Assembly: GCA_016182205.1 (NCBI GenBank)
Contig: JACOXW010000012.1
Span: 1-57,104, forward strand
Reading direction: 5' to 3'
Source: Candidatus Levyibacteriota bacterium
GTDB lineage: Bacteria > Patescibacteriota > Microgenomatia > Levybacterales > UBA12049
DNA: 57,104 bases
Below, piece after piece: positions 1 through 57,104 of this stretch; position 1 is the stretch's first letter, and every line of letters starts with the position of its first letter. The notes beneath the pieces are model-generated. The model had not been told where the DNA came from and searched no databases. It worked only from the letters and a program-made list of their open reading frames with translations. The translations under genes and the position numbers were made by a program.

Positions 1-459
1 GTCTTGAATGCGGGACTGCCTATCGTTGAAAGACACGCACATGCTTATAGAGTACACTACTACGAAGAGGACTCACCACCAGGAATTGACGCGACAATTT
101 ATGTCCCAACAGTTGATTTCAAATTTAAAAACGATACCGGACACTACATTTTAATTCAGAATGTCGTTGACCCGATAAGTCTTCGTCTGACGTTTTTCCT
201 CTACGGGACAAAAGATAATCGACAAGTCACACTAAGCGAGCCTGTTATTACTTCACAAACCCCTGCTCCGGAACCGCTCTACCAGGATGATCCTACCCTG
301 CCGAAAGGCACAGTAAAACAAGTAGATTTTGCAGCTTCAGGTGCAAGTGTATTTTTTACAAGGGAAGTAAAAAAGAATGGTGAAACAATTATATCTGAAA
401 AGTTTGTTTCCAACTTCAAGCCCTGGCAAGCCGTTTATTTGCGCGGGACGAAAGAGTAA
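1..459 (+). CDS. VanW-family protein, C-terminal part (VanW core plus G5-like domain); 5' end lies outside the window
   Basis: The reading frame is open from base 1. GLPIVERHAHAYRVHYY...GIDATIYVPTVDFKFKNDTGHYILIQ resembles the VanW core. The C-terminal PTLPKGTVKQVDFAASG...KPWQAVYLRGTK is G5-like. Confidence 0.7.
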   Translation, partial: VLNAGLPIVERHAHAYRVHYYEEDSPPGIDATIYVPTVDFKFKNDTGHYILIQNVVDPISLRLTFFLYGTKDNRQVTLSEPVITSQTPAPEPLYQDDPTLPKGTVKQVDFAASGASVFFTREVKKNGETIISEKFVSNFKPWQAVYLRGTKE

Positions 460-535
460 ATGACTTTCAAATGTCAAATTTCCAATATGTTTGATTATTG
501 GTATTTATTTGATATTTACAATATTCCAGCACATC

Positions 536-1021
536 ATGAAAAAGATTATAACACCAGAAAAAACAATACAGGTTGCCAATACTCTTCATAAACAAAATAA
601 AAAGATTGTGCTGACGGGTGGTTGTTTTGACCTTATCCACATCGGTCATATTCAGTTACTGCAAAAAGCAAAAAAACAAGCGGACGTACTTATCGTCTTT
701 GTCGAAAGTGATAAAACTGTAAGACGACTAAAAGGAGACAGTCGCCCAATCAACAACCAGCTGACAAGAGCAAAAATTCTTGCAGCGCTGGAAGATGTGG
801 ATTATATCTGTCTTTTGCCGGAATTTACGTCTGATAGACAATACGATGAGCTTGTCATAGCCATAAAACCTGCTATAATAGCAACCACACAAGACGATCA
901 GCATAAAGAACATAAGATTCGCCAGGCTGCCCAGACCGGTGCCAAAGTAGTTACAGTTACAAAACGGTTACCAATCTCAAGTAGCAGGTTATTAAAGATA
1001 ATTTGTCAGGACTATATATGA
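536..1021 (+). CDS. cytidylyltransferase-family nucleotidyltransferase (RfaE domain II / TagD-like)
   Basis: GGCFDLIHIGHIQLLQKAK is the (H/T)xGH nucleotidyltransferase motif. I placed the start at the internal ATG (MKKIITPEK) rather than at the ORF-track start. Confidence 0.8.
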   Translation: MKKIITPEKTIQVANTLHKQNKKIVLTGGCFDLIHIGHIQLLQKAKKQADVLIVFVESDKTVRRLKGDSRPINNQLTRAKILAALEDVDYICLLPEFTSDRQYDELVIAIKPAIIATTQDDQHKEHKIRQAAQTGAKVVTVTKRLPISSSRLLKIICQDYI

Positions 1022-1485
1022 AAATAATTCTTGGATTATTAGGTCTACTGCTTTTTATTATTTTTGCGTTTGTTTTTTCGCAGAATTATTTGCGATCCAA
1101 GTCAGTTCTTGGCAAAAACGCCGCAACAGTCACAATTAACAAACAAAAATTTACGGCAGAAGTGGCAAAAACGCCTTCAGAGAAACAAACAGGGCTCTCA
1201 AATAAAAAATCACTCCCCCAAGACCAGGGAATGTTATTTGTTTTTGATACGCCTGATCTCTATCCCTTTTGGATGAAAAATATGGCATTTCCGATTGATA
1301 TGATATTTATTAACAAAGACAAAGTAGTAACAGTGTATCAAGATTTGCAACCTGCTATCGGCCTTGAATCTCCTGAAATCTATCAACCGGATGATCTTTC
1401 AGACAGAATGCTGGAGATAAATGCAGGTCTTTCACAAAAGTACAACATAAAACCCGGCGATAGTGTCACAATCGTTCTACCATGA
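1018..1485 (+). CDS. DUF192-domain protein with N-terminal membrane anchor
   Basis: There is an N-terminal hydrophobic helix. GMLFVFDTPDLYPFWMKNMAFPIDMIFINKD is typical of DUF192. An ATGA overlap couples it to the upstream gene. Confidence 0.75.
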   Translation: MKIILGLLGLLLFIIFAFVFSQNYLRSKSVLGKNAATVTINKQKFTAEVAKTPSEKQTGLSNKKSLPQDQGMLFVFDTPDLYPFWMKNMAFPIDMIFINKDKVVTVYQDLQPAIGLESPEIYQPDDLSDRMLEINAGLSQKYNIKPGDSVTIVLP

Positions 1486-2495
1486 AAATATTGGGGATTG
1501 AGACCTCCTGCGATGAAACAGGAGCAGCAATTATTGAAGCAAATTCCCCGGTATCGATTATACTCAAATCCAATACTCTCGCATCTTCACTTTCCTTGCA
1601 CGCAAAAACAGGCGGAGTTATACCGGAAATAGCAGCAAGACAACAACTTCATTATATGATTCCCGTTCTTGATGAAACATTGAAGAAAGCAGGATACAGC
1701 GCCTTTGATATTGATGCCATCGCAGTAACATATGGACCGGGTTTAATTGGTTCACTTTTGGTCGGTGTTGAAACAGCAAAAACACTAGCATATATTTATA
1801 ACAAACCGTTGATTCCTGTTAATCATCTTCTGGGGCATATCTATGCAAATTGGATAGGGCAGGAAAAAGAAATCAGGCTTCCTGCTATCGGACTGATTGT
1901 CTCCGGAGGACATACCGATATACTGCTTCTTAAAAGTCACACTGATATCTTGCTTATAGGCGGTACACGAGATGATGCAGCAGGTGAAGCATTTGATAAA
2001 ATCGGAAGACTTTTGGGAATGCCTTATCCAGCAGGTCCACATATAGAAGCTGCTGCAAAAAAAGGCAATCCGAAAAAAATTCTTTTTCCCAAACCTATGA
2101 TTCACTCAAACACATTTGAATTTTCTTTTTCAGGATTAAAAACAGCGGTGTTACGAGAAATAAAGAAGTATCCGACACTCACCGAAGAAACTATAAATGA
2201 TATTTCAACCAGTGTCCAACAATCAATTATCGATGTTTTAGTAGCAAAAACAATACAGGCAGTAAAAGCTTATAATGTTTCAACTATCCTTATGGGAGGA
2301 GGCGTATCCGCAAACACTCTACTTGGGGAAAGTTTACGCCGGTCTCTGAAAACATATGACGAGAATATTTCACTTTATATTCCAAAAAAGCAGTTTTGCA
2401 CAGATAATGCTTCGATGATCGCAGCAGCAGCTTTTTTTCAAAATAAACCTGTTGACTTAAACAATGTTTCCGCAAATCCAGAGTTATACTTTTGA
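1482..2495 (+). CDS. tsaD: tRNA N6-adenosine threonylcarbamoyltransferase TsaD (Kae1/Gcp family)
   Basis: ILGIETSCDETGAAI, GPGLIGSLLVGV, NHLLGHIY and SGGHT are TsaD signature motifs. An ATGA overlap couples it to the upstream gene. Confidence 0.93.
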   Translation: MKILGIETSCDETGAAIIEANSPVSIILKSNTLASSLSLHAKTGGVIPEIAARQQLHYMIPVLDETLKKAGYSAFDIDAIAVTYGPGLIGSLLVGVETAKTLAYIYNKPLIPVNHLLGHIYANWIGQEKEIRLPAIGLIVSGGHTDILLLKSHTDILLIGGTRDDAAGEAFDKIGRLLGMPYPAGPHIEAAAKKGNPKKILFPKPMIHSNTFEFSFSGLKTAVLREIKKYPTLTEETINDISTSVQQSIIDVLVAKTIQAVKAYNVSTILMGGGVSANTLLGESLRRSLKTYDENISLYIPKKQFCTDNASMIAAAAFFQNKPVDLNNVSANPELYF

Positions 2496-2550
2496 TAGCC
2501 GTCGTATTTCATATTTCAGTATGATATTTATTGTTTCGGTTATTCATCAT

Positions 2551-2559
2551 TGTTATAAT
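2551..2559 (+). promoter_or_regulatory. extended -10 promoter (TGTTATAAT) placed 7 nt before the ATG at 2567
   Basis: TGnTATAAT consensus read directly from the sequence. There is no Shine-Dalgarno between it and the ATG. Confidence 0.45.
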
Positions 2560-2566
2560 AATCGAT

Positions 2567-3469
2567 ATGGCAAATAAGCCAGAAAAGAGTCCCAAACGTA
2601 CTTCCCATCCGTCATTTTTGCTATTTCTTTTTTTTCTAACACTTCTTCTTAGCTTTTTTGCAACATATTTGTATAGAACTTTCAGCTCGATACAAGAACA
2701 TAACAGAAAAGAACTACAGCTGGAGATGAAAAAAATTCCGAAAGATATCAAAAAAAAACTTACAAAGACAAAATCTTCTATAAAGAGACGGATACCAATT
2801 CTTATTTATCATTATGTTGAAATCGTCACTGATAAAAACGATACAATACGTCAATCAATGAATATCCAACCAGCCATTTTAGAAAAACAAATAACTACTT
2901 TACAAGACGCCGGATATACTTTTATCACTCCGTCAAATATCGGTAAAATGCTTAACGGGAAAAAAGAAATTCCGAAGAAGGCCGTAATTCTCTCTTTTGA
3001 TGACGGATATAGAGACTTTTATACTGACGTTTTACCTATATTGAAAAGAAAACAAGCAAAAGCAATCGCATATATCGTTCCTGGAAAATTAAATCAAATT
3101 AATTATTTGTTTTCCTGGCAATTGCATGAAATTTATGGCAGTGGACTTGTGGAAATAGGAGCACATACTGTTCATCATATGAATCTGAAAGGAATAAGTT
3201 ATATGACGGCAAAATATGAGATAGAAGAAAGTAAAACCATGCTTGAAAATATGCTGTATATTCCCATCTTGTCATTTGCTTACCCCTACGGAGCGTTTGA
3301 TTCACAGGCGATACTGCTTGTGAAGGAAGCAGGATTCACAACAGCAGTTTCATCTATATCAGGAAACGATGTAAGCGAGAGCAACCGATATCTTCTCTAC
3401 CGGATTCATCCCGGGTATAGAACAGGAAAGGAACTCATTTCTGCCTTAGAAAAGGAATACAAGCCGTAA
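2567..3469 (+). CDS. polysaccharide deacetylase (NodB homology domain) with N-terminal transmembrane helix
   Basis: ILSFDDGYRDFYTDVLPILK and AHTVHH motifs (NodB). I placed the start at MANKPEK, directly after the extended -10. Confidence 0.8.
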   Translation: MANKPEKSPKRTSHPSFLLFLFFLTLLLSFFATYLYRTFSSIQEHNRKELQLEMKKIPKDIKKKLTKTKSSIKRRIPILIYHYVEIVTDKNDTIRQSMNIQPAILEKQITTLQDAGYTFITPSNIGKMLNGKKEIPKKAVILSFDDGYRDFYTDVLPILKRKQAKAIAYIVPGKLNQINYLFSWQLHEIYGSGLVEIGAHTVHHMNLKGISYMTAKYEIEESKTMLENMLYIPILSFAYPYGAFDSQAILLVKEAGFTTAVSSISGNDVSESNRYLLYRIHPGYRTGKELISALEKEYKP

Positions 3470-3500
3470 TTACTCTCCCTCTTTATTTCTACCGATTTTC

Positions 3501-3509
3501 TGGTACAAT
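3501..3509 (+). promoter_or_regulatory. extended -10 promoter (TGGTACAAT), 9 nt before the rmuC ATG
   Basis: TGnTAnAAT read from the sequence. There is no SD before the ATG at 3519. Confidence 0.4.
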
Positions 3510-3518
3510 ATCTCCCAC

Positions 3519-4583
3519 ATGTCACTCTCAACTGTCCAGGTTCTTTTGACACTCTGTGGTTTTATCGCCATCTTGTATTTTATCAATAGAAAACTTTCTT
3601 CTTTACAGAAACCGCAAGATACTCAAACACTCCTTGAATGGCTCAAAACTATGCAGCAATCTCTAGAAGTAACAAATAAAACTCTCAACGAAGCCATGCG
3701 AACAAATTCTTCAGATATGGTAAAGACTCTTCAGGAAAACTCAAAGCAGTTAAATGACCGCTTGGATAAAGCAGCATCAGTAATTCATAATGTTGGCAAA
3801 GAAGTAGGACAAATGAGTGAAATCGGAAGAAGCATGAAAGAATTGCAGGACTTTTTGAAAAGCCCAAAACTTCGTGGAAATATCGGTGAGCAGGTACTCA
3901 AAGATTTGATAGCACAAATGTTCCCGAAAAACAGTTTTCATCTGCAATACCAGTTCAAATCGGGTGAAAAAGTCGACGCTGCCATAAAAACCGATGCCGG
4001 TATTTTACCGATTGATTCCAAATTTCCCATGGAAAACTATCAAAGACTTATGAAATCGCAAACATCAACCGATGAGTATTCTGTTTTGCAAAAAGAATTT
4101 ATTAAAGATATAAAAAAACACATTGATACTATTTCTAAAAAATATATTTTACCCTTGGAAGGTACCATGGATTTTGCTCTCATGTATGTCCCAAGTGAAT
4201 CTGTGTATTACGAAGTAGTAAATCTTTCAGAACTTATGGATTACGCACGACGCAAAAGAGTTTATATTGTCTCCCCAACCACGCTCTACGCGCATTTACA
4301 AACCATTCTCTTGTCTTTCGAAGGAAAGAAAATTGAGAGCAAGTCAAAAGAGGTATTCAAACTGTTACGAACTCTGCAAATCGAATATGAAAAAGTCCAA
4401 GACAACATGAGTGTTTTAGGCAAACATATCGCCAACGCCTCATCACAATTTGTGAATGTTCAGACAGGCTTTGTCCAGATCGGCCAAAAACTCTCAACCA
4501 CCAAACAATTGGAAGAAAATGTTGTTGAATCTTTTGATGAAAAGACTGATTCCTCTTCCCAACAAACACTACCAATTAATTAG
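3519..4583 (+). CDS. rmuC: DNA recombination protein RmuC
   Basis: It has an N-terminal TM helix and a coiled-coil region. The conserved RmuC core is present: LRGNIGEQVL..., DAAIKTDAGILPIDSKFP, ALMYVPSESVYYE. Confidence 0.85.
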   Translation: MSLSTVQVLLTLCGFIAILYFINRKLSSLQKPQDTQTLLEWLKTMQQSLEVTNKTLNEAMRTNSSDMVKTLQENSKQLNDRLDKAASVIHNVGKEVGQMSEIGRSMKELQDFLKSPKLRGNIGEQVLKDLIAQMFPKNSFHLQYQFKSGEKVDAAIKTDAGILPIDSKFPMENYQRLMKSQTSTDEYSVLQKEFIKDIKKHIDTISKKYILPLEGTMDFALMYVPSESVYYEVVNLSELMDYARRKRVYIVSPTTLYAHLQTILLSFEGKKIESKSKEVFKLLRTLQIEYEKVQDNMSVLGKHIANASSQFVNVQTGFVQIGQKLSTTKQLEENVVESFDEKTDSSSQQTLPIN

Positions 4584-4598
4584 CCTCATCTTATAGTA

Positions 4599-4627
4599 TT
4601 GACAACTTTGGAATTCTGCTGTATTAT
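4599..4627 (+). promoter_or_regulatory. sigma-70 type promoter TTGACA-N17-TATTAT driving the T-box leader
   Basis: TTGACA at 4599-4604, a 17-nt spacer, then TATTAT at 4622-4627. Confidence 0.65.
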
Positions 4628-4648
4628 TATGTATAACAAGTTAATCGT

Positions 4649-4974
4649 GCGTTGAGGAAGAAGAGTAGGTAAAAGAGACGATTACAGCAAATGGTGACAG
4701 CTGAGAGCACCAGAATCAACCTTCTATCGAACAGAGCTTTCTCGCCCTGAACAATTGATCGCAATTTTTCAGGGTAAACACAGAACCGAAGAAATGCTGA
4801 GAGAAGTCGAAGCAAAGTAGGTTCATAAAAGAGTTAATTGATACTCTGTCAAGGCTGATACAGAGCTTTTTTTGCGCCTATTTTTGGCGGATCAATTTAG
4901 AAACAAGGTGGCACCGTCCGCAAGGGCCCTTGTAAGTTTCCAAAGAAATTTGGGAGTTTACAAGGGCTTTTTTT
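4649..4974 (+). promoter_or_regulatory. T-box riboswitch leader (Stem I with specifier loop, Stem II, Stem III, antiterminator/terminator)
   Basis: The Stem I 5' strand GAGGAAG-AAGAGUA (4654-4667) is almost identical to the glyQS leader (GAGAAGAAGAGUA). An AG-bulge AGAGA lies at 4674-4678 and a distal loop UGGUGA at 4692-4697. The specifier-loop 3' strand is GAACAGAG (4729-4736). It is closed by CUUUCUC (4737-4743) pairing with 4654-4660. The T-box/antiterminator is ACAAGG-UGGCACC-GUCC-GCAA-GGGC-CCUUGU (4903-4933). The mutually exclusive terminator is at 4927-4974. Confidence 0.88.
4927..4974 (+). terminator. T-box expression-platform intrinsic terminator
   Basis: CCCUUGUAA (4927-4935) pairs with UUACAAGGG (4958-4966) and is followed by C plus U7 (4968-4974). 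The 5' arm overlaps the 3' strand of the antiterminator. Confidence 0.8.
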
Positions 4975-4992
4975 GTTGGAAAAACAAACTAT

Positions 4993-5064
4993 GTGCCCGA
5001 AGCTCATCGGAATGAGCTCCCGCTTCTAACGGGAAGGCAACGGGTTCGACTCCCGTCGGGCACG
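4993..5064 (+). tRNA. tRNA-Arg, anticodon UCU, discriminator G, CCA not encoded
   Basis: Manual cloverleaf. Acceptor GTGCCCG/CGGGCAC. D arm GCTC-ATCGGAAT-GAGC. Anticodon arm TCCCG-CTTCTAA-CGGGA. Variable loop AGGCA. T arm ACGGG-TTCGACT-CCCGT. It closely resembles bacterial tRNA-Arg(UCU). Confidence 0.82.
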
Positions 5065-5082
5065 CAGGGAAAGGAATACATT

Positions 5083-6168
5083 ATGATAAATCTTGATACA
5101 TATACTGTTTCCCGATCACAAATCATGCACAATGAGGGAGTATGGCATGAAAAAGAAAATACAATAGATTCTCTAAGAGAAAAATTTCGTACTGATTTAG
5201 AAGCTGTTGCTCCAGATCTACGAAGTAATAATTTAAGCCAGCAATATACAACAACTTTATTTGAAAAACTTGTACATGCCGGAGCGGAAACGCAAGATGA
5301 TATCAAAACTGCCGGAACCATAGAATATTATCGAATAGGACGAGATGTCTTGGGGCCGCTTGCGGTAAGTTTTGTCGATAACGTACTAAAACAAAGTGAA
5401 GGCAACATATTATTCCCTGCTCGTGACGCAACACCGCTTTTTTATATAGCGCATACACTTATCGCGCAAGCTCCCGATCGATATCCTACATCAGCACATA
5501 GATTACAAAATCCAGTTTTCAATCGGAAGTTGTGGGGTGTTGATGATGAACAAGATCCAGAACAAGAAGTACTAAAGGTAACAGATCCTACAGTTTTGAA
5601 ACTTCTCAAGCAAATGGGCTTTGGAAGAGATGAACCAGTAACATTTATAGAAATTGGCTGCTGGGGAACGATGATAGACCAACTTAAGCAGGCGATGGAA
5701 CGGGCAGAAATGCCAGAGCAATCATTTTCTGTACATTTCCTATTTACTCACTTACCTGAATATATATCAGGATATATAAATAAATATGGAACTGATATTC
5801 CTAAAGCAACACTCGAAACAATAGCGGACACATGGGAAGCAGTTCCAAAGCCATTCAAACGTCCGGCAAAACTTGTAGAAATTGACGGAATTATAAAAGC
5901 TTCTTCGGCAGGAAGTATTGTTAATTCTCCTTTCCTTAAACCATGGTCACACGCAGTACACGAAGGTGTTATGGATGCAGCAAAGGATTTTCTACTACAA
6001 GGAAAGGGCGTGGTAGTAAAAGATGAAATATTACGTCTTTTGAAACTTTCAAACCAAGCAAAACAAGGAATATTTACCGGCATACTCCCATGGCACACAG
6101 AAACATGGTCCGAAGGGGATATATGGAAGAAAAACTGGAAATGGGGAAAAATTCCACCAAAAACCTAA
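5083..6168 (+). CDS. hypothetical protein (361 aa), no recognisable domain
   Basis: The long ORF is trimmed to the first ATG after the tRNA, preceded by GGGAAAGGA (SD) 8 nt upstream. I could recognise no family motif. Confidence 0.7.
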   Translation: MINLDTYTVSRSQIMHNEGVWHEKENTIDSLREKFRTDLEAVAPDLRSNNLSQQYTTTLFEKLVHAGAETQDDIKTAGTIEYYRIGRDVLGPLAVSFVDNVLKQSEGNILFPARDATPLFYIAHTLIAQAPDRYPTSAHRLQNPVFNRKLWGVDDEQDPEQEVLKVTDPTVLKLLKQMGFGRDEPVTFIEIGCWGTMIDQLKQAMERAEMPEQSFSVHFLFTHLPEYISGYINKYGTDIPKATLETIADTWEAVPKPFKRPAKLVEIDGIIKASSAGSIVNSPFLKPWSHAVHEGVMDAAKDFLLQGKGVVVKDEILRLLKLSNQAKQGIFTGILPWHTETWSEGDIWKKNWKWGKIPPKT

Positions 6169-6170
6169 TT

Positions 6171-6974
6171 ATGTTTAACCAACTTTTTAAACCGAAAAAA
6201 ACGATGATTGGTATGATTCATCTACCAGCCTTACCTGGGTATCCAAAACACACAGGAATGGATGATGTAATTCAAAAAGCGCTTTCAGATTTAAACACAT
6301 TACAAAAAGCAGGTTTTGATGGAATACTTGTTGAAAATGATAATGATCAACCACATCAAATTGGCGTTTCAAAAACAATTAGCAACGCATTTACAAAAGT
6401 AATGGAACAAATTTGCAGAAATGCAACGATACCTGTAGGTATGGAAATTATTTACGACATGCTCGAAACAATTAGAGTAGCTCATAAGGTAAGAGCAGAT
6501 TTTGTACGTCTTGATGTATTTGTAGACTCTGTTGAAACTGAATGGGGGAAAATTACAGCACAACCAAAAGAGATTGTAGAACTCAAAAAAAAACTTGGTG
6601 CTGATAACCTAGTTTTATTAACAGATATTCAAGTCAAGCATGCAAAAATGCTTCAGGAAAAAACAATAGCTGCCTCTACTCAAGAAGCAATTGAAAATGG
6701 ATCTGACGCTTTAATTGTAACAGGAGATTGGACGGGACATGCTCCTTCTATTTCTGATTGCAAAAGTATTAATAACTTCGCAAGTAATTTCCCCCTCCTT
6801 ATAGGAAGTGGCTTTAATATTTATAATTCTAAAGCTCTTTTACAATATGCTGATGGAGCAATTGTCGGTACATCTATAAAGACCGGTGAGTATGTAGATT
6901 TCACCAAGGCGAAAAAACTGATTAATAGTGTTAGAAACCTAAAGAGAAATGATAATAGATTTAATATCCGGTGA
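6171..6974 (+). CDS. BtpA/SgcQ-family TIM-barrel protein
   Basis: MIGMIHLPALPGYP...GFDGILVENDNDQP matches the BtpA-family N-terminal signature. The ATG lies 2 nt after the upstream stop. Confidence 0.78.
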   Translation: MFNQLFKPKKTMIGMIHLPALPGYPKHTGMDDVIQKALSDLNTLQKAGFDGILVENDNDQPHQIGVSKTISNAFTKVMEQICRNATIPVGMEIIYDMLETIRVAHKVRADFVRLDVFVDSVETEWGKITAQPKEIVELKKKLGADNLVLLTDIQVKHAKMLQEKTIAASTQEAIENGSDALIVTGDWTGHAPSISDCKSINNFASNFPLLIGSGFNIYNSKALLQYADGAIVGTSIKTGEYVDFTKAKKLINSVRNLKRNDNRFNIR

Positions 6975-7701
6975 AGTTTTCGCGGCGGATTTGATCTTTT
7001 AAAACACCAAGAGATGTAACTATTTGGTTCATAGCTTCAGCCATAGCAGGCGGTCCCACAATGTAAAATAGACAATCAAGCGATTTTTGGATGTATTTTT
7101 TAATCATCTCTTCTGAAATACGGCCTGTTTCACCATTCCATGGTTTTTCTGACTCTTGGGGACGAGTAATTGTATAGACAATTTTTATAGCTGGGTTTTC
7201 TCTTTCTGCGTTGGTGACTTCTTCCAGACCAACCATCTCTTCCGTTGTAGAAAATGAGGCAAAAAGAGTAATAGGAATTGAAAGTTTTTTTTCGGCAGCA
7301 TACGGCACCATACTTAAAAAAGGCGTTATTCCGATTCCTCCTGAGAGGAACACATGAGGCATTGTTTCGTTTTCCAAAAGCACAAACCTTCCAAGCGGTC
7401 CGAAAAATTGTACCGGTGTTCCTTCAGAAAGATTAAATAATGTTTTTTTAAATGTGCTTTTGATAATTCGAGTAATGATACGAAGCGTATTTGTTTTTAA
7501 TGGAGAACAGGCTATTGAGAAAAATCGTGAAGTCCCGCGCTCATCAGCATTTTCGTGAGGTAAAGTCATACGAATATACTGCCCGGGAAGAAATGAAAAA
7601 GGCACAGAAGAAAGGTCAAAAGAAAATGCATGTGCATCTTTTGCTACCTGCTCTTTCCGTAAAAAAGGGAGAGAAAATGGAAAAGGCGCGTTATTTGTCA
7701 T
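6961..7701 (-). CDS. ferredoxin-reductase-type FAD/NAD(P)-binding oxidoreductase
   Basis: RFFSIACSP (the RxYS-like FAD motif) and LSGGIGITPFLSM (the NAD(P) GGxGxxP motif). It overlaps the 3' end of the BtpA-like gene convergently by 14 nt. Confidence 0.8.
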   Translation of the reverse strand: MTNNAPFPFSLPFLRKEQVAKDAHAFSFDLSSVPFSFLPGQYIRMTLPHENADERGTSRFFSIACSPLKTNTLRIITRIIKSTFKKTLFNLSEGTPVQFFGPLGRFVLLENETMPHVFLSGGIGITPFLSMVPYAAEKKLSIPITLFASFSTTEEMVGLEEVTNAERENPAIKIVYTITRPQESEKPWNGETGRISEEMIKKYIQKSLDCLFYIVGPPAMAEAMNQIVTSLGVLKDQIRRENFTGY

Positions 7702-7756
7702 ACAGATATCATATCAAAAACAATACGAAATTTGTACGAATTTTTTCTGCCCAGTG

Positions 7757-7765
7757 TGGTAAAAT
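7757..7765 (+). promoter_or_regulatory. extended -10 promoter (TGGTAAAAT), 6 nt before the ATG at 7772
   Basis: TGnTAAAAT read from the sequence. There is no SD. Confidence 0.45.
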
Positions 7766-7771
7766 AGCTGC

Positions 7772-10762
7772 ATGACTGCCGGAAAACTTCTCAATGCTGA
7801 ACAACGTGAAGCAATCACCTTTGGTAAAGGCCCACTTCTTATCATAGCTGGAGCTGGAACCGGAAAAACCACAGTTATTACGGAGAGAATAAAACATCTG
7901 ATCTTGGAGAAAAACGTCGCTCCGTCTGAAATACTGGCGCTTACTTTCACTGACAAAGCAGCCCGTGAGATGGAAGAGCGTATTGATATTGTTATGCCAT
8001 ATGGATATACACAATTGTGGATTAATACATTCCATGCATTCTGTGACCGGATCCTTAGAAATGAGGCAATCCATATCGGTTTAACGCCCAACTATAAACT
8101 GATGACAGAAGCTGAAAGTGTGCTTTTTCTTAAAAAACATTTCTTTTCGTTCCAACTTAGCTATTTCCGCCCATTAGGAAATCCTTATAAATTTATCCAA
8201 GGAATGCTTCAGCATTTTGCAAGGCTTCGTGACGAAGACATAGCACCCATTGAGTATATGCAATGGGCTCAAACGCAAAGCGAAAAACGCAAAGCGAAAA
8301 ACGAAGAAACGGACGAATCTGAAATAAAAAAAAATCTCGAATTGGCAAATGCGTATAAAACATATGAAGAACTGAAAGCAAAAGAAGGCGTGATGGATTT
8401 TTCAGATCTCATCAGTAATGCGTTACAGCTGTTTAGGAAAAGAAAAAATATTCTGAAACAATACCAAAGACAGTTTTCCTACATCCTGGTTGACGAATTT
8501 CAAGACACCAACTACGCACAGAACAAACTTGCAATCCTCCTTGCGGGAGATACAAAAAATATAACAGTGGTGGGGGATGATGATCAAGCCATCTATAGAT
8601 GGAGAGGTGCAGCTATTTCAAATATGATTCAGTTCAAAGACACATTCCCCGACGCAAAAATCGTAACGCTTACTCAAAACTACAGGTCCACCCAGGGGAT
8701 ACTGGATAGATCCTATGATCTTATTTCTCACAATAATCCTGACAGACTGGAAATAAAAGAAAATATCAATAAAAAGCTTACTTCCACAAGAAAAGTAAAA
8801 TCGGATCCAGTGGAACTTATCTATCAAGAACGTGTCGAAGATGAGGCTGATGTTGCAGTCAAGCAAATACAGGAACTTACAAAAAAGCAGTATCAATATA
8901 GTGATATTGCAATTCTAGTCCGAGCGAATGATCATGCACAACCATTTATAAAAGCGCTCCAAAGAAACAATACACCCTATCAATTCTTAGGACCGGGAAG
9001 ATTATTTAGACAGGAAGAAATAAAGGACCTTATCGCATATCTAAAGGTGCTTTACAACTTTGAAGATACTACTGCGATGTATAGAGTTTTGAACAATCCA
9101 CTTTTCGGGATCGAACCACGAACGATTGCCGGGATACTCAACCTCGCCAGACGGAAAAATCTCTCGCTGTTTGAAACTGTAGAACGCATTACTGATGAAA
9201 AAAATGATATCCAGGAAATATTTATAAAAGATGTCGAGAAGGAAAAATTAAAAAAACTTATTGCAATGATACACAAACACCTTAAGCGTGTACCTCATGA
9301 CAGCGCCGGTCAGATTCTTTACTATTTTGCACAAGATACGGAACTTCTTAATAATTTTCTTTCTGCCAAAACAGCATCAGATACAAAATACTATCAAAAC
9401 ATTGCAAAATTCTTTGACAAACTACAAACATTTGAAGCTGAATATGACGACGCACGGATATTTCCGGTTGTTGATTGGATTGATCTTTCTTTACAAATGG
9501 GAGAAAGTCCCATAGCAACTGACATGGATTGGTCTGAAAACAACGCAGTCAATATTTTGACTATTCACTCAAGCAAAGGACTCGAATTTCCGGTGGTTTT
9601 TCTGGTTAATCTAGTCAGCCAACGATTCCCCACCCGAGAACGCCGTGAACAGATTCCTATACCACAAGAACTTATTAAAGAAATACTACCGGAAGGCGAT
9701 TATCATTTACAAGAAGAAAGACGACTCTTTTATGTAGGGATGACCCGTGCTAAAAATAGACTCTTTCTCACAGCAGCCAACTATTACGGGGAAGGAAAAC
9801 GTGATAGAAAACTCTCACCCTTTGTTTACGAAGCACTTGGTCAAAATACGGTAGAAGCATTAATGAAAAAGAAGAAAGAAGAAAAAACTGTCATACAACC
9901 GTCACTTTTGGACTGGACACAAAATTACGCCGAGCAAACAGGTGTACAATCACCATCGGATATGGTAAAGCTCGTCTCTGAAAATGGAACTTCGTTTATT
10001 ACATATGTCTCATACTCGCAACTACAAACATTTGATCTTTGTCCGCTCCATTATAAGCTGCAATATCTCCTGCGTATTCCTTACCAACCTACATCAGCGC
10101 TCAGTTTTGGAACCAGCGTTCATGCTGCCTTGCGGGATTTTTCTCAGCTGATTATGCAAGGTAGTGTATTAAAACCACAGGATGTTTTACCACTACTGGA
10201 AAAAGTCTGGATTGATGAGGGATATGAAAGTAAAACTCACAAACAACAAGCTTTTGAACGGGCAGGATATGTCCTGCAAAAATATCTCAGTGATTATCCC
10301 CTAAATACAGCTGGGCGAAAAGTTGCCGGAATTGAGATTCCTTTTTCATTTTTTCTCAGCAGTCCAGAAATACGAAAGTCAGGACTAAAGATAGGTGGGA
10401 AGATTGATAGAGTTGATCTGCTTTCAGACAATAGAATTGAAATCATTGATTATAAAACTGGCAGTAATGTACCTTCTGAGAAAGATCTGCAAACTAATTT
10501 ACAACTCACTATCTATGCACTGGCAGCAACCGAAGTACAAGATAGACTATTCCACAAAAAACCCGAAGAAGTGACTTTATCACTCCATTATTTGGAAGAA
10601 AACACTATGCTTACAACAATACGATCAAAAGAACAATTGGAAAAAGCAAAGATTGACCTTTTGACAAAAGTAAATGAGATAGAAAAAAGTGACTTTAGCT
10701 GCAGCGGCAGTATATTCTGCCAGAATTGCGAATACAAAATGCTCTGCTCTGTCGGCGTGTAG
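7772..10762 (+). CDS. UvrD/PcrA-type superfamily-1 helicase fused to a C-terminal PD-(D/E)XK nuclease with a Cys cluster
   Basis: Helicase motifs are AGAGTGKT (Walker A), LVDEFQDTN, QNYRS, TIHSSKGLEFPVVF and YVGMTRAK. The C-terminus has IDRVD...IIDYKTG...QLTIY (RecB/AddB/Cas4-type nuclease). It also has C-x6-C-x2-C-x5-C and an upstream Cys. Confidence 0.9.
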   Translation: MTAGKLLNAEQREAITFGKGPLLIIAGAGTGKTTVITERIKHLILEKNVAPSEILALTFTDKAAREMEERIDIVMPYGYTQLWINTFHAFCDRILRNEAIHIGLTPNYKLMTEAESVLFLKKHFFSFQLSYFRPLGNPYKFIQGMLQHFARLRDEDIAPIEYMQWAQTQSEKRKAKNEETDESEIKKNLELANAYKTYEELKAKEGVMDFSDLISNALQLFRKRKNILKQYQRQFSYILVDEFQDTNYAQNKLAILLAGDTKNITVVGDDDQAIYRWRGAAISNMIQFKDTFPDAKIVTLTQNYRSTQGILDRSYDLISHNNPDRLEIKENINKKLTSTRKVKSDPVELIYQERVEDEADVAVKQIQELTKKQYQYSDIAILVRANDHAQPFIKALQRNNTPYQFLGPGRLFRQEEIKDLIAYLKVLYNFEDTTAMYRVLNNPLFGIEPRTIAGILNLARRKNLSLFETVERITDEKNDIQEIFIKDVEKEKLKKLIAMIHKHLKRVPHDSAGQILYYFAQDTELLNNFLSAKTASDTKYYQNIAKFFDKLQTFEAEYDDARIFPVVDWIDLSLQMGESPIATDMDWSENNAVNILTIHSSKGLEFPVVFLVNLVSQRFPTRERREQIPIPQELIKEILPEGDYHLQEERRLFYVGMTRAKNRLFLTAANYYGEGKRDRKLSPFVYEALGQNTVEALMKKKKEEKTVIQPSLLDWTQNYAEQTGVQSPSDMVKLVSENGTSFITYVSYSQLQTFDLCPLHYKLQYLLRIPYQPTSALSFGTSVHAALRDFSQLIMQGSVLKPQDVLPLLEKVWIDEGYESKTHKQQAFERAGYVLQKYLSDYPLNTAGRKVAGIEIPFSFFLSSPEIRKSGLKIGGKIDRVDLLSDNRIEIIDYKTGSNVPSEKDLQTNLQLTIYALAATEVQDRLFHKKPEEVTLSLHYLEENTMLTTIRSKEQLEKAKIDLLTKVNEIEKSDFSCSGSIFCQNCEYKMLCSVGV

Positions 10763-10791
10763 TTGCATACTCTAGGTCAATTTGCTATACT
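10763..10791 (+). promoter_or_regulatory. promoter TTGCAT-N17-TATACT (with TGc extended -10) for RNase P RNA
   Basis: Read directly from the sequence. The predicted start falls about 7 nt downstream, at the 5' end of P1. Confidence 0.6.
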
Positions 10792-10798
10792 ATATTAG

Positions 10799-11160
10799 TC
10801 CTAGGAAGATGACTGCTACCCCACGTCGCGTAAAGCTATGCGGGGAGGAAAGTCCAGACAGGTGTAAAGTCAGGATTGGGGCATAAGCTCCGACTAGTGA
10901 TAGCTGGTGATTGATTTCTTTATCTTACTAAACGGAAATCAAGACAGATCTTGAAATAACAAGATCTGAGAGCAACAGAGACGAGTAAGAGTGAAACGGG
11001 CAATCCCACCTGCTGCAACCTTCGAACTGATGCGTTACTACGTACTTTACCGGAGCATCAAAAGAAAGGGCATCGCGCCGAATAGGCGGATAGAATGACA
11101 TTTCGTCAATCTAAGATAGATTGCAGATAAAACAGAATCTGGCTTATTCTCTTCCTAGGA
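10799..11160 (+). ncRNA. rnpB: RNase P RNA (bacterial type A)
   Basis: The P1 helix is TCCTAGGAAGA (10799-10809) paired with TCTTCCTAGGA (11150-11160). The universally conserved GGAGGAAAGTCCAGAC (P4 5' strand) is present. The 3' ACAGAATCTGGCTTAT matches ACAGAACCCGGCTTA. Confidence 0.9.
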
Positions 11161-11165
11161 TACAT

Positions 11166-11954
11166 TTAACTACTCGCGCTTGCATAGCGTTTCAAAGCAA
11201 ATCTCCAAAACCATACGCTTACCCCAAACAATAATATTCCTGTTACAAGAGAAATAAAAATGAATTGAAGCGACAAAATCCCCATAAGTGCTTTTGCCGG
11301 AAATGTCATCATAATACCAATCGGAATCACAAATGTGAAAATTGCACGAAATGGCTCCCTATATACATCTATAGGAACTCTACCCATCTGCGTCAAATCT
11401 CTATAGAGCATAATTGCGTTATCCACGGTAGTCGTAAGTATTCCCATCCCTAAAACAAAAATATGAAAAGACAATGCCATAACCATCGCGTTACATATAA
11501 GAATGATATATAAAATGACATTCTCCATTGGAATCGGCCCAATATGAAAAAATGAAATTCCAACAAGAAATAGTGCCAATAATAAAATAGTAAGATCCAA
11601 AATATCACTTCCACCTAAGAGAGCACGAAAAAGGGGAGAAATAGGCATTGCAAGAATATAGTCAAACGTTCCTTTTACAATGTATATTCGGAAACGGTAC
11701 ACCTCTCGAAGAAAAAACATAGGCAACGCATCAATCAGGTTGAATGTTGCGAAAAAAAAGACGATCTGCCAGACAGAATACTCGGCAATCTCTTTAGTCC
11801 TGCCAGTAATAATAAATATGAAAACTAAAAATAGTCCAAAACGAAGTATTTTTCCTATCAGGAATATTACAGCACCAAAACGAGACTGGAAAGCAATCTG
11901 GCTTGCAGCACTCGTTAATAACCACCATATGCGAAGATATCTTCTCATATACAC
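11166..11954 (-). CDS. ABC-2 family transporter permease (DUF990-type), paralog 4
   Basis: Polytopic hydrophobic protein. Its C-terminal FWRFALKRYASASS parallels that of the permease at 12752-13537. Confidence 0.8.
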   Translation of the reverse strand: MYMRRYLRIWWLLTSAASQIAFQSRFGAVIFLIGKILRFGLFLVFIFIITGRTKEIAEYSVWQIVFFFATFNLIDALPMFFLREVYRFRIYIVKGTFDYILAMPISPLFRALLGGSDILDLTILLLALFLVGISFFHIGPIPMENVILYIILICNAMVMALSFHIFVLGMGILTTTVDNAIMLYRDLTQMGRVPIDVYREPFRAIFTFVIPIGIMMTFPAKALMGILSLQFIFISLVTGILLFGVSVWFWRFALKRYASASS

Positions 11955-11955
11955 A

Positions 11956-12750
11956 TCAGTGCCCTTGTGCAGTATAAAACCGTAGTCCTCGCAACCAAAC
12001 CATTTTTAAAAAAACTGAAAGAAGAATGGTCCACAGTATCGTGGTAAGTATTCCTACGTAAATATGGCTACTGTTAAGCTGTCCAAGGTATATTTTGATT
12101 GGAAAATAAAGTAAATACGGGAAAGGCGTAAACTGAAAAAATGTCGCTACAGCTTTAGGAAGAATATCTATCGGGAAAAGCATTCCGGCAAAGAAGTTAA
12201 TAATAATAAAGAAAATGAATCTTGGTGCCCATACGTCAGGACTCCAAAATCCAATCATTCCCAAAAGCGAACCGAATAAAAAGTGCATTATAATTGAAAA
12301 GGTTATCGATATAGCGGTAAGAAATAGTATCATCATATCGTGTTGGAAAAACAATGGCGGCTTCAATATCACTACCAGAATAGATAACTCTATTACTGCA
12401 AAAGAAATATTCATTGCCTTATCGCCAATATCTCTGGCAAACCAGTAATAAAAGTAATTTATAGGACGTATTAAGAAAATTGATAAATCTCCGTTATTAA
12501 TATTTTCTCCCATTTCATAACTTCTTGTTGCCAGTATAACTGAACTTAAAAATGCCGTTCCCAAAATATAGGTAAGCATGAGCGATTGAGTATATCCGAA
12601 AAGCTGACTTCCCTGTGGGATAAGTACAAGCCACAAAAAATAAACAGTTAAAAGTTGGAAAACCGTTCGTATCCGCCAAACAATGAAACTGAGTCTATAA
12701 GTGAGTATTTCATCCCATGTGTCTTTAATTACCAACCAATATTTTCTCAT
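11956..12750 (-). CDS. ABC-2 family transporter permease (DUF990-type), paralog 3
   Basis: Polytopic protein. Its C-terminal VWLRGLRFYTAQGH parallels that of the permease at 13537-14328. I took the ATG (MRKYWLV) just after the upstream stop as the start. Confidence 0.8.
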   Translation of the reverse strand: MRKYWLVIKDTWDEILTYRLSFIVWRIRTVFQLLTVYFLWLVLIPQGSQLFGYTQSLMLTYILGTAFLSSVILATRSYEMGENINNGDLSIFLIRPINYFYYWFARDIGDKAMNISFAVIELSILVVILKPPLFFQHDMMILFLTAISITFSIIMHFLFGSLLGMIGFWSPDVWAPRFIFFIIINFFAGMLFPIDILPKAVATFFQFTPFPYLLYFPIKIYLGQLNSSHIYVGILTTILWTILLSVFLKMVWLRGLRFYTAQGH

Positions 12751-12751
12751 A

Positions 12752-13537
12752 TTAGCTACTCGCACTGGTATAAAAACGTAATGCGTATCTCCAAAAAAGA
12801 TTTGATAAGTAAAGAAAAACTAATGAAAATAACAATAGGCTTAAAACCTCAATAATTGTTACTTTATGCAGCAGCGCTTTTGTGGCAGGAATAATTACCA
12901 GCGTAAAAGGAAAAATGAAGAAAAAAACTCCTTGTAGCTGTTTGTACATTTCTTGCGGATAACGAATAGTACTATCAAATGCATACATAAGTCCTACAAT
13001 ATTTGATAAATTCGGATACCAGATGGTCAGCGTAATAACAATAAACCAGAGGGAGTAGAGAAGTATTATCCCTAAACCAAGCAGCAGCATAAATAGTAAA
13101 ACGTCAAAAATATTTACCGGCATATTAAATATATAGAGTAAATACCACAGAAATAATGCTCCCAGAACAACACGAAAAAGTCCCGTTAGGGTCATGTACG
13201 TTGTGCTTATAAGAAACTGTGAATTTACCGGTTTTGTAAGATAGCCATCAAGCTTACCAAATTTTACAACGACAGATATTGTTTCAAAATTACCAGAAAA
13301 CATTCCCCGAAAGAATCCGAAGAAAATGTTTACACAGGCTGAAAGTACCAAAAGCTCATTTCTGGTCCATCCGAAGAAATGAGGCACTTTCGCTGTAAGT
13401 AAAAAGATAACGATTACAGAAAAAACTCCCCATCCCACACTGGAAATAGTACTGTTAACAAAATTTGCGCGGTACTCTAAAAGCCGTAAAAAATTTAACC
13501 GCAGAGAGATCAAGTAAATTGTGAGATAATGTGTCAT
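12752..13537 (-). CDS. ABC-2 family transporter permease (DUF990-type), paralog 2
   Basis: Polytopic protein with C-terminal FWRYALRFYTSASS. Confidence 0.8.
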   Translation of the reverse strand: MTHYLTIYLISLRLNFLRLLEYRANFVNSTISSVGWGVFSVIVIFLLTAKVPHFFGWTRNELLVLSACVNIFFGFFRGMFSGNFETISVVVKFGKLDGYLTKPVNSQFLISTTYMTLTGLFRVVLGALFLWYLLYIFNMPVNIFDVLLFMLLLGLGIILLYSLWFIVITLTIWYPNLSNIVGLMYAFDSTIRYPQEMYKQLQGVFFFIFPFTLVIIPATKALLHKVTIIEVLSLLLFSLVFLYLSNLFWRYALRFYTSASS

Positions 13538-14328
13538 TATTGTCCTATTGCACTATACTTTCTAATTCCTTTTTTCCAAAGAAATATATAAAGACCTAGG
13601 AAAATACCAAGCCAAAATAACTGCATCAAAAAAACGTGTATAAGTTCAGAAAATACAAGCTTTCCCTGAAAACTAATAATCGGAAAATAAATCATATAAG
13701 GAAAAGGCAATAGATAAGAAAAATTCTGTAAAGCAGGAGGAAAAAGGAAAAGAGGTATCATATATCCTGCAAAAAGGGCGAGAATCATTTCCTGAAATTG
13801 GAAAAATCCTCCTATATCAACCATCCAAAATGCCAGAATTCCGATAATCATTTTATAGGTGAAAAAAAGAAAATATGCAGTTGTAGCTATTACAAAACTA
13901 AGAAAAACAGACATTGGATCGGACACTGACTCATAGAATTTTCCTATAAATAGGGATAAAATAAAGACTGCTAAAAGACCATAAAATCCTTGTAACAACC
14001 TGTAAGGAACTTCCTCAAAGAATTTTATCCAGAAGTAGGAAATGGGGCGGATAAGATACTGTGAAAGTTTTCCTTCTCTAATATCTTCTCTTGCGACATC
14101 CTCTTCAATATGAGATGTCAAAATGACGCTTAATATCACTTGAAAAAGATAGTATGTTGTGATTGTAGAAACTGATAATCCTTGAATACTATTGGTATGA
14201 ATAGCACCTATCCAAAAAAGCAAAAGAATACCAGACTCAATTAAAGGAACTAAAAACCACACAAAGGCCCTTGCCCGCTCTTGCAATACGTGCTGTGAAT
14301 GAAGAAGAAAAATCTGAATGAATTTCAT
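13537..14328 (-). CDS. ABC-2 family transporter permease (DUF990-type), paralog 1
   Basis: Polytopic protein with C-terminal LWKKGIRKYSAIGQ. It overlaps the ATPase gene by 4 nt. Confidence 0.8.
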   Translation of the reverse strand: MKFIQIFLLHSQHVLQERARAFVWFLVPLIESGILLLFWIGAIHTNSIQGLSVSTITTYYLFQVILSVILTSHIEEDVAREDIREGKLSQYLIRPISYFWIKFFEEVPYRLLQGFYGLLAVFILSLFIGKFYESVSDPMSVFLSFVIATTAYFLFFTYKMIIGILAFWMVDIGGFFQFQEMILALFAGYMIPLFLFPPALQNFSYLLPFPYMIYFPIISFQGKLVFSELIHVFLMQLFWLGIFLGLYIFLWKKGIRKYSAIGQ

Positions 14329-15308
14329 ACTTTTCCATTTTTTGATGAAAAGACATCACGAATTACCTCTTCTATGTTTACCTCTTCTATGTTTAAATCA
14401 GCAACCGGAAAATCTTCCAAAATTTTTGCAGCGATCTTATTTGATTGATCACGGGCAACTGCGAAGGTAACTTTGGGAAAATCATATTCTTTGATCTCAC
14501 CAAGTTTTGCAAGAGTGTCTCTATCAATTTTCTTTTCTAATTCTACCGTAATATATTTGTGCTTTGCGTACTTTCTCACAATATCTTCAAGACTCCCGTC
14601 ATAAAGTATTTTTCCACGATCTATAACGATAATCCGTTTGCAGAGTTGTTCCACATCTTTCATATAATGACTCGTTAATATGATAGTGGAATGAAATTTC
14701 TGGTTATAGTCCTGTATGAACTCTCGAAGTTTTTGTTGCATGACCACATCCAAGCCGATTGTTGGCTCATCAAGAAATAATACTTTTGGGCTATGAAGAA
14801 GTGCTGCGATAAGTTCACATTTCATTCTTTGTCCTAATGACAGCTTACGCACTTGAACTTTTAAGATATCAGAAACATCTAGAAGCTCAGTAAGTTCACT
14901 TAGCGTTTTTTTAAATCTCTCATCTGAAATCTCGTAAATTTCCTTATTCAGAAGGAAGGATTCCTGTGCTGGCAGATCCCACCAAAGCTGATTTTTCTGT
15001 CCCATAACCAGTGCTATTTGCTTGAGGAATTGATTTTTTCTCTCAAATGGTGTAAATCCCAATACCTTCACTTCCCCACTGGTAGGGTAGAGAAGTCCCG
15101 AAAGACATTTCAGTGTCGTTGTCTTCCCTGCACCGTTTGGGCCTATGAAACCGACAAGCTCGCCTTCATCGATAGAAAAAGAGATATCTTCTACTGCCTT
15201 TGCGTCGTAGTACTTTCGCGCAAACAGTGATCTTATAGCCCCACCAAAACCTGGCTCTTTTTGGTGAACCTGATAATATTTTGATAAGTTAGAAACAGAA
15301 ATAATCAT
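14325..15308 (-). CDS. ABC transporter ATP-binding protein
   Basis: Walker A GPNGAGKTT, signature LSLGQRM and Walker B VLFLDEPT. It is the first gene of the five-gene operon. Confidence 0.92.
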   Translation of the reverse strand: MIISVSNLSKYYQVHQKEPGFGGAIRSLFARKYYDAKAVEDISFSIDEGELVGFIGPNGAGKTTTLKCLSGLLYPTSGEVKVLGFTPFERKNQFLKQIALVMGQKNQLWWDLPAQESFLLNKEIYEISDERFKKTLSELTELLDVSDILKVQVRKLSLGQRMKCELIAALLHSPKVLFLDEPTIGLDVVMQQKLREFIQDYNQKFHSTIILTSHYMKDVEQLCKRIIVIDRGKILYDGSLEDIVRKYAKHKYITVELEKKIDRDTLAKLGEIKEYDFPKVTFAVARDQSNKIAAKILEDFPVADLNIEEVNIEEVIRDVFSSKNGKV

Positions 15309-15334
15309 ACTATGACCGTCTAGAAATTAGCGTT

Positions 15335-15367
15335 TAGCGTCTAGCTTCAACTAACCCCTAGACGCTA
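15335..15367. repeat. perfect 10-bp inverted repeat (TAGCGTCTAG / CTAGACGCTA) with a 13-nt loop in the hup-ABC spacer
   Basis: Arms at 15335-15344 and 15358-15367. The adjacent 17-mer at 15321-15337 recurs in reverse complement at 34028-34044. Confidence 0.7.
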
Positions 15368-15446
15368 GTAACTGAATGCTAAGTAAATTATAACAAAAAG
15401 AGACCTCCTATTTTCTCAGGAAATCTCTTTTATATTTTCTCAAAAC

Positions 15447-15719
15447 TTACCGCACTGCTTTTTTCAAAGTTTTACCAGGAGTAAAACCAGGGGCTTTTCG
15501 TGCAGCTATGGTAATCCGGGCACCAGTCTTTGGATTCCTTCCCGGTCTTGTCGCCCGGTTCCTGACGGAAAACGTCCCAAAACCTGTAATAACTACCTTT
15601 TCCCCCCGCTTTAATGAATCACGAACAGAAGAAAGCAGTGCAGAAACGGCATCACGCGCTGCCTTATTTGTAAGATTTGCTTTCTTTGAAACGACTTCAA
15701 TAAGATCTTTTTTTGTCAA
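15447..15719 (-). CDS. hup: DNA-binding protein HU
   Basis: Typical HU sequence (GFGTFSVRNRATRPGRNPKTG). I prefer the TTG start at 15719, which has GGAGG 8 nt upstream. The ORF-track GTG at 15728 is the alternative. Confidence 0.88.
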   Translation of the reverse strand: MTKKDLIEVVSKKANLTNKAARDAVSALLSSVRDSLKRGEKVVITGFGTFSVRNRATRPGRNPKTGARITIAARKAPGFTPGKTLKKAVR

Positions 15720-15869
15720 TGTATCCACCTCCCTTCTTTATGTTTTCGATTTGCTTAACAATACAATGAAAACGAGAAACTTGTCAAGAGCTACTTTGAA
15801 AAAACAAGGTGAAAATTATTGCAAAACAGTACTGAAGTAAAAAGATAAAAAATATAAGATCAAAAAATG

Positions 15870-17138
15870 TTAAGTGGTAGTTTCTGGAGAAACTGCACGA
15901 AATTCCCGAATGGCGGTGACCTTCACTTCTCCTGGAATAACAAGCGCACGACTTACTTCTTCTCTAATCTTATTTGCCAGAACAACTGTTTCAGAATCAC
16001 TTAAGCGCCCGGGATTTATGATAACTCTAAGCTCTCTTCCCGCTTCAAAAGCATAAGCATCTTCAACACCTTCATATTTTTTCGCTATATCTTCCATGCC
16101 TTTTAGTGTTTTTACATATCCTTCATAATCTTCATATCGTGCTCCCGGCCGTGCACCTGAAATTGCGTCTGCAATATGCACTATAATAGATTCTAATGAA
16201 GAGAATGGTTTATCTTCATGATGTTCTGCCACACAATTTACAACAACTTCCGGAATATTAAACTTATTGAGTAGCTCCACACCTAAAACCACATGGCTTC
16301 CTTCTCCTTCTACAACTTTCCCTATATCATGGAAAAGGCATCCAAGTCTGACAATATTTGCATCAGCCCCTACTTCTTGTGCAATATGAACACCAATTTT
16401 TGTTTCTTCCAGTGTATGAACCACTAAATTCTGTCCGTATGAGGTCCTAAATTTAAATCTACCAAGAATGGAAAGAAGCTCTGTCGGTAGATTAAAAACT
16501 CCTGCTTCATGCGCAAGCCACTGTCCTTCCTCAAGCATAATACGCTCGACTTCTTTTTTCGTTTGATTAACAACTTCTTCTATTCGAAATGGTTGTACGC
16601 GAGTATCTTTTAAAAGTTTTTCCAGTGATCGCCGTGCAACTTCTCTACGAATTTGGTCAAACGACGAAAGACGTATTACACCCTCTTCGTCTAAATCGAC
16701 ATCTACACCCGTAGCCTGTTCAAATGCGCGTATATTTCTTCCCTCTTTCCCGATGATTCTTCCTTTCATACTCTCGTCTTCCACTTTTACCACCGAGACA
16801 GTGTATTCTGGAATATAATCAAGTGCTCCGTGTTTTAGACTATCGATAAGAATTTCACGTGCTTTTTGATCTGCAGTCCGCTTGGCTTCTTCTTCTTTCT
16901 CTTTAATTATTTTTGCGACAGCCTGAACTTCTCTTTCTTCTACCTGACTGAAAAGCACTTCTTTTGCTTCCTCTGTAGTCATTCCTGCTACATGGCTCAG
17001 TTTTTCAATAAGCTCGTTTGATTTCCGTCTTAATGCTTCCTGTTCCTTCTGAAGTTGTTCCTGCTCCTTTTCAAGGCGATCCTGCTTCTCAAGAAGTTTC
17101 TTTTCCAATTGAATTAAATCGTCGTTTTGTGTATTCAT
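15870..17138 (-). CDS. rny: ribonuclease Y (KH + HD domains), without the usual N-terminal membrane helix
   Basis: N-terminal coiled coil, KH motif IIGKEGRNIRAFE, and HD domain LFHDIGK...AEHHED. Confidence 0.9.
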   Translation of the reverse strand: MNTQNDDLIQLEKKLLEKQDRLEKEQEQLQKEQEALRRKSNELIEKLSHVAGMTTEEAKEVLFSQVEEREVQAVAKIIKEKEEEAKRTADQKAREILIDSLKHGALDYIPEYTVSVVKVEDESMKGRIIGKEGRNIRAFEQATGVDVDLDEEGVIRLSSFDQIRREVARRSLEKLLKDTRVQPFRIEEVVNQTKKEVERIMLEEGQWLAHEAGVFNLPTELLSILGRFKFRTSYGQNLVVHTLEETKIGVHIAQEVGADANIVRLGCLFHDIGKVVEGEGSHVVLGVELLNKFNIPEVVVNCVAEHHEDKPFSSLESIIVHIADAISGARPGARYEDYEGYVKTLKGMEDIAKKYEGVEDAYAFEAGRELRVIINPGRLSDSETVVLANKIREEVSRALVIPGEVKVTAIREFRAVSPETTT

Positions 17139-17276
17139 ATACCTGAAGACAAAAGAGGAACTACAGTAGTTATTTTACTGTAATTGTCAAAGATGTGGGT
17201 AATAGATACTGTTTCATAACCCTTTTTCGACAAACTCTTTTGCCATCGTTATTATATCCTTTTTATGATTACTTCG

Positions 17277-17771
17277 TCAACTCCGGCGAAATACTTTCTC
17301 CACAGCCTTTCTTGCTATTTCAAAACTAAATCCTTTTCTGACCAGGAATCCCCCAGCCCTTTGATACAGTTTTTCCCGTTCCAAACCTTCATATTGTCTT
17401 TTTCGTTTTTCCAAAAGTCCTGTTGCTAAAGATAACTCGCTTGTTATATTTTTTCGTTCTTCTAAAACTCTTTCTACAATCTCAAGCAAGACTCCTTTTT
17501 GCATCAACTCTTGTTTAAGTAGGCGCAAACCTTTTGGCTTGAATTCCGTTCTTTGTCGCACCATCATCCGTGCGAACTCCTCATCATTTAAAAATTTGTG
17601 CTCAAGAAGTTTTTCAATTATTCTATCTACCAATGAAGCATCTACTTCTTCTACTTTCCCTCTACTTCCTCTACTTTTCTTTTGGAGATGATCTCTAACT
17701 TCTTTTATACTTCGGGGTCTATAGGAAAGATAACGAAGCGTTGCGTTATAATATTTTTCAAACGCATCCAT
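17277..17771 (-). CDS. recX: recombination regulator RecX
   Basis: RecX-like helical repeats (YLSYRPRSIKEVRDHL...), positioned immediately downstream of recA. Confidence 0.8.
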   Translation of the reverse strand: MDAFEKYYNATLRYLSYRPRSIKEVRDHLQKKSRGSRGKVEEVDASLVDRIIEKLLEHKFLNDEEFARMMVRQRTEFKPKGLRLLKQELMQKGVLLEIVERVLEERKNITSELSLATGLLEKRKRQYEGLEREKLYQRAGGFLVRKGFSFEIARKAVEKVFRRS

Positions 17772-17777
17772 GGAAGA

Positions 17778-18878
17778 CTATGCTGCTTTTTGGTCTTCTT
17801 CGTCTTCAGTCTCTTCCATACCAACTGCCATTGGTGTTGCGCCAGTCTTACTCTGCGTCATTATCTCTGAAACAATCTTTTTTGCAACATCAGCATGCTC
17901 TTTTAGATATTCTTGTGTCGCGACTTTTCCTTGCCCAATCATTTCTTCACCATACCGATAGAATGCACCAGATTTTTTAATGATTCCCATCTCCACTCCT
18001 ACATCCATGATCCCGCCTTCCCTGGAAATACCACTCACACTCACTTCAAATTCAGCGATTCTGAAAGGTGTTGAAACTTTATTTTTTACTACCTTTACTC
18101 TGTGTCGTGATCCGACAACTTTATCACCATCTTTAAGCGTTTCAATTTTTCGAACATCCATTCTGACAGATGCGTAGAATTTCAATGCCAAACCACCAGT
18201 GGTTGTCTCGGGATTTCCAAACATCACTCCAATTTTTTGCCGAAGTTGATTGGTAAAAATACACACGGTTTTGGATTTGGAAATAACACCTGTAAGTTTT
18301 CTAAGCGCTTGCGACATAAGTCTTGCCTGAAGACCCATCATCGAATCTCCCATTTCACCTTCTATTTCTGCCCTTGGTACCAATGCTGCAACAGAATCGA
18401 TCACCAAGACGTCAATTCCGCCAGAGCGTATCAAACTCTCAGCAATTTCAAGAGCCTGCTCACCCGTATCTGGCTGAGAAATAAGAAGTTCATCAAGCTT
18501 TACCCCTATGCTTTCTGCCCACAATGGATCAAGCGCATGTTCTGCATCTATAAATGCTGCAACTCCTCCATGTTTTTGTGCTTGAGCAATAGTTGAAAGA
18601 CAAATTGTAGTTTTTCCTGAAGCTTCAGGACCGTAGATTTCTATAATTCTGCCTCTTGGAAGCCCCCCAACGCCAAGTGCTAAATCAAGTGGCAAGCAAC
18701 CTGTTGAGATAACAGAAATATCCAGTTTTCCTGCAGCTTCACCAAACCTCATGATAGAACCCCTTCCGTACTGCTTTTCGATTTGATCCATTGCCATTTG
18801 GATAGCATTCATTTTTTGTGAGGCTTCTTTTTGTTGACCATTAGGTTCTGTGGATTCGTGTGTTCGGGGTCGTGCCAT
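17778..18878 (-). CDS. recA: recombinase RecA
   Basis: [13 protein letters not shown] (Walker A), [10 protein letters not shown] and VIDSVAAL. There is an N-terminal extension of about 20 aa and an acidic C-terminal tail. Confidence 0.95.
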
Positions 18879-18960
18879 ATTTGAGCTTATTGTAACAAGT
18901 TTATGTTAAAATGCAATAAGCATTTGACTAATTATCAATTAGTAATTACGAATTGCGATC

Positions 18961-19031
18961 CGGGGTATAGTTTAGTGGTAGAATGAGCGGCTGGGGGTCG
19001 CTTGGTCTCGGTTCGATTCCGAGTACCCCGA
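18961..19031 (+). tRNA. tRNA-Pro, anticodon GGG
   Basis: Manual cloverleaf. Acceptor CGGGGTA/TACCCCG. Anticodon arm AGCGG-CTGGGGG-TCGCT. T arm CTCGG-TTCGATT-CCGAG. Discriminator A. Confidence 0.85.
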
Positions 19032-19499
19032 CAGATTTGAGAGGGTATCTAGCATTTTTAAAAGTGCTTGGGCGGCTTCGATTCCTTTGTTATGTTCGCC
19101 ACTGGCTCTTTTTTCTGCTTGAGCCAAACCATATGTTGCCAATACCTCAAATACAACTGGAGTATTCTCTGCAAGAGAAATTTGCATGAGTGCTTGAGAG
19201 CACTGATTGGCTATCATCTCAAAATGATATGTCTCGCCTTTTATAATCACGCCAAATGTAACAATACCATGATATTTCTTGGATTGTGCGACACGTTGGA
19301 CAACAAGGGGAATTTCCCACGATCCAGGAACATAAAAATAGTCAATATTCTTCTCGTTAACTCCTGCTTGTATTAAAAAGTCAGCACAGGACTTTTCCAT
19401 CTTTCTTGTGATCTCCTCATGATAAAGACTGGTAACGATCGCAATTCTAGTGCGTTCATTCACCTTAATATACATAGGTTGTTTTGCTTTATTTTGCAT
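18972..19499 (-). CDS. ribH: 6,7-dimethyl-8-ribityllumazine synthase
   Basis: IAIVTSLYHEEIT, VPGSWEIP, GVIIKGETYHFE and NKGIEAAQA are RibH motifs. The 3' 60 nt run antisense through tRNA-Pro. Confidence 0.8.
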   Translation of the reverse strand: MQNKAKQPMYIKVNERTRIAIVTSLYHEEITRKMEKSCADFLIQAGVNEKNIDYFYVPGSWEIPLVVQRVAQSKKYHGIVTFGVIIKGETYHFEMIANQCSQALMQISLAENTPVVFEVLATYGLAQAEKRASGEHNKGIEAAQALLKMLDTLSNLSGYSESNRDQATPSRSFYH

Positions 19500-19534
19500 A
19501 ATCGGTTAATTTTAAACAAGAAAGATAGAGATAT

Positions 19535-20572
19535 TTAATCTTTATAAATTTTTTCTCCATCCAGCTCATCTTCAATATGATAGCCATTTTCATGAAACTG
19601 TTGTCGTATCGCATCAGCTTTTACAAAATCTTTTTGTGTTTTTGCCAATCGTCTTTTTTCAAGTAATGTTTGTAAAACTTCTGGAAGATCATTTTGTGCA
19701 ATATGTTCATGTACCTCTTTTTCATGTTTGAAAATATTTTGTAATGTTTTTTTTGATGGAATCATTTGCATTTTTTTAATCGAATCAAACATATACGTTT
19801 TTCCTTGTTCAAGTGTAACTGTTTTTTCATTTTGCAGAATATGAACAGAACCGACGCCTTCAACGGAGAAAATATCTTGCTGGAAATCAAAAATAATTGC
19901 TGTCTGTTCGTCAATACCAAGAACTTTTGCTTCTTTTGGAAGCATGGCACGCAATCTTCCAAACCGCTCTTCTCCCATATAGCAATATCGTGTATCAAGT
20001 CCTTCTCCACCTTCATGATTATTCCAATGAGTAACAACAGAAATAGGAAGACCAAATTCTGTCAAAACATTTAGACCTTTCTCCCAATATAAATCCGCCC
20101 CTGCTTTATATATTTCATAAACTGGGAGGGCGAACTCGCCAAATGAAATGGCAGCAGCACTGGAGAGTGCCAACGTTGCCCCAACCTTGAATCTCTCAAC
20201 AATAGCCGTTAAGGCTTTTGAGTTTTTAAGTATCCTAACTGTATATGTAGGACTACCTGGACCTAAGAATATGTAATCTGCGGTAGCAACTGGAGTCAGA
20301 AGAGTTGTGTTGTCTGGACTGAATTCTGATCCTTTTCTTCTTGCCGGAATAATTGATACATTTTTTGTAAATTCCGCAAGCGAATGATGAAAAACATCGG
20401 CAATATCACAAGCTACCAATGCTGAGTTGGGTTGGAAACCTGCGGGAGTCTCTAGAATAACGATATTTTGTTTTTTTGATACTGTTTTAAGAACTTTTCT
20501 GTGGATCTTTCTTCCAGTTGGTGATGTCTCACCTGACCCAAATAAGACTAATTTACCGAAAGGAGATTGCAT
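19535..20572 (-). CDS. hypothetical protein: peptidase-S51/class-I amidotransferase-like N-terminal region plus CysS/YqeB-type C-terminal domain
   Basis: The N-terminal VLFGSGETSPTG...IFLGPGSPTY weakly resembles the S51 fold. The C-terminal LLEKRRLAKTQKDFVKADAIRQQFHENGYHIEDELDGEKI matches the conserved C-terminal domain of cysteinyl-tRNA synthetase. Confidence 0.6.
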   Translation of the reverse strand: MQSPFGKLVLFGSGETSPTGRKIHRKVLKTVSKKQNIVILETPAGFQPNSALVACDIADVFHHSLAEFTKNVSIIPARRKGSEFSPDNTTLLTPVATADYIFLGPGSPTYTVRILKNSKALTAIVERFKVGATLALSSAAAISFGEFALPVYEIYKAGADLYWEKGLNVLTEFGLPISVVTHWNNHEGGEGLDTRYCYMGEERFGRLRAMLPKEAKVLGIDEQTAIIFDFQQDIFSVEGVGSVHILQNEKTVTLEQGKTYMFDSIKKMQMIPSKKTLQNIFKHEKEVHEHIAQNDLPEVLQTLLEKRRLAKTQKDFVKADAIRQQFHENGYHIEDELDGEKIYKD

Positions 20573-20596
20573 GAAAGTATTGTAACACAGCTAATT

Positions 20597-21061
20597 TTAG
20601 CGCTTTGGAGATTGCTTTTTCCTTCTTGACTTTCCGCCCATTCCCACTTTTCTACGTTGTCTAACGCGCGAATCACGTGTTAAAAGACCTTTCTTTTTCA
20701 AAATTGGTCTATGCCCAGAATCATGTTCTACCAACGAGCGCGCGACACCGTGAATGACAGCCCTAAGTTGTCCTGCTTTTCCCCCACCCAATACCTTTAC
20801 CGTAAATGAGTATTTTGTAGCAGTATTTGTGGATCTTAATAAGTCTTCATAAGCAGTTTTACCTGACAAACTTTTAAAGTATTCTTCAAAGGGCATATGA
20901 TTGACAAAGACTTGCCCCACTTTTACATCTGCACCATCCCATGTCATAGCACCTTTATGAAGCCTTACACGTGCCACAGCTTCTCTTCTTCTTCCCACTG
21001 CATGGGTGTATGTTCTTTTTACTGTTTTTTCTTTTTGTACTACCGGATTTATAGCTGCCAT
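20597..21061 (-). CDS. rpsI: 30S ribosomal protein S9
   Basis: The C-terminal RDSRVRQRRKVGMGGKSRRKKQSPKR region and GGGKAGQ are S9 motifs. Confidence 0.95.
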   Translation of the reverse strand: MAAINPVVQKEKTVKRTYTHAVGRRREAVARVRLHKGAMTWDGADVKVGQVFVNHMPFEEYFKSLSGKTAYEDLLRSTNTATKYSFTVKVLGGGKAGQLRAVIHGVARSLVEHDSGHRPILKKKGLLTRDSRVRQRRKVGMGGKSRRKKQSPKR

Positions 21062-21483
21062 TATTTGTTACTCCCTTCTTTTTGTGCTGGTTGTTCCTCC
21101 GAATAGATAGTAAGCCGTTTCATCATTCTATCACGAAGTTTGTTTTGGGGTAACATTCCTTTTACCGCATGCTCTATCAAACCTTGCGGTTTACGTGCTC
21201 GAATTTGCCCTGCTGTCTCAATTCTAAGACCACCTGGATAACCTGAATAGCGATAATATTTTTTGTCTGATTCTTTCTTACCTGTAAGTATTACATGTTT
21301 TGCATTGATAACAGTTACAAAATCACCACAATCCTGATTACGCACGAAATAGGGTTTTGCTTTTCCCATAAGCAGCTTTGCAATATCTGTCGCAACACGC
21401 CCAAGAATTTTTCCTTTTATATCCACAGTATGTTTTTCTCTTTTTATTTCTGCAGTTTTTGTCGGTTGAGTAACTTTATTCAT
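21061..21483 (-). CDS. rplM: 50S ribosomal protein L13
   Basis: GRVATDIAKLLMGK...YYRYSGYPGG are L13 motifs. Confidence 0.95.
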   Translation of the reverse strand: MNKVTQPTKTAEIKREKHTVDIKGKILGRVATDIAKLLMGKAKPYFVRNQDCGDFVTVINAKHVILTGKKESDKKYYRYSGYPGGLRIETAGQIRARKPQGLIEHAVKGMLPQNKLRDRMMKRLTIYSEEQPAQKEGSNK

Positions 21484-21498
21484 ATTAGCTTAACTATA

Positions 21499-22023
21499 CT
21501 ATTTTTCGTTTTTTATGGCTTTTTTCGGCCTTTTTATCTTTGCTATTTTCGGTTTTTTCGTTTTTACTTCTTGTTCTAATTTCTCTCCTTTTTTCTTTCT
21601 AGGTTGCCCTCTTTGTGTTTTTATTTCTTTTTTTTCTTCCTTCCCTTGTTTTTCTTTCACTATTGCTTTTTCTCCCTCAACCCATTCCATAATGACCATT
21701 TCTGCGTTATCGTTGAAGCGTTTTCCCAACTTAATAAGCCGCGTATAACCGCCTGATCTGCCATTAAATCTCTTTACTACATCGTTAAGAAGCTTATCAA
21801 CAGCGGCAGGAATCAAGTCCACAGACAACAACTTTTTCGCAAGCAGCTTGTTTTTTCGTGCTTTAGTAATCAATTTATCTGCACTAGACCGAATTGCTTT
21901 TGCTTTCGGTTCCGTCGTCCTTATACGTCCATGCAGTACCAATTGCGACATAAGCCCTTTAAAAAGCGCTTTCCTTTCATTTACGTCTCTTTTGAATTTT
22001 CTTCCAAATACATTTTTTTTCAT
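21499..22023 (-). CDS. rplQ: 50S ribosomal protein L17 with a Lys/Glu-rich C-terminal extension
   Basis: GRKFKRDVNERKALFKGL...GGYTRLIKL is the L17 core. A basic tail of about 55 aa follows. Confidence 0.93.
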   Translation of the reverse strand: MKKNVFGRKFKRDVNERKALFKGLMSQLVLHGRIRTTEPKAKAIRSSADKLITKARKNKLLAKKLLSVDLIPAAVDKLLNDVVKRFNGRSGGYTRLIKLGKRFNDNAEMVIMEWVEGEKAIVKEKQGKEEKKEIKTQRGQPRKKKGEKLEQEVKTKKPKIAKIKRPKKAIKNEK

Positions 22024-22048
22024 AGGTATATTATCCGGTATATGTAAT

Positions 22049-22100
22049 AAAAAAATGCTCCACTGACTGACGACCTCAAAAGCGTCAATCTTTGTGGAGC
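22049..22100 (-). terminator. intrinsic-terminator-like hairpin plus U7 between rpoA and rplQ
   Basis: On the minus strand, GCUCCAC...GUGGAGC (22057-22063 / 22094-22100) has an inner GACG/CGUC helix. It is followed by A and U7 (22049-22055). Confidence 0.55.
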
Positions 22101-22141
22101 GTCACTCAAGTAGGAATACTCAGTTACCCGCCTAGGCGGTT

Positions 22142-23071
22142 TTAAACCGATTGAAGAGATACTCCTTTTTCTTTGAGTTTCTCTTCAATAATACTGATAG
22201 ATTTACCACCCATATTTCTCATCGTCATTAAATCTTTTCGTGCGGTATTCACAAGCTGATCCAATGTTTCAATGCCACCGTTTCGAAGACTGTTATAAAT
22301 TCTGGTAGGAAGATCCAACTCATCAATAGTGAGTTTTAAAAGATCATTTGGAATATTTGACGTAGCTTTACCGCTTTCTGATTGAGGAAGTGCCGCTTTC
22401 GGCTCAAAAATCTGAAGGAAGTATGAGGATAATACTTTTGCTGCTTGTGCTATTGCATCTTTTGGTGCCACCGTACCGTCTGTCCATATCTGAATAACTA
22501 GCTTATCTAAGTTTGTTTGTCTTCCTACGCGAGTAGCCTCAACAGTATAATTTACCCGTCTGATAGGAGTAAAAATGGCATCAGTAGGAATGGTTCCTAA
22601 AGATCCCGCTTTTTGCTCTTCTGCCAATGCATATCCATACCCTCGCTCTACGGTAAGCTCCATATCCAGCTTACCTTTTTTATCTGATAGTGATCCTATG
22701 TAGTGACTTGTATTTGATATCTCTACGCCATCCGATAGTTCCAAATCAGCTGCCGTAATATCCTTGGGTCCTTTCACTGAAAGTTTTACTGTAGCTGATG
22801 TCTTAGAATCTAAAAGACGAAAACTTATTCCTTTGATGTTTAAAAGAAGATCAACAATATTTTCCTTCAGTCCTGGAAGCGTAGAAAATTTGTGCTTAAC
22901 TGAAGCAATCTTTACTGACGTTACTGCTGCGCCAGGAATAGAGTTAAGCAATACTCTTCTTAATGCATTTCCAATGGTATGGCCAAAACCAGGCTCAAGC
23001 GGCTCAATAGCGAACTCACCATAATCGGCCGTTTCGCTCATCGCTGTAATTTTAAAGTTTGGATCCATCAT
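22142..23071 (-). CDS. rpoA: DNA-directed RNA polymerase subunit alpha
   Basis: The N-terminal domain has GHTIGNALRRVLL. The C-terminal domain has LDLPTRIYNSLRNGGIETLDQL. Confidence 0.95.
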   Translation of the reverse strand: MMDPNFKITAMSETADYGEFAIEPLEPGFGHTIGNALRRVLLNSIPGAAVTSVKIASVKHKFSTLPGLKENIVDLLLNIKGISFRLLDSKTSATVKLSVKGPKDITAADLELSDGVEISNTSHYIGSLSDKKGKLDMELTVERGYGYALAEEQKAGSLGTIPTDAIFTPIRRVNYTVEATRVGRQTNLDKLVIQIWTDGTVAPKDAIAQAAKVLSSYFLQIFEPKAALPQSESGKATSNIPNDLLKLTIDELDLPTRIYNSLRNGGIETLDQLVNTARKDLMTMRNMGGKSISIIEEKLKEKGVSLQSV

Positions 23072-23083
23072 AATAATTTCTCT

Positions 23084-23092
23084 ATTTTACCA
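23084..23092 (-). promoter_or_regulatory. candidate internal extended -10 promoter (TGGTAAAAT) upstream of rpoA
   Basis: The reverse complement of ATTTTACCA at 23084-23092, 13 nt before the rpoA ATG. Confidence 0.35.
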
Positions 23093-23144
23093 AAAAAATT
23101 CACCACTAGCAAGGCTAGGGCACTAATAAGCACCTATTGTACCA

Positions 23145-23741
23145 CTATCTTGAGTAATATTCAATAATCAACTGTGTATCAAAAGGAACCTCGATATCTT
23201 CCCGTTTTGGCATTCTGAGTAACTTTCCTACCGATTTTTCTTTCGAAAGAAATGTGAGAACGTCTTTCTGATCTTCCGTGGGCTCGTCTATTTCCCCTTT
23301 AAGTTTGGGGGAAAGTGTAATAATATCTCCTTCTTTTACCTGGTAAGAAGGTATTGTAACCTTTTTATCATTCACCAATACATGGCCGTGTGAAACAAAT
23401 TGCCTTCCCTGAAATCTAGTTTTAGCAAAACCGAGTCGATAAACTACATTGTCCAAACGCGTTTCCAAAAGGGCTATAAGCAATTCACCTGTTTCTCCCT
23501 TTCTCTTCTGTACATCCTGTACCATTCTTTTAAACTGTCTCTCCAAGAGCCCATAAACAGCTTTTGCACGCTGCTTTTCACGAAGTTGCTGCCCGAATTC
23601 TGAAGGAGCACGCTTTCTTTTCCTTCCATGAACTCCAGGAGGAATATTTAACCGCCTCTGCAACGTACCTGTTGTTTTATCCAGAACGTTTATTCCTTCC
23701 CGTCGTGCTAATTTATGTTTTGGTCCTCTATATCTAGCCAT
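23145..23741 (-). CDS. rpsD: 30S ribosomal protein S4
   Basis: MARYRGPKHKLARREG is the canonical S4 N-terminus. I trimmed the ORF-track extension that overlaps rpsK. Confidence 0.95.
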   Translation of the reverse strand: MARYRGPKHKLARREGINVLDKTTGTLQRRLNIPPGVHGRKRKRAPSEFGQQLREKQRAKAVYGLLERQFKRMVQDVQKRKGETGELLIALLETRLDNVVYRLGFAKTRFQGRQFVSHGHVLVNDKKVTIPSYQVKEGDIITLSPKLKGEIDEPTEDQKDVLTFLSKEKSVGKLLRMPKREDIEVPFDTQLIIEYYSR

Positions 23742-23748
23742 AATTCTC

Positions 23749-24177
23749 CTATACTCTCCTCTTTTTCTTCGGCCTTGGTCCGTTGTGCGGAATTGCCGTA
23801 ACGTCAGCAATAAGAGAAATACCAAGTCCCGCTGCTTTAATCGCACGAAGCGCTGAATCGCGCCCTGATCCTGGACCTTTTACATAGACTTCAACACTTT
23901 TTATCCCTTTTTCAAATGCTCTCTTTGCTGCATCTTCCATAGCAATTGACGCAGCATATGGTGTAGATTTTCGCGTGCCCTTAAAGCCGCGTGAACCGGA
24001 TGAACTCCACGCAACTACATCACCGTTATCGTTGGTGATAGAAACCAAAGTGTTATTAAAGGTTGCAGTAATAAATGCTTTCCCAAATTGTGTTATTTTT
24101 GCACCTTGCTTTTTTCGGATTTCCGAAGTCGTTTTAGAAGATTTTGTTGTTTTTTTTACCGTTTTCTTTGCTGTCAT
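23749..24177 (-). CDS. rpsK: 30S ribosomal protein S11
   Basis: [16 protein letters not shown]...[18 protein letters not shown] is the S11 signature. Confidence 0.95.
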
Positions 24178-24193
24178 ATTGTATTGTACTTAA

Positions 24194-24598
24194 TTATTTC
24201 TTTGCTACTGCTGCTTGCTCCATCTTTGTAGCAAGCTCTTTTTTAATAGCACCAATCGTCACACGTTTTCCTCGTTTTGTGCGCGCATTTGATCGTGTAC
24301 GTTGCCCTCGCACCGGAAGATTTCTATTATGTCTATGCCCTCTATATGTTCCTGTTTCTTTCAATCGTTTAATATTACTTATGGTTTCAGCACGAAGATC
24401 ACCTTCAGTTTTGTAAGCCTCAATCGCTTTCTGAAGACGTTTCATCTCTTCTTCGCTCAACCCCTTTATACGTTTCGCAGGATCTATCTGCGCTTTTTCT
24501 AACACTTTATACGCATTAGACCTGCCAATTCCATAGAGATAGGTAATTCCTATATCTACTCTTTTCTCATCCGGTATATTTACTCCTGAAATTCTCAT
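24194..24598 (-). CDS. rpsM: 30S ribosomal protein S13
   Basis: MRISGVNIPDEKRVDIGITYLYGIG...YRGHRH is the S13 signature. Confidence 0.95.
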   Translation of the reverse strand: MRISGVNIPDEKRVDIGITYLYGIGRSNAYKVLEKAQIDPAKRIKGLSEEEMKRLQKAIEAYKTEGDLRAETISNIKRLKETGTYRGHRHNRNLPVRGQRTRSNARTKRGKRVTIGAIKKELATKMEQAAVAKK

Positions 24599-24613
24599 AG
24601 TTCGCTTTCGCTC

Positions 24614-24708
24614 AAGTTTAAAGTGAAAAGTTAAAAATTAAAAGTCAATGGAATCTATTTATATAATTCCCATTCAATTTTGAACTTTTCACTTTGCATT
24701 TTAAACTT
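24614..24708 (-). promoter_or_regulatory. ~95-nt imperfect palindrome forming the rpsM (alpha-operon) leader
   Basis: A perfect 13-bp inverted repeat pairs 24620-24632 with 24683-24695. Six more bp extend it (24614-24619 / 24703-24708). An inner GGAAT/ATTCC helix is also present. It lies between rpmJ and rpsM. Confidence 0.5.
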
Positions 24709-24710
24709 CT

Positions 24711-24824
24711 TTACCCTTGACGCTGATTATGACGCGGATTTTCGCATATAATGCGAACAACGCCTTTGCGTCTTATGATCTTACATTTTGCGCACCTTGG
24801 TTTTACACTGGCTTGTACTTTCAT
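24711..24824 (-). CDS. rpmJ: 50S ribosomal protein L36
   Basis: Hand translation gives [37 protein letters not shown] (37 aa). It is below the ORF-track length cutoff. Its ATG overlaps the infA stop (TAATG). Confidence 0.92.
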
Positions 24825-25042
24825 TATCTTTGTCTGTATATAATTCTCCCTTTTTCGGAATCATATGGCGTCATCTCTACACGAACTTTATCTCCAGGCA
24901 AAATCTTAATAAAATGCATTCTCATTTTTCCTGACAGATGACATAACACTACTTGTCCATTTGATAACTCTACCCGAAATAACGTATTTGGTAAAGACTC
25001 TTTTACAATTCCATCCACTTCAAATGATCCCTGATGTGTCAT
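24824..25042 (-). CDS. infA: translation initiation factor IF-1
   Basis: [35 protein letters not shown]...[12 protein letters not shown] is the S1-like IF-1 sequence. The start is trimmed to MTHQG. Confidence 0.93.
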
Positions 25043-25081
25043 AGAGACAATTATTATACCAAATAAGCCTATAAAGAGCAA

Positions 25082-25879
25082 TCAGCTTGTTAGTACTACG
25101 GGACCTTTAGAGGTGATAGCGACAGTACGCTCAAAAAGACCTGAGACAGATCCGTCTGCGCTCAGAATTGTCCAATCATCTTTCTTACTGTATACGACAT
25201 CCGGTTTTCCCATATTATAGATGATTTCTATCGCAATAACCATACCCTCTACCAGCCGGGGCGTTTTTTCTATTGCCCCTGTCAGAAATCCTGGTACTTC
25301 AGGCTCTTCATGCAGCTGTCTCCCTACACCGTGACCGACGAGACTCCTTACCACTCCATATCCGTGTTTTTTCTCCACAATATCCTGAATGGTTTTGGAG
25401 ATATGACCGATACGGTTTCCTATCTTCGCCTGCCTTATTGCTTCCTCTAATGCTCTCTTCCCAACGTCTAAAAATGTTTGCTTTCCCTCATTTTGAATTT
25501 TGTCCTCGCCCTGAGCTCGGGCTGAAGGGAATTTTGAATTTTGAATTATCTTTGTCTCTGACATATCTGTATGAAACCCATTCAAATATACTCCGCAATC
25601 TATCCCTACAACATCCCCTGGCTTTAACCTATATATTGTCGGAATACCATGCACAACGACATTATTTGTTGAGATACAAATGGTATGATTATAACCTGAA
25701 ACTTTCTTAAATCCCGGTTCACCGCCCTTTTTCCGTATGAGTTCTTCAGCTAACTTATCAAGTTCTATTTCGCTCACACCAGGCTGAGCATATGCTAAAA
25801 CCTTAAAAAGAACATCGGAAAGAATCTTTCCTCCTTTTGCCATAATAGCGATTTCTTTTTCATTTTTAATATGTATCAT
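25082..25879 (-). CDS. map: type I methionine aminopeptidase with an internal insertion
   Basis: Metal ligand motifs are GDVVGIDCG, HTDMS, VGHGVG and AIEIIY. An insertion of about 20 aa (IQNSKFPSARAQGEDKIQNEG) follows the HTDMS motif. Confidence 0.92.
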   Translation of the reverse strand: MIHIKNEKEIAIMAKGGKILSDVLFKVLAYAQPGVSEIELDKLAEELIRKKGGEPGFKKVSGYNHTICISTNNVVVHGIPTIYRLKPGDVVGIDCGVYLNGFHTDMSETKIIQNSKFPSARAQGEDKIQNEGKQTFLDVGKRALEEAIRQAKIGNRIGHISKTIQDIVEKKHGYGVVRSLVGHGVGRQLHEEPEVPGFLTGAIEKTPRLVEGMVIAIEIIYNMGKPDVVYSKKDDWTILSADGSVSGLFERTVAITSKGPVVLTS

Positions 25880-25883
25880 GTCA

Positions 25884-26450
25884 CTATATACCCAGTCTCG
25901 CAAGCAATAAGTCTACTTTTTCATATAAATCTTCAATTTTATCAGTATTATTCTCAAGCATATAATCAGCTATCGCAATTGGTCCGCCTTTATTAAGCAT
26001 CTCCAACTCAGTTATATCTCGTTGACGCACCTTATCCAAAGGCACAGGCCGAATGGGACGATGTGATAAACGAGCATAGCGCTTTTCTGGTTCGGCATAT
26101 ACATGGATCAAAAAAAGTCCGGGAAAATCATTTTTAAGTAACGTATATTCTTCCCACGAATACAACCCGTCAATAGCTATTACAGAGTGGTGCTTTAGCA
26201 ATTCTTCAATCTTCGGTTTTGCTTTCTTTGCATAGGCTGCCATTCCAAGTTCTTTTCTTAATTTCTCACGAAACATTCGTTCATTATCAGGTGTCAGTGG
26301 CAAACCTAATTCTTTCACTCCCTCATCGGTTATCTGTCCAAACCGAACAAACGGAATCCCTTTTTTTTGCAGATATGTTGTTGCTTCACTTTTTCCCGCT
26401 CCCGGCATTCCAACAAAGGCTATAATTGTTTTTTGGGGTGCTTTGGCCAT
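25884..26450 (-). CDS. P-loop nucleotide kinase-like protein (UPF0200 / dNMP-kinase-like)
   Basis: Walker A is VGMPGAGKSE. Its size (188 aa) and layout are those of a small nucleotide kinase. It is distinct from the adjacent adk. Confidence 0.65.
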   Translation of the reverse strand: MAKAPQKTIIAFVGMPGAGKSEATTYLQKKGIPFVRFGQITDEGVKELGLPLTPDNERMFREKLRKELGMAAYAKKAKPKIEELLKHHSVIAIDGLYSWEEYTLLKNDFPGLFLIHVYAEPEKRYARLSHRPIRPVPLDKVRQRDITELEMLNKGGPIAIADYMLENNTDKIEDLYEKVDLLLARLGI

Positions 26451-26452
26451 TG

Positions 26453-26998
26453 TTATTTTTTTACAGTGAGGTGTTTAAGTATTGCTTTGTGTATTTCTTC
26501 TATTTCTTTCTCACCGTCTACTTCAACAAGTTTTCCTTTTTTTCTATAAAAATCGAGTACCGGCTCTGTAAATTTGTGGAATGATTCAATGCGATTACGA
26601 ATAGCTACCAATGTCTCGTCTTCTCTTGTTCCGTCATTTCGGCCGGCAATTCTCCATAAAGCCTCTTTATCAGATATTTCCAAATATATCACTTTATCAA
26701 TGCCGTTTTTAAATGCTTTGGCCTGAATAAGTGTTCTTGGAAATCCGTCCAGAATATATCCTTTTTCATATTCAGGTCTGTTCAAATATTCACTGACAAT
26801 CTTTAAAGTTTTCGAATCAGAGATCAAAAGCCCGGCATTCATAACGACTTTAATCTGCCTACCAAGCGGAGTATGTTCTTTTGCAAGTTCACGGAAAATA
26901 TGTCCTGTAGATAAGTAGGGAACCCCAAAGTCTTTTGCTAAAAGATTTCCTTGCGTAGACTTTCCTGCTCCCTGAATTCCGATTAAAATAAGTTTCAT
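26453..26998 (-). CDS. adk: adenylate kinase (short-lid form)
   Basis: [20 protein letters not shown] and [10 protein letters not shown] motifs. Confidence 0.93.
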
Positions 26999-28290
26999 AA
27001 ATTCCTATCTATAAATGTATCATAGCTTTTCGTAACCAGTTGCGCTTCAATATTTCTAATTGTCTCAAGTACGACCGATACAACGATGAGAACCCCGGTA
27101 CCTCCAATCAGAAGGGTTTGTATTCCGGTCAATTCCTTTGCAATACTTGGAAATATTGCAATTAACCCTAAAAACAATGCACCAACTAGTGTAATCCTGG
27201 TTAAGATATAATTCAAGTAACTCGCCGTCGGCTTACCTGGGCGTACACCCGGAATAAAGCCTCCATACTTTTGTATTTCTTCTGCGATCTTCTTCGGGTT
27301 AAAAATAACTGCTGTATAAAAGTATGTAAATCCGATAACCAAAATAAAATACATGCTATTATACAACATTCCATCGGGAGAAAACCAGTTGTTCATGGCA
27401 AATGCGAAATTTTGAAGAGCTGGGTTTTTTGACGCTGCAAAATAATTTGCAAGAAGAGACGGCAATAAGACTAATGATACTGCAAAAATAATAGGAATAA
27501 CACCTGCCTGGTTCAGACGAAGCGGTAGATGCGTAGACTGTCCTCCATAGATTTTGTTCCCTCGAACTCGTTTTGCATAGAAAACCGGAATTTTCCGGGT
27601 TGCTTCATTCATAAAGACGATTGCCGCAATAACCATAAGCCCCATTGCAAGAAAAATAAGTGTCTGGAATGTTTTATCAGATGTTGCAGTTGTGACCGTC
27701 TGCCCTATTACTACTGGAAGCCTGCCTACTATACCAGCGAAAATAAGGATAGAAATTCCATTTCCAATTCCACGTTCTGTAATGAGCTCTCCAAGCCAAA
27801 CAAGAAACATTGTCCCGGCTGTCATTGTCGCTATGAAGGAAATAATGTCGATTGGGGGTAACGTAGAAATAATACCGGTACTACGTAGTAACGCATACAT
27901 ACCAACTGCTTGAAGCGCGGCAAACGGAACAGTCAGCATTCGTGTATACTGAGTGATTTTTTGACGGCCAGATTCTCCCTCTTTTGAAAGTTCTTCAAGT
28001 TTTGGGAATACCATTGTTAATAATTGCAAAATAATAGAAGCATTAATATATGGATTTAACCCTAGTGCCATAACCGAAAAATTTGCAAGTGTTCCACCGG
28101 AAAAAACATCCAATAGTCCCAAAAACTGATACTGGGAAAAAAGCGCCTTAAGATTTGCAAGATTTACACCAGCAACAGGGATGTGTGCAAAAATACGAAA
28201 AATAAGAAAGATACCTGCCGTAAAAAGAATCTTCCGACGGACATCGGGAGACTGCGAGGCGCTTTTAAAAAGCCCGAGTATATTTTCCAT
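26995..28290 (-). CDS. secY: preprotein translocase subunit SecY
   Basis: Ten-TM protein with [15 protein letters not shown] and [12 protein letters not shown] motifs, in the conserved operon position. Confidence 0.95.
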
Positions 28291-28291
28291 T

Positions 28292-28732
28292 TTATCTGAT
28301 TAGGACACTCCCACCAGCTTTTTCAATAATTTTTATTACTTGCTTAGACACAGGGACTTCTACCTTCAAGGGAATTTCTACTTTCCCATCACCTAAAATT
28401 TTGACTCCCAAACGTTTTACGCCAGGTTTTACAATTCCTTTTTCAATCAGTGAATCGACTGTTACTACCGAATCTTTTTGGAAAATATTCAACTCCTTTA
28501 CATTTACTATAAAAGGTTTAAGAGATATTCCTTTATTTTTGCCCTTCCCCCTCAAGAAAGGAAGACGTTTGATAAGAGGAAGTGCACCGCCTTCAAAGGA
28601 TAGAGGAACGCTACTTCGTGCATTTTGTCCTTTTGTACCACGACCTGCTGTCTTAACTCTTCCTGAACCATGTCCTTGGCCGAGTCTGCGCTTACTCTTT
28701 TGACTAATTGTTTTTATGTCGTGTAATTTCAT
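28292..28732 (-). CDS. rplO: 50S ribosomal protein L15
   Basis: [22 protein letters not shown] is the L15 N-terminus. Confidence 0.95.
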
Positions 28733-28734
28733 AT

Positions 28735-29217
28735 TTATGTAAATAATGCTGCTTTCTTTTCTTGCTCAATAATTCTTTTTAAGGCTTCCATAGTAGCGTA
28801 GACATTGGATGCCTGATTTTTTGTACCCAATACTTTAGAGGAAATATTGTGAATACCGGCTGCCTCCACTACACTGCGCACGGCGCCTCCTGCTATAACT
28901 CCACTCCCAGGAGGAGCAGGCTTAAGAATTATTTTTGCTGCTCCTAATTTTACATATATCTGTAGCGGAATTGTACCTTTTACAATTGGTACTGTAATTA
29001 GATGTTTTTTGGCAACACTAACGCCTTTTCGGATGGAAGATGCTACATCTGGAGCTTTTCCCAATCCCACTCCCACTCGACCTTTTTTGTCTCCCACAAC
29101 AACCAGCACGGAAAATCCTATCTTATTTCCACCTTTAGTTTTTTTTGAAACCCGGTGGATTTGAATAATCTTTTCTTCAAATTCATTTACTGACCGTTGT
29201 GGTGAAAAATCTGCCAT
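28735..29217 (-). CDS. rpsE: 30S ribosomal protein S5
   Basis: IHRVSKKTKGGNKIGFSVLVVVGDKKGRVGVGLGKA is the S5 signature. Confidence 0.95.
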   Translation of the reverse strand: MADFSPQRSVNEFEEKIIQIHRVSKKTKGGNKIGFSVLVVVGDKKGRVGVGLGKAPDVASSIRKGVSVAKKHLITVPIVKGTIPLQIYVKLGAAKIILKPAPPGSGVIAGGAVRSVVEAAGIHNISSKVLGTKNQASNVYATMEALKRIIEQEKKAALFT

Positions 29218-29564
29218 TAGAATTTTAATCCTCCTTCTTTTACCCCTTCTGCAAATGCCTGTACTCGCCCATGATATTTGTATGGTCCTCTGTCAAAAAC
29301 GATACTTTCTATCTTGTGCTCTTTTGCTCTTTCTGCCAATAATACACCTAACATTTTTGCACGCTCAGCTTTTGTTCCCTTACTATCTTTCAAAAGTTTT
29401 TCTGAAACGCCCAGTATTGTCTCACCTTTTTTATCATCTATCAACTGCGCATATAAAGATGTATTTGAACGGAATACAGAAAGCCGTGGTACTTCCTGTG
29501 TACCTCGAATTTTCTTCCTTACTCGTATTTGTCTTCTTATTCTTTTTATTTGTACGCTATTCAT
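29217..29564 (-). CDS. rplR: 50S ribosomal protein L18
   Basis: PRLSVFRSNTSLYAQLIDD...FDRGPYKYHGRVQAFAEG is the L18 signature. Confidence 0.95.
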   Translation of the reverse strand: MNSVQIKRIRRQIRVRKKIRGTQEVPRLSVFRSNTSLYAQLIDDKKGETILGVSEKLLKDSKGTKAERAKMLGVLLAERAKEHKIESIVFDRGPYKYHGRVQAFAEGVKEGGLKF

Positions 29565-29565
29565 A

Positions 29566-30114
29566 TTATTTTGCTCCTACAGCTTTTGCTGCCTTTCCTA
29601 CCTTACGTCTGATGCGTTCTCCAACATATTTTATCCCTTTTCCTTTATATGGTTCCGGTGGTCTTACCGCACGAATTCGTGCAGCAGTATCTCCAACGAG
29701 TATTTTGTCTGTTCCCGAAACAGTAATCACATTTTCAGCTATTGCAAATGATACGCCCTGCGGTGCTTTAATCTTTACCGGATGAGAAAAACCGACTGAT
29801 AAAGCAATGTCGCTTCCCCCGCCTTGAGCACGGTATCCTACACCTGAAAGTTCTAATTTTTTCTCAAATCCACTTGTTACTCCCTGCACCATGTTTTCAA
29901 GAAGACTTCGCGTCAACCCAAATAAAGCACTGGTGTTTTCTCCTGAAGCTTCTTGTTTCACTTCTATTTTTCCATTTACAATCTGCGCAGTAATACCGCT
30001 GGGAAGCTTATAGGTAAGTGTCGCTTTCGGTCCTGTCACTTTTACCAAACCGTTTTCTATAATAACGGTTGTTCCCTCTTTTAGTATCACTGGAATTTTC
30101 CCTATTTTTGACAT
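29566..30114 (-). CDS. rplF: 50S ribosomal protein L6
   Basis: MSKIGKIPV...GVGYRA...PPEPYKGKGIKY is the L6 signature. Confidence 0.95.
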   Translation of the reverse strand: MSKIGKIPVILKEGTTVIIENGLVKVTGPKATLTYKLPSGITAQIVNGKIEVKQEASGENTSALFGLTRSLLENMVQGVTSGFEKKLELSGVGYRAQGGGSDIALSVGFSHPVKIKAPQGVSFAIAENVITVSGTDKILVGDTAARIRAVRPPEPYKGKGIKYVGERIRRKVGKAAKAVGAK

Positions 30115-30133
30115 AGTAAAATACTATCTGGCG

Positions 30134-30529
30134 TTACCAGATTTTGAAAAGAAGTTCTCCACCAACTTCTTCTTTGACTGCCTCCTGATCAGTCAAAATA
30201 CCTTTATTTGTTGACATTACTGATATTCCCGTCCCTTTTCTAAATCGTTTTGGTACCGTCTGTGCTTTCACATATACGCGAAGTGACGGTTTCGAGATTA
30301 TTTTTACATCCGTAATAGCAGGTATACGTTTTTCATACCGGATTGTAGCTGTTAGTATATTTTTACCGTCTTGTTCTTCTTGTTTTACCGATGTTAAAAA
30401 TTTGTTTTTCACCAGCACATCACAGATTGCCTTATTCATTTTTGAGTATGTCAAAAAAACAGTCTTCCTTCGTGCATTTGAAGCATTTTTAATTCGTATA
30501 AGTAAATCACTAATTTGATAATTTGTCAT
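30134..30529 (-). CDS. rpsH: 30S ribosomal protein S8
   Basis: ISDLLIRIKNA...GISVMSTNKGILTDQEA...GGELLFKIW is the S8 signature. Confidence 0.95.
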   Translation of the reverse strand: MTNYQISDLLIRIKNASNARRKTVFLTYSKMNKAICDVLVKNKFLTSVKQEEQDGKNILTATIRYEKRIPAITDVKIISKPSLRVYVKAQTVPKRFRKGTGISVMSTNKGILTDQEAVKEEVGGELLFKIW

Positions 30530-30542
30530 ATTTTTCCTTTCT

Positions 30543-30728
30543 TTACCAACTTGCTTTAACTACACCAGGTAATTGGCCTTTAGAGGCTAATTCCCTAAAA
30601 CAGATCCTGCAAAGACCAAATTTTCTTAAGTATGCCCGTGCTCGTCCGCAAAGGTTACATCTGTTTCGCTGTCTTGTAGTGAATTTTTGTTTTTTTTGAA
30701 ATTTTACAATATCAGATGTTTTTGCCAT
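30543..30728 (-). CDS. rpsN: 30S ribosomal protein S14, zinc-binding type Z (61 aa)
   Basis: [25 protein letters not shown]...GVVKASW contains CxxC...CxxC. Confidence 0.95.
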
Positions 30729-30731
30729 AAA

Positions 30732-31274
30732 TTATCCTTTCTGGAAAGGGAAACCCAATGCTTCAAGCAATGCTATCCCTTCTTCATTATTTTTTGCTGT
30801 CGTTACTATACATACTTCAAGACCATGTGTTCTATCAACTTTCCCAGGATCAATTTCAGGAAAAACGGTCTGCTCACTGAATCCGAGCGTATAATTACCG
30901 TGCCCATCAAATTTTTGTTTTGAAACACCATGGAAATCTCTAATACGAGGCATAACAATTGAAATAAGCTTTCCTAAAAAGTCGTACATTCGTTTTCCCC
31001 GTAATGTTACTACTGCACCAATCTTATCTCCCTGTCTAAGCTTAAATGAAGCGATAGACTGTCGAGCCTTGGTTATTTTCGGTTTTTGTCCCGTAATTTG
31101 AGTGAGCATTTCTACCGCACTCTGTACGTTTTTCTTGTCGAGAACCGCACCACGTATTCCCGTATTTACAACAATTTTAGAAACATGTGGAACTGCCATA
31201 GGATTTTTGACTCCTAATTTTTCTTTTAGTGCTTCTTTTACAGTCTTTGTATATTTTTCTTGCAATGTACTCAT
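30732..31274 (-). CDS. rplE: 50S ribosomal protein L5
   Basis: PHVSKIVVNTGI...FDGHGNYTLGFSEQTVFPEI is the L5 signature. Confidence 0.95.
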   Translation of the reverse strand: MSTLQEKYTKTVKEALKEKLGVKNPMAVPHVSKIVVNTGIRGAVLDKKNVQSAVEMLTQITGQKPKITKARQSIASFKLRQGDKIGAVVTLRGKRMYDFLGKLISIVMPRIRDFHGVSKQKFDGHGNYTLGFSEQTVFPEIDPGKVDRTHGLEVCIVTTAKNNEEGIALLEALGFPFQKG

Positions 31275-31576
31275 AGTGTTTGTTTACATTTTTTACAAAC
31301 TCTCACTTTTTCTCCTGATTCCATCATATATCCCACTCTAGTTATCTGCTTACATTTCGGGCAAACAAGTGCTACATTTTCAGCCGGCAACGGTTTGACA
31401 ATTGTTTTAATTTCAGATTTTTGACCACCAGTACGAGACTTTACATGACGCTTATATTGGTTTACTTCGGGAAGCAATACTTTATTTTCCTTTGTATAAA
31501 CTGCAGCAATTTTTGCGCTTTTGCCTTTATCTTTTCCTTTAATAACTTGTACTGTATCTCCTGTTTTAAGTTTCAT
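31271..31576 (-). CDS. rplX: 50S ribosomal protein L24 (KOW) with CxxC...CxxC pairs
   Basis: The KOW motif is KTGDTVQVIKGKDKGK. The C-terminus is CPKCKQ...CKKCKQ. Confidence 0.93.
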   Translation of the reverse strand: MKLKTGDTVQVIKGKDKGKSAKIAAVYTKENKVLLPEVNQYKRHVKSRTGGQKSEIKTIVKPLPAENVALVCPKCKQITRVGYMMESGEKVRVCKKCKQTL

Positions 31577-31587
31577 AAGTAATAATT

Positions 31588-31962
31588 TTAAACTATTTCA
31601 ACTGCCATACTGGCAATTTTTGCAAATCCTCTGTCTTTAACTTCTCGAGCAATTGGCCCAAAAATACGGGTACCACGAGGATTTTTATCTTTAGGGTTAT
31701 CAATAAGTACTGCCGCATTATCCGAAAACCGAATATATGAACCGTCCGGACGGCGTACTTCCTTACGTGTCCGGACTACAACTGCCTTAACAATCTCACT
31801 GTCTTTTACTTGTCCTGTTGGTGATGCTTCTTTAACAACGCAGTTAATAATATCTCCAATAGAGCCTTTTCTGCGTTTTGATCCTCCAAAAATATGAATA
31901 ACCATAAGTATTTTGGCTCCTGAATTATCCGCAGCTTTTAACATAGATCGATGTTGTATCAT
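31588..31962 (-). CDS. rplN: 50S ribosomal protein L14
   Basis: [17 protein letters not shown]...[10 protein letters not shown]...GPIAREV is the L14 signature. Confidence 0.95.
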
Positions 31963-32243
31963 TTCTTTTTCTCCTTTGACTCGCCGGAGTTATTTTTAAC
32001 GGGAGCGGCCTTTTTTATACCGGGTGTCAACACTGTAAAATATTTGTCTTTTGATATCGGTCTGGTCTCAACAATCTTTATCTTATCACCCATATTAAAT
32101 TTTTTTCCTACCGTATCAACTTTATACCGCTTGCTTCTTTTTAATAATTTTTTATAAAGTGGGTGTGCTACCCGGCGAGTAACTGCCACTACTATGGTAT
32201 TATTCATTTTTGTTGACACAACTACTCCATTAAGTATTCTCAT
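31959..32243 (-). CDS. rpsQ: 30S ribosomal protein S17
   Basis: [18 protein letters not shown]...HPLYKK...[14 protein letters not shown]. The ATG at 32243 overlaps the rpmC 3' end by 14 nt. Confidence 0.92.
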
Positions 32244-32442
32244 GTTTTTTCTCCTTTTCACTTAAAATCGTTAAGATTATAGCAATTTCTTTCCTTTTAT
32301 GCCTGAGTAAGGAAGGATTTTTTAACTTTCCTTGCGTGAAATCAATCCGTGCTTTAAATAATTCATCACGTATTTCAGAGAGCATCGTATATAACTCTTT
32401 TTCCTTTTTCCCATGTATTTCTTGTTTTTGTTTCATTTTCAT
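32230..32442 (-). CDS. rpmC: 50S ribosomal protein L29
   Basis: ELYTMLSEIRDELFKARIDFTQGKLKNPSLLRHKRKEIA is the L29 pattern. The start could be 32442 or 32436. Confidence 0.9.
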   Translation of the reverse strand: MKMKQKQEIHGKKEKELYTMLSEIRDELFKARIDFTQGKLKNPSLLRHKRKEIAIILTILSEKEKKHENT

Positions 32443-32470
32443 AGTTTTATATTGATATTTCAAAACAGCA

Positions 32471-32875
32471 TTACTTCTCAATAATTCGTGTTTTTAATGA
32501 TAATTTATGTGACGCCAAACGCAAAGCAGCAAATGCTATCTCTTTTGAAACCCCTCCCATTTCAAACAATATTCGTCCCGGTTTTACTACTGCCACATAT
32601 TCGAATACATCTCCCTTTCCGCTTCCCATCCTTACTTCTGGCGGTTTTTTAGTGATTGGCTTATCAGGAAAAATACGAATCCACAGTCTTCCACCGCGTT
32701 GAGTATAGTGAGTAATTGCTCGTCGCGCTGCTTCAATTTGTCGTGCACTTACCCATGCTTGTGCTTCTGCAGCAAGCCCAAAATCACCATATGTCATCTG
32801 CGTGCCACTATGTGCATTTCCTTTCATACTGCCTCTATGTTGCTTTCTATATTTTGCTCGCTTGGGTAATAACAT
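32471..32875 (-). CDS. rplP: 50S ribosomal protein L16
   Basis: [15 protein letters not shown]...[10 protein letters not shown]...[12 protein letters not shown] is the L16 signature. Confidence 0.95.
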
Positions 32876-32877
32876 AT

Positions 32878-33528
32878 TTACTCTCCTTCACCCCGATTAA
32901 TCCACACTTTTACTCCAATATATCCTTTTTTCGTCAAAGCCGGAACGCTTGCGAAAATAATATGAGCCCTAATAGTGGACAAAGGGACTGTACCTTTCTG
33001 TAATTTTTCTCTTCTGCCGATTTCGGCCCCTGCTATACGTCCTGAGAGAACTATGCGTATCCCTTTTGCGCCAGCACCCATCACTTTTTCTCCTGCCTGT
33101 GCCATAACTCTTTTATGAGGTAGTCGTTTTACTAGCTGATCGGATATCATTTTTGCCACAAGATAGGCGTCAAGATTCGGCTCCTTCACTGGCTCAACAA
33201 GAATATCAATTTTGGAAATATTTTTTTTATCTTTTGCAAAAGATCCCACAAGTTTTTCCAAAAACTTTTTCAGTTCCTCAAGCCCACTTCCTGCCCGACC
33301 GATAACGATACCCGGCCGAGAAACAAATGCGGTAATCTTCACATTTCTAATTGATCTGTCTATTTCAATTCGGGAAACACCGGCAAATTTAAGCTTTTCC
33401 ATCAGAGCTTTCCGAATCTTAATATCTTCAAGTAATATATCTTTATATCGATCTTTCTCAAACCAACGACTTTCCCAACCGTAAATATTACCGATTCTTA
33501 TTAAGTGTGGATTTACTTTCTGTCCCAT
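32878..33528 (-). CDS. rpsC: 30S ribosomal protein S3
   Basis: [15 protein letters not shown] domain, and [12 protein letters not shown] motif. Confidence 0.95.
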
Positions 33529-33598
33529 AAATCAAGTGAAAAATGCAAAATGTAAAGTGTAAAATTAAGAAACTTTATTGTAAAATATTTTTCCCTAT

Positions 33599-33970
33599 TT
33601 ATTTTACGTTTTTCGCTTTACTCTTTGCGCTTTCTCCCCCTTTCTCTCCTAAAACAATCTTTACATGGCTTGTCCGTTTCTTATATGGATGTACTCTTCC
33701 TCGAGAACTTGGATGAAAGCGTTTCAGTACCGGTCCATCAAATATTTCAATCTGTTTTACAAAAAGAGCTGATGCTTCTAACTTGGCATTATTTTCCGCA
33801 TTTGCGATAGCACTTTTCAACGTCTTGGCGAGTGCAGATGCTGCTCTTTTCCGCGTTTGCTCAAGGACCTCAAGCGCCTGATGGGCTGGTACTTTACGAA
33901 TTGCATCAGCCACCAACCGCATTTTACGCGGTGCAATATGAACAGATGTAGTTTTTGCAATTATATCCAT
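33599..33970 (-). CDS. rplV: 50S ribosomal protein L22
   Basis: VHIAPRKMRLVADAIR...GPVLKRFHPSSRGRVHPYKKRTSH. I prefer the ATG at 33970 over the TTG at 33979. Confidence 0.93.
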   Translation of the reverse strand: MDIIAKTTSVHIAPRKMRLVADAIRKVPAHQALEVLEQTRKRAASALAKTLKSAIANAENNAKLEASALFVKQIEIFDGPVLKRFHPSSRGRVHPYKKRTSHVKIVLGEKGGESAKSKAKNVK

Positions 33971-34048
33971 ATAATTCAAGCTTTTAGTTGTTAGTCTTTT
34001 AGGGTCTAGTTCATTTCAAACTAAACACTAAACGCTAATTTCTAAACG

Positions 34049-34333
34049 CTACGTCTTAGAAATTTCTCGAGCGACTACTCGACCATGACTTCTAAATGTC
34101 CTTGTTGGTGAAAACTCACCCAGTCGATATCCCACCATTCCTTCTACAATAAGAACAGGAATAAAAACCTTTCCATTATGGACAGCAATGGTATGTCCCA
34201 CAAATTCAGGTGAAATCTGAGATGTACGACTCCATGTTTTAATAGGCGCTCTATCACCAGATTGTTTCTGTTTTGTAATTTTTTTTAACAATCGTTCGTC
34301 TACAAATGGACCTTTTTTTGCTGATCTACTCAT
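34049..34333 (-). CDS. rpsS: 30S ribosomal protein S19
   Basis: [12 protein letters not shown]...[10 protein letters not shown]...[13 protein letters not shown] is the S19 signature. Confidence 0.95.
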
Positions 34334-34350
34334 AAATAGTTCTTAATTAT

Positions 34351-34410
34351 TAGTTGAGAGTTCATAGTAGGATCTTTTTCTTTATTTCTCTGAACTATGA
34401 ACTCATAACT
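34351..34410. repeat. ~18-bp imperfect inverted repeat (TAGTTGAGAGTTCATAGT / ACTATGAACTCATAACT) in the rplB-rpsS spacer
   Basis: Arms at 34351-34368 and 34394-34410 with an 11-bp perfect core (GAGTTCATAGT). Single arms recur at 35180-35197 and 47784-47800. Confidence 0.75.
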
Positions 34411-34412
34411 CT

Positions 34413-35159
34413 TTACTTTTTCCGTTTCCTCCTCTGAATAATATATTTGTCAGAATATTTATTTGGTCTTCGTCTTTTTCCTACTGCTTTCTTTCCTGCA
34501 TAGGTCTTTGGGTATTTTAACCCGACACCGCTTCGTCCTTCTCCTCCACCATGAGGGTGAGAACGAGGGTTTTGCGCTGTTCCACGAACTACTGGTCTTA
34601 TACCCATATGACGAGCGCGACCAGCTTTTCCTATAACTTCATTCTTCCATTCTATATTTCCAAGCTGTCCAACGGTGGCATAACCATTCCCGTAGACTTT
34701 CCTTATCTCACCTGAAGGGAGCTTTAGATGGACAAATTTGCCTTCCCGAGCTTGGATAAGCGCTGCTGTTCCAGCGCTTCTTGCCATTTGGCCACCTTTT
34801 CCTGATGTCAGTTCAATATTGTGAACAAAAGTACCGACTGGTAAAACGTGCAAAGGAAGTGCATTGCCAACTTGCACATCTACTGTTTCTCCTGAAACTA
34901 CGACGTCTCCAACTCGCAAACCTTCCGGCGCGAGAATGTAGCGTTTCTCTCCATCAGAATATTGAATCAGTGCAATATCTACTGTTCTATTCGGATCGTA
35001 CTCTACTGAAGTTACTTTTCCGGTAACGCCTATTTTATCACGTTTGAAGTCAATAAGCCTGAGGAATCGCTTATGTTGTCCTCCTTGATGACGAACAACC
35101 ACTTTCCCTGATGTGTCTCTCCCTGAATATTTCTTTTTAATTCTTTTTAGTCTTTTCAT
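34413..35159 (-). CDS. rplB: 50S ribosomal protein L2
   Basis: [49 protein letters not shown]. Confidence 0.95.
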
Positions 35160-35198
35160 ATTCTTTTTTTCCTTTTCAAACTATGAACTCGTAACTAT

Positions 35199-35483
35199 TT
35201 ATGCTCCTACCTCAAATAAATCTATTTTCTGGCCTTGTTTTACCGCAACTATAGCTTTTTTCCAAGGACTCATTACTTCTTCCACTCTTTTCTTCCCGAC
35301 ACGATGCGTTCTTCCTTTTACAATAGATGTTTTTATACTGACTACATCAACACTAAACCTTTTAGCTACTACTGATTTAATCATAGATTTTGTCGCGCTT
35401 TTTAAAACTGCAAAAGTAAATTTACTATTCTTTGCATCTTGCAGGGATTTTTCAGTAATGACCGGCTTTATTTGAATATCCAT
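35199..35483 (-). CDS. rplW: 50S ribosomal protein L23
   Basis: IKPVITEKS...FTFAV...KKAIVAVKQGQKIDLF is the L23 pattern. Confidence 0.93.
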   Translation of the reverse strand: MDIQIKPVITEKSLQDAKNSKFTFAVLKSATKSMIKSVVAKRFSVDVVSIKTSIVKGRTHRVGKKRVEEVMSPWKKAIVAVKQGQKIDLFEVGA

Positions 35484-35486
35484 AGT

Positions 35487-36221
35487 TTATTTCGTCCCTT
35501 GGGAAAAGACACCTAATGTATCTTTCATAAAGAGTAAAACTGTATATCGTAACACTTCATAGGTATTTAATTGATTAACAGGTATAATCGATATTCCTGC
35601 TATATTTCGTGATGCACGAGTGATATTTTCTACTACCTCTTTTTTCTCGGTTGGTGAAGGAATAACAAGCAAAACCGTATCTTTTTTGCTATAAATTTTC
35701 AATTTCCTTAGTACATCCACCATTTCTTTTGTTTTGGGAGAAAGTTTTTCTAAGCCTGAAATAACTTTAATGCCATCATTTTGGACTCGAGTCGTTAATG
35801 CTGAAAAGAGTGCTTTTTGCTTCATTTTTTGGGGGAATTTGAGAGAGTAATCTCGGGGTTGTGGACCAAAAACAATACCTCCATGCACAAAAATAGGTGC
35901 CCTCACGGATCCATGCCTTGCTCTTCCTGTTCCTTTCTGGCGATAAATCTTTCTTGTTGATCCCTGTACTTCACCACGTGTTTTTGTTTTGACCGTACCT
36001 CGTCTTTGATTTGCCAAATAAACTCTTACTGCTTGCGTGATAAGTGTCTCATTTACCTTAGCACCAAATACCTCCTTTGAAACAGATATACTTTCAGAAA
36101 CGTTTCCTTTCGTATCAAAAACATCCAACATAATCCCATCGGTTTTCTTCACCGTTTTTTTAACAATCTCTTTCTTCTCTATCTTGGAAGAGGGAGTAAC
36201 TGATCGTTTCTTACTCGCCAT
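35487..36221 (-). CDS. rplD: 50S ribosomal protein L4 with a basic N-terminal extension
   Basis: [33 protein letters not shown] is the L4 signature. An extra N-terminal segment of about 30 aa is present. Confidence 0.93.
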
Positions 36222-36984
36222 TTTCCTCCTTCTTTGTATTTTCTTCTCCTGTTTTACTCATTGGTTCCGGCTCTTTCTCCACCTGTTCAACTATCTCTTT
36301 TTTCGTCTCTACCTCTACTGCGTTTTTTTCTTCTTCGTATAACGGAGTGAATTTCTTTCCTTCTCCGACTTTCTTAACCATAATAAGTGTATTTTTTCCT
36401 CCGGGGACAAGACCTTTTATAAAAAGCCCCGTATCGGTAACGGATACAACTTGCAGATTTTTTACAGTTACTCTTACTTCTCCCATATGTCCTGCCATAC
36501 GTTTTCCCTTATATACTCTCCCCGGAGTAGTAGTCTGACCAATAGATCCGGGTGCGCGCTCTCTGTCGGATTGCCCGTGAGTTCGAGGTCCGCCTTTAAA
36601 ATGATACCGTTTTACACCTCCGGCAAAGCCTTTTCCTTTTGAAATTCCAATGACATCTACCAGATCACCCGGCTTAAATACATCAGACGCTTTTACTACT
36701 TCTCCAAGCTTTGGCAAATCAGCATCTGAAGCTGTTTTTACTTCCCGCAAAAAACGAGGGGCATCCTGTATGTTTGCCCCTTTTATATGCCCAACTAATG
36801 CCTTGTGTGGATGCTTTTTAATACCAAAACCTAGCTGCACCGCGTTATATCCGTGCGTATCCATACTCCGCACTGCGATAATAGGATTTCCAGGCATCAC
36901 TATTTCTGTCACTGGAATCCTTCTACCGTCGGCTAAGAAACGTTGTGAATGTAATTTCTTTTGTCCTATTAAACTTTGTATCAT
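36211..36984 (-). CDS. rplC: 50S ribosomal protein L3 with a Glu/Lys-rich C-terminal extension
   Basis: GISKGKGFAGGVKRYHFKGGPRTHGQSDRERAPGSIG is the L3 signature. I prefer the ATG at 36984 (AAAGG upstream) over the GTG at 36996. Confidence 0.93.
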   Translation of the reverse strand: MIQSLIGQKKLHSQRFLADGRRIPVTEIVMPGNPIIAVRSMDTHGYNAVQLGFGIKKHPHKALVGHIKGANIQDAPRFLREVKTASDADLPKLGEVVKASDVFKPGDLVDVIGISKGKGFAGGVKRYHFKGGPRTHGQSDRERAPGSIGQTTTPGRVYKGKRMAGHMGEVRVTVKNLQVVSVTDTGLFIKGLVPGGKNTLIMVKKVGEGKKFTPLYEEEKNAVEVETKKEIVEQVEKEPEPMSKTGEENTKKEENGE

Positions 36985-37000
36985 ACCTTTAAGCACTGTA

Positions 37001-37032
37001 AAACAAAAAAGGCAGCCTAATTTTCGGCTACC
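37001..37032 (-). terminator. terminator-like hairpin plus U6 inside the rpsJ-rplC spacer
   Basis: On the minus strand, GGUAGCC-GAAAAUUA-GGCUGCC (37026-37032 / 37011-37017) is followed directly by UUUUUUGUUUU. Confidence 0.5.
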
Positions 37033-37152
37033 ATTGTATTAGATGACCTCAAATGAAGTCATTGTAAACCATTAATATTAGGCTATAATCCACCTCCTGT
37101 TTGTGCGCATTATTATACTATAATTGTGCATTAAATACAACCAAACAGCCTC

Positions 37153-37461
37153 TTACATCTTGATTTCAATATCAACCCCAGCTGGTAATTCAAGATGTGT
37201 CAAACTATCAATCGTTTTATCAGTCGGAGAAACAATATCAATAAGCCGCTTATGTACTCTTATTTCAAAGTGATCTCTATGATCTTTTTCTATAAAAGGC
37301 GATTTGTTAATCGCGTATAAACTTCTATCGGTGGGCAACGGAATTGGTCCTACGATCTTAGCGCCGGTTCGTATCGCCGTATCCAGTATTTGTTGACAAC
37401 AGCTGTCTATAACACGACTGTCATAACTTTTCAAACGTACTCGTATTCTTCCTTTTGGCAT
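37153..37461 (-). CDS. rpsJ: 30S ribosomal protein S10
   Basis: IRVRLKSYDSRVID...GPIPLPT...SPFIEKDHRDHFEIRVHKRLIDI is the S10 signature. Confidence 0.95.
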   Translation of the reverse strand: MPKGRIRVRLKSYDSRVIDSCCQQILDTAIRTGAKIVGPIPLPTDRSLYAINKSPFIEKDHRDHFEIRVHKRLIDIVSPTDKTIDSLTHLELPAGVDIEIKM

Positions 37462-37483
37462 AACGTTAATGTACTATCTGTGT

Positions 37484-37492
37484 ATTATAGCA
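37484..37492 (-). promoter_or_regulatory. extended -10 promoter (TGCTATAAT) upstream of rpsJ
   Basis: The reverse complement of ATTATAGCA, 22 nt before the rpsJ ATG and downstream of the tuf terminator. Confidence 0.5.
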
Positions 37493-37571
37493 AAAAATCT
37501 CAATTTATCCTATATACTATTACTGTCTCGGTAAAGACACCCAAAACACCGCCTAAGGCAGATTTTTAGAC

Positions 37572-37594
37572 AAAAAAAATGACCTTACGGTCAT
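37572..37594 (-). terminator. intrinsic terminator after tuf
   Basis: On the minus strand, AUGACC-GUAA-GGUCAU is followed by U7-8 (the A-run at 37572-37579 on the plus strand). Confidence 0.75.
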
Positions 37595-37614
37595 TTGCTA
37601 AGGTAAGTTAGCCC

Positions 37615-38802
37615 TTATGCAATAATCTTGGTGATGACGCCTGCTCCGACAGTTTTTCCACCTTCACGGATAGCAAAACGCAAACCTTCTTCCATAGCGA
37701 CGGGCACGATAAGCTTAACGGACATTTTTGTATTATCACCAGGCATGACCATTTCCACTCCTTGTGGAAGATTTACCTCTGCAGTTACATCTGTAGTTCT
37801 GATATAAAATTGTGGCCTGTATCCTGTAAAGAAAGGTGTATGACGACCACCTTCTTCTTTCGTAAGAATATATGCCTCTGCTTCAAATTCTTTGTGTGGA
37901 GTAATAGATCCTGGCTTTGCAATAACCTGGCCTCTTTCAATATCTGCTTTTTCTATACCACGAAGGAGCAATCCTACGTTATCTCCAGCTTGCCCTTCAT
38001 CCAGCTGTTTTCTAAACATTTCAACACCGGTTACAACTGATGCTTTGGTTGGACGGATACCAATGACTTCAACCGGCTCATTGACTTTCACTTTTCCTCT
38101 TTCAACTCTTCCCGTCACTACTGTTCCTCGCCCTTTGATAGAAAATACATCCTCAACAGGCATCAAAAATGGCTTATCGATATCTCTTTCTGGTGTAGGA
38201 ATGTATTCATCAACAGTATTCATGAGTTCCTCAATTTTTTTCTCGTATTCAGCGTCTCCTTCAAGAGCTTTTAGTGCTGATCCGCGAATAATTGGTGTCG
38301 TATCTCCTGGATATTGGTATTTGGTAAGAAGTTCTCTAACCTCCATCTCAACCAAATCCAACAGCTCCTGATCCTGTACCATATCGCATTTATTCAAGAA
38401 AACGACAATTGCCGGAACACCCACCTGTCTGGCAAGCAAAATATGTTCTCTTGTTTGTGGCATTGGTCCGTCTGGAGCTGAAACTACCAAAATAGCACCG
38501 TCCATTTGGGCGGCACCGGTAATCATGTTTTTTATGTAGTCTGCGTGTCCTGGAGCGTCAATGTGTGCATAGTGGCGCTTTTCTGTTTCATATTCAAGAT
38601 GGGTAATGTTGATGGTGACGCCTCTGGCCTTTTCTTCCGGGGCATTATCGATATCTTCATACTTTTTGGCTTCTGCCATGCCTTTTTTGGAGAGCACCGT
38701 TGCGATTGCAGCAGAAAGTGTGGTCTTTCCATGGTCAACATGACCAATTGTACCAATGTTTACGTGTGGTTTTGTTCTCTCAAATTTCTTTGCGTCTGCC
38801 AT
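37615..38802 (-). CDS. tuf: elongation factor Tu
   Basis: [21 protein letters not shown] and the rest of the sequence are canonical EF-Tu. Confidence 0.98.
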
Positions 38803-38810
38803 AGTTAGTC

Positions 38811-38837
38811 AAAAAATAAAAACCCGCTGATCAGGTT
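38811..38837 (-). promoter_or_regulatory. hairpin plus U-tract inside the tuf 5' leader (attenuator-like)
   Basis: On the minus strand, AACCU-GAUCAGC-GGGUU is followed by UUUAUUUUUU. It lies between the promoter at 38845-38874 and the tuf ATG at 38802. Confidence 0.45.
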
Positions 38838-38844
38838 CAAATGT

Positions 38845-38874
38845 ATGATACCACACTATTTTTGTACTCGTCAA
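38845..38874 (-). promoter_or_regulatory. tuf promoter TTGACG-N18-TATCAT with TGg extended -10
   Basis: Reverse complement of CGTCAA (38869-38874) and ATGATA+CCA (38845-38853). Confidence 0.55.
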
Positions 38875-38895
38875 GGGGTATTTTAGAATTTTCGT

Positions 38896-38923
38896 TTGAA
38901 TTAAAAAATAATACTGTTACAAT
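38896..38923 (+). promoter_or_regulatory. promoter TTGAAT-N16-TACAAT (TGt extended -10), 7 nt before the ATG at 38931
   Basis: Read directly from the sequence. There is no SD before the ATG. Confidence 0.5.
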
Positions 38924-38930
38924 AGGACGT

Positions 38931-39578
38931 ATGAGGCTGTTTAATGGTATGACAAAAAATAATACTGCGTTAATTGTGATAGACATAATAAATTCTTGTG
39001 TGCATGAGAAATGCGAAATACCTGAGTGGAATATTCACTTTCAAACGATTCGGACAATGGTACCAAAACTTGTTACATTTATAGATGACTACAGGAAATA
39101 CATAAATAGCAATGTTATTTTAACAACGACTGTACCTTGGAGAAAAGAATTTCTTCCAGATAATTTGAACGAACTATACAAAGATCCAAAAGCGTATTAT
39201 TATTCAAAAGATACGACCGGATTTGCGGAAGAATTTTATCTGGTGAAACCTCAACCAACAGATAAAGTAATCGCAAAAAGTAGTTATGATGCATTCTCAC
39301 AGACTGATTTAGATGAGTATTTACAAAAACGAAATATCAAATATCTTATTGTTACTGGCGTTTTCACTGATGGTTGCGTCATGGCAACGATTATCAATGG
39401 TTTCGCCAAAGGATATAATTTCGTTGTCCTCAAGGATCTGATTGAGACTACAGATGATCCAGAAAGAAAAGAGATTCAGAAGTATTTTATCAACCGAACA
39501 TTTCCGATCATGTACGGAAGGACACTTACCAGCAGTGATTTTTTGCAGATGTGGCAAAATAAATTGAATAATTATTAA
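38931..39578 (+). CDS. isochorismatase-family cysteine hydrolase (nicotinamidase-like)
   Basis: ALIVIDIINSC and VTGVFTDGCVMATIINGFAKGY contain the catalytic Cys motif. The start is trimmed to the ATG adjacent to the promoter. Confidence 0.75.
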   Translation: MRLFNGMTKNNTALIVIDIINSCVHEKCEIPEWNIHFQTIRTMVPKLVTFIDDYRKYINSNVILTTTVPWRKEFLPDNLNELYKDPKAYYYSKDTTGFAEEFYLVKPQPTDKVIAKSSYDAFSQTDLDEYLQKRNIKYLIVTGVFTDGCVMATIINGFAKGYNFVVLKDLIETTDDPERKEIQKYFINRTFPIMYGRTLTSSDFLQMWQNKLNNY

Positions 39579-39718
39579 CGCTTCGAGGATTTTCGGGATG
39601 GTTTTTTTGATCTTCCTGCTCGATCAAGATAAATCACAATCGCTGCACCAACAACCATAACCATATTGGCAATTGTTGCGACATCAAGACCCGTTTTTAG
39701 CTGTTCAATAATTGTCAT
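39575..39718 (-). CDS. small membrane protein (47 aa), one TM helix with a basic C-terminal tail
   Basis: MTIIEQLKTGLDVATIANMVMVVGAAIVIYL...RSKKPSRKSSKR. It overlaps the upstream small ORF by 14 nt. This is a hypothetical call. Confidence 0.4.
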   Translation of the reverse strand: MTIIEQLKTGLDVATIANMVMVVGAAIVIYLDRAGRSKKPSRKSSKR

Positions 39719-39911
39719 ACGCATCCTCCAAGAAATGAAGCGAGATATATAAAGCAAAACCCATACTAACAAGATATTTTATTTGTGTCAAGAAATCATA
39801 TGGCGTTAATACGTAGGGAAGCGTAAATGCAGCCGTAAGCCATCCTACCGCCACATTTCTGAAGAAATCAGACATTGCTTCTTTTTGTTTTTTATTCCAA
39901 CTTAGCTTCAT
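39705..39911 (-). CDS. small membrane protein (68 aa), two predicted TM helices
   Basis: MKLSWNKKQKEAMSDFFRNVAVGWLTAAFTLPYVL...YLVSMGFALYISLHFL. This is a hypothetical call. Confidence 0.4.
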   Translation of the reverse strand: MKLSWNKKQKEAMSDFFRNVAVGWLTAAFTLPYVLTPYDFLTQIKYLVSMGFALYISLHFLEDAYDNY

Positions 39912-39933
39912 AGCCGTATTTATACCACACATC

Positions 39934-39942
39934 TGCTATAAT
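39934..39942 (+). promoter_or_regulatory. extended -10 promoter (TGCTATAAT), 7 nt before the nadD ATG at 39950
   Basis: Read directly from the sequence. The ORF-track ATG at 39941 lies inside the -10 hexamer. Confidence 0.5.
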
Positions 39943-39949
39943 GTCAGCC

Positions 39950-40552
39950 ATGCGTATCGCTATTTTGGGCGGCAGCTTTGATCCACCACACATCGGGCAT
40001 TTATTGGTTGCAGGACAAGTAAAAAAACATTTGAATGTCGACCAAATATGGCTTATGCCAGTATTTGACCATCCTTTCCATAAAGTCATGGCAAGTCCAA
40101 AAGACAGGCTCGCCATGACAAAATTCCTAGAAGGCCCGGGGATTCTGGTCTCAGATTTTGAAATAAATCAAGCTAAAACAAGTTTTACTATTGACACGCT
40201 GGACGAATTAAAAAAACAATATCCTGATAATAGCTTCTTTTGGATAATAGGTTCTGACCAGGTAAAGGATTTTCGAAAATGGAAAGAGTGGAAAAGAATT
40301 ATCACTGATTTCAAACTAATCATCTATGCACGGGGAGATGACGTCTTTACCCTTGAGGAGAAGGCAAAAAAATATTTGCGGTTACAGATGTTACCAAAAA
40401 CAATCTTTCTTTTAAATACAAAAGACTTGCTAATTTCAGATGTATCTTCTACAGAAATACGAGAACGGATAAAAAACGGACATCCCATTCATAATATGGT
40501 ATCAAGACGGATAAACGAATATATCCTACAAAAAAAATTGTATACTAAATAA
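39950..40552 (+). CDS. nadD: nicotinate-nucleotide adenylyltransferase
   Basis: MRIAILGGSFDPPHIGH and the SSTEIR motif. Confidence 0.9.
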   Translation: MRIAILGGSFDPPHIGHLLVAGQVKKHLNVDQIWLMPVFDHPFHKVMASPKDRLAMTKFLEGPGILVSDFEINQAKTSFTIDTLDELKKQYPDNSFFWIIGSDQVKDFRKWKEWKRIITDFKLIIYARGDDVFTLEEKAKKYLRLQMLPKTIFLLNTKDLLISDVSSTEIRERIKNGHPIHNMVSRRINEYILQKKLYTK

Positions 40553-40553
40553 C

Positions 40554-41324
40554 ATGAATATACTCAAAATACAACCTAATATAGAAACGAAAAAAATTGT
40601 CACCTTTATGCAAAAAACTCTAAAACGAGAGAATATCCGGCATGTCGTAATTGGAGTATCGGGTGGTATCGACTCTACCACAAGTCTTTTTCTTTTAGCC
40701 AACGCTTTTCCCAAAGAACATATTTTCCCAGTACATCTTTATTTTTTTGCCCCACAGAAAAAAACAATTGAGATGATTACTAAAAAAGCAGGCATACCAA
40801 AAGAAAATCTTACTTTCCTTTCTATCAAAAACCCGGTACATACTTTTCAACTGTCACTACATGTCTCAATTGAAGAAAAAATACGCTTAGGAAATATCAT
40901 GGCGCGAACTCGTATGATTATGCTCTACGATCTGGCAAAAAAATACCGGGCTTTAGTGTGTGGGACTGAAAATAAATCTGAATATTTCCTGGGATACTTT
41001 ACGCGATTTGGCGATGAAGCTTCTGATATCGAACCACTTAGACATCTTTATAAAGCCCAGGTTTACCAGCTTGCAAAATTTCTTAATGTTCCAAAAGAAA
41101 TAATTACTCAGGAACCATCAGCAGGACTATGGCATGGACAGACAGATGAAGAGGAATTTGGGTTTTCCTACAAAGACGCGGACCAAGTATTGTATCTATA
41201 TTTCGAAAAAAACAAATCAGTTGATGAAATTGGAAAAATGGGATTTGAAAATGCAGAAAAAATTATCGACTGGACAAAACTTGTCGACTTCAAACATCAC
41301 ACACCATATATCCTTTCATCCTAG
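40554..41324 (+). CDS. nadE: NH3-dependent NAD+ synthetase
   Basis: The PP-loop is VIGVSGGIDSTT. GTENKSEYFLGYFTRFGDEASD is also present. Confidence 0.9.
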   Translation: MNILKIQPNIETKKIVTFMQKTLKRENIRHVVIGVSGGIDSTTSLFLLANAFPKEHIFPVHLYFFAPQKKTIEMITKKAGIPKENLTFLSIKNPVHTFQLSLHVSIEEKIRLGNIMARTRMIMLYDLAKKYRALVCGTENKSEYFLGYFTRFGDEASDIEPLRHLYKAQVYQLAKFLNVPKEIITQEPSAGLWHGQTDEEEFGFSYKDADQVLYLYFEKNKSVDEIGKMGFENAEKIIDWTKLVDFKHHTPYILSS

Positions 41325-42421
41325 AAGAATGAATATGCCCAGTACCCTATAGAGACAATACCTTTTTTCTTCGCATATTCTCTCTTTTTTAAAACTGATT
41401 TTTCGTCTTCAAACCAAACAATGTGCCGTATTCCTATGGCATCTTGGAACATAACTTTATTTTCTGCAGAAACTGAATCGTAAGATAGTGAGCAAGACTT
41501 TTCTTTGCATGCATCGACAAACTGCTGCTTTGCTTCTTTCAGACTTAACGCAACACCATTACCTGTTGACTGGTGTCTTTCATCTACCGGCCAGTTGTAC
41601 CCAAACATACCAAAAATTACGGACAATTTATGTGAAGGAACAACCTGCGAAAAATCTTTTATCATCGTTTGGAAATCATATCCGTAAGTATTTTTTCCGC
41701 TGAAAGGAAAATTCGGACCTGGATTTCCCCTGGATTTGTGAAAATCATATGCCATTATATAGACCGTATCTGCAGTTTGCCCGATTTTTTCAACATCATA
41801 CGGACGAACCCTGAAAAATGTATCCCCAAATACTGTTGCAGAAAAAGAAAGATTTTGCCTTCGTGATGCCTTCTCAAAGCGCTGATAAAAATGTGTAATC
41901 CCTTTTATAACAGATTCAAATGATAATGCTGAAAGTTCATAATCCAAAACAATACCGCTAAAATGATACTGTTTCGCTGTTGCTATAGATCCTTGAATAA
42001 TCTTTTCTTGTAACTCTGTCTTCTCCAGTAATCTTGAATTCAATTTTGAATTAATCATCCGAACCACAAGTAGCTTTTTGCCGACAGAGGGAATATTCTG
42101 CATGAATTGTGATAGTTTTCTATACCCATCTTCTGTTTTATCAATTCCCTCCTCATTTACCGCAATACCAAAATATATCTGTTCATCGAAATCCTCAACA
42201 TAAAGAGGAGAATTTCCTACGCTCCAGTATGGAATAAAAATACTTTCTTTCTCTTGTCCTTTTTGCGCAAGAGAAGTAATTGTAGGCGAACTTATATTTT
42301 TTTCACCAGACAATGGAGAAAGAAATACTGATTTTGAGGTGGTAGATTTATACACAGCACCAACTACTAAAGCCACGAAAAAGCAAACCAGTACAATCTT
42401 TTTCACTGTTGTATTATACAA
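41321..42421 (-). CDS. membrane-anchored glycoside hydrolase family 18-like protein
   Basis: There is an N-terminal TM helix. FSGIVLDYE resembles the GH18 DxxDxDxE catalytic motif, and YIMAYDFH is present. Confidence 0.65.
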   Translation of the reverse strand: MYNTTVKKIVLVCFFVALVVGAVYKSTTSKSVFLSPLSGEKNISSPTITSLAQKGQEKESIFIPYWSVGNSPLYVEDFDEQIYFGIAVNEEGIDKTEDGYRKLSQFMQNIPSVGKKLLVVRMINSKLNSRLLEKTELQEKIIQGSIATAKQYHFSGIVLDYELSALSFESVIKGITHFYQRFEKASRRQNLSFSATVFGDTFFRVRPYDVEKIGQTADTVYIMAYDFHKSRGNPGPNFPFSGKNTYGYDFQTMIKDFSQVVPSHKLSVIFGMFGYNWPVDERHQSTGNGVALSLKEAKQQFVDACKEKSCSLSYDSVSAENKVMFQDAIGIRHIVWFEDEKSVLKKREYAKKKGIVSIGYWAYSFF

Positions 42422-42446
42422 TAGATGGTTATAGGTACTACGAAAA

Positions 42447-43109
42447 TCATTTTTTAGATATGAGAAAGTAATCTTCTTTTGGGTGGCCCTTATGAAGACT
42501 TAGAATCCGTTCAACGTCATGCATTTGTGAAGCATGTTGATACATAGCCTGTACTTTGATCTCCCATACATCAGAAATATCCACAACTTTATCTACCTCA
42601 GACCTACTATAACCTTTTGGGAAGTAAATAAAGTAGTTTTTCATTTGTTCTGCTATATAATCCTTTCCTGTGTGATGCCATACCTCCTTGATAAAATGCA
42701 ATTTTTGAAAGATGTACATGGTTACCATAGAAACAGTAATATGATCTATGTGACCGGATACACCATTTTGTGTAAATGTCATAATGGCTTCCGGCCTTAG
42801 TTTTTCCAAATAAACTTCTATACGATCAGCAATCTTATGATAAAGATTGTTTGAGAGTGTTCCGTCCCGAAAACCCAAGAAAAATACTTTCTTTACCCCT
42901 AGGATTTTCGCCGAAAGTTTTAGCTCGTTTGAGCGTATTTTAGATAAAGTTTCTGAACTTCTTGAACTGTTTTGTCCCTTTTGGCCACGAGTTGCACAAA
43001 GAATATATACATCAAATTCCTTTGTAAGTTTTGCAATTGTTCCACCTGGACCAAAAGCTTCGTCGTCAGGGTGAGCGAAGATACATACAAAGCTCTTTTT
43101 CTTTTTCAT
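42447..43109 (-). CDS. PIG-L/LmbE-family deacetylase
   Basis: IFAHPDDEAFGPGGTIAK and the HIDH motif. The start is trimmed to MKKKKSF. Confidence 0.85.
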   Translation of the reverse strand: MKKKKSFVCIFAHPDDEAFGPGGTIAKLTKEFDVYILCATRGQKGQNSSRSSETLSKIRSNELKLSAKILGVKKVFFLGFRDGTLSNNLYHKIADRIEVYLEKLRPEAIMTFTQNGVSGHIDHITVSMVTMYIFQKLHFIKEVWHHTGKDYIAEQMKNYFIYFPKGYSRSEVDKVVDISDVWEIKVQAMYQHASQMHDVERILSLHKGHPKEDYFLISKK

Positions 43110-43320
43110 ACCGGTATTATAGCAAAACTCTGTCCAAACTTTGTCCAAATGTTGTGCAGGAAATATCAAGCAGATATGAAAAAAAGAAATTACAATCTAA
43201 AAACAAAATATGCATCTTGAAATTTACAACAAAGGACTGCCGCCTTAGGAAAAGCAACTACAACAGGGAAATACATACCAAAAGAAGGCATGACGGAATC
43301 ATTGCTTTCTTTTTGGTTTT

Positions 43321-43749
43321 TTATTCCTCAACCGATAAGATCCGGATTCTCCATGGTGGATAGCTTGATAAGGTAGCAATCGCAGGACCTTTTGGACCAA
43401 TACCTCGAAGTGAGAAACTATCTTCTTTGAGAAAAAGAATCTCAGGTACTACTTCCTGCAGTACACGTCTTGTAACTGCGTTGTGTTCAACCAGAACTTT
43501 TCTCTCATCTGGTAGAAAAATAAGTGAAGGTGGAAAAATAATTATCTCAAGATAGGGTGTTCTCAACGTTTCTGCTTCTTCCCTTGACCAGGAAACTGAA
43601 AAGCCTATGGGATTTCTTTTTTTATCTTTGTAAACAGCCCGTGCACCACCAAGTATGTGTTCGGCAATCGAGATTATCTCTTCCCAAGCAGGATCATGAC
43701 TGACTTCTGAATTATCACCTAAAAAGGGTCGTTCTTGAGGAGAAACCAT
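43321..43749 (-). CDS. hypothetical protein (142 aa)
   Basis: It is an ORF with no recognisable motif, positioned directly downstream of fusA. Confidence 0.5.
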   Translation of the reverse strand: MVSPQERPFLGDNSEVSHDPAWEEIISIAEHILGGARAVYKDKKRNPIGFSVSWSREEAETLRTPYLEIIIFPPSLIFLPDERKVLVEHNAVTRRVLQEVVPEILFLKEDSFSLRGIGPKGPAIATLSSYPPWRIRILSVEE

Positions 43750-43823
43750 TGTCAGGATTATACCACGGTAGAAAAAATTATAAGTATACGAAAAAAGCGG
43801 GGTAATCTTAAGAATGTTTATTA

Positions 43824-45965
43824 TTACTGAGCGGAAACACGACCTGTAAAGGTAGATTTTGCTAACATTGCCTCGATAATATTTTTCGGAACTTCCTCAT
43901 AATGTGATGGTTCCATATAATACGAAGCGCGTCCCTGAGTCATACTTCTTAGCGTTGTTGCATAACCTGAAAGCTCAGCCAGAGGAACTAACGCATTAAT
44001 AATTGTTGCTTTACTTCTTTCTTCTGTTCCTGAAATCTGAGCGCGTTTTGATGAAAGATCACCGATAACATCCCCCATAAACTCAGATGGTGTAGTTACT
44101 TCAACCTTCATAATCGGCTCAAGGAGCGTCAGGTCAGCCTTTTTTGTGGCTGACTGAAGGGCCTGAGATGCAGCAATTTTAAAGGCAATTTCCGATGAAT
44201 CAACATCGTGATATGAGCCGTCATAACAGGTAACTTTTATATCAACAACCGGATAACCAAGAAGAATACCATTCTCAAGCGATTCTTTCACGCCCTTTTC
44301 AATTGCTTTTATAAATTCTGCCGGAATTGCTCCTCCTTTAATCGCATCCACAAATTCGTAGCCTTCTCCTCGAGGCTTGGCATCAACACGGAGGAAACAG
44401 TGACCGTATTGGCCGCGTCCTCCGGATTGCCGGATATATTTCCCTTCGCCTTCTGCTTGTTTTTTCACAGTTTCTTTATAAGCCACCTGTGGCGCGCCCA
44501 CATTTGCCTCCACACCAAAATCTGCCTTCATGGTATTGACCTTCACTTCAAGCTGCAGTTCTCCAACTCCAGAAATAATGGTCTGGCCTGTTTCATGGTT
44601 TGTTTTCACCTGAAATGTAGGATCTTCATCCATAAGCCGCTTGAGAGCAAAACCTAGCTTTTCCTGATCAGACTTCGTCTTTGGCTCAATAGCAAGTGAA
44701 ATAACTGGCTCAGGAAACGTAATTTTTTCAAGAACAATCGGTTTTCCCTCATCACAAAGAGTATCTCCTGTTCCGGTATCCTTGAGTCCCACGATGGCAA
44801 CAATTTCTCCAGCAAAAGCCTCCTGAATTTCTTCCCGTTGATTTGAGTGCATCAAAAGAAGCCGTCCTACACGTTCTTTAAGATTTTTAGAACTGTTAAA
44901 AATATACGAACCTGCTTGTATTGTTCCTGAATAGACGCGGAAAAATGTGAGCTTTCCTACATGTGGATCATTTTGAATCTTAAATGCCAACCCTGCCATA
45001 GGAGCATTTTCAACCAATTGTCTTGTCTCTTCCTCATTGGTTTTTGGATTTATTCCTTTTACTTCTTTTAAGTCAACAGGAGAAGGGAGATATTCGATAA
45101 CAGCATCTAAAAGTGGTTGCACACCTTTATTTCGAAGTGACGAACCTGCGTAAATCGGCACCAGTTTATATGCGATAACTGCTCTTCTTAGTGCTTTTCG
45201 CAGTTCTTCAGGAACTATCTCTTCATTGTTTAAATACTTTTCCATCAAAATATCATCTGTCTCAGCAATTTTTTCAATAAGCTTGTTTCTATAGGTTTCT
45301 ACTTGATCCTTCATGTCCTCTGGAATTTCATCTGAGACGTCGTATTTTGCACCCAGCTCATCCGAACCCCAAACGTATGCTTTCCTACTCAAAAGATCTA
45401 CAATACCTTTGAACGAAGATTCAAAACCGATGGGAAGTACCATGATCGCCGGATTTGCACCAAGTCTGTCCTCAATAGATTTTATTGTGGCAAAAAAATC
45501 TGCACCCAATTTATCCATTTTGTTCACAAAGCAAATACGTGGAACTTTATACTTATCTGCCTGTCTCCATACGGTTTCGGATTGAGACTGTACTCCTTCT
45601 TCTGCATCCAGAACAGTGATGCCCCCGTCCAGAACACGAAGCGAACGCTCTACTTCTGCAGTAAAGTCTACATGCCCCGGTGTATCAATAATATTTATTC
45701 TGTGTTCAACACCCTCAAGAGGTCCTGTTGTAGGTTTCCAAAATGCGGTGGTTGCAGCAGAGACAATAGTAATACCTCTTGCCCGTTCTTCTGCCATCCA
45801 GTCCATGACTGTATTTCCCTCATCAATATCACCGATTTTGTGAGTACGTCCAGTATAATAAAGGATACGTTCTGTGGTAGTAGTTTTACCTGCATCAATA
45901 TGCGCGATAATACCAATATTTCGTATTTTATCTAATTCAAATTTTCGATGGAGCGATTCTGCCAT
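43824..45965 (-). CDS. fusA: elongation factor G
   Basis: [20 protein letters not shown] and NKMD motifs, with full-length EF-G similarity. Confidence 0.98.
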
Positions 45966-45975
45966 ATATTTACCT

Positions 45976-45998
45976 AAAAAAACTCCCGATCGTGGGAG
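45976..45998 (-). promoter_or_regulatory. hairpin plus U7 inside the fusA 5' leader (attenuator-like)
   Basis: On the minus strand, ACUCCC-ACGAUC-GGGAGU is followed by U7 (the A-run at 45976-45982). AGG then precedes the ATG at 45965. Confidence 0.45.
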
Positions 45999-46024
45999 TA
46001 AGTAACCCCTTTCAAACTATTAAA

Positions 46025-46033
46025 ATTATACCA
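46025..46033 (-). promoter_or_regulatory. extended -10 promoter (TGGTATAAT) for fusA
   Basis: Reverse complement of ATTATACCA at 46025-46033. Confidence 0.5.
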
Positions 46034-46203
46034 TACTTTCTCAAAACGTGCCACCATACTTTTCTTACAAATTTCATGTTGACATGAATACTCTTTTTTG
46101 TGTAAGTTACAATTAAGAAGAAGGAGGGCTTGCCCCTCCCAAGCCCGATCCTCAATAAGGCTTTCAAGAAAACAGATATTGAGGGCGAAGGGGGGTGAGA
46201 TAC

Positions 46204-46569
46204 ATGCTTAATTTTAATTCTTTGGTGCTTTTTTCTGAAAAACCGGAAGCCTTAGTGAATTTCTACAGCAAAGTGTTTGAGAAGAAACCTGATTGGTCAG
46301 GAGGTGACTTTCACGGCTTTACTGTCGGATCAGGATCCCTGGTAATTGGCCCACATGACAAAGTTCATGGCAAAAGCCATAATCCCGAAAGAATACAATT
46401 CAATTTTGAGACAGAAGATGTTCAAGGAGAATTTGAGAGGGTTAAAGGACTTGGATCCGCTGTTATTGCAGACCCATATCATCCTGGTGAAGAACCTGAA
46501 ATCTGGCTGGCGACGCTTGCAGATCCAGATGGCAACTATTTTCAGCTCATGTCACCCATGAAAATGTAA
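46204..46569 (+). CDS. VOC-family (glyoxalase/bleomycin-resistance fold) protein
   Basis: Small beta-alpha-beta-beta-beta type sequence (LVLFSEKPEALVNFYSKVF...ATLADPDGNYFQL). The ATG has a GAAGGGGGG SD upstream. Confidence 0.75.
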   Translation: MLNFNSLVLFSEKPEALVNFYSKVFEKKPDWSGGDFHGFTVGSGSLVIGPHDKVHGKSHNPERIQFNFETEDVQGEFERVKGLGSAVIADPYHPGEEPEIWLATLADPDGNYFQLMSPMKM

Positions 46570-46592
46570 GATATAAAAAGTCATATTCTCCC

Positions 46593-46620
46593 TTGACTTT
46601 TTGTTATTTCTTATTATCAT
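46593..46620 (+). promoter_or_regulatory. promoter TTGACT-N16-TATCAT, 6 nt before the ATG at 46627
   Basis: Read directly from the sequence. There is no SD. Confidence 0.5.
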
Positions 46621-46626
46621 AGGGTA

Positions 46627-47286
46627 ATGAATAATATGCTGCTTTTTGGAGTAGTTGTTTTTGTTGGTGTAATGGCATTTCTTATTTTTTCAAATAAAGG
46701 GCCGACAAATCCGCAGCTACCGGATATAAAATTCCTTACACCAACCCAGCCACTTTCACAATTACAACGGCAACAAGAGGAACAACTTCGCCAACAACAA
46801 TTACAACAACAACAGTTGATCCAGCAGCAATCACAGCAAAATGTGCAGGGTGCGTCCGAATCCGCAAAAGCATCCAGTATTGTTATCAAAACAAGTAAAG
46901 GCGATATTACTATTAAGTTTTATGCCAACGATGCAAAAAATACGGTTGCTAACTTTGTGAATAAAGCAAAGTCGGGATTTTATAATAATCTGACATTCCA
47001 TCGAGTAGAAGATTGGGTGGTACAAGGCGGAGATCCACTGGGGAATGGTACTGGTGGAGGAAATATGCAAACCGAACTAAATGATCATCCATTTGTTAGA
47101 GGCTCAGTCGGAGTTGCTCGTGGTAATGATATCAAGATTTCAAATGATGCGCAGTTTTTTATCACAAAACAAGACGCATCGCACTTAAATGGACAATATA
47201 CAAATTTTGGAGAGGTAACAAGCGGCATGGACGTGGTAGATAAAATCGAAATCGGCGACAAAATATTAGGTTTAACAATAGAATAA
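46627..47286 (+). CDS. membrane-anchored cyclophilin-type peptidyl-prolyl isomerase with a Gln-rich linker
   Basis: There is an N-terminal TM helix and a QQ-rich linker. FHRVEDWVVQGGDPLGNGTGG is the cyclophilin core. Confidence 0.88.
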   Translation: MNNMLLFGVVVFVGVMAFLIFSNKGPTNPQLPDIKFLTPTQPLSQLQRQQEEQLRQQQLQQQQLIQQQSQQNVQGASESAKASSIVIKTSKGDITIKFYANDAKNTVANFVNKAKSGFYNNLTFHRVEDWVVQGGDPLGNGTGGGNMQTELNDHPFVRGSVGVARGNDIKISNDAQFFITKQDASHLNGQYTNFGEVTSGMDVVDKIEIGDKILGLTIE

Positions 47287-47289
47287 TGC

Positions 47290-47766
47290 TTACCAACGGA
47301 AATGGGCGAAGGCTTTGTTAGCGTCTGCCATGCGCTGCATGGTATCTCGTTTTTTAATCGCGTCCCCTTTACCTTCTAAGATGTCCAGAATCTCTGCGGC
47401 AAGTTTTTCTGAAAACGCATGGTACTCTTTATTTGGACGAGCTGTAGCTGCGGTAATAAGCCATCTTATGGCTAGCGCTTGACGTCTATCCCCACGAACC
47501 TCGATAGGAATCTGGTAAGATGCGCCGCCTACCCGTCTGGCCTTTACCTCAATTTTTGGCCCAACAGTAGCAACTGCCCGTTCAAAAAGTGCTACTGGAT
47601 CTTCTTCTTTTTTCTTTCCAAGAATTGCGAAGGCTTGATAAACCTGTTTTTCGGCTACAGTTTTTTTCCCATCCTTCATAATCCGGTTGATGAGCTTTGC
47701 AACAACTCGATTGCTATAGATAATATCCGGGGGAGTAATACGTTTTACTACTTTCTTGTGTCTCAT
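47290..47766 (-). CDS. rpsG: 30S ribosomal protein S7
   Basis: DIIYSNRVVAKLINRIMKDGKK...RRVGGASYQIPIEV is the S7 signature. Confidence 0.95.
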   Translation of the reverse strand: MRHKKVVKRITPPDIIYSNRVVAKLINRIMKDGKKTVAEKQVYQAFAILGKKKEEDPVALFERAVATVGPKIEVKARRVGGASYQIPIEVRGDRRQALAIRWLITAATARPNKEYHAFSEKLAAEILDILEGKGDAIKKRDTMQRMADANKAFAHFRW

Positions 47767-47810
47767 GCTTGGTTATTAGTTATTAGTTCAGAGTTCATAG
47801 AAAATCAACT

Positions 47811-48272
47811 TTATGCTGCATCAGCCGCGGGTGCCACGGGAGCCGTCTTAGCAGGTCCTATACCACCTTGACGCTTGGTTCCGTATTTACTCCGTGAAGT
47901 TTTTCTATTCTCAACACCCATCAAATCAAATTTCCCACGAACAATATGATACTTTACTCCCGGTAAATCCTTCACACTTCCTCCGCGTATCAGCACAATA
48001 CCATGTTCGGAAAGTGAGTGACCGACACCTTGGATATATGCTGTTACCTCTACCCTATTGGAAAGCTTCACTCTTGCTACTTTTCGCAATGCTGAGTTAG
48101 GTTTTCTAGGTGTCATCGTCTTCACAAGCGTTACTACTCCACGCTTTTGTGGAGCAACTTCTGATGCATATGTTCGCGTTCGAGCATTAAAGAGACGACG
48201 AAGCGCGGTTGCTCGGAATTTTTTTGTTTTTTTCTTTCTGCCTTTTTTGGCAAGTTGTGAAAGTGTCGGCAT
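47811..48272 (-). CDS. rpsL: 30S ribosomal protein S12 with a C-terminal extension
   Basis: [12 protein letters not shown]...[16 protein letters not shown]...[20 protein letters not shown]. An additional C-terminal segment of about 25 aa is present. Confidence 0.95.
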
Positions 48273-48280
48273 AAAAATTA

Positions 48281-48308
48281 ATTTTAAATTTGAAATTTTA
48301 AATTTGAA
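48281..48308. repeat. two tandem copies of a 14-nt unit (ATTTTAAATTTGAA) in the rpoC-rpsL spacer
   Basis: The sequence at 48281-48294 is repeated exactly at 48295-48308. Confidence 0.8.
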
Positions 48309-48320
48309 ATTGTCATGGTA

Positions 48321-51300
48321 TTATACCTCATTTACGGTTGTTCCTTCAACCGGAATGAGACGCCCAATAATAACGTTCTCCTTAAGACCCAAAAGCCTAT
48401 CTTCTCTACCCTCCAATGCTGCCTCGGTAAGAACTTTTGTTGTCTCCTGAAATGACGCAGCAGATAACCATGAATCAGAGAACAAAGCAGCTTTGGTAAT
48501 ACCCAAAAGCACACGGCGTCCTGAAGCTGGTTCTGCACCTTGTGCAAGCATTTCGGCATTCACTTCCTCAAAATGTGTCTTTGTGACAAAATCTCCAGGA
48601 ATAAAGGATGTATCTCCCACTGTTTCAACAATAATCTTATCAGACATCTTGCGAAGAATAACTTCAAAATGTTTATCATTAATCGCGATTCCCTGAGACT
48701 CATAAACTTTCTGTGCTTCAGTTAAAATATATCGTTGGGTTGCAGTTAATCCACTTGTTTTTAAGACTTCTTTTGGATCGAGGTAACCTCTGGAAAAAGG
48801 TGTTCCTGCAGTTATTTCATCACCGTCATTAACCAAAATCTCAGCCGCTAGTGGTACGAAATACTCTCTTTCCTCAACAGGTTTCATTTTGGCATTTCTT
48901 ACTTGAATAACATACCCGTCATCACCGGTTTCAATTTTTACTTTTCCTGAAATTTCAGAAATCGGTGAGAAATTTTTTGGTGTTCTCATTTCAAACAATT
49001 CCTCAACACGAGGAAGCCCCTGCGTAACGTCAGCCATCACCACACCACCAAAATGCCTAACGCGCATAGTAAGCTGTGTTCCCGGCTCTCCAATAGATTG
49101 TGCAGCCATAACACCTACTGGTACTCCTAAATCGACCTTTCGTCTGGTTGAGAAGTCCATACCATAGCAACGTGCACAAATACCATTGAACAATGTACAC
49201 GTGAGTGGTGATCTGACAACTACTTCGACAACCTCATGTTCTATAAATTCACGTGCCTTTTCTTCAGTAATCTCTTCATTTTCACCAAGTAGTGTCTTTT
49301 TAGTCTTTTTTGACGTAACTTTCTGTGCGGTAAATCGTCCAAGAATTCTATCATAAAATGCTGCTTCACGGCCTTCTTCTTGTACTTGGATTGTAATTCC
49401 TTCTGTTGTACCGCAATCATCATTTCGGATAATTACATCATGAGAAACATCAACAAGTCTTCTGGTCAAATATCCTGCATTTGCAGTCTTTAAGGCTGAG
49501 TCGGTAAGACCTTTACGTGAACCTCTAGCAGAGGCTACATATTCAAAAATTGAGAGCCCTTCACGAAAATTAGACTTAATTGGTAATTCAACAATTTTTC
49601 CAAGAGGATCTAAAATAAGTCCTCTCATTGCAGAAAGCTGCTTGAGTTGCTCTTTTCCGGCACGTGCACCTTCAGAATCGATAATAGTTTTGATTGCATT
49701 CGTAGTTTTCAGATTATTCCAGGTTAGATCTGCAATATGATCTGTTGTCTTTAACCATACTTCATTAGAAAGACGTTTTTTCTCTTCTGTTGTAATAAGT
49801 CCTAACTGATACTCCTTTTCATATGCCTTTACTTTCTCTTCAGCTTGTTCAATCAGTTCTTCTTTCTCAAAAACCATATCGTTATCAAAAACTGATACTG
49901 AAATACCTGAGACTGTTGCTGCAAAGAATCCAAGATTTTTGATATTATCTATAAGCTTTGCAACATCTTCAGAAGAACACACTCTTATCGCCTGTGTGAC
50001 AATACGTTTTATACCAGATGCCTTTATGGACTCATTAATAAAACCAATCTCTTCAGGAAGCTGTTCATTAAACATGAGCCGACCAACTGTTGTCTCAACG
50101 GTGTCCGACTTCCCTTTCATGCTAACCTTCACCATAATTGCCTCCCTAAGCCTAATATCATCTATGGAATGAGCAAGCATTGCTTCATTAATGTTTGAAA
50201 ATATAGGCAATGATTGTTTCCTCAATGTTTCATCCATAGAAGTAAGGTAATAAATGCCCAAAGCCATTTCTTTATTTGGTAAGGTAATAGGACTTCCGTC
50301 TGCTGGTTTCAAAAGATTATGACTTGGCATCATAAGCTCAATTGCTTCTTCTTGAGCTTTCTTAGAAAGCGGAATATGAACAGCCATTTGATCACCGTCA
50401 AAATCTGCATTGTAACCTGCGCAAACGCAAGGATGAAGCTGAATTGCTGAACCTTCAATAAGTACCGGATAGAAAGCTTGAATACCTAGTTTGTGAAGTG
50501 TCGGTGCTCGGTTTAACAGTACCGGATGATTCTTGGTGATTTCCTCCAGAATATCAAAAACTTCCGGTGGGCGCTTTTCAATAAACCGTTTTGCAGACTT
50601 GATATTTGGGGCAAGATTTCTAACAATTACTTCCCGCAACACAAAAGGCTTAAACATTTCAAGAGCCATTTCTTTTGGCAAACCACACTGCGTTAGAGAA
50701 AGCTGCGGTCCGACAACGATAACTGAGCGTCCGGAATAATCAACGCGTTTGCCCAAAAGATTTTGTCTAAACCGTCCTTGTTTGCCACGAAGCATATCAG
50801 AGAGTGATCGAAGCGGTGTTGAGACTACTTGATTTCTCTGTGACATATCTATTAACGAATCGACAGACTCCTGAAGCATTCGTTTTTCATTACGCAGGAT
50901 TATTTCCGGTGCGCCCAATGCAATAAGATGCTTCAAACGATTATTTCTATTAATAATCCTTCTGTAGAGATCATTCAAATCTGATGTGGCAAAACGTCCG
51001 CCGACCAGTTGTACCATGGGACGCAAATCCGGCGGGATAACAGGAAGAACGGACAAAATGATAGATGACGGTGAGATATTTGCCTTTCGCATGGATTCCA
51101 TTAATCTGAGTCTCTTAACCAGCTTTAAGTACTTTGCGCCACTGGATTTTTCAGCTTCTGCTCGCAAAACACCGATGAGTTCAGAAAGGTCAATTTTTGA
51201 AAGGAGTGATGATAGTGCTTCTGCTCCAGTTTTCATGGTAAAGAAAACCGGTATATCGTATTCCAGGAAACGATAATATTCATCTTCAGAAAGAACTGTA

Positions 51301-52037
51301 CCTACTTTTAGATTCTTAAGAAGCCGAAGCATAGTATCCAATATTTCATCAAGCTTTTTACTTTCTTCATCAAATTGTTTTTGAAGACTTGCAACTTTTT
51401 GCCGCTTCAAAAACTCCAGTTCCTGTGCAACAATTTCTTTCTGATCAGTTGCCTTCAAAGTTTTTGTATCTTTCTTTTTTTCGGCAACATCTTTTTCAGC
51501 TTCTTTCTCTTGTTGTTTTACATTTGCTTGAAGTTCTTCCCGTCTTTTCTCAATGCTTTCGGTAAATTCCTCAGTAGCTTCTTCTCGTTTCTTTTCATCT
51601 ATATCAATAATTAAGTGAGATGCGTAATATATAACTGATTCTAAGTTTTTTTGAGACATATCCAAAATTAACGACAACGCAGAAGATGAACTTTTGAAAA
51701 ACCATACATGCCCCACGGGTGCCGCGAGCGTGATATGCCCCATTCTTTCTCGTCTGACACGAGACAGTGTTACTTCAACACCGCACTTATCACAAATTAT
51801 TCCTCTATAGCGAATTCTTTTATACTTTCCGCAATAGCACTCCCAGTCCTTTGTTGGTCCGAAGATACGTTCATCGAAAAGACCATCTTTTTCAGGACGA
51901 AGCGTTCTATAGTTAATTGTTTCAGGTTTGGTAACTTCCCCATATGACCAGTCTAAAATATCATCCCTACTTGCTAAAAGGATTTTTAGGGATTCAAAAT
52001 CGACAATTGTTTGGTCTTTTTTCTTCTTTCCGTCCAT
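48321..52037 (-). CDS. rpoC: DNA-directed RNA polymerase subunit beta-prime
   Basis: The Zn motif is CYCGKYKRIRYRGIICDKCGVEV. The catalytic NADFDGDQMAVH is present. I prefer the ATG at 52037, just after the rpoB stop. The ORF track extends to 52076. Confidence 0.97.
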   Translation of the reverse strand: MDGKKKKDQTIVDFESLKILLASRDDILDWSYGEVTKPETINYRTLRPEKDGLFDERIFGPTKDWECYCGKYKRIRYRGIICDKCGVEVTLSRVRRERMGHITLAAPVGHVWFFKSSSSALSLILDMSQKNLESVIYYASHLIIDIDEKKREEATEEFTESIEKRREELQANVKQQEKEAEKDVAEKKKDTKTLKATDQKEIVAQELEFLKRQKVASLQKQFDEESKKLDEILDTMLRLLKNLKVGTVLSEDEYYRFLEYDIPVFFTMKTGAEALSSLLSKIDLSELIGVLRAEAEKSSGAKYLKLVKRLRLMESMRKANISPSSIILSVLPVIPPDLRPMVQLVGGRFATSDLNDLYRRIINRNNRLKHLIALGAPEIILRNEKRMLQESVDSLIDMSQRNQVVSTPLRSLSDMLRGKQGRFRQNLLGKRVDYSGRSVIVVGPQLSLTQCGLPKEMALEMFKPFVLREVIVRNLAPNIKSAKRFIEKRPPEVFDILEEITKNHPVLLNRAPTLHKLGIQAFYPVLIEGSAIQLHPCVCAGYNADFDGDQMAVHIPLSKKAQEEAIELMMPSHNLLKPADGSPITLPNKEMALGIYYLTSMDETLRKQSLPIFSNINEAMLAHSIDDIRLREAIMVKVSMKGKSDTVETTVGRLMFNEQLPEEIGFINESIKASGIKRIVTQAIRVCSSEDVAKLIDNIKNLGFFAATVSGISVSVFDNDMVFEKEELIEQAEEKVKAYEKEYQLGLITTEEKKRLSNEVWLKTTDHIADLTWNNLKTTNAIKTIIDSEGARAGKEQLKQLSAMRGLILDPLGKIVELPIKSNFREGLSIFEYVASARGSRKGLTDSALKTANAGYLTRRLVDVSHDVIIRNDDCGTTEGITIQVQEEGREAAFYDRILGRFTAQKVTSKKTKKTLLGENEEITEEKAREFIEHEVVEVVVRSPLTCTLFNGICARCYGMDFSTRRKVDLGVPVGVMAAQSIGEPGTQLTMRVRHFGGVVMADVTQGLPRVEELFEMRTPKNFSPISEISGKVKIETGDDGYVIQVRNAKMKPVEEREYFVPLAAEILVNDGDEITAGTPFSRGYLDPKEVLKTSGLTATQRYILTEAQKVYESQGIAINDKHFEVILRKMSDKIIVETVGDTSFIPGDFVTKTHFEEVNAEMLAQGAEPASGRRVLLGITKAALFSDSWLSAASFQETTKVLTEAALEGREDRLLGLKENVIIGRLIPVEGTTVNEV

Positions 52038-52041
52038 AATA

Positions 52042-55000
52042 TTATTCAGATTTTGTTTCTGGCTCCTCTCCAACATCTCCTACATGGATTCCTTCCTCTC
52101 CTTTTTCATTCATCACTTCTTCTGCTCCTAGTTCTTCTTCAAATTCTTTTACTTCTTTTTCTGTTTTTTCTTCAGCTGCGGTTGTGGCGGCGGGAATCTC
52201 AGCCTGTTCATTATATACTGTCGCATGAATAGGAACGACGTTGAGAGCCAAGCCTTGTAATTCTTTTATCAAGACTTTGAATGATTCTGGAACCTTTGGT
52301 GTCGGAATATCCATTCCTTTTACAATTGCCTCAAATGCTTTTGCTCTTCCGACAATATCATCTGACTTAATTGTTAACATTTCCTGCAAAATATATCGTG
52401 CCCTATGTGATTCCAACGCCCATACTTCCATTTCTCCAAGCCTTTGCCCTCCCATTTGTGCCTTACCACCCAATGGTTGCTGAGTAACCAAAGAGTATGG
52501 ACCTGTTGAACGTGCATGTGTCTTATCCTCTACCATATGAATAAGCTTCATAATATACTCAATACCTACGACAACCGGATTTTCATACATCTTTCCCGTT
52601 CGTCCATCAAAAAGTCGTGACTTCCCACTGACAGGAAGTCCAGCTGACTTTAACGAACTGACAATTTTATCTTCGCTGACCTTTTCAAAAACAGGAGTTG
52701 AGACCTTATACCCAAGTTTTTTCGCTGCAAATCCCAAATGTGCTTCAAGAAGTTGTCCCAAGTTCATACGTGCAAGTACTGAAATAGGTGAAATAACAAT
52801 ATCAACGGGTGATCCATCCTCAAGGTACGGCATGTCAGCCTCTGGAAGAATCTTTGAAATGACTCCTTTATTCCCATGACGTCCAGCCAGCTTATCACCC
52901 ACAACCACATGTCTAAACTGTGCTACTTCAACTAGAATCTTCCTGATTGTTCCTGGTTCTAACTCATCACCGGATTTTCTATCAAGCGTTTGTACGCTAA
53001 TAACTGTTCCCCTTTCTCCATGTGGTACACGAAGTGAAGTGTCACGAACCTCGCGTGCTTGTTCTCCAAAGATTGCCCGAAGCAACCGTTCTTCTGCAGT
53101 TAGCTCAGTCTCTCCTTTTGGAGCAATTTTTCCAACTAAAATATCTCCCGGACCGACTTCACTCCCCACAACTACAATACCGTCCTCATCTAAATTGGCT
53201 AAATCTTCTTCTGAAACATTTGGAATATCTCGAGTCGTTTCTTCAGGACCAAGCTTTGTCTCCACGACAGATGCTTCATATTTTTCAATGTGAATAGAGG
53301 AAAGAACATCCTCCTTCACCAATCGTTCAGAGATTACGATAGCATCTTCATATCCCAACCCATCCAAGGAGGCGTAGGCTATAACAAGATTTTGCCCCAA
53401 TGCAAGCTCTCCATGCTCTGATGATGGACCATCAATCAATAAATCTCCTTTTTTCACTTTTTCACCAATTTTCACTACCGGTTTTTGTGTATAAGCAGTC
53501 GCTTGAGATGTACGTCTGAAAGATTCAATGTTATATGAGGCTTTTTGTCCGTTCTTGCCTTCTAAAACAAGCGTACTCCCATCCACCTGTATAACTATTC
53601 CATCAAAGGGAGCATATATGACGCGTCCCATAACTTCTGCGATATATCTCTCCATTCCTGTTCCTACTACCGGCGACTCCGGTTTTACCAACGGGACAGC
53701 TTGACATTGCATATGAGTTCCCATGAGTGCACGATTGGCTTCATCATGAGCAACAAACGGTATTAAAGATGCCGCGCTACCCACGACCTGCCTTGGAATA
53801 ACATCAACGTACTCAATTTTCTCCTTTTCCACTTCTAAAAATTCACCTTGATATCGGGCATCTATACGATCATGGAAAATTATCCCTTCGTCTGTCAAAG
53901 ACATTGCATGAGTAATGTAATAATCCTGTTCATCATCCGCTGAAAGATAGGTAATTTCCTCAAGTGCTTTCGAGACGATCTTACTTCCTCTTTTTTGATG
54001 CTGTACTTTCCGATATGGAGCTTCAAGAAAACCATACTCGTTAATACGTGAATACAAAGCCAGGTAAGTTACTAATCCGATATTTGGACCTTCAGGTGAT
54101 CTGATTGGGCAAATACGTGAATACTGTGAACTGTTAATATCACGAATTGAAAATGATGCACGTTCCCGTGATATACCGCCGGATCCCATGACAGTTAAAC
54201 GATTTAAATTGTCCACCTCTGAGAGGGGATTTGTTTGGTCCAATATGGTCGAAAGCTGAGATGTTCTAAAAAATTCGTTAATTGAGGCCATAACTGGTCG
54301 TGCGTTAATAAGCCCTGCAACCGACACTGGAACATCAGGCTGAATAAGACTCATCCTTTCTTTTATACTTCTTTCAAGCCGAAGAATTCCTATACGAAAC
54401 GCTGTGGTTGCTACCAATTCTCCTGCTCTTCTTACTCGGCGGTTTGCCAAACTGTCAATGTCGTCAATTAGACCTCTTCCTTGGATAAGCTGAATAAGAT
54501 ATGCCATGGTTCCTACGATGTCTCCAACTGTAAGTACTTGTTCAGAAGATTCAACAAAACCAGGAGTATCACGAAGCTTTCTGTTTATTTTATAGCGGCC
54601 GACGCGGCCTAAATCATATCTTCTGTTATTAAAAAATAGACCGTTAAAGTTTTCTCTTACCTTATCCAACACAATTGGTTCTCCAGGATGCATTCGTCTA
54701 AAAATCTCAATTATTGCTTCTGTTTCATTCTGCGTTTCATCTTTTTCTATTGTATTTTTAATGAATGCCGCACCATCTGTACCCTCCTGAGCAATAAGAT
54801 CCTGGAAACGATGTTCGATTTCTTCGTTTGTAGAGAGCCCTATGGCACGAAGAAACGTACTTGCCAAAAATTTCCTGCGGCGGTCAATTTTTACGGTAAT
54901 AGTATCATGACGTGTCGTAGCAAATTCAAGCCATGATCCGTGTGTTGGGCGAATCTCTGCTGAGTACAACATTTTACCTGTAATCGGATCTGGTGTCGCA

Positions 55001-55434
55001 GTAAAAAACACTCCTGGTGAACGAACAAGTTGACTCACAACTGCACGTTCGATTCCGTTCACAATAAATGTACCGCGATTTGTCATTTCTGGAATATCTC
55101 CTAAAAATACTTCTTGTGTCTGGGTTTTACCAGTCTTTTTATTTGTTAAAGTTGCCTTTACATAAAGAGGGATATCAAAAGTTACACCTTTTGCTAAAGC
55201 CTGTTGTGGGGTAATGGAAGGTTTACCAAATCGATAATCAGTAAGTTCAAGACTCCACGATTTCTCGGTAAAATCATTAATTGGAGAAATTTCCTTCAAC
55301 TGCTCTCCTATCGCAACATCTTTAAACCATTGATATGATTCTTTTTGAGCAGCGAGTAAATCGAGTTGTGGAAGAGTAGTATACGTTCTTCCCCAATTTT
55401 GTCTAATATGATCGTTTTTATCTTGCTTTGCCAT
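52042..55434 (-). CDS. rpoB: DNA-directed RNA polymerase subunit beta, with an acidic C-terminal tail
   Basis: Full-length RpoB similarity (GRHGNKGVISKI, GGQRLGEMEVWALE). The C-terminal ~60 aa are rich in Glu. Confidence 0.98.
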   Translation of the reverse strand: MAKQDKNDHIRQNWGRTYTTLPQLDLLAAQKESYQWFKDVAIGEQLKEISPINDFTEKSWSLELTDYRFGKPSITPQQALAKGVTFDIPLYVKATLTNKKTGKTQTQEVFLGDIPEMTNRGTFIVNGIERAVVSQLVRSPGVFFTATPDPITGKMLYSAEIRPTHGSWLEFATTRHDTITVKIDRRRKFLASTFLRAIGLSTNEEIEHRFQDLIAQEGTDGAAFIKNTIEKDETQNETEAIIEIFRRMHPGEPIVLDKVRENFNGLFFNNRRYDLGRVGRYKINRKLRDTPGFVESSEQVLTVGDIVGTMAYLIQLIQGRGLIDDIDSLANRRVRRAGELVATTAFRIGILRLERSIKERMSLIQPDVPVSVAGLINARPVMASINEFFRTSQLSTILDQTNPLSEVDNLNRLTVMGSGGISRERASFSIRDINSSQYSRICPIRSPEGPNIGLVTYLALYSRINEYGFLEAPYRKVQHQKRGSKIVSKALEEITYLSADDEQDYYITHAMSLTDEGIIFHDRIDARYQGEFLEVEKEKIEYVDVIPRQVVGSAASLIPFVAHDEANRALMGTHMQCQAVPLVKPESPVVGTGMERYIAEVMGRVIYAPFDGIVIQVDGSTLVLEGKNGQKASYNIESFRRTSQATAYTQKPVVKIGEKVKKGDLLIDGPSSEHGELALGQNLVIAYASLDGLGYEDAIVISERLVKEDVLSSIHIEKYEASVVETKLGPEETTRDIPNVSEEDLANLDEDGIVVVGSEVGPGDILVGKIAPKGETELTAEERLLRAIFGEQAREVRDTSLRVPHGERGTVISVQTLDRKSGDELEPGTIRKILVEVAQFRHVVVGDKLAGRHGNKGVISKILPEADMPYLEDGSPVDIVISPISVLARMNLGQLLEAHLGFAAKKLGYKVSTPVFEKVSEDKIVSSLKSAGLPVSGKSRLFDGRTGKMYENPVVVGIEYIMKLIHMVEDKTHARSTGPYSLVTQQPLGGKAQMGGQRLGEMEVWALESHRARYILQEMLTIKSDDIVGRAKAFEAIVKGMDIPTPKVPESFKVLIKELQGLALNVVPIHATVYNEQAEIPAATTAAEEKTEKEVKEFEEELGAEEVMNEKGEEGIHVGDVGEEPETKSE

Positions 55435-55470
55435 CTGGAATTTCTGGTGCAGCTCAGGTACTTATACAAC

Positions 55471-55494
55471 AAAAAAAGCAGGGGACTATCCCCC
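55471..55494 (-). promoter_or_regulatory. hairpin plus U7 inside the rpoB 5' leader (attenuator-like)
   Basis: On the minus strand, GGGGGA-UAG-UCCCCU is followed by GC and U7 (the A-run at 55471-55477). It lies between the promoter at 55524-55553 and the ATG at 55434. Confidence 0.45.
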
Positions 55495-55523
55495 ATAATC
55501 TTTTTGAAGATTCAGGTGTTATG

Positions 55524-55553
55524 TGTATACCACGCTTTCTTCTTCTCTGTCAA
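55524..55553 (-). promoter_or_regulatory. rpoB promoter TTGACA-N18-TATACA with TGg extended -10
   Basis: Reverse complement of TGTCAA (55548-55553) and TGTATA+CCA (55524-55532). Confidence 0.55.
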
Positions 55554-55625
55554 TACCCTATAGTAAAGATTGCTTAATCTCTTTATTATTTCCCCCATAA
55601 ATAAAAGTAATTCATAGCGTATTCA

Positions 55626-55634
55626 TGCTATAAT
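55626..55634 (+). promoter_or_regulatory. extended -10 promoter (TGCTATAAT), 6 nt before the alaS ATG
   Basis: Read directly from the sequence. There is no SD. Confidence 0.5.
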
Positions 55635-55640
55635 CTGAAT

Positions 55641-57104
55641 ATGTTAACCGCCTCTGATATTATCACAAAGTATATTACCTTTTTTGAAGCACGTGGACAT
55701 AAACGGATACTCAATTCTCCTTTGGTACCAGAAAATGACCCAACCACTCTTTTTACTTCATCCGGTATGCAACCACTGGTTTCTTATTTACTTGGAGAAA
55801 CTCATCCTGCAGGAAAAAGATTAGTAGATGTTCAAAATGCATTCCGAGCGGTTGATATAGATGAAGTTGGTGATAATAGGCATATAACATTTTTTCGAAT
55901 GCTTGGTAACTGGAGTTTGGGAGATTACTTTAAAAAAGAGCAACTTCCGTGGATCTTTGAATTTTTAACCAAGAATTTACAGCTTGATCCAAAAAAACTT
56001 TATGTCACTGTTTTTGAAGGCGAGAAAGGTGTTTCAAGAGATGAAGAGTCGGTTGCTATATGGAAAGATCTCTTTACCGAAGTAGAATTGAATCCGGAAG
56101 AAAGAATTTATTATTACGGTTCGGAAAAGAATTGGTGGAGCAGATCAGGTACACCGGATAAAATGCCTGCAGGAGAACCCGGTGGTCCAGATAGTGAAAT
56201 ATTTTATGACTTTGGTGCAGACTTAGGAATACATGAAAATAGCCCATATAAAAATTCCCAATGTCATGTCAATTGTGACTGTGGAAGATTTATTGAAACA
56301 TGTAATAGCGTTTTCATGCAATATAAAAAGCAAGCTGACGGATCTCTTGCTCTTCTCCCCAAACCAAACGTAGATTTTGGTGGAGGAGTAGAACGATTGT
56401 TACAGGCTGTTGAAAATCAACCAGATGTTTTTAAAACCACTCTTCTCGCACCTATTATTAAAACCATCATACAAATCACGGAAAAACCTTACGAGGGTAA
56501 TGAAAAGAATATGCGTATTGTTACTGACCACTTTATTGCAAGTTCTTTTATCGTACTTGCAGGAATCGTTCCCTCAAATAAAGAACAAGGATACATATTA
56601 CGAAGACTCATCAGGCGAGGTATAGATCATTTGTACCAACTAAAAGAAACTCCATTGGTTTCTATAATTGAAACAATCGCAAACCAATATAAACAAACAG
56701 ATCCTCAGATCGTAGAAAAATTTGAGCTTATCAAAAATTTAATCGTATCAGAAGAACAAAAATATGCAAATACCAGAAAAGAAGCAAAGAAATTTATTCA
56801 GAAAAAATATAAAACGTTGCCAGCCGGCATACAGGTTGGGGATGAATTAAAAGGAGTAACTGAGATTTCACCCGACGATGCATTTGTTTTATATACCACA
56901 CATGGACTTTCACCTACACAAATAAAAAGTCTTGGATACACCTTTAATTACCAGGCATTCGCACGAAAGATGGAGGAGCACCAAAAGGTTTCGAGAAAAG
57001 GCGCGGACCACAAATTCAAAGGCGGGCTTGCAGATACAGAAGAGAAAACTGTCATGGGGCATACTGCAACTCATCTTTTACATCAAGCATTACGAGACGT
57101 TCTG
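55641..57104 (+). CDS. alaS: alanine--tRNA ligase, N-terminal 488 codons (3' end outside the window)
   Basis: Hand translation gives MLTASDIITKYITFFEARGHKRILNSPLVPENDPTLLFTSSGMQPL...RHITFFRMLGNWSLGDYFKKE, the canonical AlaRS catalytic-domain motifs. The frame stays open to the window end, which is why it is absent from the ORF track. Confidence 0.93.
   Translation, partial: MLTASDIITKYITFFEARGHKRILNSPLVPENDPTTLFTSSGMQPLVSYLLGETHPAGKRLVDVQNAFRAVDIDEVGDNRHITFFRMLGNWSLGDYFKKEQLPWIFEFLTKNLQLDPKKLYVTVFEGEKGVSRDEESVAIWKDLFTEVELNPEERIYYYGSEKNWWSRSGTPDKMPAGEPGGPDSEIFYDFGADLGIHENSPYKNSQCHVNCDCGRFIETCNSVFMQYKKQADGSLALLPKPNVDFGGGVERLLQAVENQPDVFKTTLLAPIIKTIIQITEKPYEGNEKNMRIVTDHFIASSFIVLAGIVPSNKEQGYILRRLIRRGIDHLYQLKETPLVSIIETIANQYKQTDPQIVEKFELIKNLIVSEEQKYANTRKEAKKFIQKKYKTLPAGIQVGDELKGVTEISPDDAFVLYTTHGLSPTQIKSLGYTFNYQAFARKMEEHQKVSRKGADHKFKGGLADTEEKTVMGHTATHLLHQALRDVL

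Follow-up and report, generated by a model that had tools for sequence, protein, structure and literature searches.

What does a T-box riboswitch control when the first gene behind it encodes its own ligand tRNA? Both TBDB (PMC7778990) and Wels et al. (2008, PMC2494555) present T-boxes as sensors through which aminoacyl-tRNA synthetases, amino-acid synthesis and transport are adjusted, with the tRNA as a signal from outside. In the window, by which we mean the whole 57,104-nucleotide stretch of DNA analyzed here, a T-box leader of a tiny-genome CPR bacterium is followed directly by a gene for tRNA-Arg(UCU). An earlier note on this DNA, made from the sequence alone, had proposed that the switch gates transcription of that tRNA. 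We arrive at a broader reading, to which we assign a probability of about 0.73: an arginine-specific transcriptional T-box attenuator would govern a three-gene unit composed of tRNA-Arg(UCU), the protein gene ORF361 and a BtpA-family gene. The elements located in the window, some of them predicted structures, are the following.

4599..4627, + strand: sigma-70-type promoter, TTGACA-17-TATTAT, 11 of 12 consensus matches
4643..4934, + strand: T-box leader, Stem I to antiterminator (Rfam RF00230, full model 1-219)
4654..4743, + strand: Stem I, base helix GAGGAAG (4654-4660) / CUUUCUC (4737-4743)
4661-4667 and 4729-4736, + strand: specifier loop, 5' side AAGAGUA and 3' side GAACAGAG (RF00230 alignment)
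4733..4735, + strand: specifier codon AGA (Arg), then the purine G4736 (RF00230 alignment and TBDB rule)
4744..4775, + strand: extra hairpin (GCCCUGAA...UUUCAGGGU) inserted past Stem I, -15.6 kcal/mol (alignment A2)
4844..4873, + strand: mid-leader hairpin CUCUGU-N10-ACAGAG, then C and U7, conserved in the window, L001 and L011
4903..4933, + strand: antiterminator, helix ACAAGG/CCUUGU, 7-nt bulge UGGCACC, helix GUCC/GGGC, -9.5 kcal/mol
4923..4974, + strand: intrinsic terminator, stem of about 20 bp (4923-4970) plus U7 (4968-4974)
4993..5065, + strand: tRNA-Arg(UCU), discriminator G73, CCA not encoded (ARAGORN; Rfam RF00005, 49.4 bits)
5083..6168, + strand: ORF361, a CPR-only protein of 361 aa, with the RBS GGAAAGGA just upstream and its ATG 17 nt past the tRNA
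6171..6974, + strand: BtpA/SgcQ-family gene (PF03437, 195.7 bits, cut-off 30; TIGR00259, 195.2 bits, cut-off 153.4)

The transcription unit and its relatives

Promoter, leader, specifier, UGGC bulge, terminator and tRNA all lie where the earlier note had placed them; only the extent it gave, 4599-5064, leaves out the last base, the discriminator, the tRNA ending at 5065. The promoter is the sole promoter-like site on the + strand across 4200-5296 and puts the predicted transcription start near 4634-4636. Orthologous leaders have equally good promoters (TTGACA-17-TACAAT in locus L001, TTGACA-17-TATAAT in L008). Behind the terminator the unit is compact, with 18 nt up to the tRNA, 17 nt from the tRNA to ORF361 and no promoter-like site in either gap. 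For the first of these gaps, where the earlier note had likewise seen no separate promoter, two scans (the scanner's criteria and a looser custom scan) found none. Judged from its sequence, this interval offers no space for a sigma-70 promoter of the tRNA's own. The two protein genes trail the tRNA, also without apparent space for a promoter of their own, and the T-box would gate more than the tRNA. We infer that the tRNA is supplied solely via read-through. Carrying recA, RNase Y, EF-Tu, EF-G and the rpoBC region, the window is chromosomal DNA. A phage origin of the tRNA region was considered and rejected, a megablast search of positions 4000-7000 against 50,697 phage records having returned zero matches.

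ORF361 has no match in Pfam or NCBIfam, and a sequence-profile search against the PDB gave nothing significant; its AlphaFold2 model (pLDDT 86.9) has a predicted fold similar to 8a0m and 7shg. The mechanical ORF of the BtpA-family gene opens at 6090, and the in-frame ATG at 6171, 3 nt past the ORF361 stop, suits the lengths of its homologs (244-276 aa). The gene does not reach the photosystem-I equivalog NF045918 (151 versus 400), and in the loci compared a BtpA-family gene always lies downstream of ORF361 homologs.

In seven of these loci (L001, L008, L010, L011, L012, L017 and L019), Arg T-boxes stand directly ahead of ORF361-BtpA with no tRNA between. Where relatives of the operon have no T-box, there is a leader peptide with a run of Arg at its end, followed by a terminator (for example, MNTKLTTRIIDTLRRRV*); in distant orthologs these reading frames span 17-26 codons, with two to four Arg codons near the end. 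Such attenuators indicate, independently of the T-boxes, a response of the operon to Arg-tRNA. Neighbors of the gene pair include argS, arginine deiminase or a four-gene tRNA-Arg cluster (L005, L006/L007, L021). Since tRNA-less Arg T-boxes or Arg-codon attenuators precede the gene pair in its relatives, we read the unit in the window as an arginine-regulated operon in which the cognate tRNA is embedded. Because the orthologous T-boxes abut the gene pair, the protein genes are probably the older T-box target in this lineage.

The same comparison feeds the rival that survives best, namely that the T-box was selected for ORF361-BtpA only, the tRNA having arrived in the 5' UTR by rearrangement and being supplied independently of the switch, from an unrecognized promoter or another copy. 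It draws on those seven tRNA-less loci and on the absence of a tRNA between leader and ORF361 in all of about 25 other ORF361 loci, which makes the window's layout a singleton in its operon family. It also draws on two loci, L066 and L084, where an internal promoter coexists with the layout. By tblastn, ORF361 was not found downstream of the other T-box-then-tRNA-Arg loci. What weighs against this rival within the window is that no promoter-like site lies between terminator and tRNA and that, of the whole set, it is the cognate tRNA that is embedded, for which we estimate a prior chance of a few percent, assuming about 45 tRNA genes. The remainder of the case comes from other genomes.

Recurrence of the layout

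Scanning 185,579 species genomes for the pattern yielded at least 120 stretches. L073, L082, L089, L101, L102, L131 and about 35 other pattern matches, in unusual surroundings, had no T-box and were discarded as chance matches. At least 40 further loci have a T-box and then a tRNA gene, for Asn, Phe, Tyr, Trp or Arg. The 40 comprise 37 verified from the scan, two that a later check added (L042 and L062), and L148, on a second contig of the L034 MAG; L095 was left out of the cognate count, and the matches listed include no non-cognate locus. A simple regular expression for the specifier context missed most Tyr and Trp leaders, in which the codon lies in a short-Stem-I loop or is followed by a pyrimidine, and specifiers there were called by inspection.

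The earlier note had proposed that homologous loci should keep the synteny and that specifier and UGGN should covary with the downstream tRNA. Both expectations were strongly borne out: among the matches listed, the specifier is cognate to the downstream tRNA in 40/40 other loci, and the UGGN motif pairs with the discriminator in 37/37 of those tested. With the window included (38 loci), 29 of these pairs are Watson-Crick, nine are G.U wobbles and none is a mismatch, and among the matches listed the pair switches inside the Trp and Arg classes. The hosts listed are CPR bacteria and reduced-genome Bacilli/Mollicutes. Across the loci listed, the gap from T-run to tRNA is 0-22 nt and usually promoter-free, a credible internal promoter occurring only in L066 and L084.

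The genes further downstream fit the amino acid: Pfam identifies ArgRS, a Lyase_1-family protein (ArgH-like by our own assignment), TyrRS, PheS and GatC, and GatA and AspRS were read by eye from translations. In the Dojkabacteria locus L066, a T-box with AGA and UGGC is followed by three tRNA-Arg genes and then argS, in the place where the window has ORF361 and BtpA. At least five loci have a terminator directly past the tRNA cluster, and in L113 a second T-box follows four tRNA-Asn genes; such units can hence consist of tRNA genes alone. A tRNA carried along by rearrangement is hard to square with units made of tRNA genes only, or with cognate embedding in at least 40 other loci, for five amino acids and at gaps of 0-22 nt, and we consider it unlikely. 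The earlier proposal that the T-box gates the tRNA gains from this recurrence of the adjacency, and has to be widened in the window, where ORF361 and BtpA follow.

A more general claim strikes us as an even bet. It holds that T-boxes autoregulating the genes of their own ligand tRNAs form a widespread, undescribed target class in reduced-genome lineages (CPR/Patescibacteria, Mollicutes-like and other small gut Bacilli). In this class, cognate Arg, Asn, Phe, Tyr or Trp tRNAs would lie 0-22 nt behind the terminator, alone or before matching aaRS or pathway genes. Positive feedback on charging would set their supply, and the window's major Arg isoacceptor would be expressed only via the gate.

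The tRNA, the leader and its specifier

The embedded tRNA passes the RF00005 gathering score (29) and has a cloverleaf, a 7-nt anticodon loop and a T-loop of the form GUUCRANYC, yet it is atypical. It scores 49 bits against 66-75 bits for other CPR tRNA-Arg(UCU) genes, lacks nucleotide 26 and has A8, versus U8 in five other CPR tRNA-Arg(UCU) genes and in the window's tRNA-Pro. These features, the absence of an encoded CCA and the repeated linkage of ORF361 with tRNA-Arg genes and argS could suit a specialized paralog that would be reserved for regulation as a ligand, or used by ORF361/BtpA as a substrate, and would not be the housekeeping decoder of AGA. We find this quite improbable: the acceptor stem pairs 7/7 and is identical, together with G73, to that of the Dojkabacteria tRNA-Arg(UCU), and the anticodon loop (CUUCUAA) and T-loop are normal. 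Moreover, the embedded tRNAs of at least 40 other loci look ordinary, and 11 of the 14 itemized Asn loci have at least two tRNA genes.

As the earlier note had predicted, this tRNA has the features expected of the ligand, the anticodon UCU answering the specifier and G73 the UGGC of the bulge, in the same genome and 18 nt downstream. The match is not independent support for coupling, because any AGA T-box would fit its genome's tRNA-Arg(UCU) wherever the gene lay; what does inform on coupling is that leader and tRNA are adjacent and that this adjacency recurs.

In a search of 651 nt, the leader aligns to RF00230 with E = 6.7e-8 and 42.0 bits. The gathering score, 93 bits, is more than twice as high, which is why the leader is missing from the whole-window gathering scan. 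From Stem II to Stem III the alignment has low posterior probabilities and large insertions. The 32-nt insertion hairpin at 4744-4775 is lineage-specific, being absent from the other five leaders of alignment A2, and at the foot of Stem I the K-turn region is degenerate. The description of the leader as complete in the earlier note thus holds to the extent that the full model aligns, with AGA in the codon slot and the tRNA identity agreed by ARAGORN and Rfam, and needs the qualification that it is divergent, below threshold and interrupted by an extra hairpin. From its sequence features, we regard it as a divergent but complete T-box.

Its homology to a Levybacteria leader (L001, 83.7 bits) supports this view. 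The specifier loop carries the S-turn motifs AGUA (5' side) and GAA (3' side), and distal Stem I shows a compensatory change relative to L001 (UGGUG/CACCA versus UGAUG/CAUCA). ACAGCAA and GACAGCUGAGAGC, both kept in L001, align with high posterior to the distal platform motifs (AG bulge and distal loop), onto which the tRNA elbow docks in T-boxes, a correspondence at the level of sequence. Stem I by itself adds no fold stability over shuffled sequence (z = 0.70), and its stability is not counted as evidence here. The loop of the mid-leader hairpin (4844-4865) reads UCAAGGCUGAUA and follows a consensus UCAAGGYUKAYA in the window, L001 and L011; in L087 the loop is kept, the stem covaries and the U-run is absent. 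Stem II, the Stem IIA/B pseudoknot and Stem III are the elements that T-boxes have in this part of the leader, and the hairpin may be an equivalent of Stem IIA/B or Stem III. In the antiterminator, the T-box sequence AAACAAGGUGGCACCGUCC forms a bulge at 4909-4915 with UGGC at 4909-4912. The terminator folds at -27.8 to -32.9 kcal/mol; at -32.9 kcal/mol its z-score is -4.68, and 0/200 shuffles fold equally well. The 5' arm of the terminator and the 3' arm of the antiterminator share nucleotides, making the two predicted structures mutually exclusive.

The low score, the insertion and the degenerate K-turn region could also mark a relic that no longer switches, its terminator being leaky or always bypassed. 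Such decay seems very improbable to us, given that the decision elements are intact and mutually consistent (AGUA/GAA, codon plus purine, UGGCACC against G73, overlapping antiterminator and terminator arms). Low Rfam scores are, besides, general among CPR T-boxes, at 27-89 bits (27.6-89.4) in the relatives, compared with 105-144 bits in Bacilli/Mollicutes loci with the T-box-then-tRNA layout. High-scoring loci include L077 and L046 (Asn, 141-144 bits) and L109 (Phe).

For the specifier, TBDB gives priority to nucleotides 2-4 before the 3' end of the specifier bulge (PMC7778990), a rule that selects AGA at 4733-4735. RF00230 agrees, aligning GAA-C-AGA-G (4729-4736) to the consensus 'GAAauuca' with AGA in the codon slot, and the earlier note's choice of AGA over CAG is upheld. 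The slot holds AGA also in L001 and L066, despite a different preceding base, CGA in L011 and L087 and CGC in L084; CGA and CGC, as other Arg codons, occupy it in further leaders of the ORF361-BtpA operon family. Of the Arg codons in the window, AGA is used most often (35%). The leader thus reads as an Arg (AGA) T-box. A Gln specifier, CAG, one base upstream with the loop parsed GAA-CAG-A-G, is hardly credible even though tRNA-Gln is frequently G73: the alignment puts AGA in the slot, the shifted frame gives AAG (Lys) in L001 and L066 whereas AGA is conserved there, and the remaining lines of evidence (Arg-linked neighbors, Arg-run leader peptides) all indicate Arg.

Proposed mechanism and known systems

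Beyond these elements, whose homology, covariation and recurrent layout are evident from the comparisons, we propose a mechanism that involves tRNA binding, dependence on read-through, processing and a physiological benefit. Polymerase would start from the promoter at 4599-4627 and transcribe a leader of about 340 nt. Uncharged tRNA-Arg(UCU) would pair through its anticodon with AGA in the Stem I loop and through its 3' GCCA with UGGC in the antiterminator bulge. This contact would stabilize the weak antiterminator (-9.5 kcal/mol) against the far stronger terminator (about -28 to -33 kcal/mol), and read-through would then extend into the tRNA gene 18 nt downstream and both ORFs. Charged tRNA would make no acceptor-end contact, and transcription would stop at U4968-4974. 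RNase P and a 3' endonuclease would excise the tRNA from the read-through transcript, CCA would be added, and the excision would also detach the leader from the ORF361 mRNA. The result would be a positive loop, in which uncharged tRNA-Arg(UCU) brings about more tRNA-Arg(UCU) and more arginine-linked proteins. For an essential tRNA, such positive feedback would seem precarious if neither basal read-through nor a second gene copy existed.

If this is true, the ligand tRNA becomes an output of its own sensor, and the circuit shifts from simple negative charging homeostasis to one with positive feedback, which could make responses ultrasensitive or hysteretic and tie the dosage of the tRNA to that of the synthetase. 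Minimal genomes with few transcription factors would, in addition, have a route to regulate individual tRNA genes. A full-text literature search, whose reach did not extend to the surveys of Vitreschak et al. (2008) and Gutierrez-Preciado et al. (2009), found no description of a T-box followed by its own tRNA, in agreement with the earlier note. We therefore regard the layout as an apparently undescribed variant of T-box regulation, on evidence that is computational throughout. Annotation of T-box targets that is limited to the next protein-coding gene would overlook tRNA targets, and the loci, at least 41, are ready material for in vitro antitermination tests.

Canonical transcriptional T-boxes include those of Bacillus subtilis tyrS and glyQS. 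The window's leader resembles canonical RF00230 members in its S-turn specifier loop, codon plus purine, UGGN bulge, antiterminator/terminator competition and predicted sensing of uncharged tRNA. It differs in its divergent region between Stem I and antiterminator, its extra hairpin and its sub-gathering score, and in that the first downstream gene is the ligand tRNA and not an aaRS, biosynthesis or transporter gene. Short-Stem-I T-boxes are known from the actinobacterial ileS type, which acts on translation. Many related CPR leaders (L008, L010, L012, L017, L019, L055, L056, L123, L129 and others) resemble them in that a short hairpin displays the codon in its loop; these leaders end in a terminator and are therefore transcriptional, in contrast to the ileS type. 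The window's Stem I, unlike theirs, is long (for short-Stem-I T-boxes compare PMC11297988).

T-boxes of argS are on record (Wels et al. 2008, PMC2494555), and the window shares with such Arg T-boxes an Arg-codon specifier and a predicted control of Arg-tRNA supply. A tRNA gene between leader and argS, as in L066, is not part of the described argS architecture. The E. coli thrU-tyrU-glyT-thrT-tufB operon is transcribed as a unit in which tRNA genes precede a protein gene, and processing releases the tRNAs from the transcript. The window likewise has a tRNA upstream of a protein gene in a predicted single transcript, whereas units of the tufB type have no riboswitch and their tRNAs are not ligands of their own leader.

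Leader-peptide transcription attenuators are known from the trp and his type, and attenuation of this kind is used by the distant orthologs of the operon and not by the window. Two regulatory mechanisms, independent of each other, link the ORF361-BtpA pair to arginine, which gives a practical starting point for working out what the pair does.

Transcription unit and leader

The window DNA is chromosomal and belongs to a small-genome bacterium (GC ~38%). Its genes include those for TsaD, RmuC, RecA, RNase Y, EF-Tu and EF-G, and two ORFs of 1,251 and 1,130 aa are likened to RpoB and RpoC by size alone. The T-box and tRNA features lie in the interval from the end of rmuC (4583) to the 361-aa ORF (ORF361), where the elements of the earlier note were recovered in the order it gave, namely promoter, leader, terminator and tRNA-Arg(UCU):

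4599-4627, plus strand: promoter TTGACA-17-TATTAT, 11/12 consensus matches
3' of the promoter, ~340 nt: leader
4923-4974: terminator, 20-bp stem and U7 tract
4993-5065: tRNA-Arg(UCU), 18 nt past the terminator (Rfam, ARAGORN)
5083: ATG of ORF361, 17 nt past the tRNA, with ribosome-binding site GGAAAGGA upstream
6171: in-frame ATG of the BtpA/SgcQ-family gene, 3 nt past the ORF361 stop

The T-box does precede the tRNA, but the unit does not end there, since ORF361 and BtpA continue it; the next gene is convergent, on the opposite strand. No same-strand promoter-like site was found in 4628-5296, and transcription of both ORFs would therefore have to traverse the T-box and the tRNA. The terminator-to-tRNA gap likewise holds no promoter-like site for the tRNA, in line with the original claim.

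The full Rfam T-box model (RF00230, positions 1-219) aligned to 4643-4934 in a local search (42.0 bits, E = 6.7e-8). This supports a complete T-box leader, albeit below the gathering score of 93, which is why a whole-window Rfam scan reports two tRNAs only. Posterior probabilities were low in the middle of the leader. Pairing of GAGGAAG (4654-4660) with CUUUCUC (4737-4743) closes Stem I, whose specifier loop comprises AAGAGUA on the 5' side and GAA-C-AGA-G on the 3' side. Aligning the latter to the model consensus GAAauuca assigns the codon slot to AGA (4733-4735), the triplet first chosen as specifier. AGA also occupies nucleotides 2-4 before the bulge end, the position that TBDB prioritises (PMC7778990).

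The antiterminator, drawn from the T-box sequence AAACAAGGUGGCACCGUCC, consists of ACAAGG/CCUUGU, the bulge UGGCACC and then GUCC/GGGC (-9.5 kcal/mol). Its 3' arm doubles as the 5' arm of the terminator (-27.8 to -32.9 kcal/mol, z = -4.68). These energies show the usual T-box balance, in which the antiterminator would be favoured by tRNA binding only. The UGGC of the bulge predicts a tRNA ending in GCCA, and the adjacent tRNA indeed has discriminator G. Its acceptor stem is fully paired (7/7) and, together with G73, the same as in the tRNA-Arg(UCU) of the Dojkabacteria locus L066; CCA is not encoded. This tRNA is unusual in having A8 in place of the near-universal U8 and in missing nucleotide 26, and scores 49 bits in Rfam versus 66-75 for comparable CPR tRNAs. 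Of the Arg codons in the window, AGA is used most often (195/559, 28 genes), so the tRNA is not a rare-codon accessory.

Two further hairpins lie in the leader. One is lineage-specific (4744-4775, -15.6 kcal/mol); the other, CUCUGU-N10-ACAGAG followed by C and U7 (4844-4873), is kept in the ORF361 loci L001 and L011 of other genomes. The latter looks like a weak premature terminator within the leader. Its U-run alternatively pairs with AAAAGAG at 4806-4812, so the element may be part of a structure equivalent to Stem IIA/B or Stem III.

Recurrence and covariation of T-box-tRNA loci

A pattern search of 185,579 species, each represented by one genome, for a T-box core (GGTGGNACC), 28-58 nt, TTTTT, 50-80 nt and the tRNA T-loop GGTTCRANTCC returned at least 120 stretches. 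Requiring the T-loop to lie within an ARAGORN tRNA and the T-box core outside any tRNA left 77 stretches among the matches listed, ~40 of them in canonical T-box context; 37 were examined in detail. Two further loci, L042 (Gottesmanbacteria) and L062 (Shapirobacteria), came from matches at first passed over, while odd-context matches yielded no T-box on recheck and were ruled out.

Rfam T-box scores at representative T-box-then-tRNA loci
L077, Mollicutes: 144.3 bits
L046, Bacilli: 141.4 bits
L034, Bacilli: 132.5 bits
L113, Bacilli, two T-boxes: 123.6 and 113.4 bits
L109, Onthoplasma: 105.1 bits
L087, MAG labelled Gammaproteobacteria: 89.4 bits
L097, Saccharibacteria: 82.4 bits
L066, Dojkabacteria: 80.3 bits
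L084, Saccharibacteria: 73.4 bits

Overall, the synteny extends to at least 40 cognate T-box-tRNA loci besides the window, with no non-cognate locus among the matches listed. The loci are partly non-independent, the Asn group being closely related. Despite this kinship, five amino acids (Arg, Asn, Phe, Tyr and Trp), two Stem I architectures and two distant phyla point to many independent instances.

The expected covariation was borne out as well: among the matches listed, the specifier-slot codon was in every case cognate to a downstream tRNA. AAC precedes tRNA-Asn(GUU) (L077, L046, L113 and others), UUC tRNA-Phe(GAA) (L109 and others) and UAC tRNA-Tyr(GUA) (L097, L042 and others); the Arg pairs are AGA with UCU (L066), CGA with UCG (L087) and CGC with GCG (L084). 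A simple context search found the cognate codon in 27/37 leaders (chance level 0.23), and the leaders it missed carry the codon in the short-Stem-I loop or before a pyrimidine. UGGN and discriminator paired in 38/38 loci tested, 29 by Watson-Crick pairs (L144 through the second tRNA of its cluster only) and 9 by G.U wobble, with 0 mismatches. UGGN varies even among loci for one amino acid. Of the Trp loci, L129 combines UGGC with G73 and the others UGGU with A73; of the Arg loci, L055 combines UGGU with A73, and the window, L066, L084 and L087 combine UGGC with G73. Similarly, only the first of the three tRNA-Arg genes in L066 (UCU, G73) fits its AGA/UGGC leader, as in the window. At the level of sequence, the elements of the T-box-tRNA unit, their homology and their covariation are shown.

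The tRNA begins 0-22 nt after the terminator T-run. A credible promoter in this gap was present only in L066 and L084 (TTTATG-17-TATAAT), with weak ones in L109 and L134. At most loci an ORF fitting the amino acid follows 2-120 nt further on. Pfam identified ArgRS (L066), TyrRS (L097), PheS or PheRS (L081, L109), GatC (L088) and a Lyase_1-family protein read as ArgH-like (L055); translations inspected by eye gave PheS (L059, L128), GatC (L044, L113), GatA (L048, L077) and AspRS (L111). A terminator directly follows the tRNA cluster in L044, L077, L111, L141 and, weakly, L144, and L113 (4325-5145, minus strand) runs from a T-box (AAC) through four tRNA-Asn genes to a second T-box (AAC) and gatC. 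T-box units of this kind carry nothing but tRNA genes, which is evidence against a mere passenger role for the tRNA.

Several loci showed peculiarities. L095 (2964-3278, minus strand; Ruminococcus MAG), kept outside the cognate tally, has a T-box (91.7 bits) whose specifier slot reads GCU-A. Behind it lies a tRNA-like gene, aberrant and 95 nt long, without ARAGORN assignment; its acceptor, D and T arms are normal and its anticodon arm is greatly enlarged. MAGs labelled Gammaproteobacteria/Pseudomonadales (L055, L056, L063, L087, L106, L123, L130) have short-Stem-I T-boxes in the CPR style along with CPR-like tRNAs, and the taxonomy given to these TPA assemblies may be mistaken. Bacterial tRNA-Tyr usually carries a long variable arm; CPR tRNA-Tyr genes of 73-75 nt in L056, L123, L137, L138 and L062 have none. 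In L042 (about 4335-4420, minus strand), the Tyr T-box terminator is separated from tRNA-Tyr(GUA) by an extra tRNA-like element (GCUGGGG...GGUUCGAGUCCUCCCCCUAGCA), and the tRNA-Tyr of L097 is paired with a gene for a class I (W and Y) synthetase.

The ORF361-BtpA operon

ORF361, a CPR-only protein, has 45 relatives, the named ones only from Levybacteria and "Patescibacteria group", and BtpA, a TIM-barrel protein, lies directly 3' of the ORF361 homolog in every locus of sufficient length. On sequence evidence, three independent lines link this pair to arginine, namely T-boxes, attenuators and neighbours. The pair follows a T-box leader in L001/L002 (83.7 bits), L008, L010, L011, L012/L015, L017 and L019, with Arg codons as specifier (AGA in L001, CGA in L011) or CGC in the short Stem I hairpin loop (L008, L010, L012, L017, L019). 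Operons without a T-box have instead a short leader ORF with Arg codons clustered near its end and then an intrinsic terminator, which looks like a putative ribosome-mediated Arg attenuator of the classic type. The leader peptide of L005 reads MNTKLTTRIIDTLRRRV up to the stop, and that of L006 ends in ARRSRS; a recurring end is TLRRRV (codons CGN AGG AGA).

Arg leader ORFs
L005: 3876-3929
L006: 3864-3917
L003: about 3848-3928 (found by inspection)
L020: from 68
L021: 1756-1818
L024: from 2207
L025: from 2264
L027: from 2217

The L021 leader ATG lies 8 nt past the -10 box, so its peptide may come from a leaderless mRNA. As for neighbours, argS adjoins the pair in L005 (plus arginine deiminase) and in L006/L007. 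L021 also has, at 1153-1592, its own promoter and four tRNA-Arg genes in series (UCG, CCG, UCU, GCG). This array is directly 5' of the attenuator and ORF361 homolog (38% identity), an independent tRNA-Arg/ORF361 adjacency.

No tRNA was found between leader and ORF in ~25 other ORF361 loci, making the embedded tRNA of the window a singleton within the family. The window leader is clearly homologous to that of L001, and the two differ by a compensatory change in distal Stem I. The most economical reading of these sequences is that control of ORF361-BtpA by an Arg T-box came first, and that in the window the cognate tRNA is embedded in this arrangement.

ORF361 had no sequence match in PDB, Pfam or NCBIfam, nor did any of the 45 relatives have a Pfam domain over the homologous region. 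Its AlphaFold2 model is confident (pLDDT 86.9, pTM 0.87) and best matches the Haemophilus influenzae type b capsule multienzyme (8a0m/8a0c, E = 5e-6, TM 0.48), followed by the polysaccharide ribofuranosyltransferase 7shg and, more weakly, phosphoribosyltransferases. The predicted fold is similar to the PRPP-dependent ribofuranosyltransferase/phosphatase modules found in capsule polymerases (8a0m, 7shg). The L001 and L010 operons extend into a PfkB-family kinase and a HAD-family phosphatase, which suggests sugar-phosphate chemistry under arginine control.

Predicted circuit and precedent

From this architecture we infer tRNA binding, dependence on read-through, RNase P and 3' processing, CCA addition and any benefit. 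The loop would be positive: T-box output would depend on uncharged tRNA, and a drop in total tRNA would lower the tRNA's own synthesis, so that basal read-through or a second gene must exist. Speculatively, the arrangement might co-dose the tRNA with its synthetase or pathway, render the starvation response sharper or hysteretic, or provide a defined processing site separating leader from mRNA.

Full-text literature searches returned no description of T-boxes upstream of tRNA genes or in Patescibacteria, though older surveys may mention them briefly. The TBDB paper uses "tRNA gene" only for pairing T-boxes with host tRNAs, not for a downstream target (PMC7778990), and the phrase appears nowhere in the text of Wels et al. 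2008 (PMC2494555). Compared with an ordinary T-box, the window and kindred loci would share the mechanism, whereas the cargo class and circuit topology would be new.

A further ORF of the window, 345 aa long (19535-20572, minus strand), shows partial similarity to cyanophycinase, and its C-terminal stretch resembles the C-terminus of cysteinyl-tRNA synthetase.
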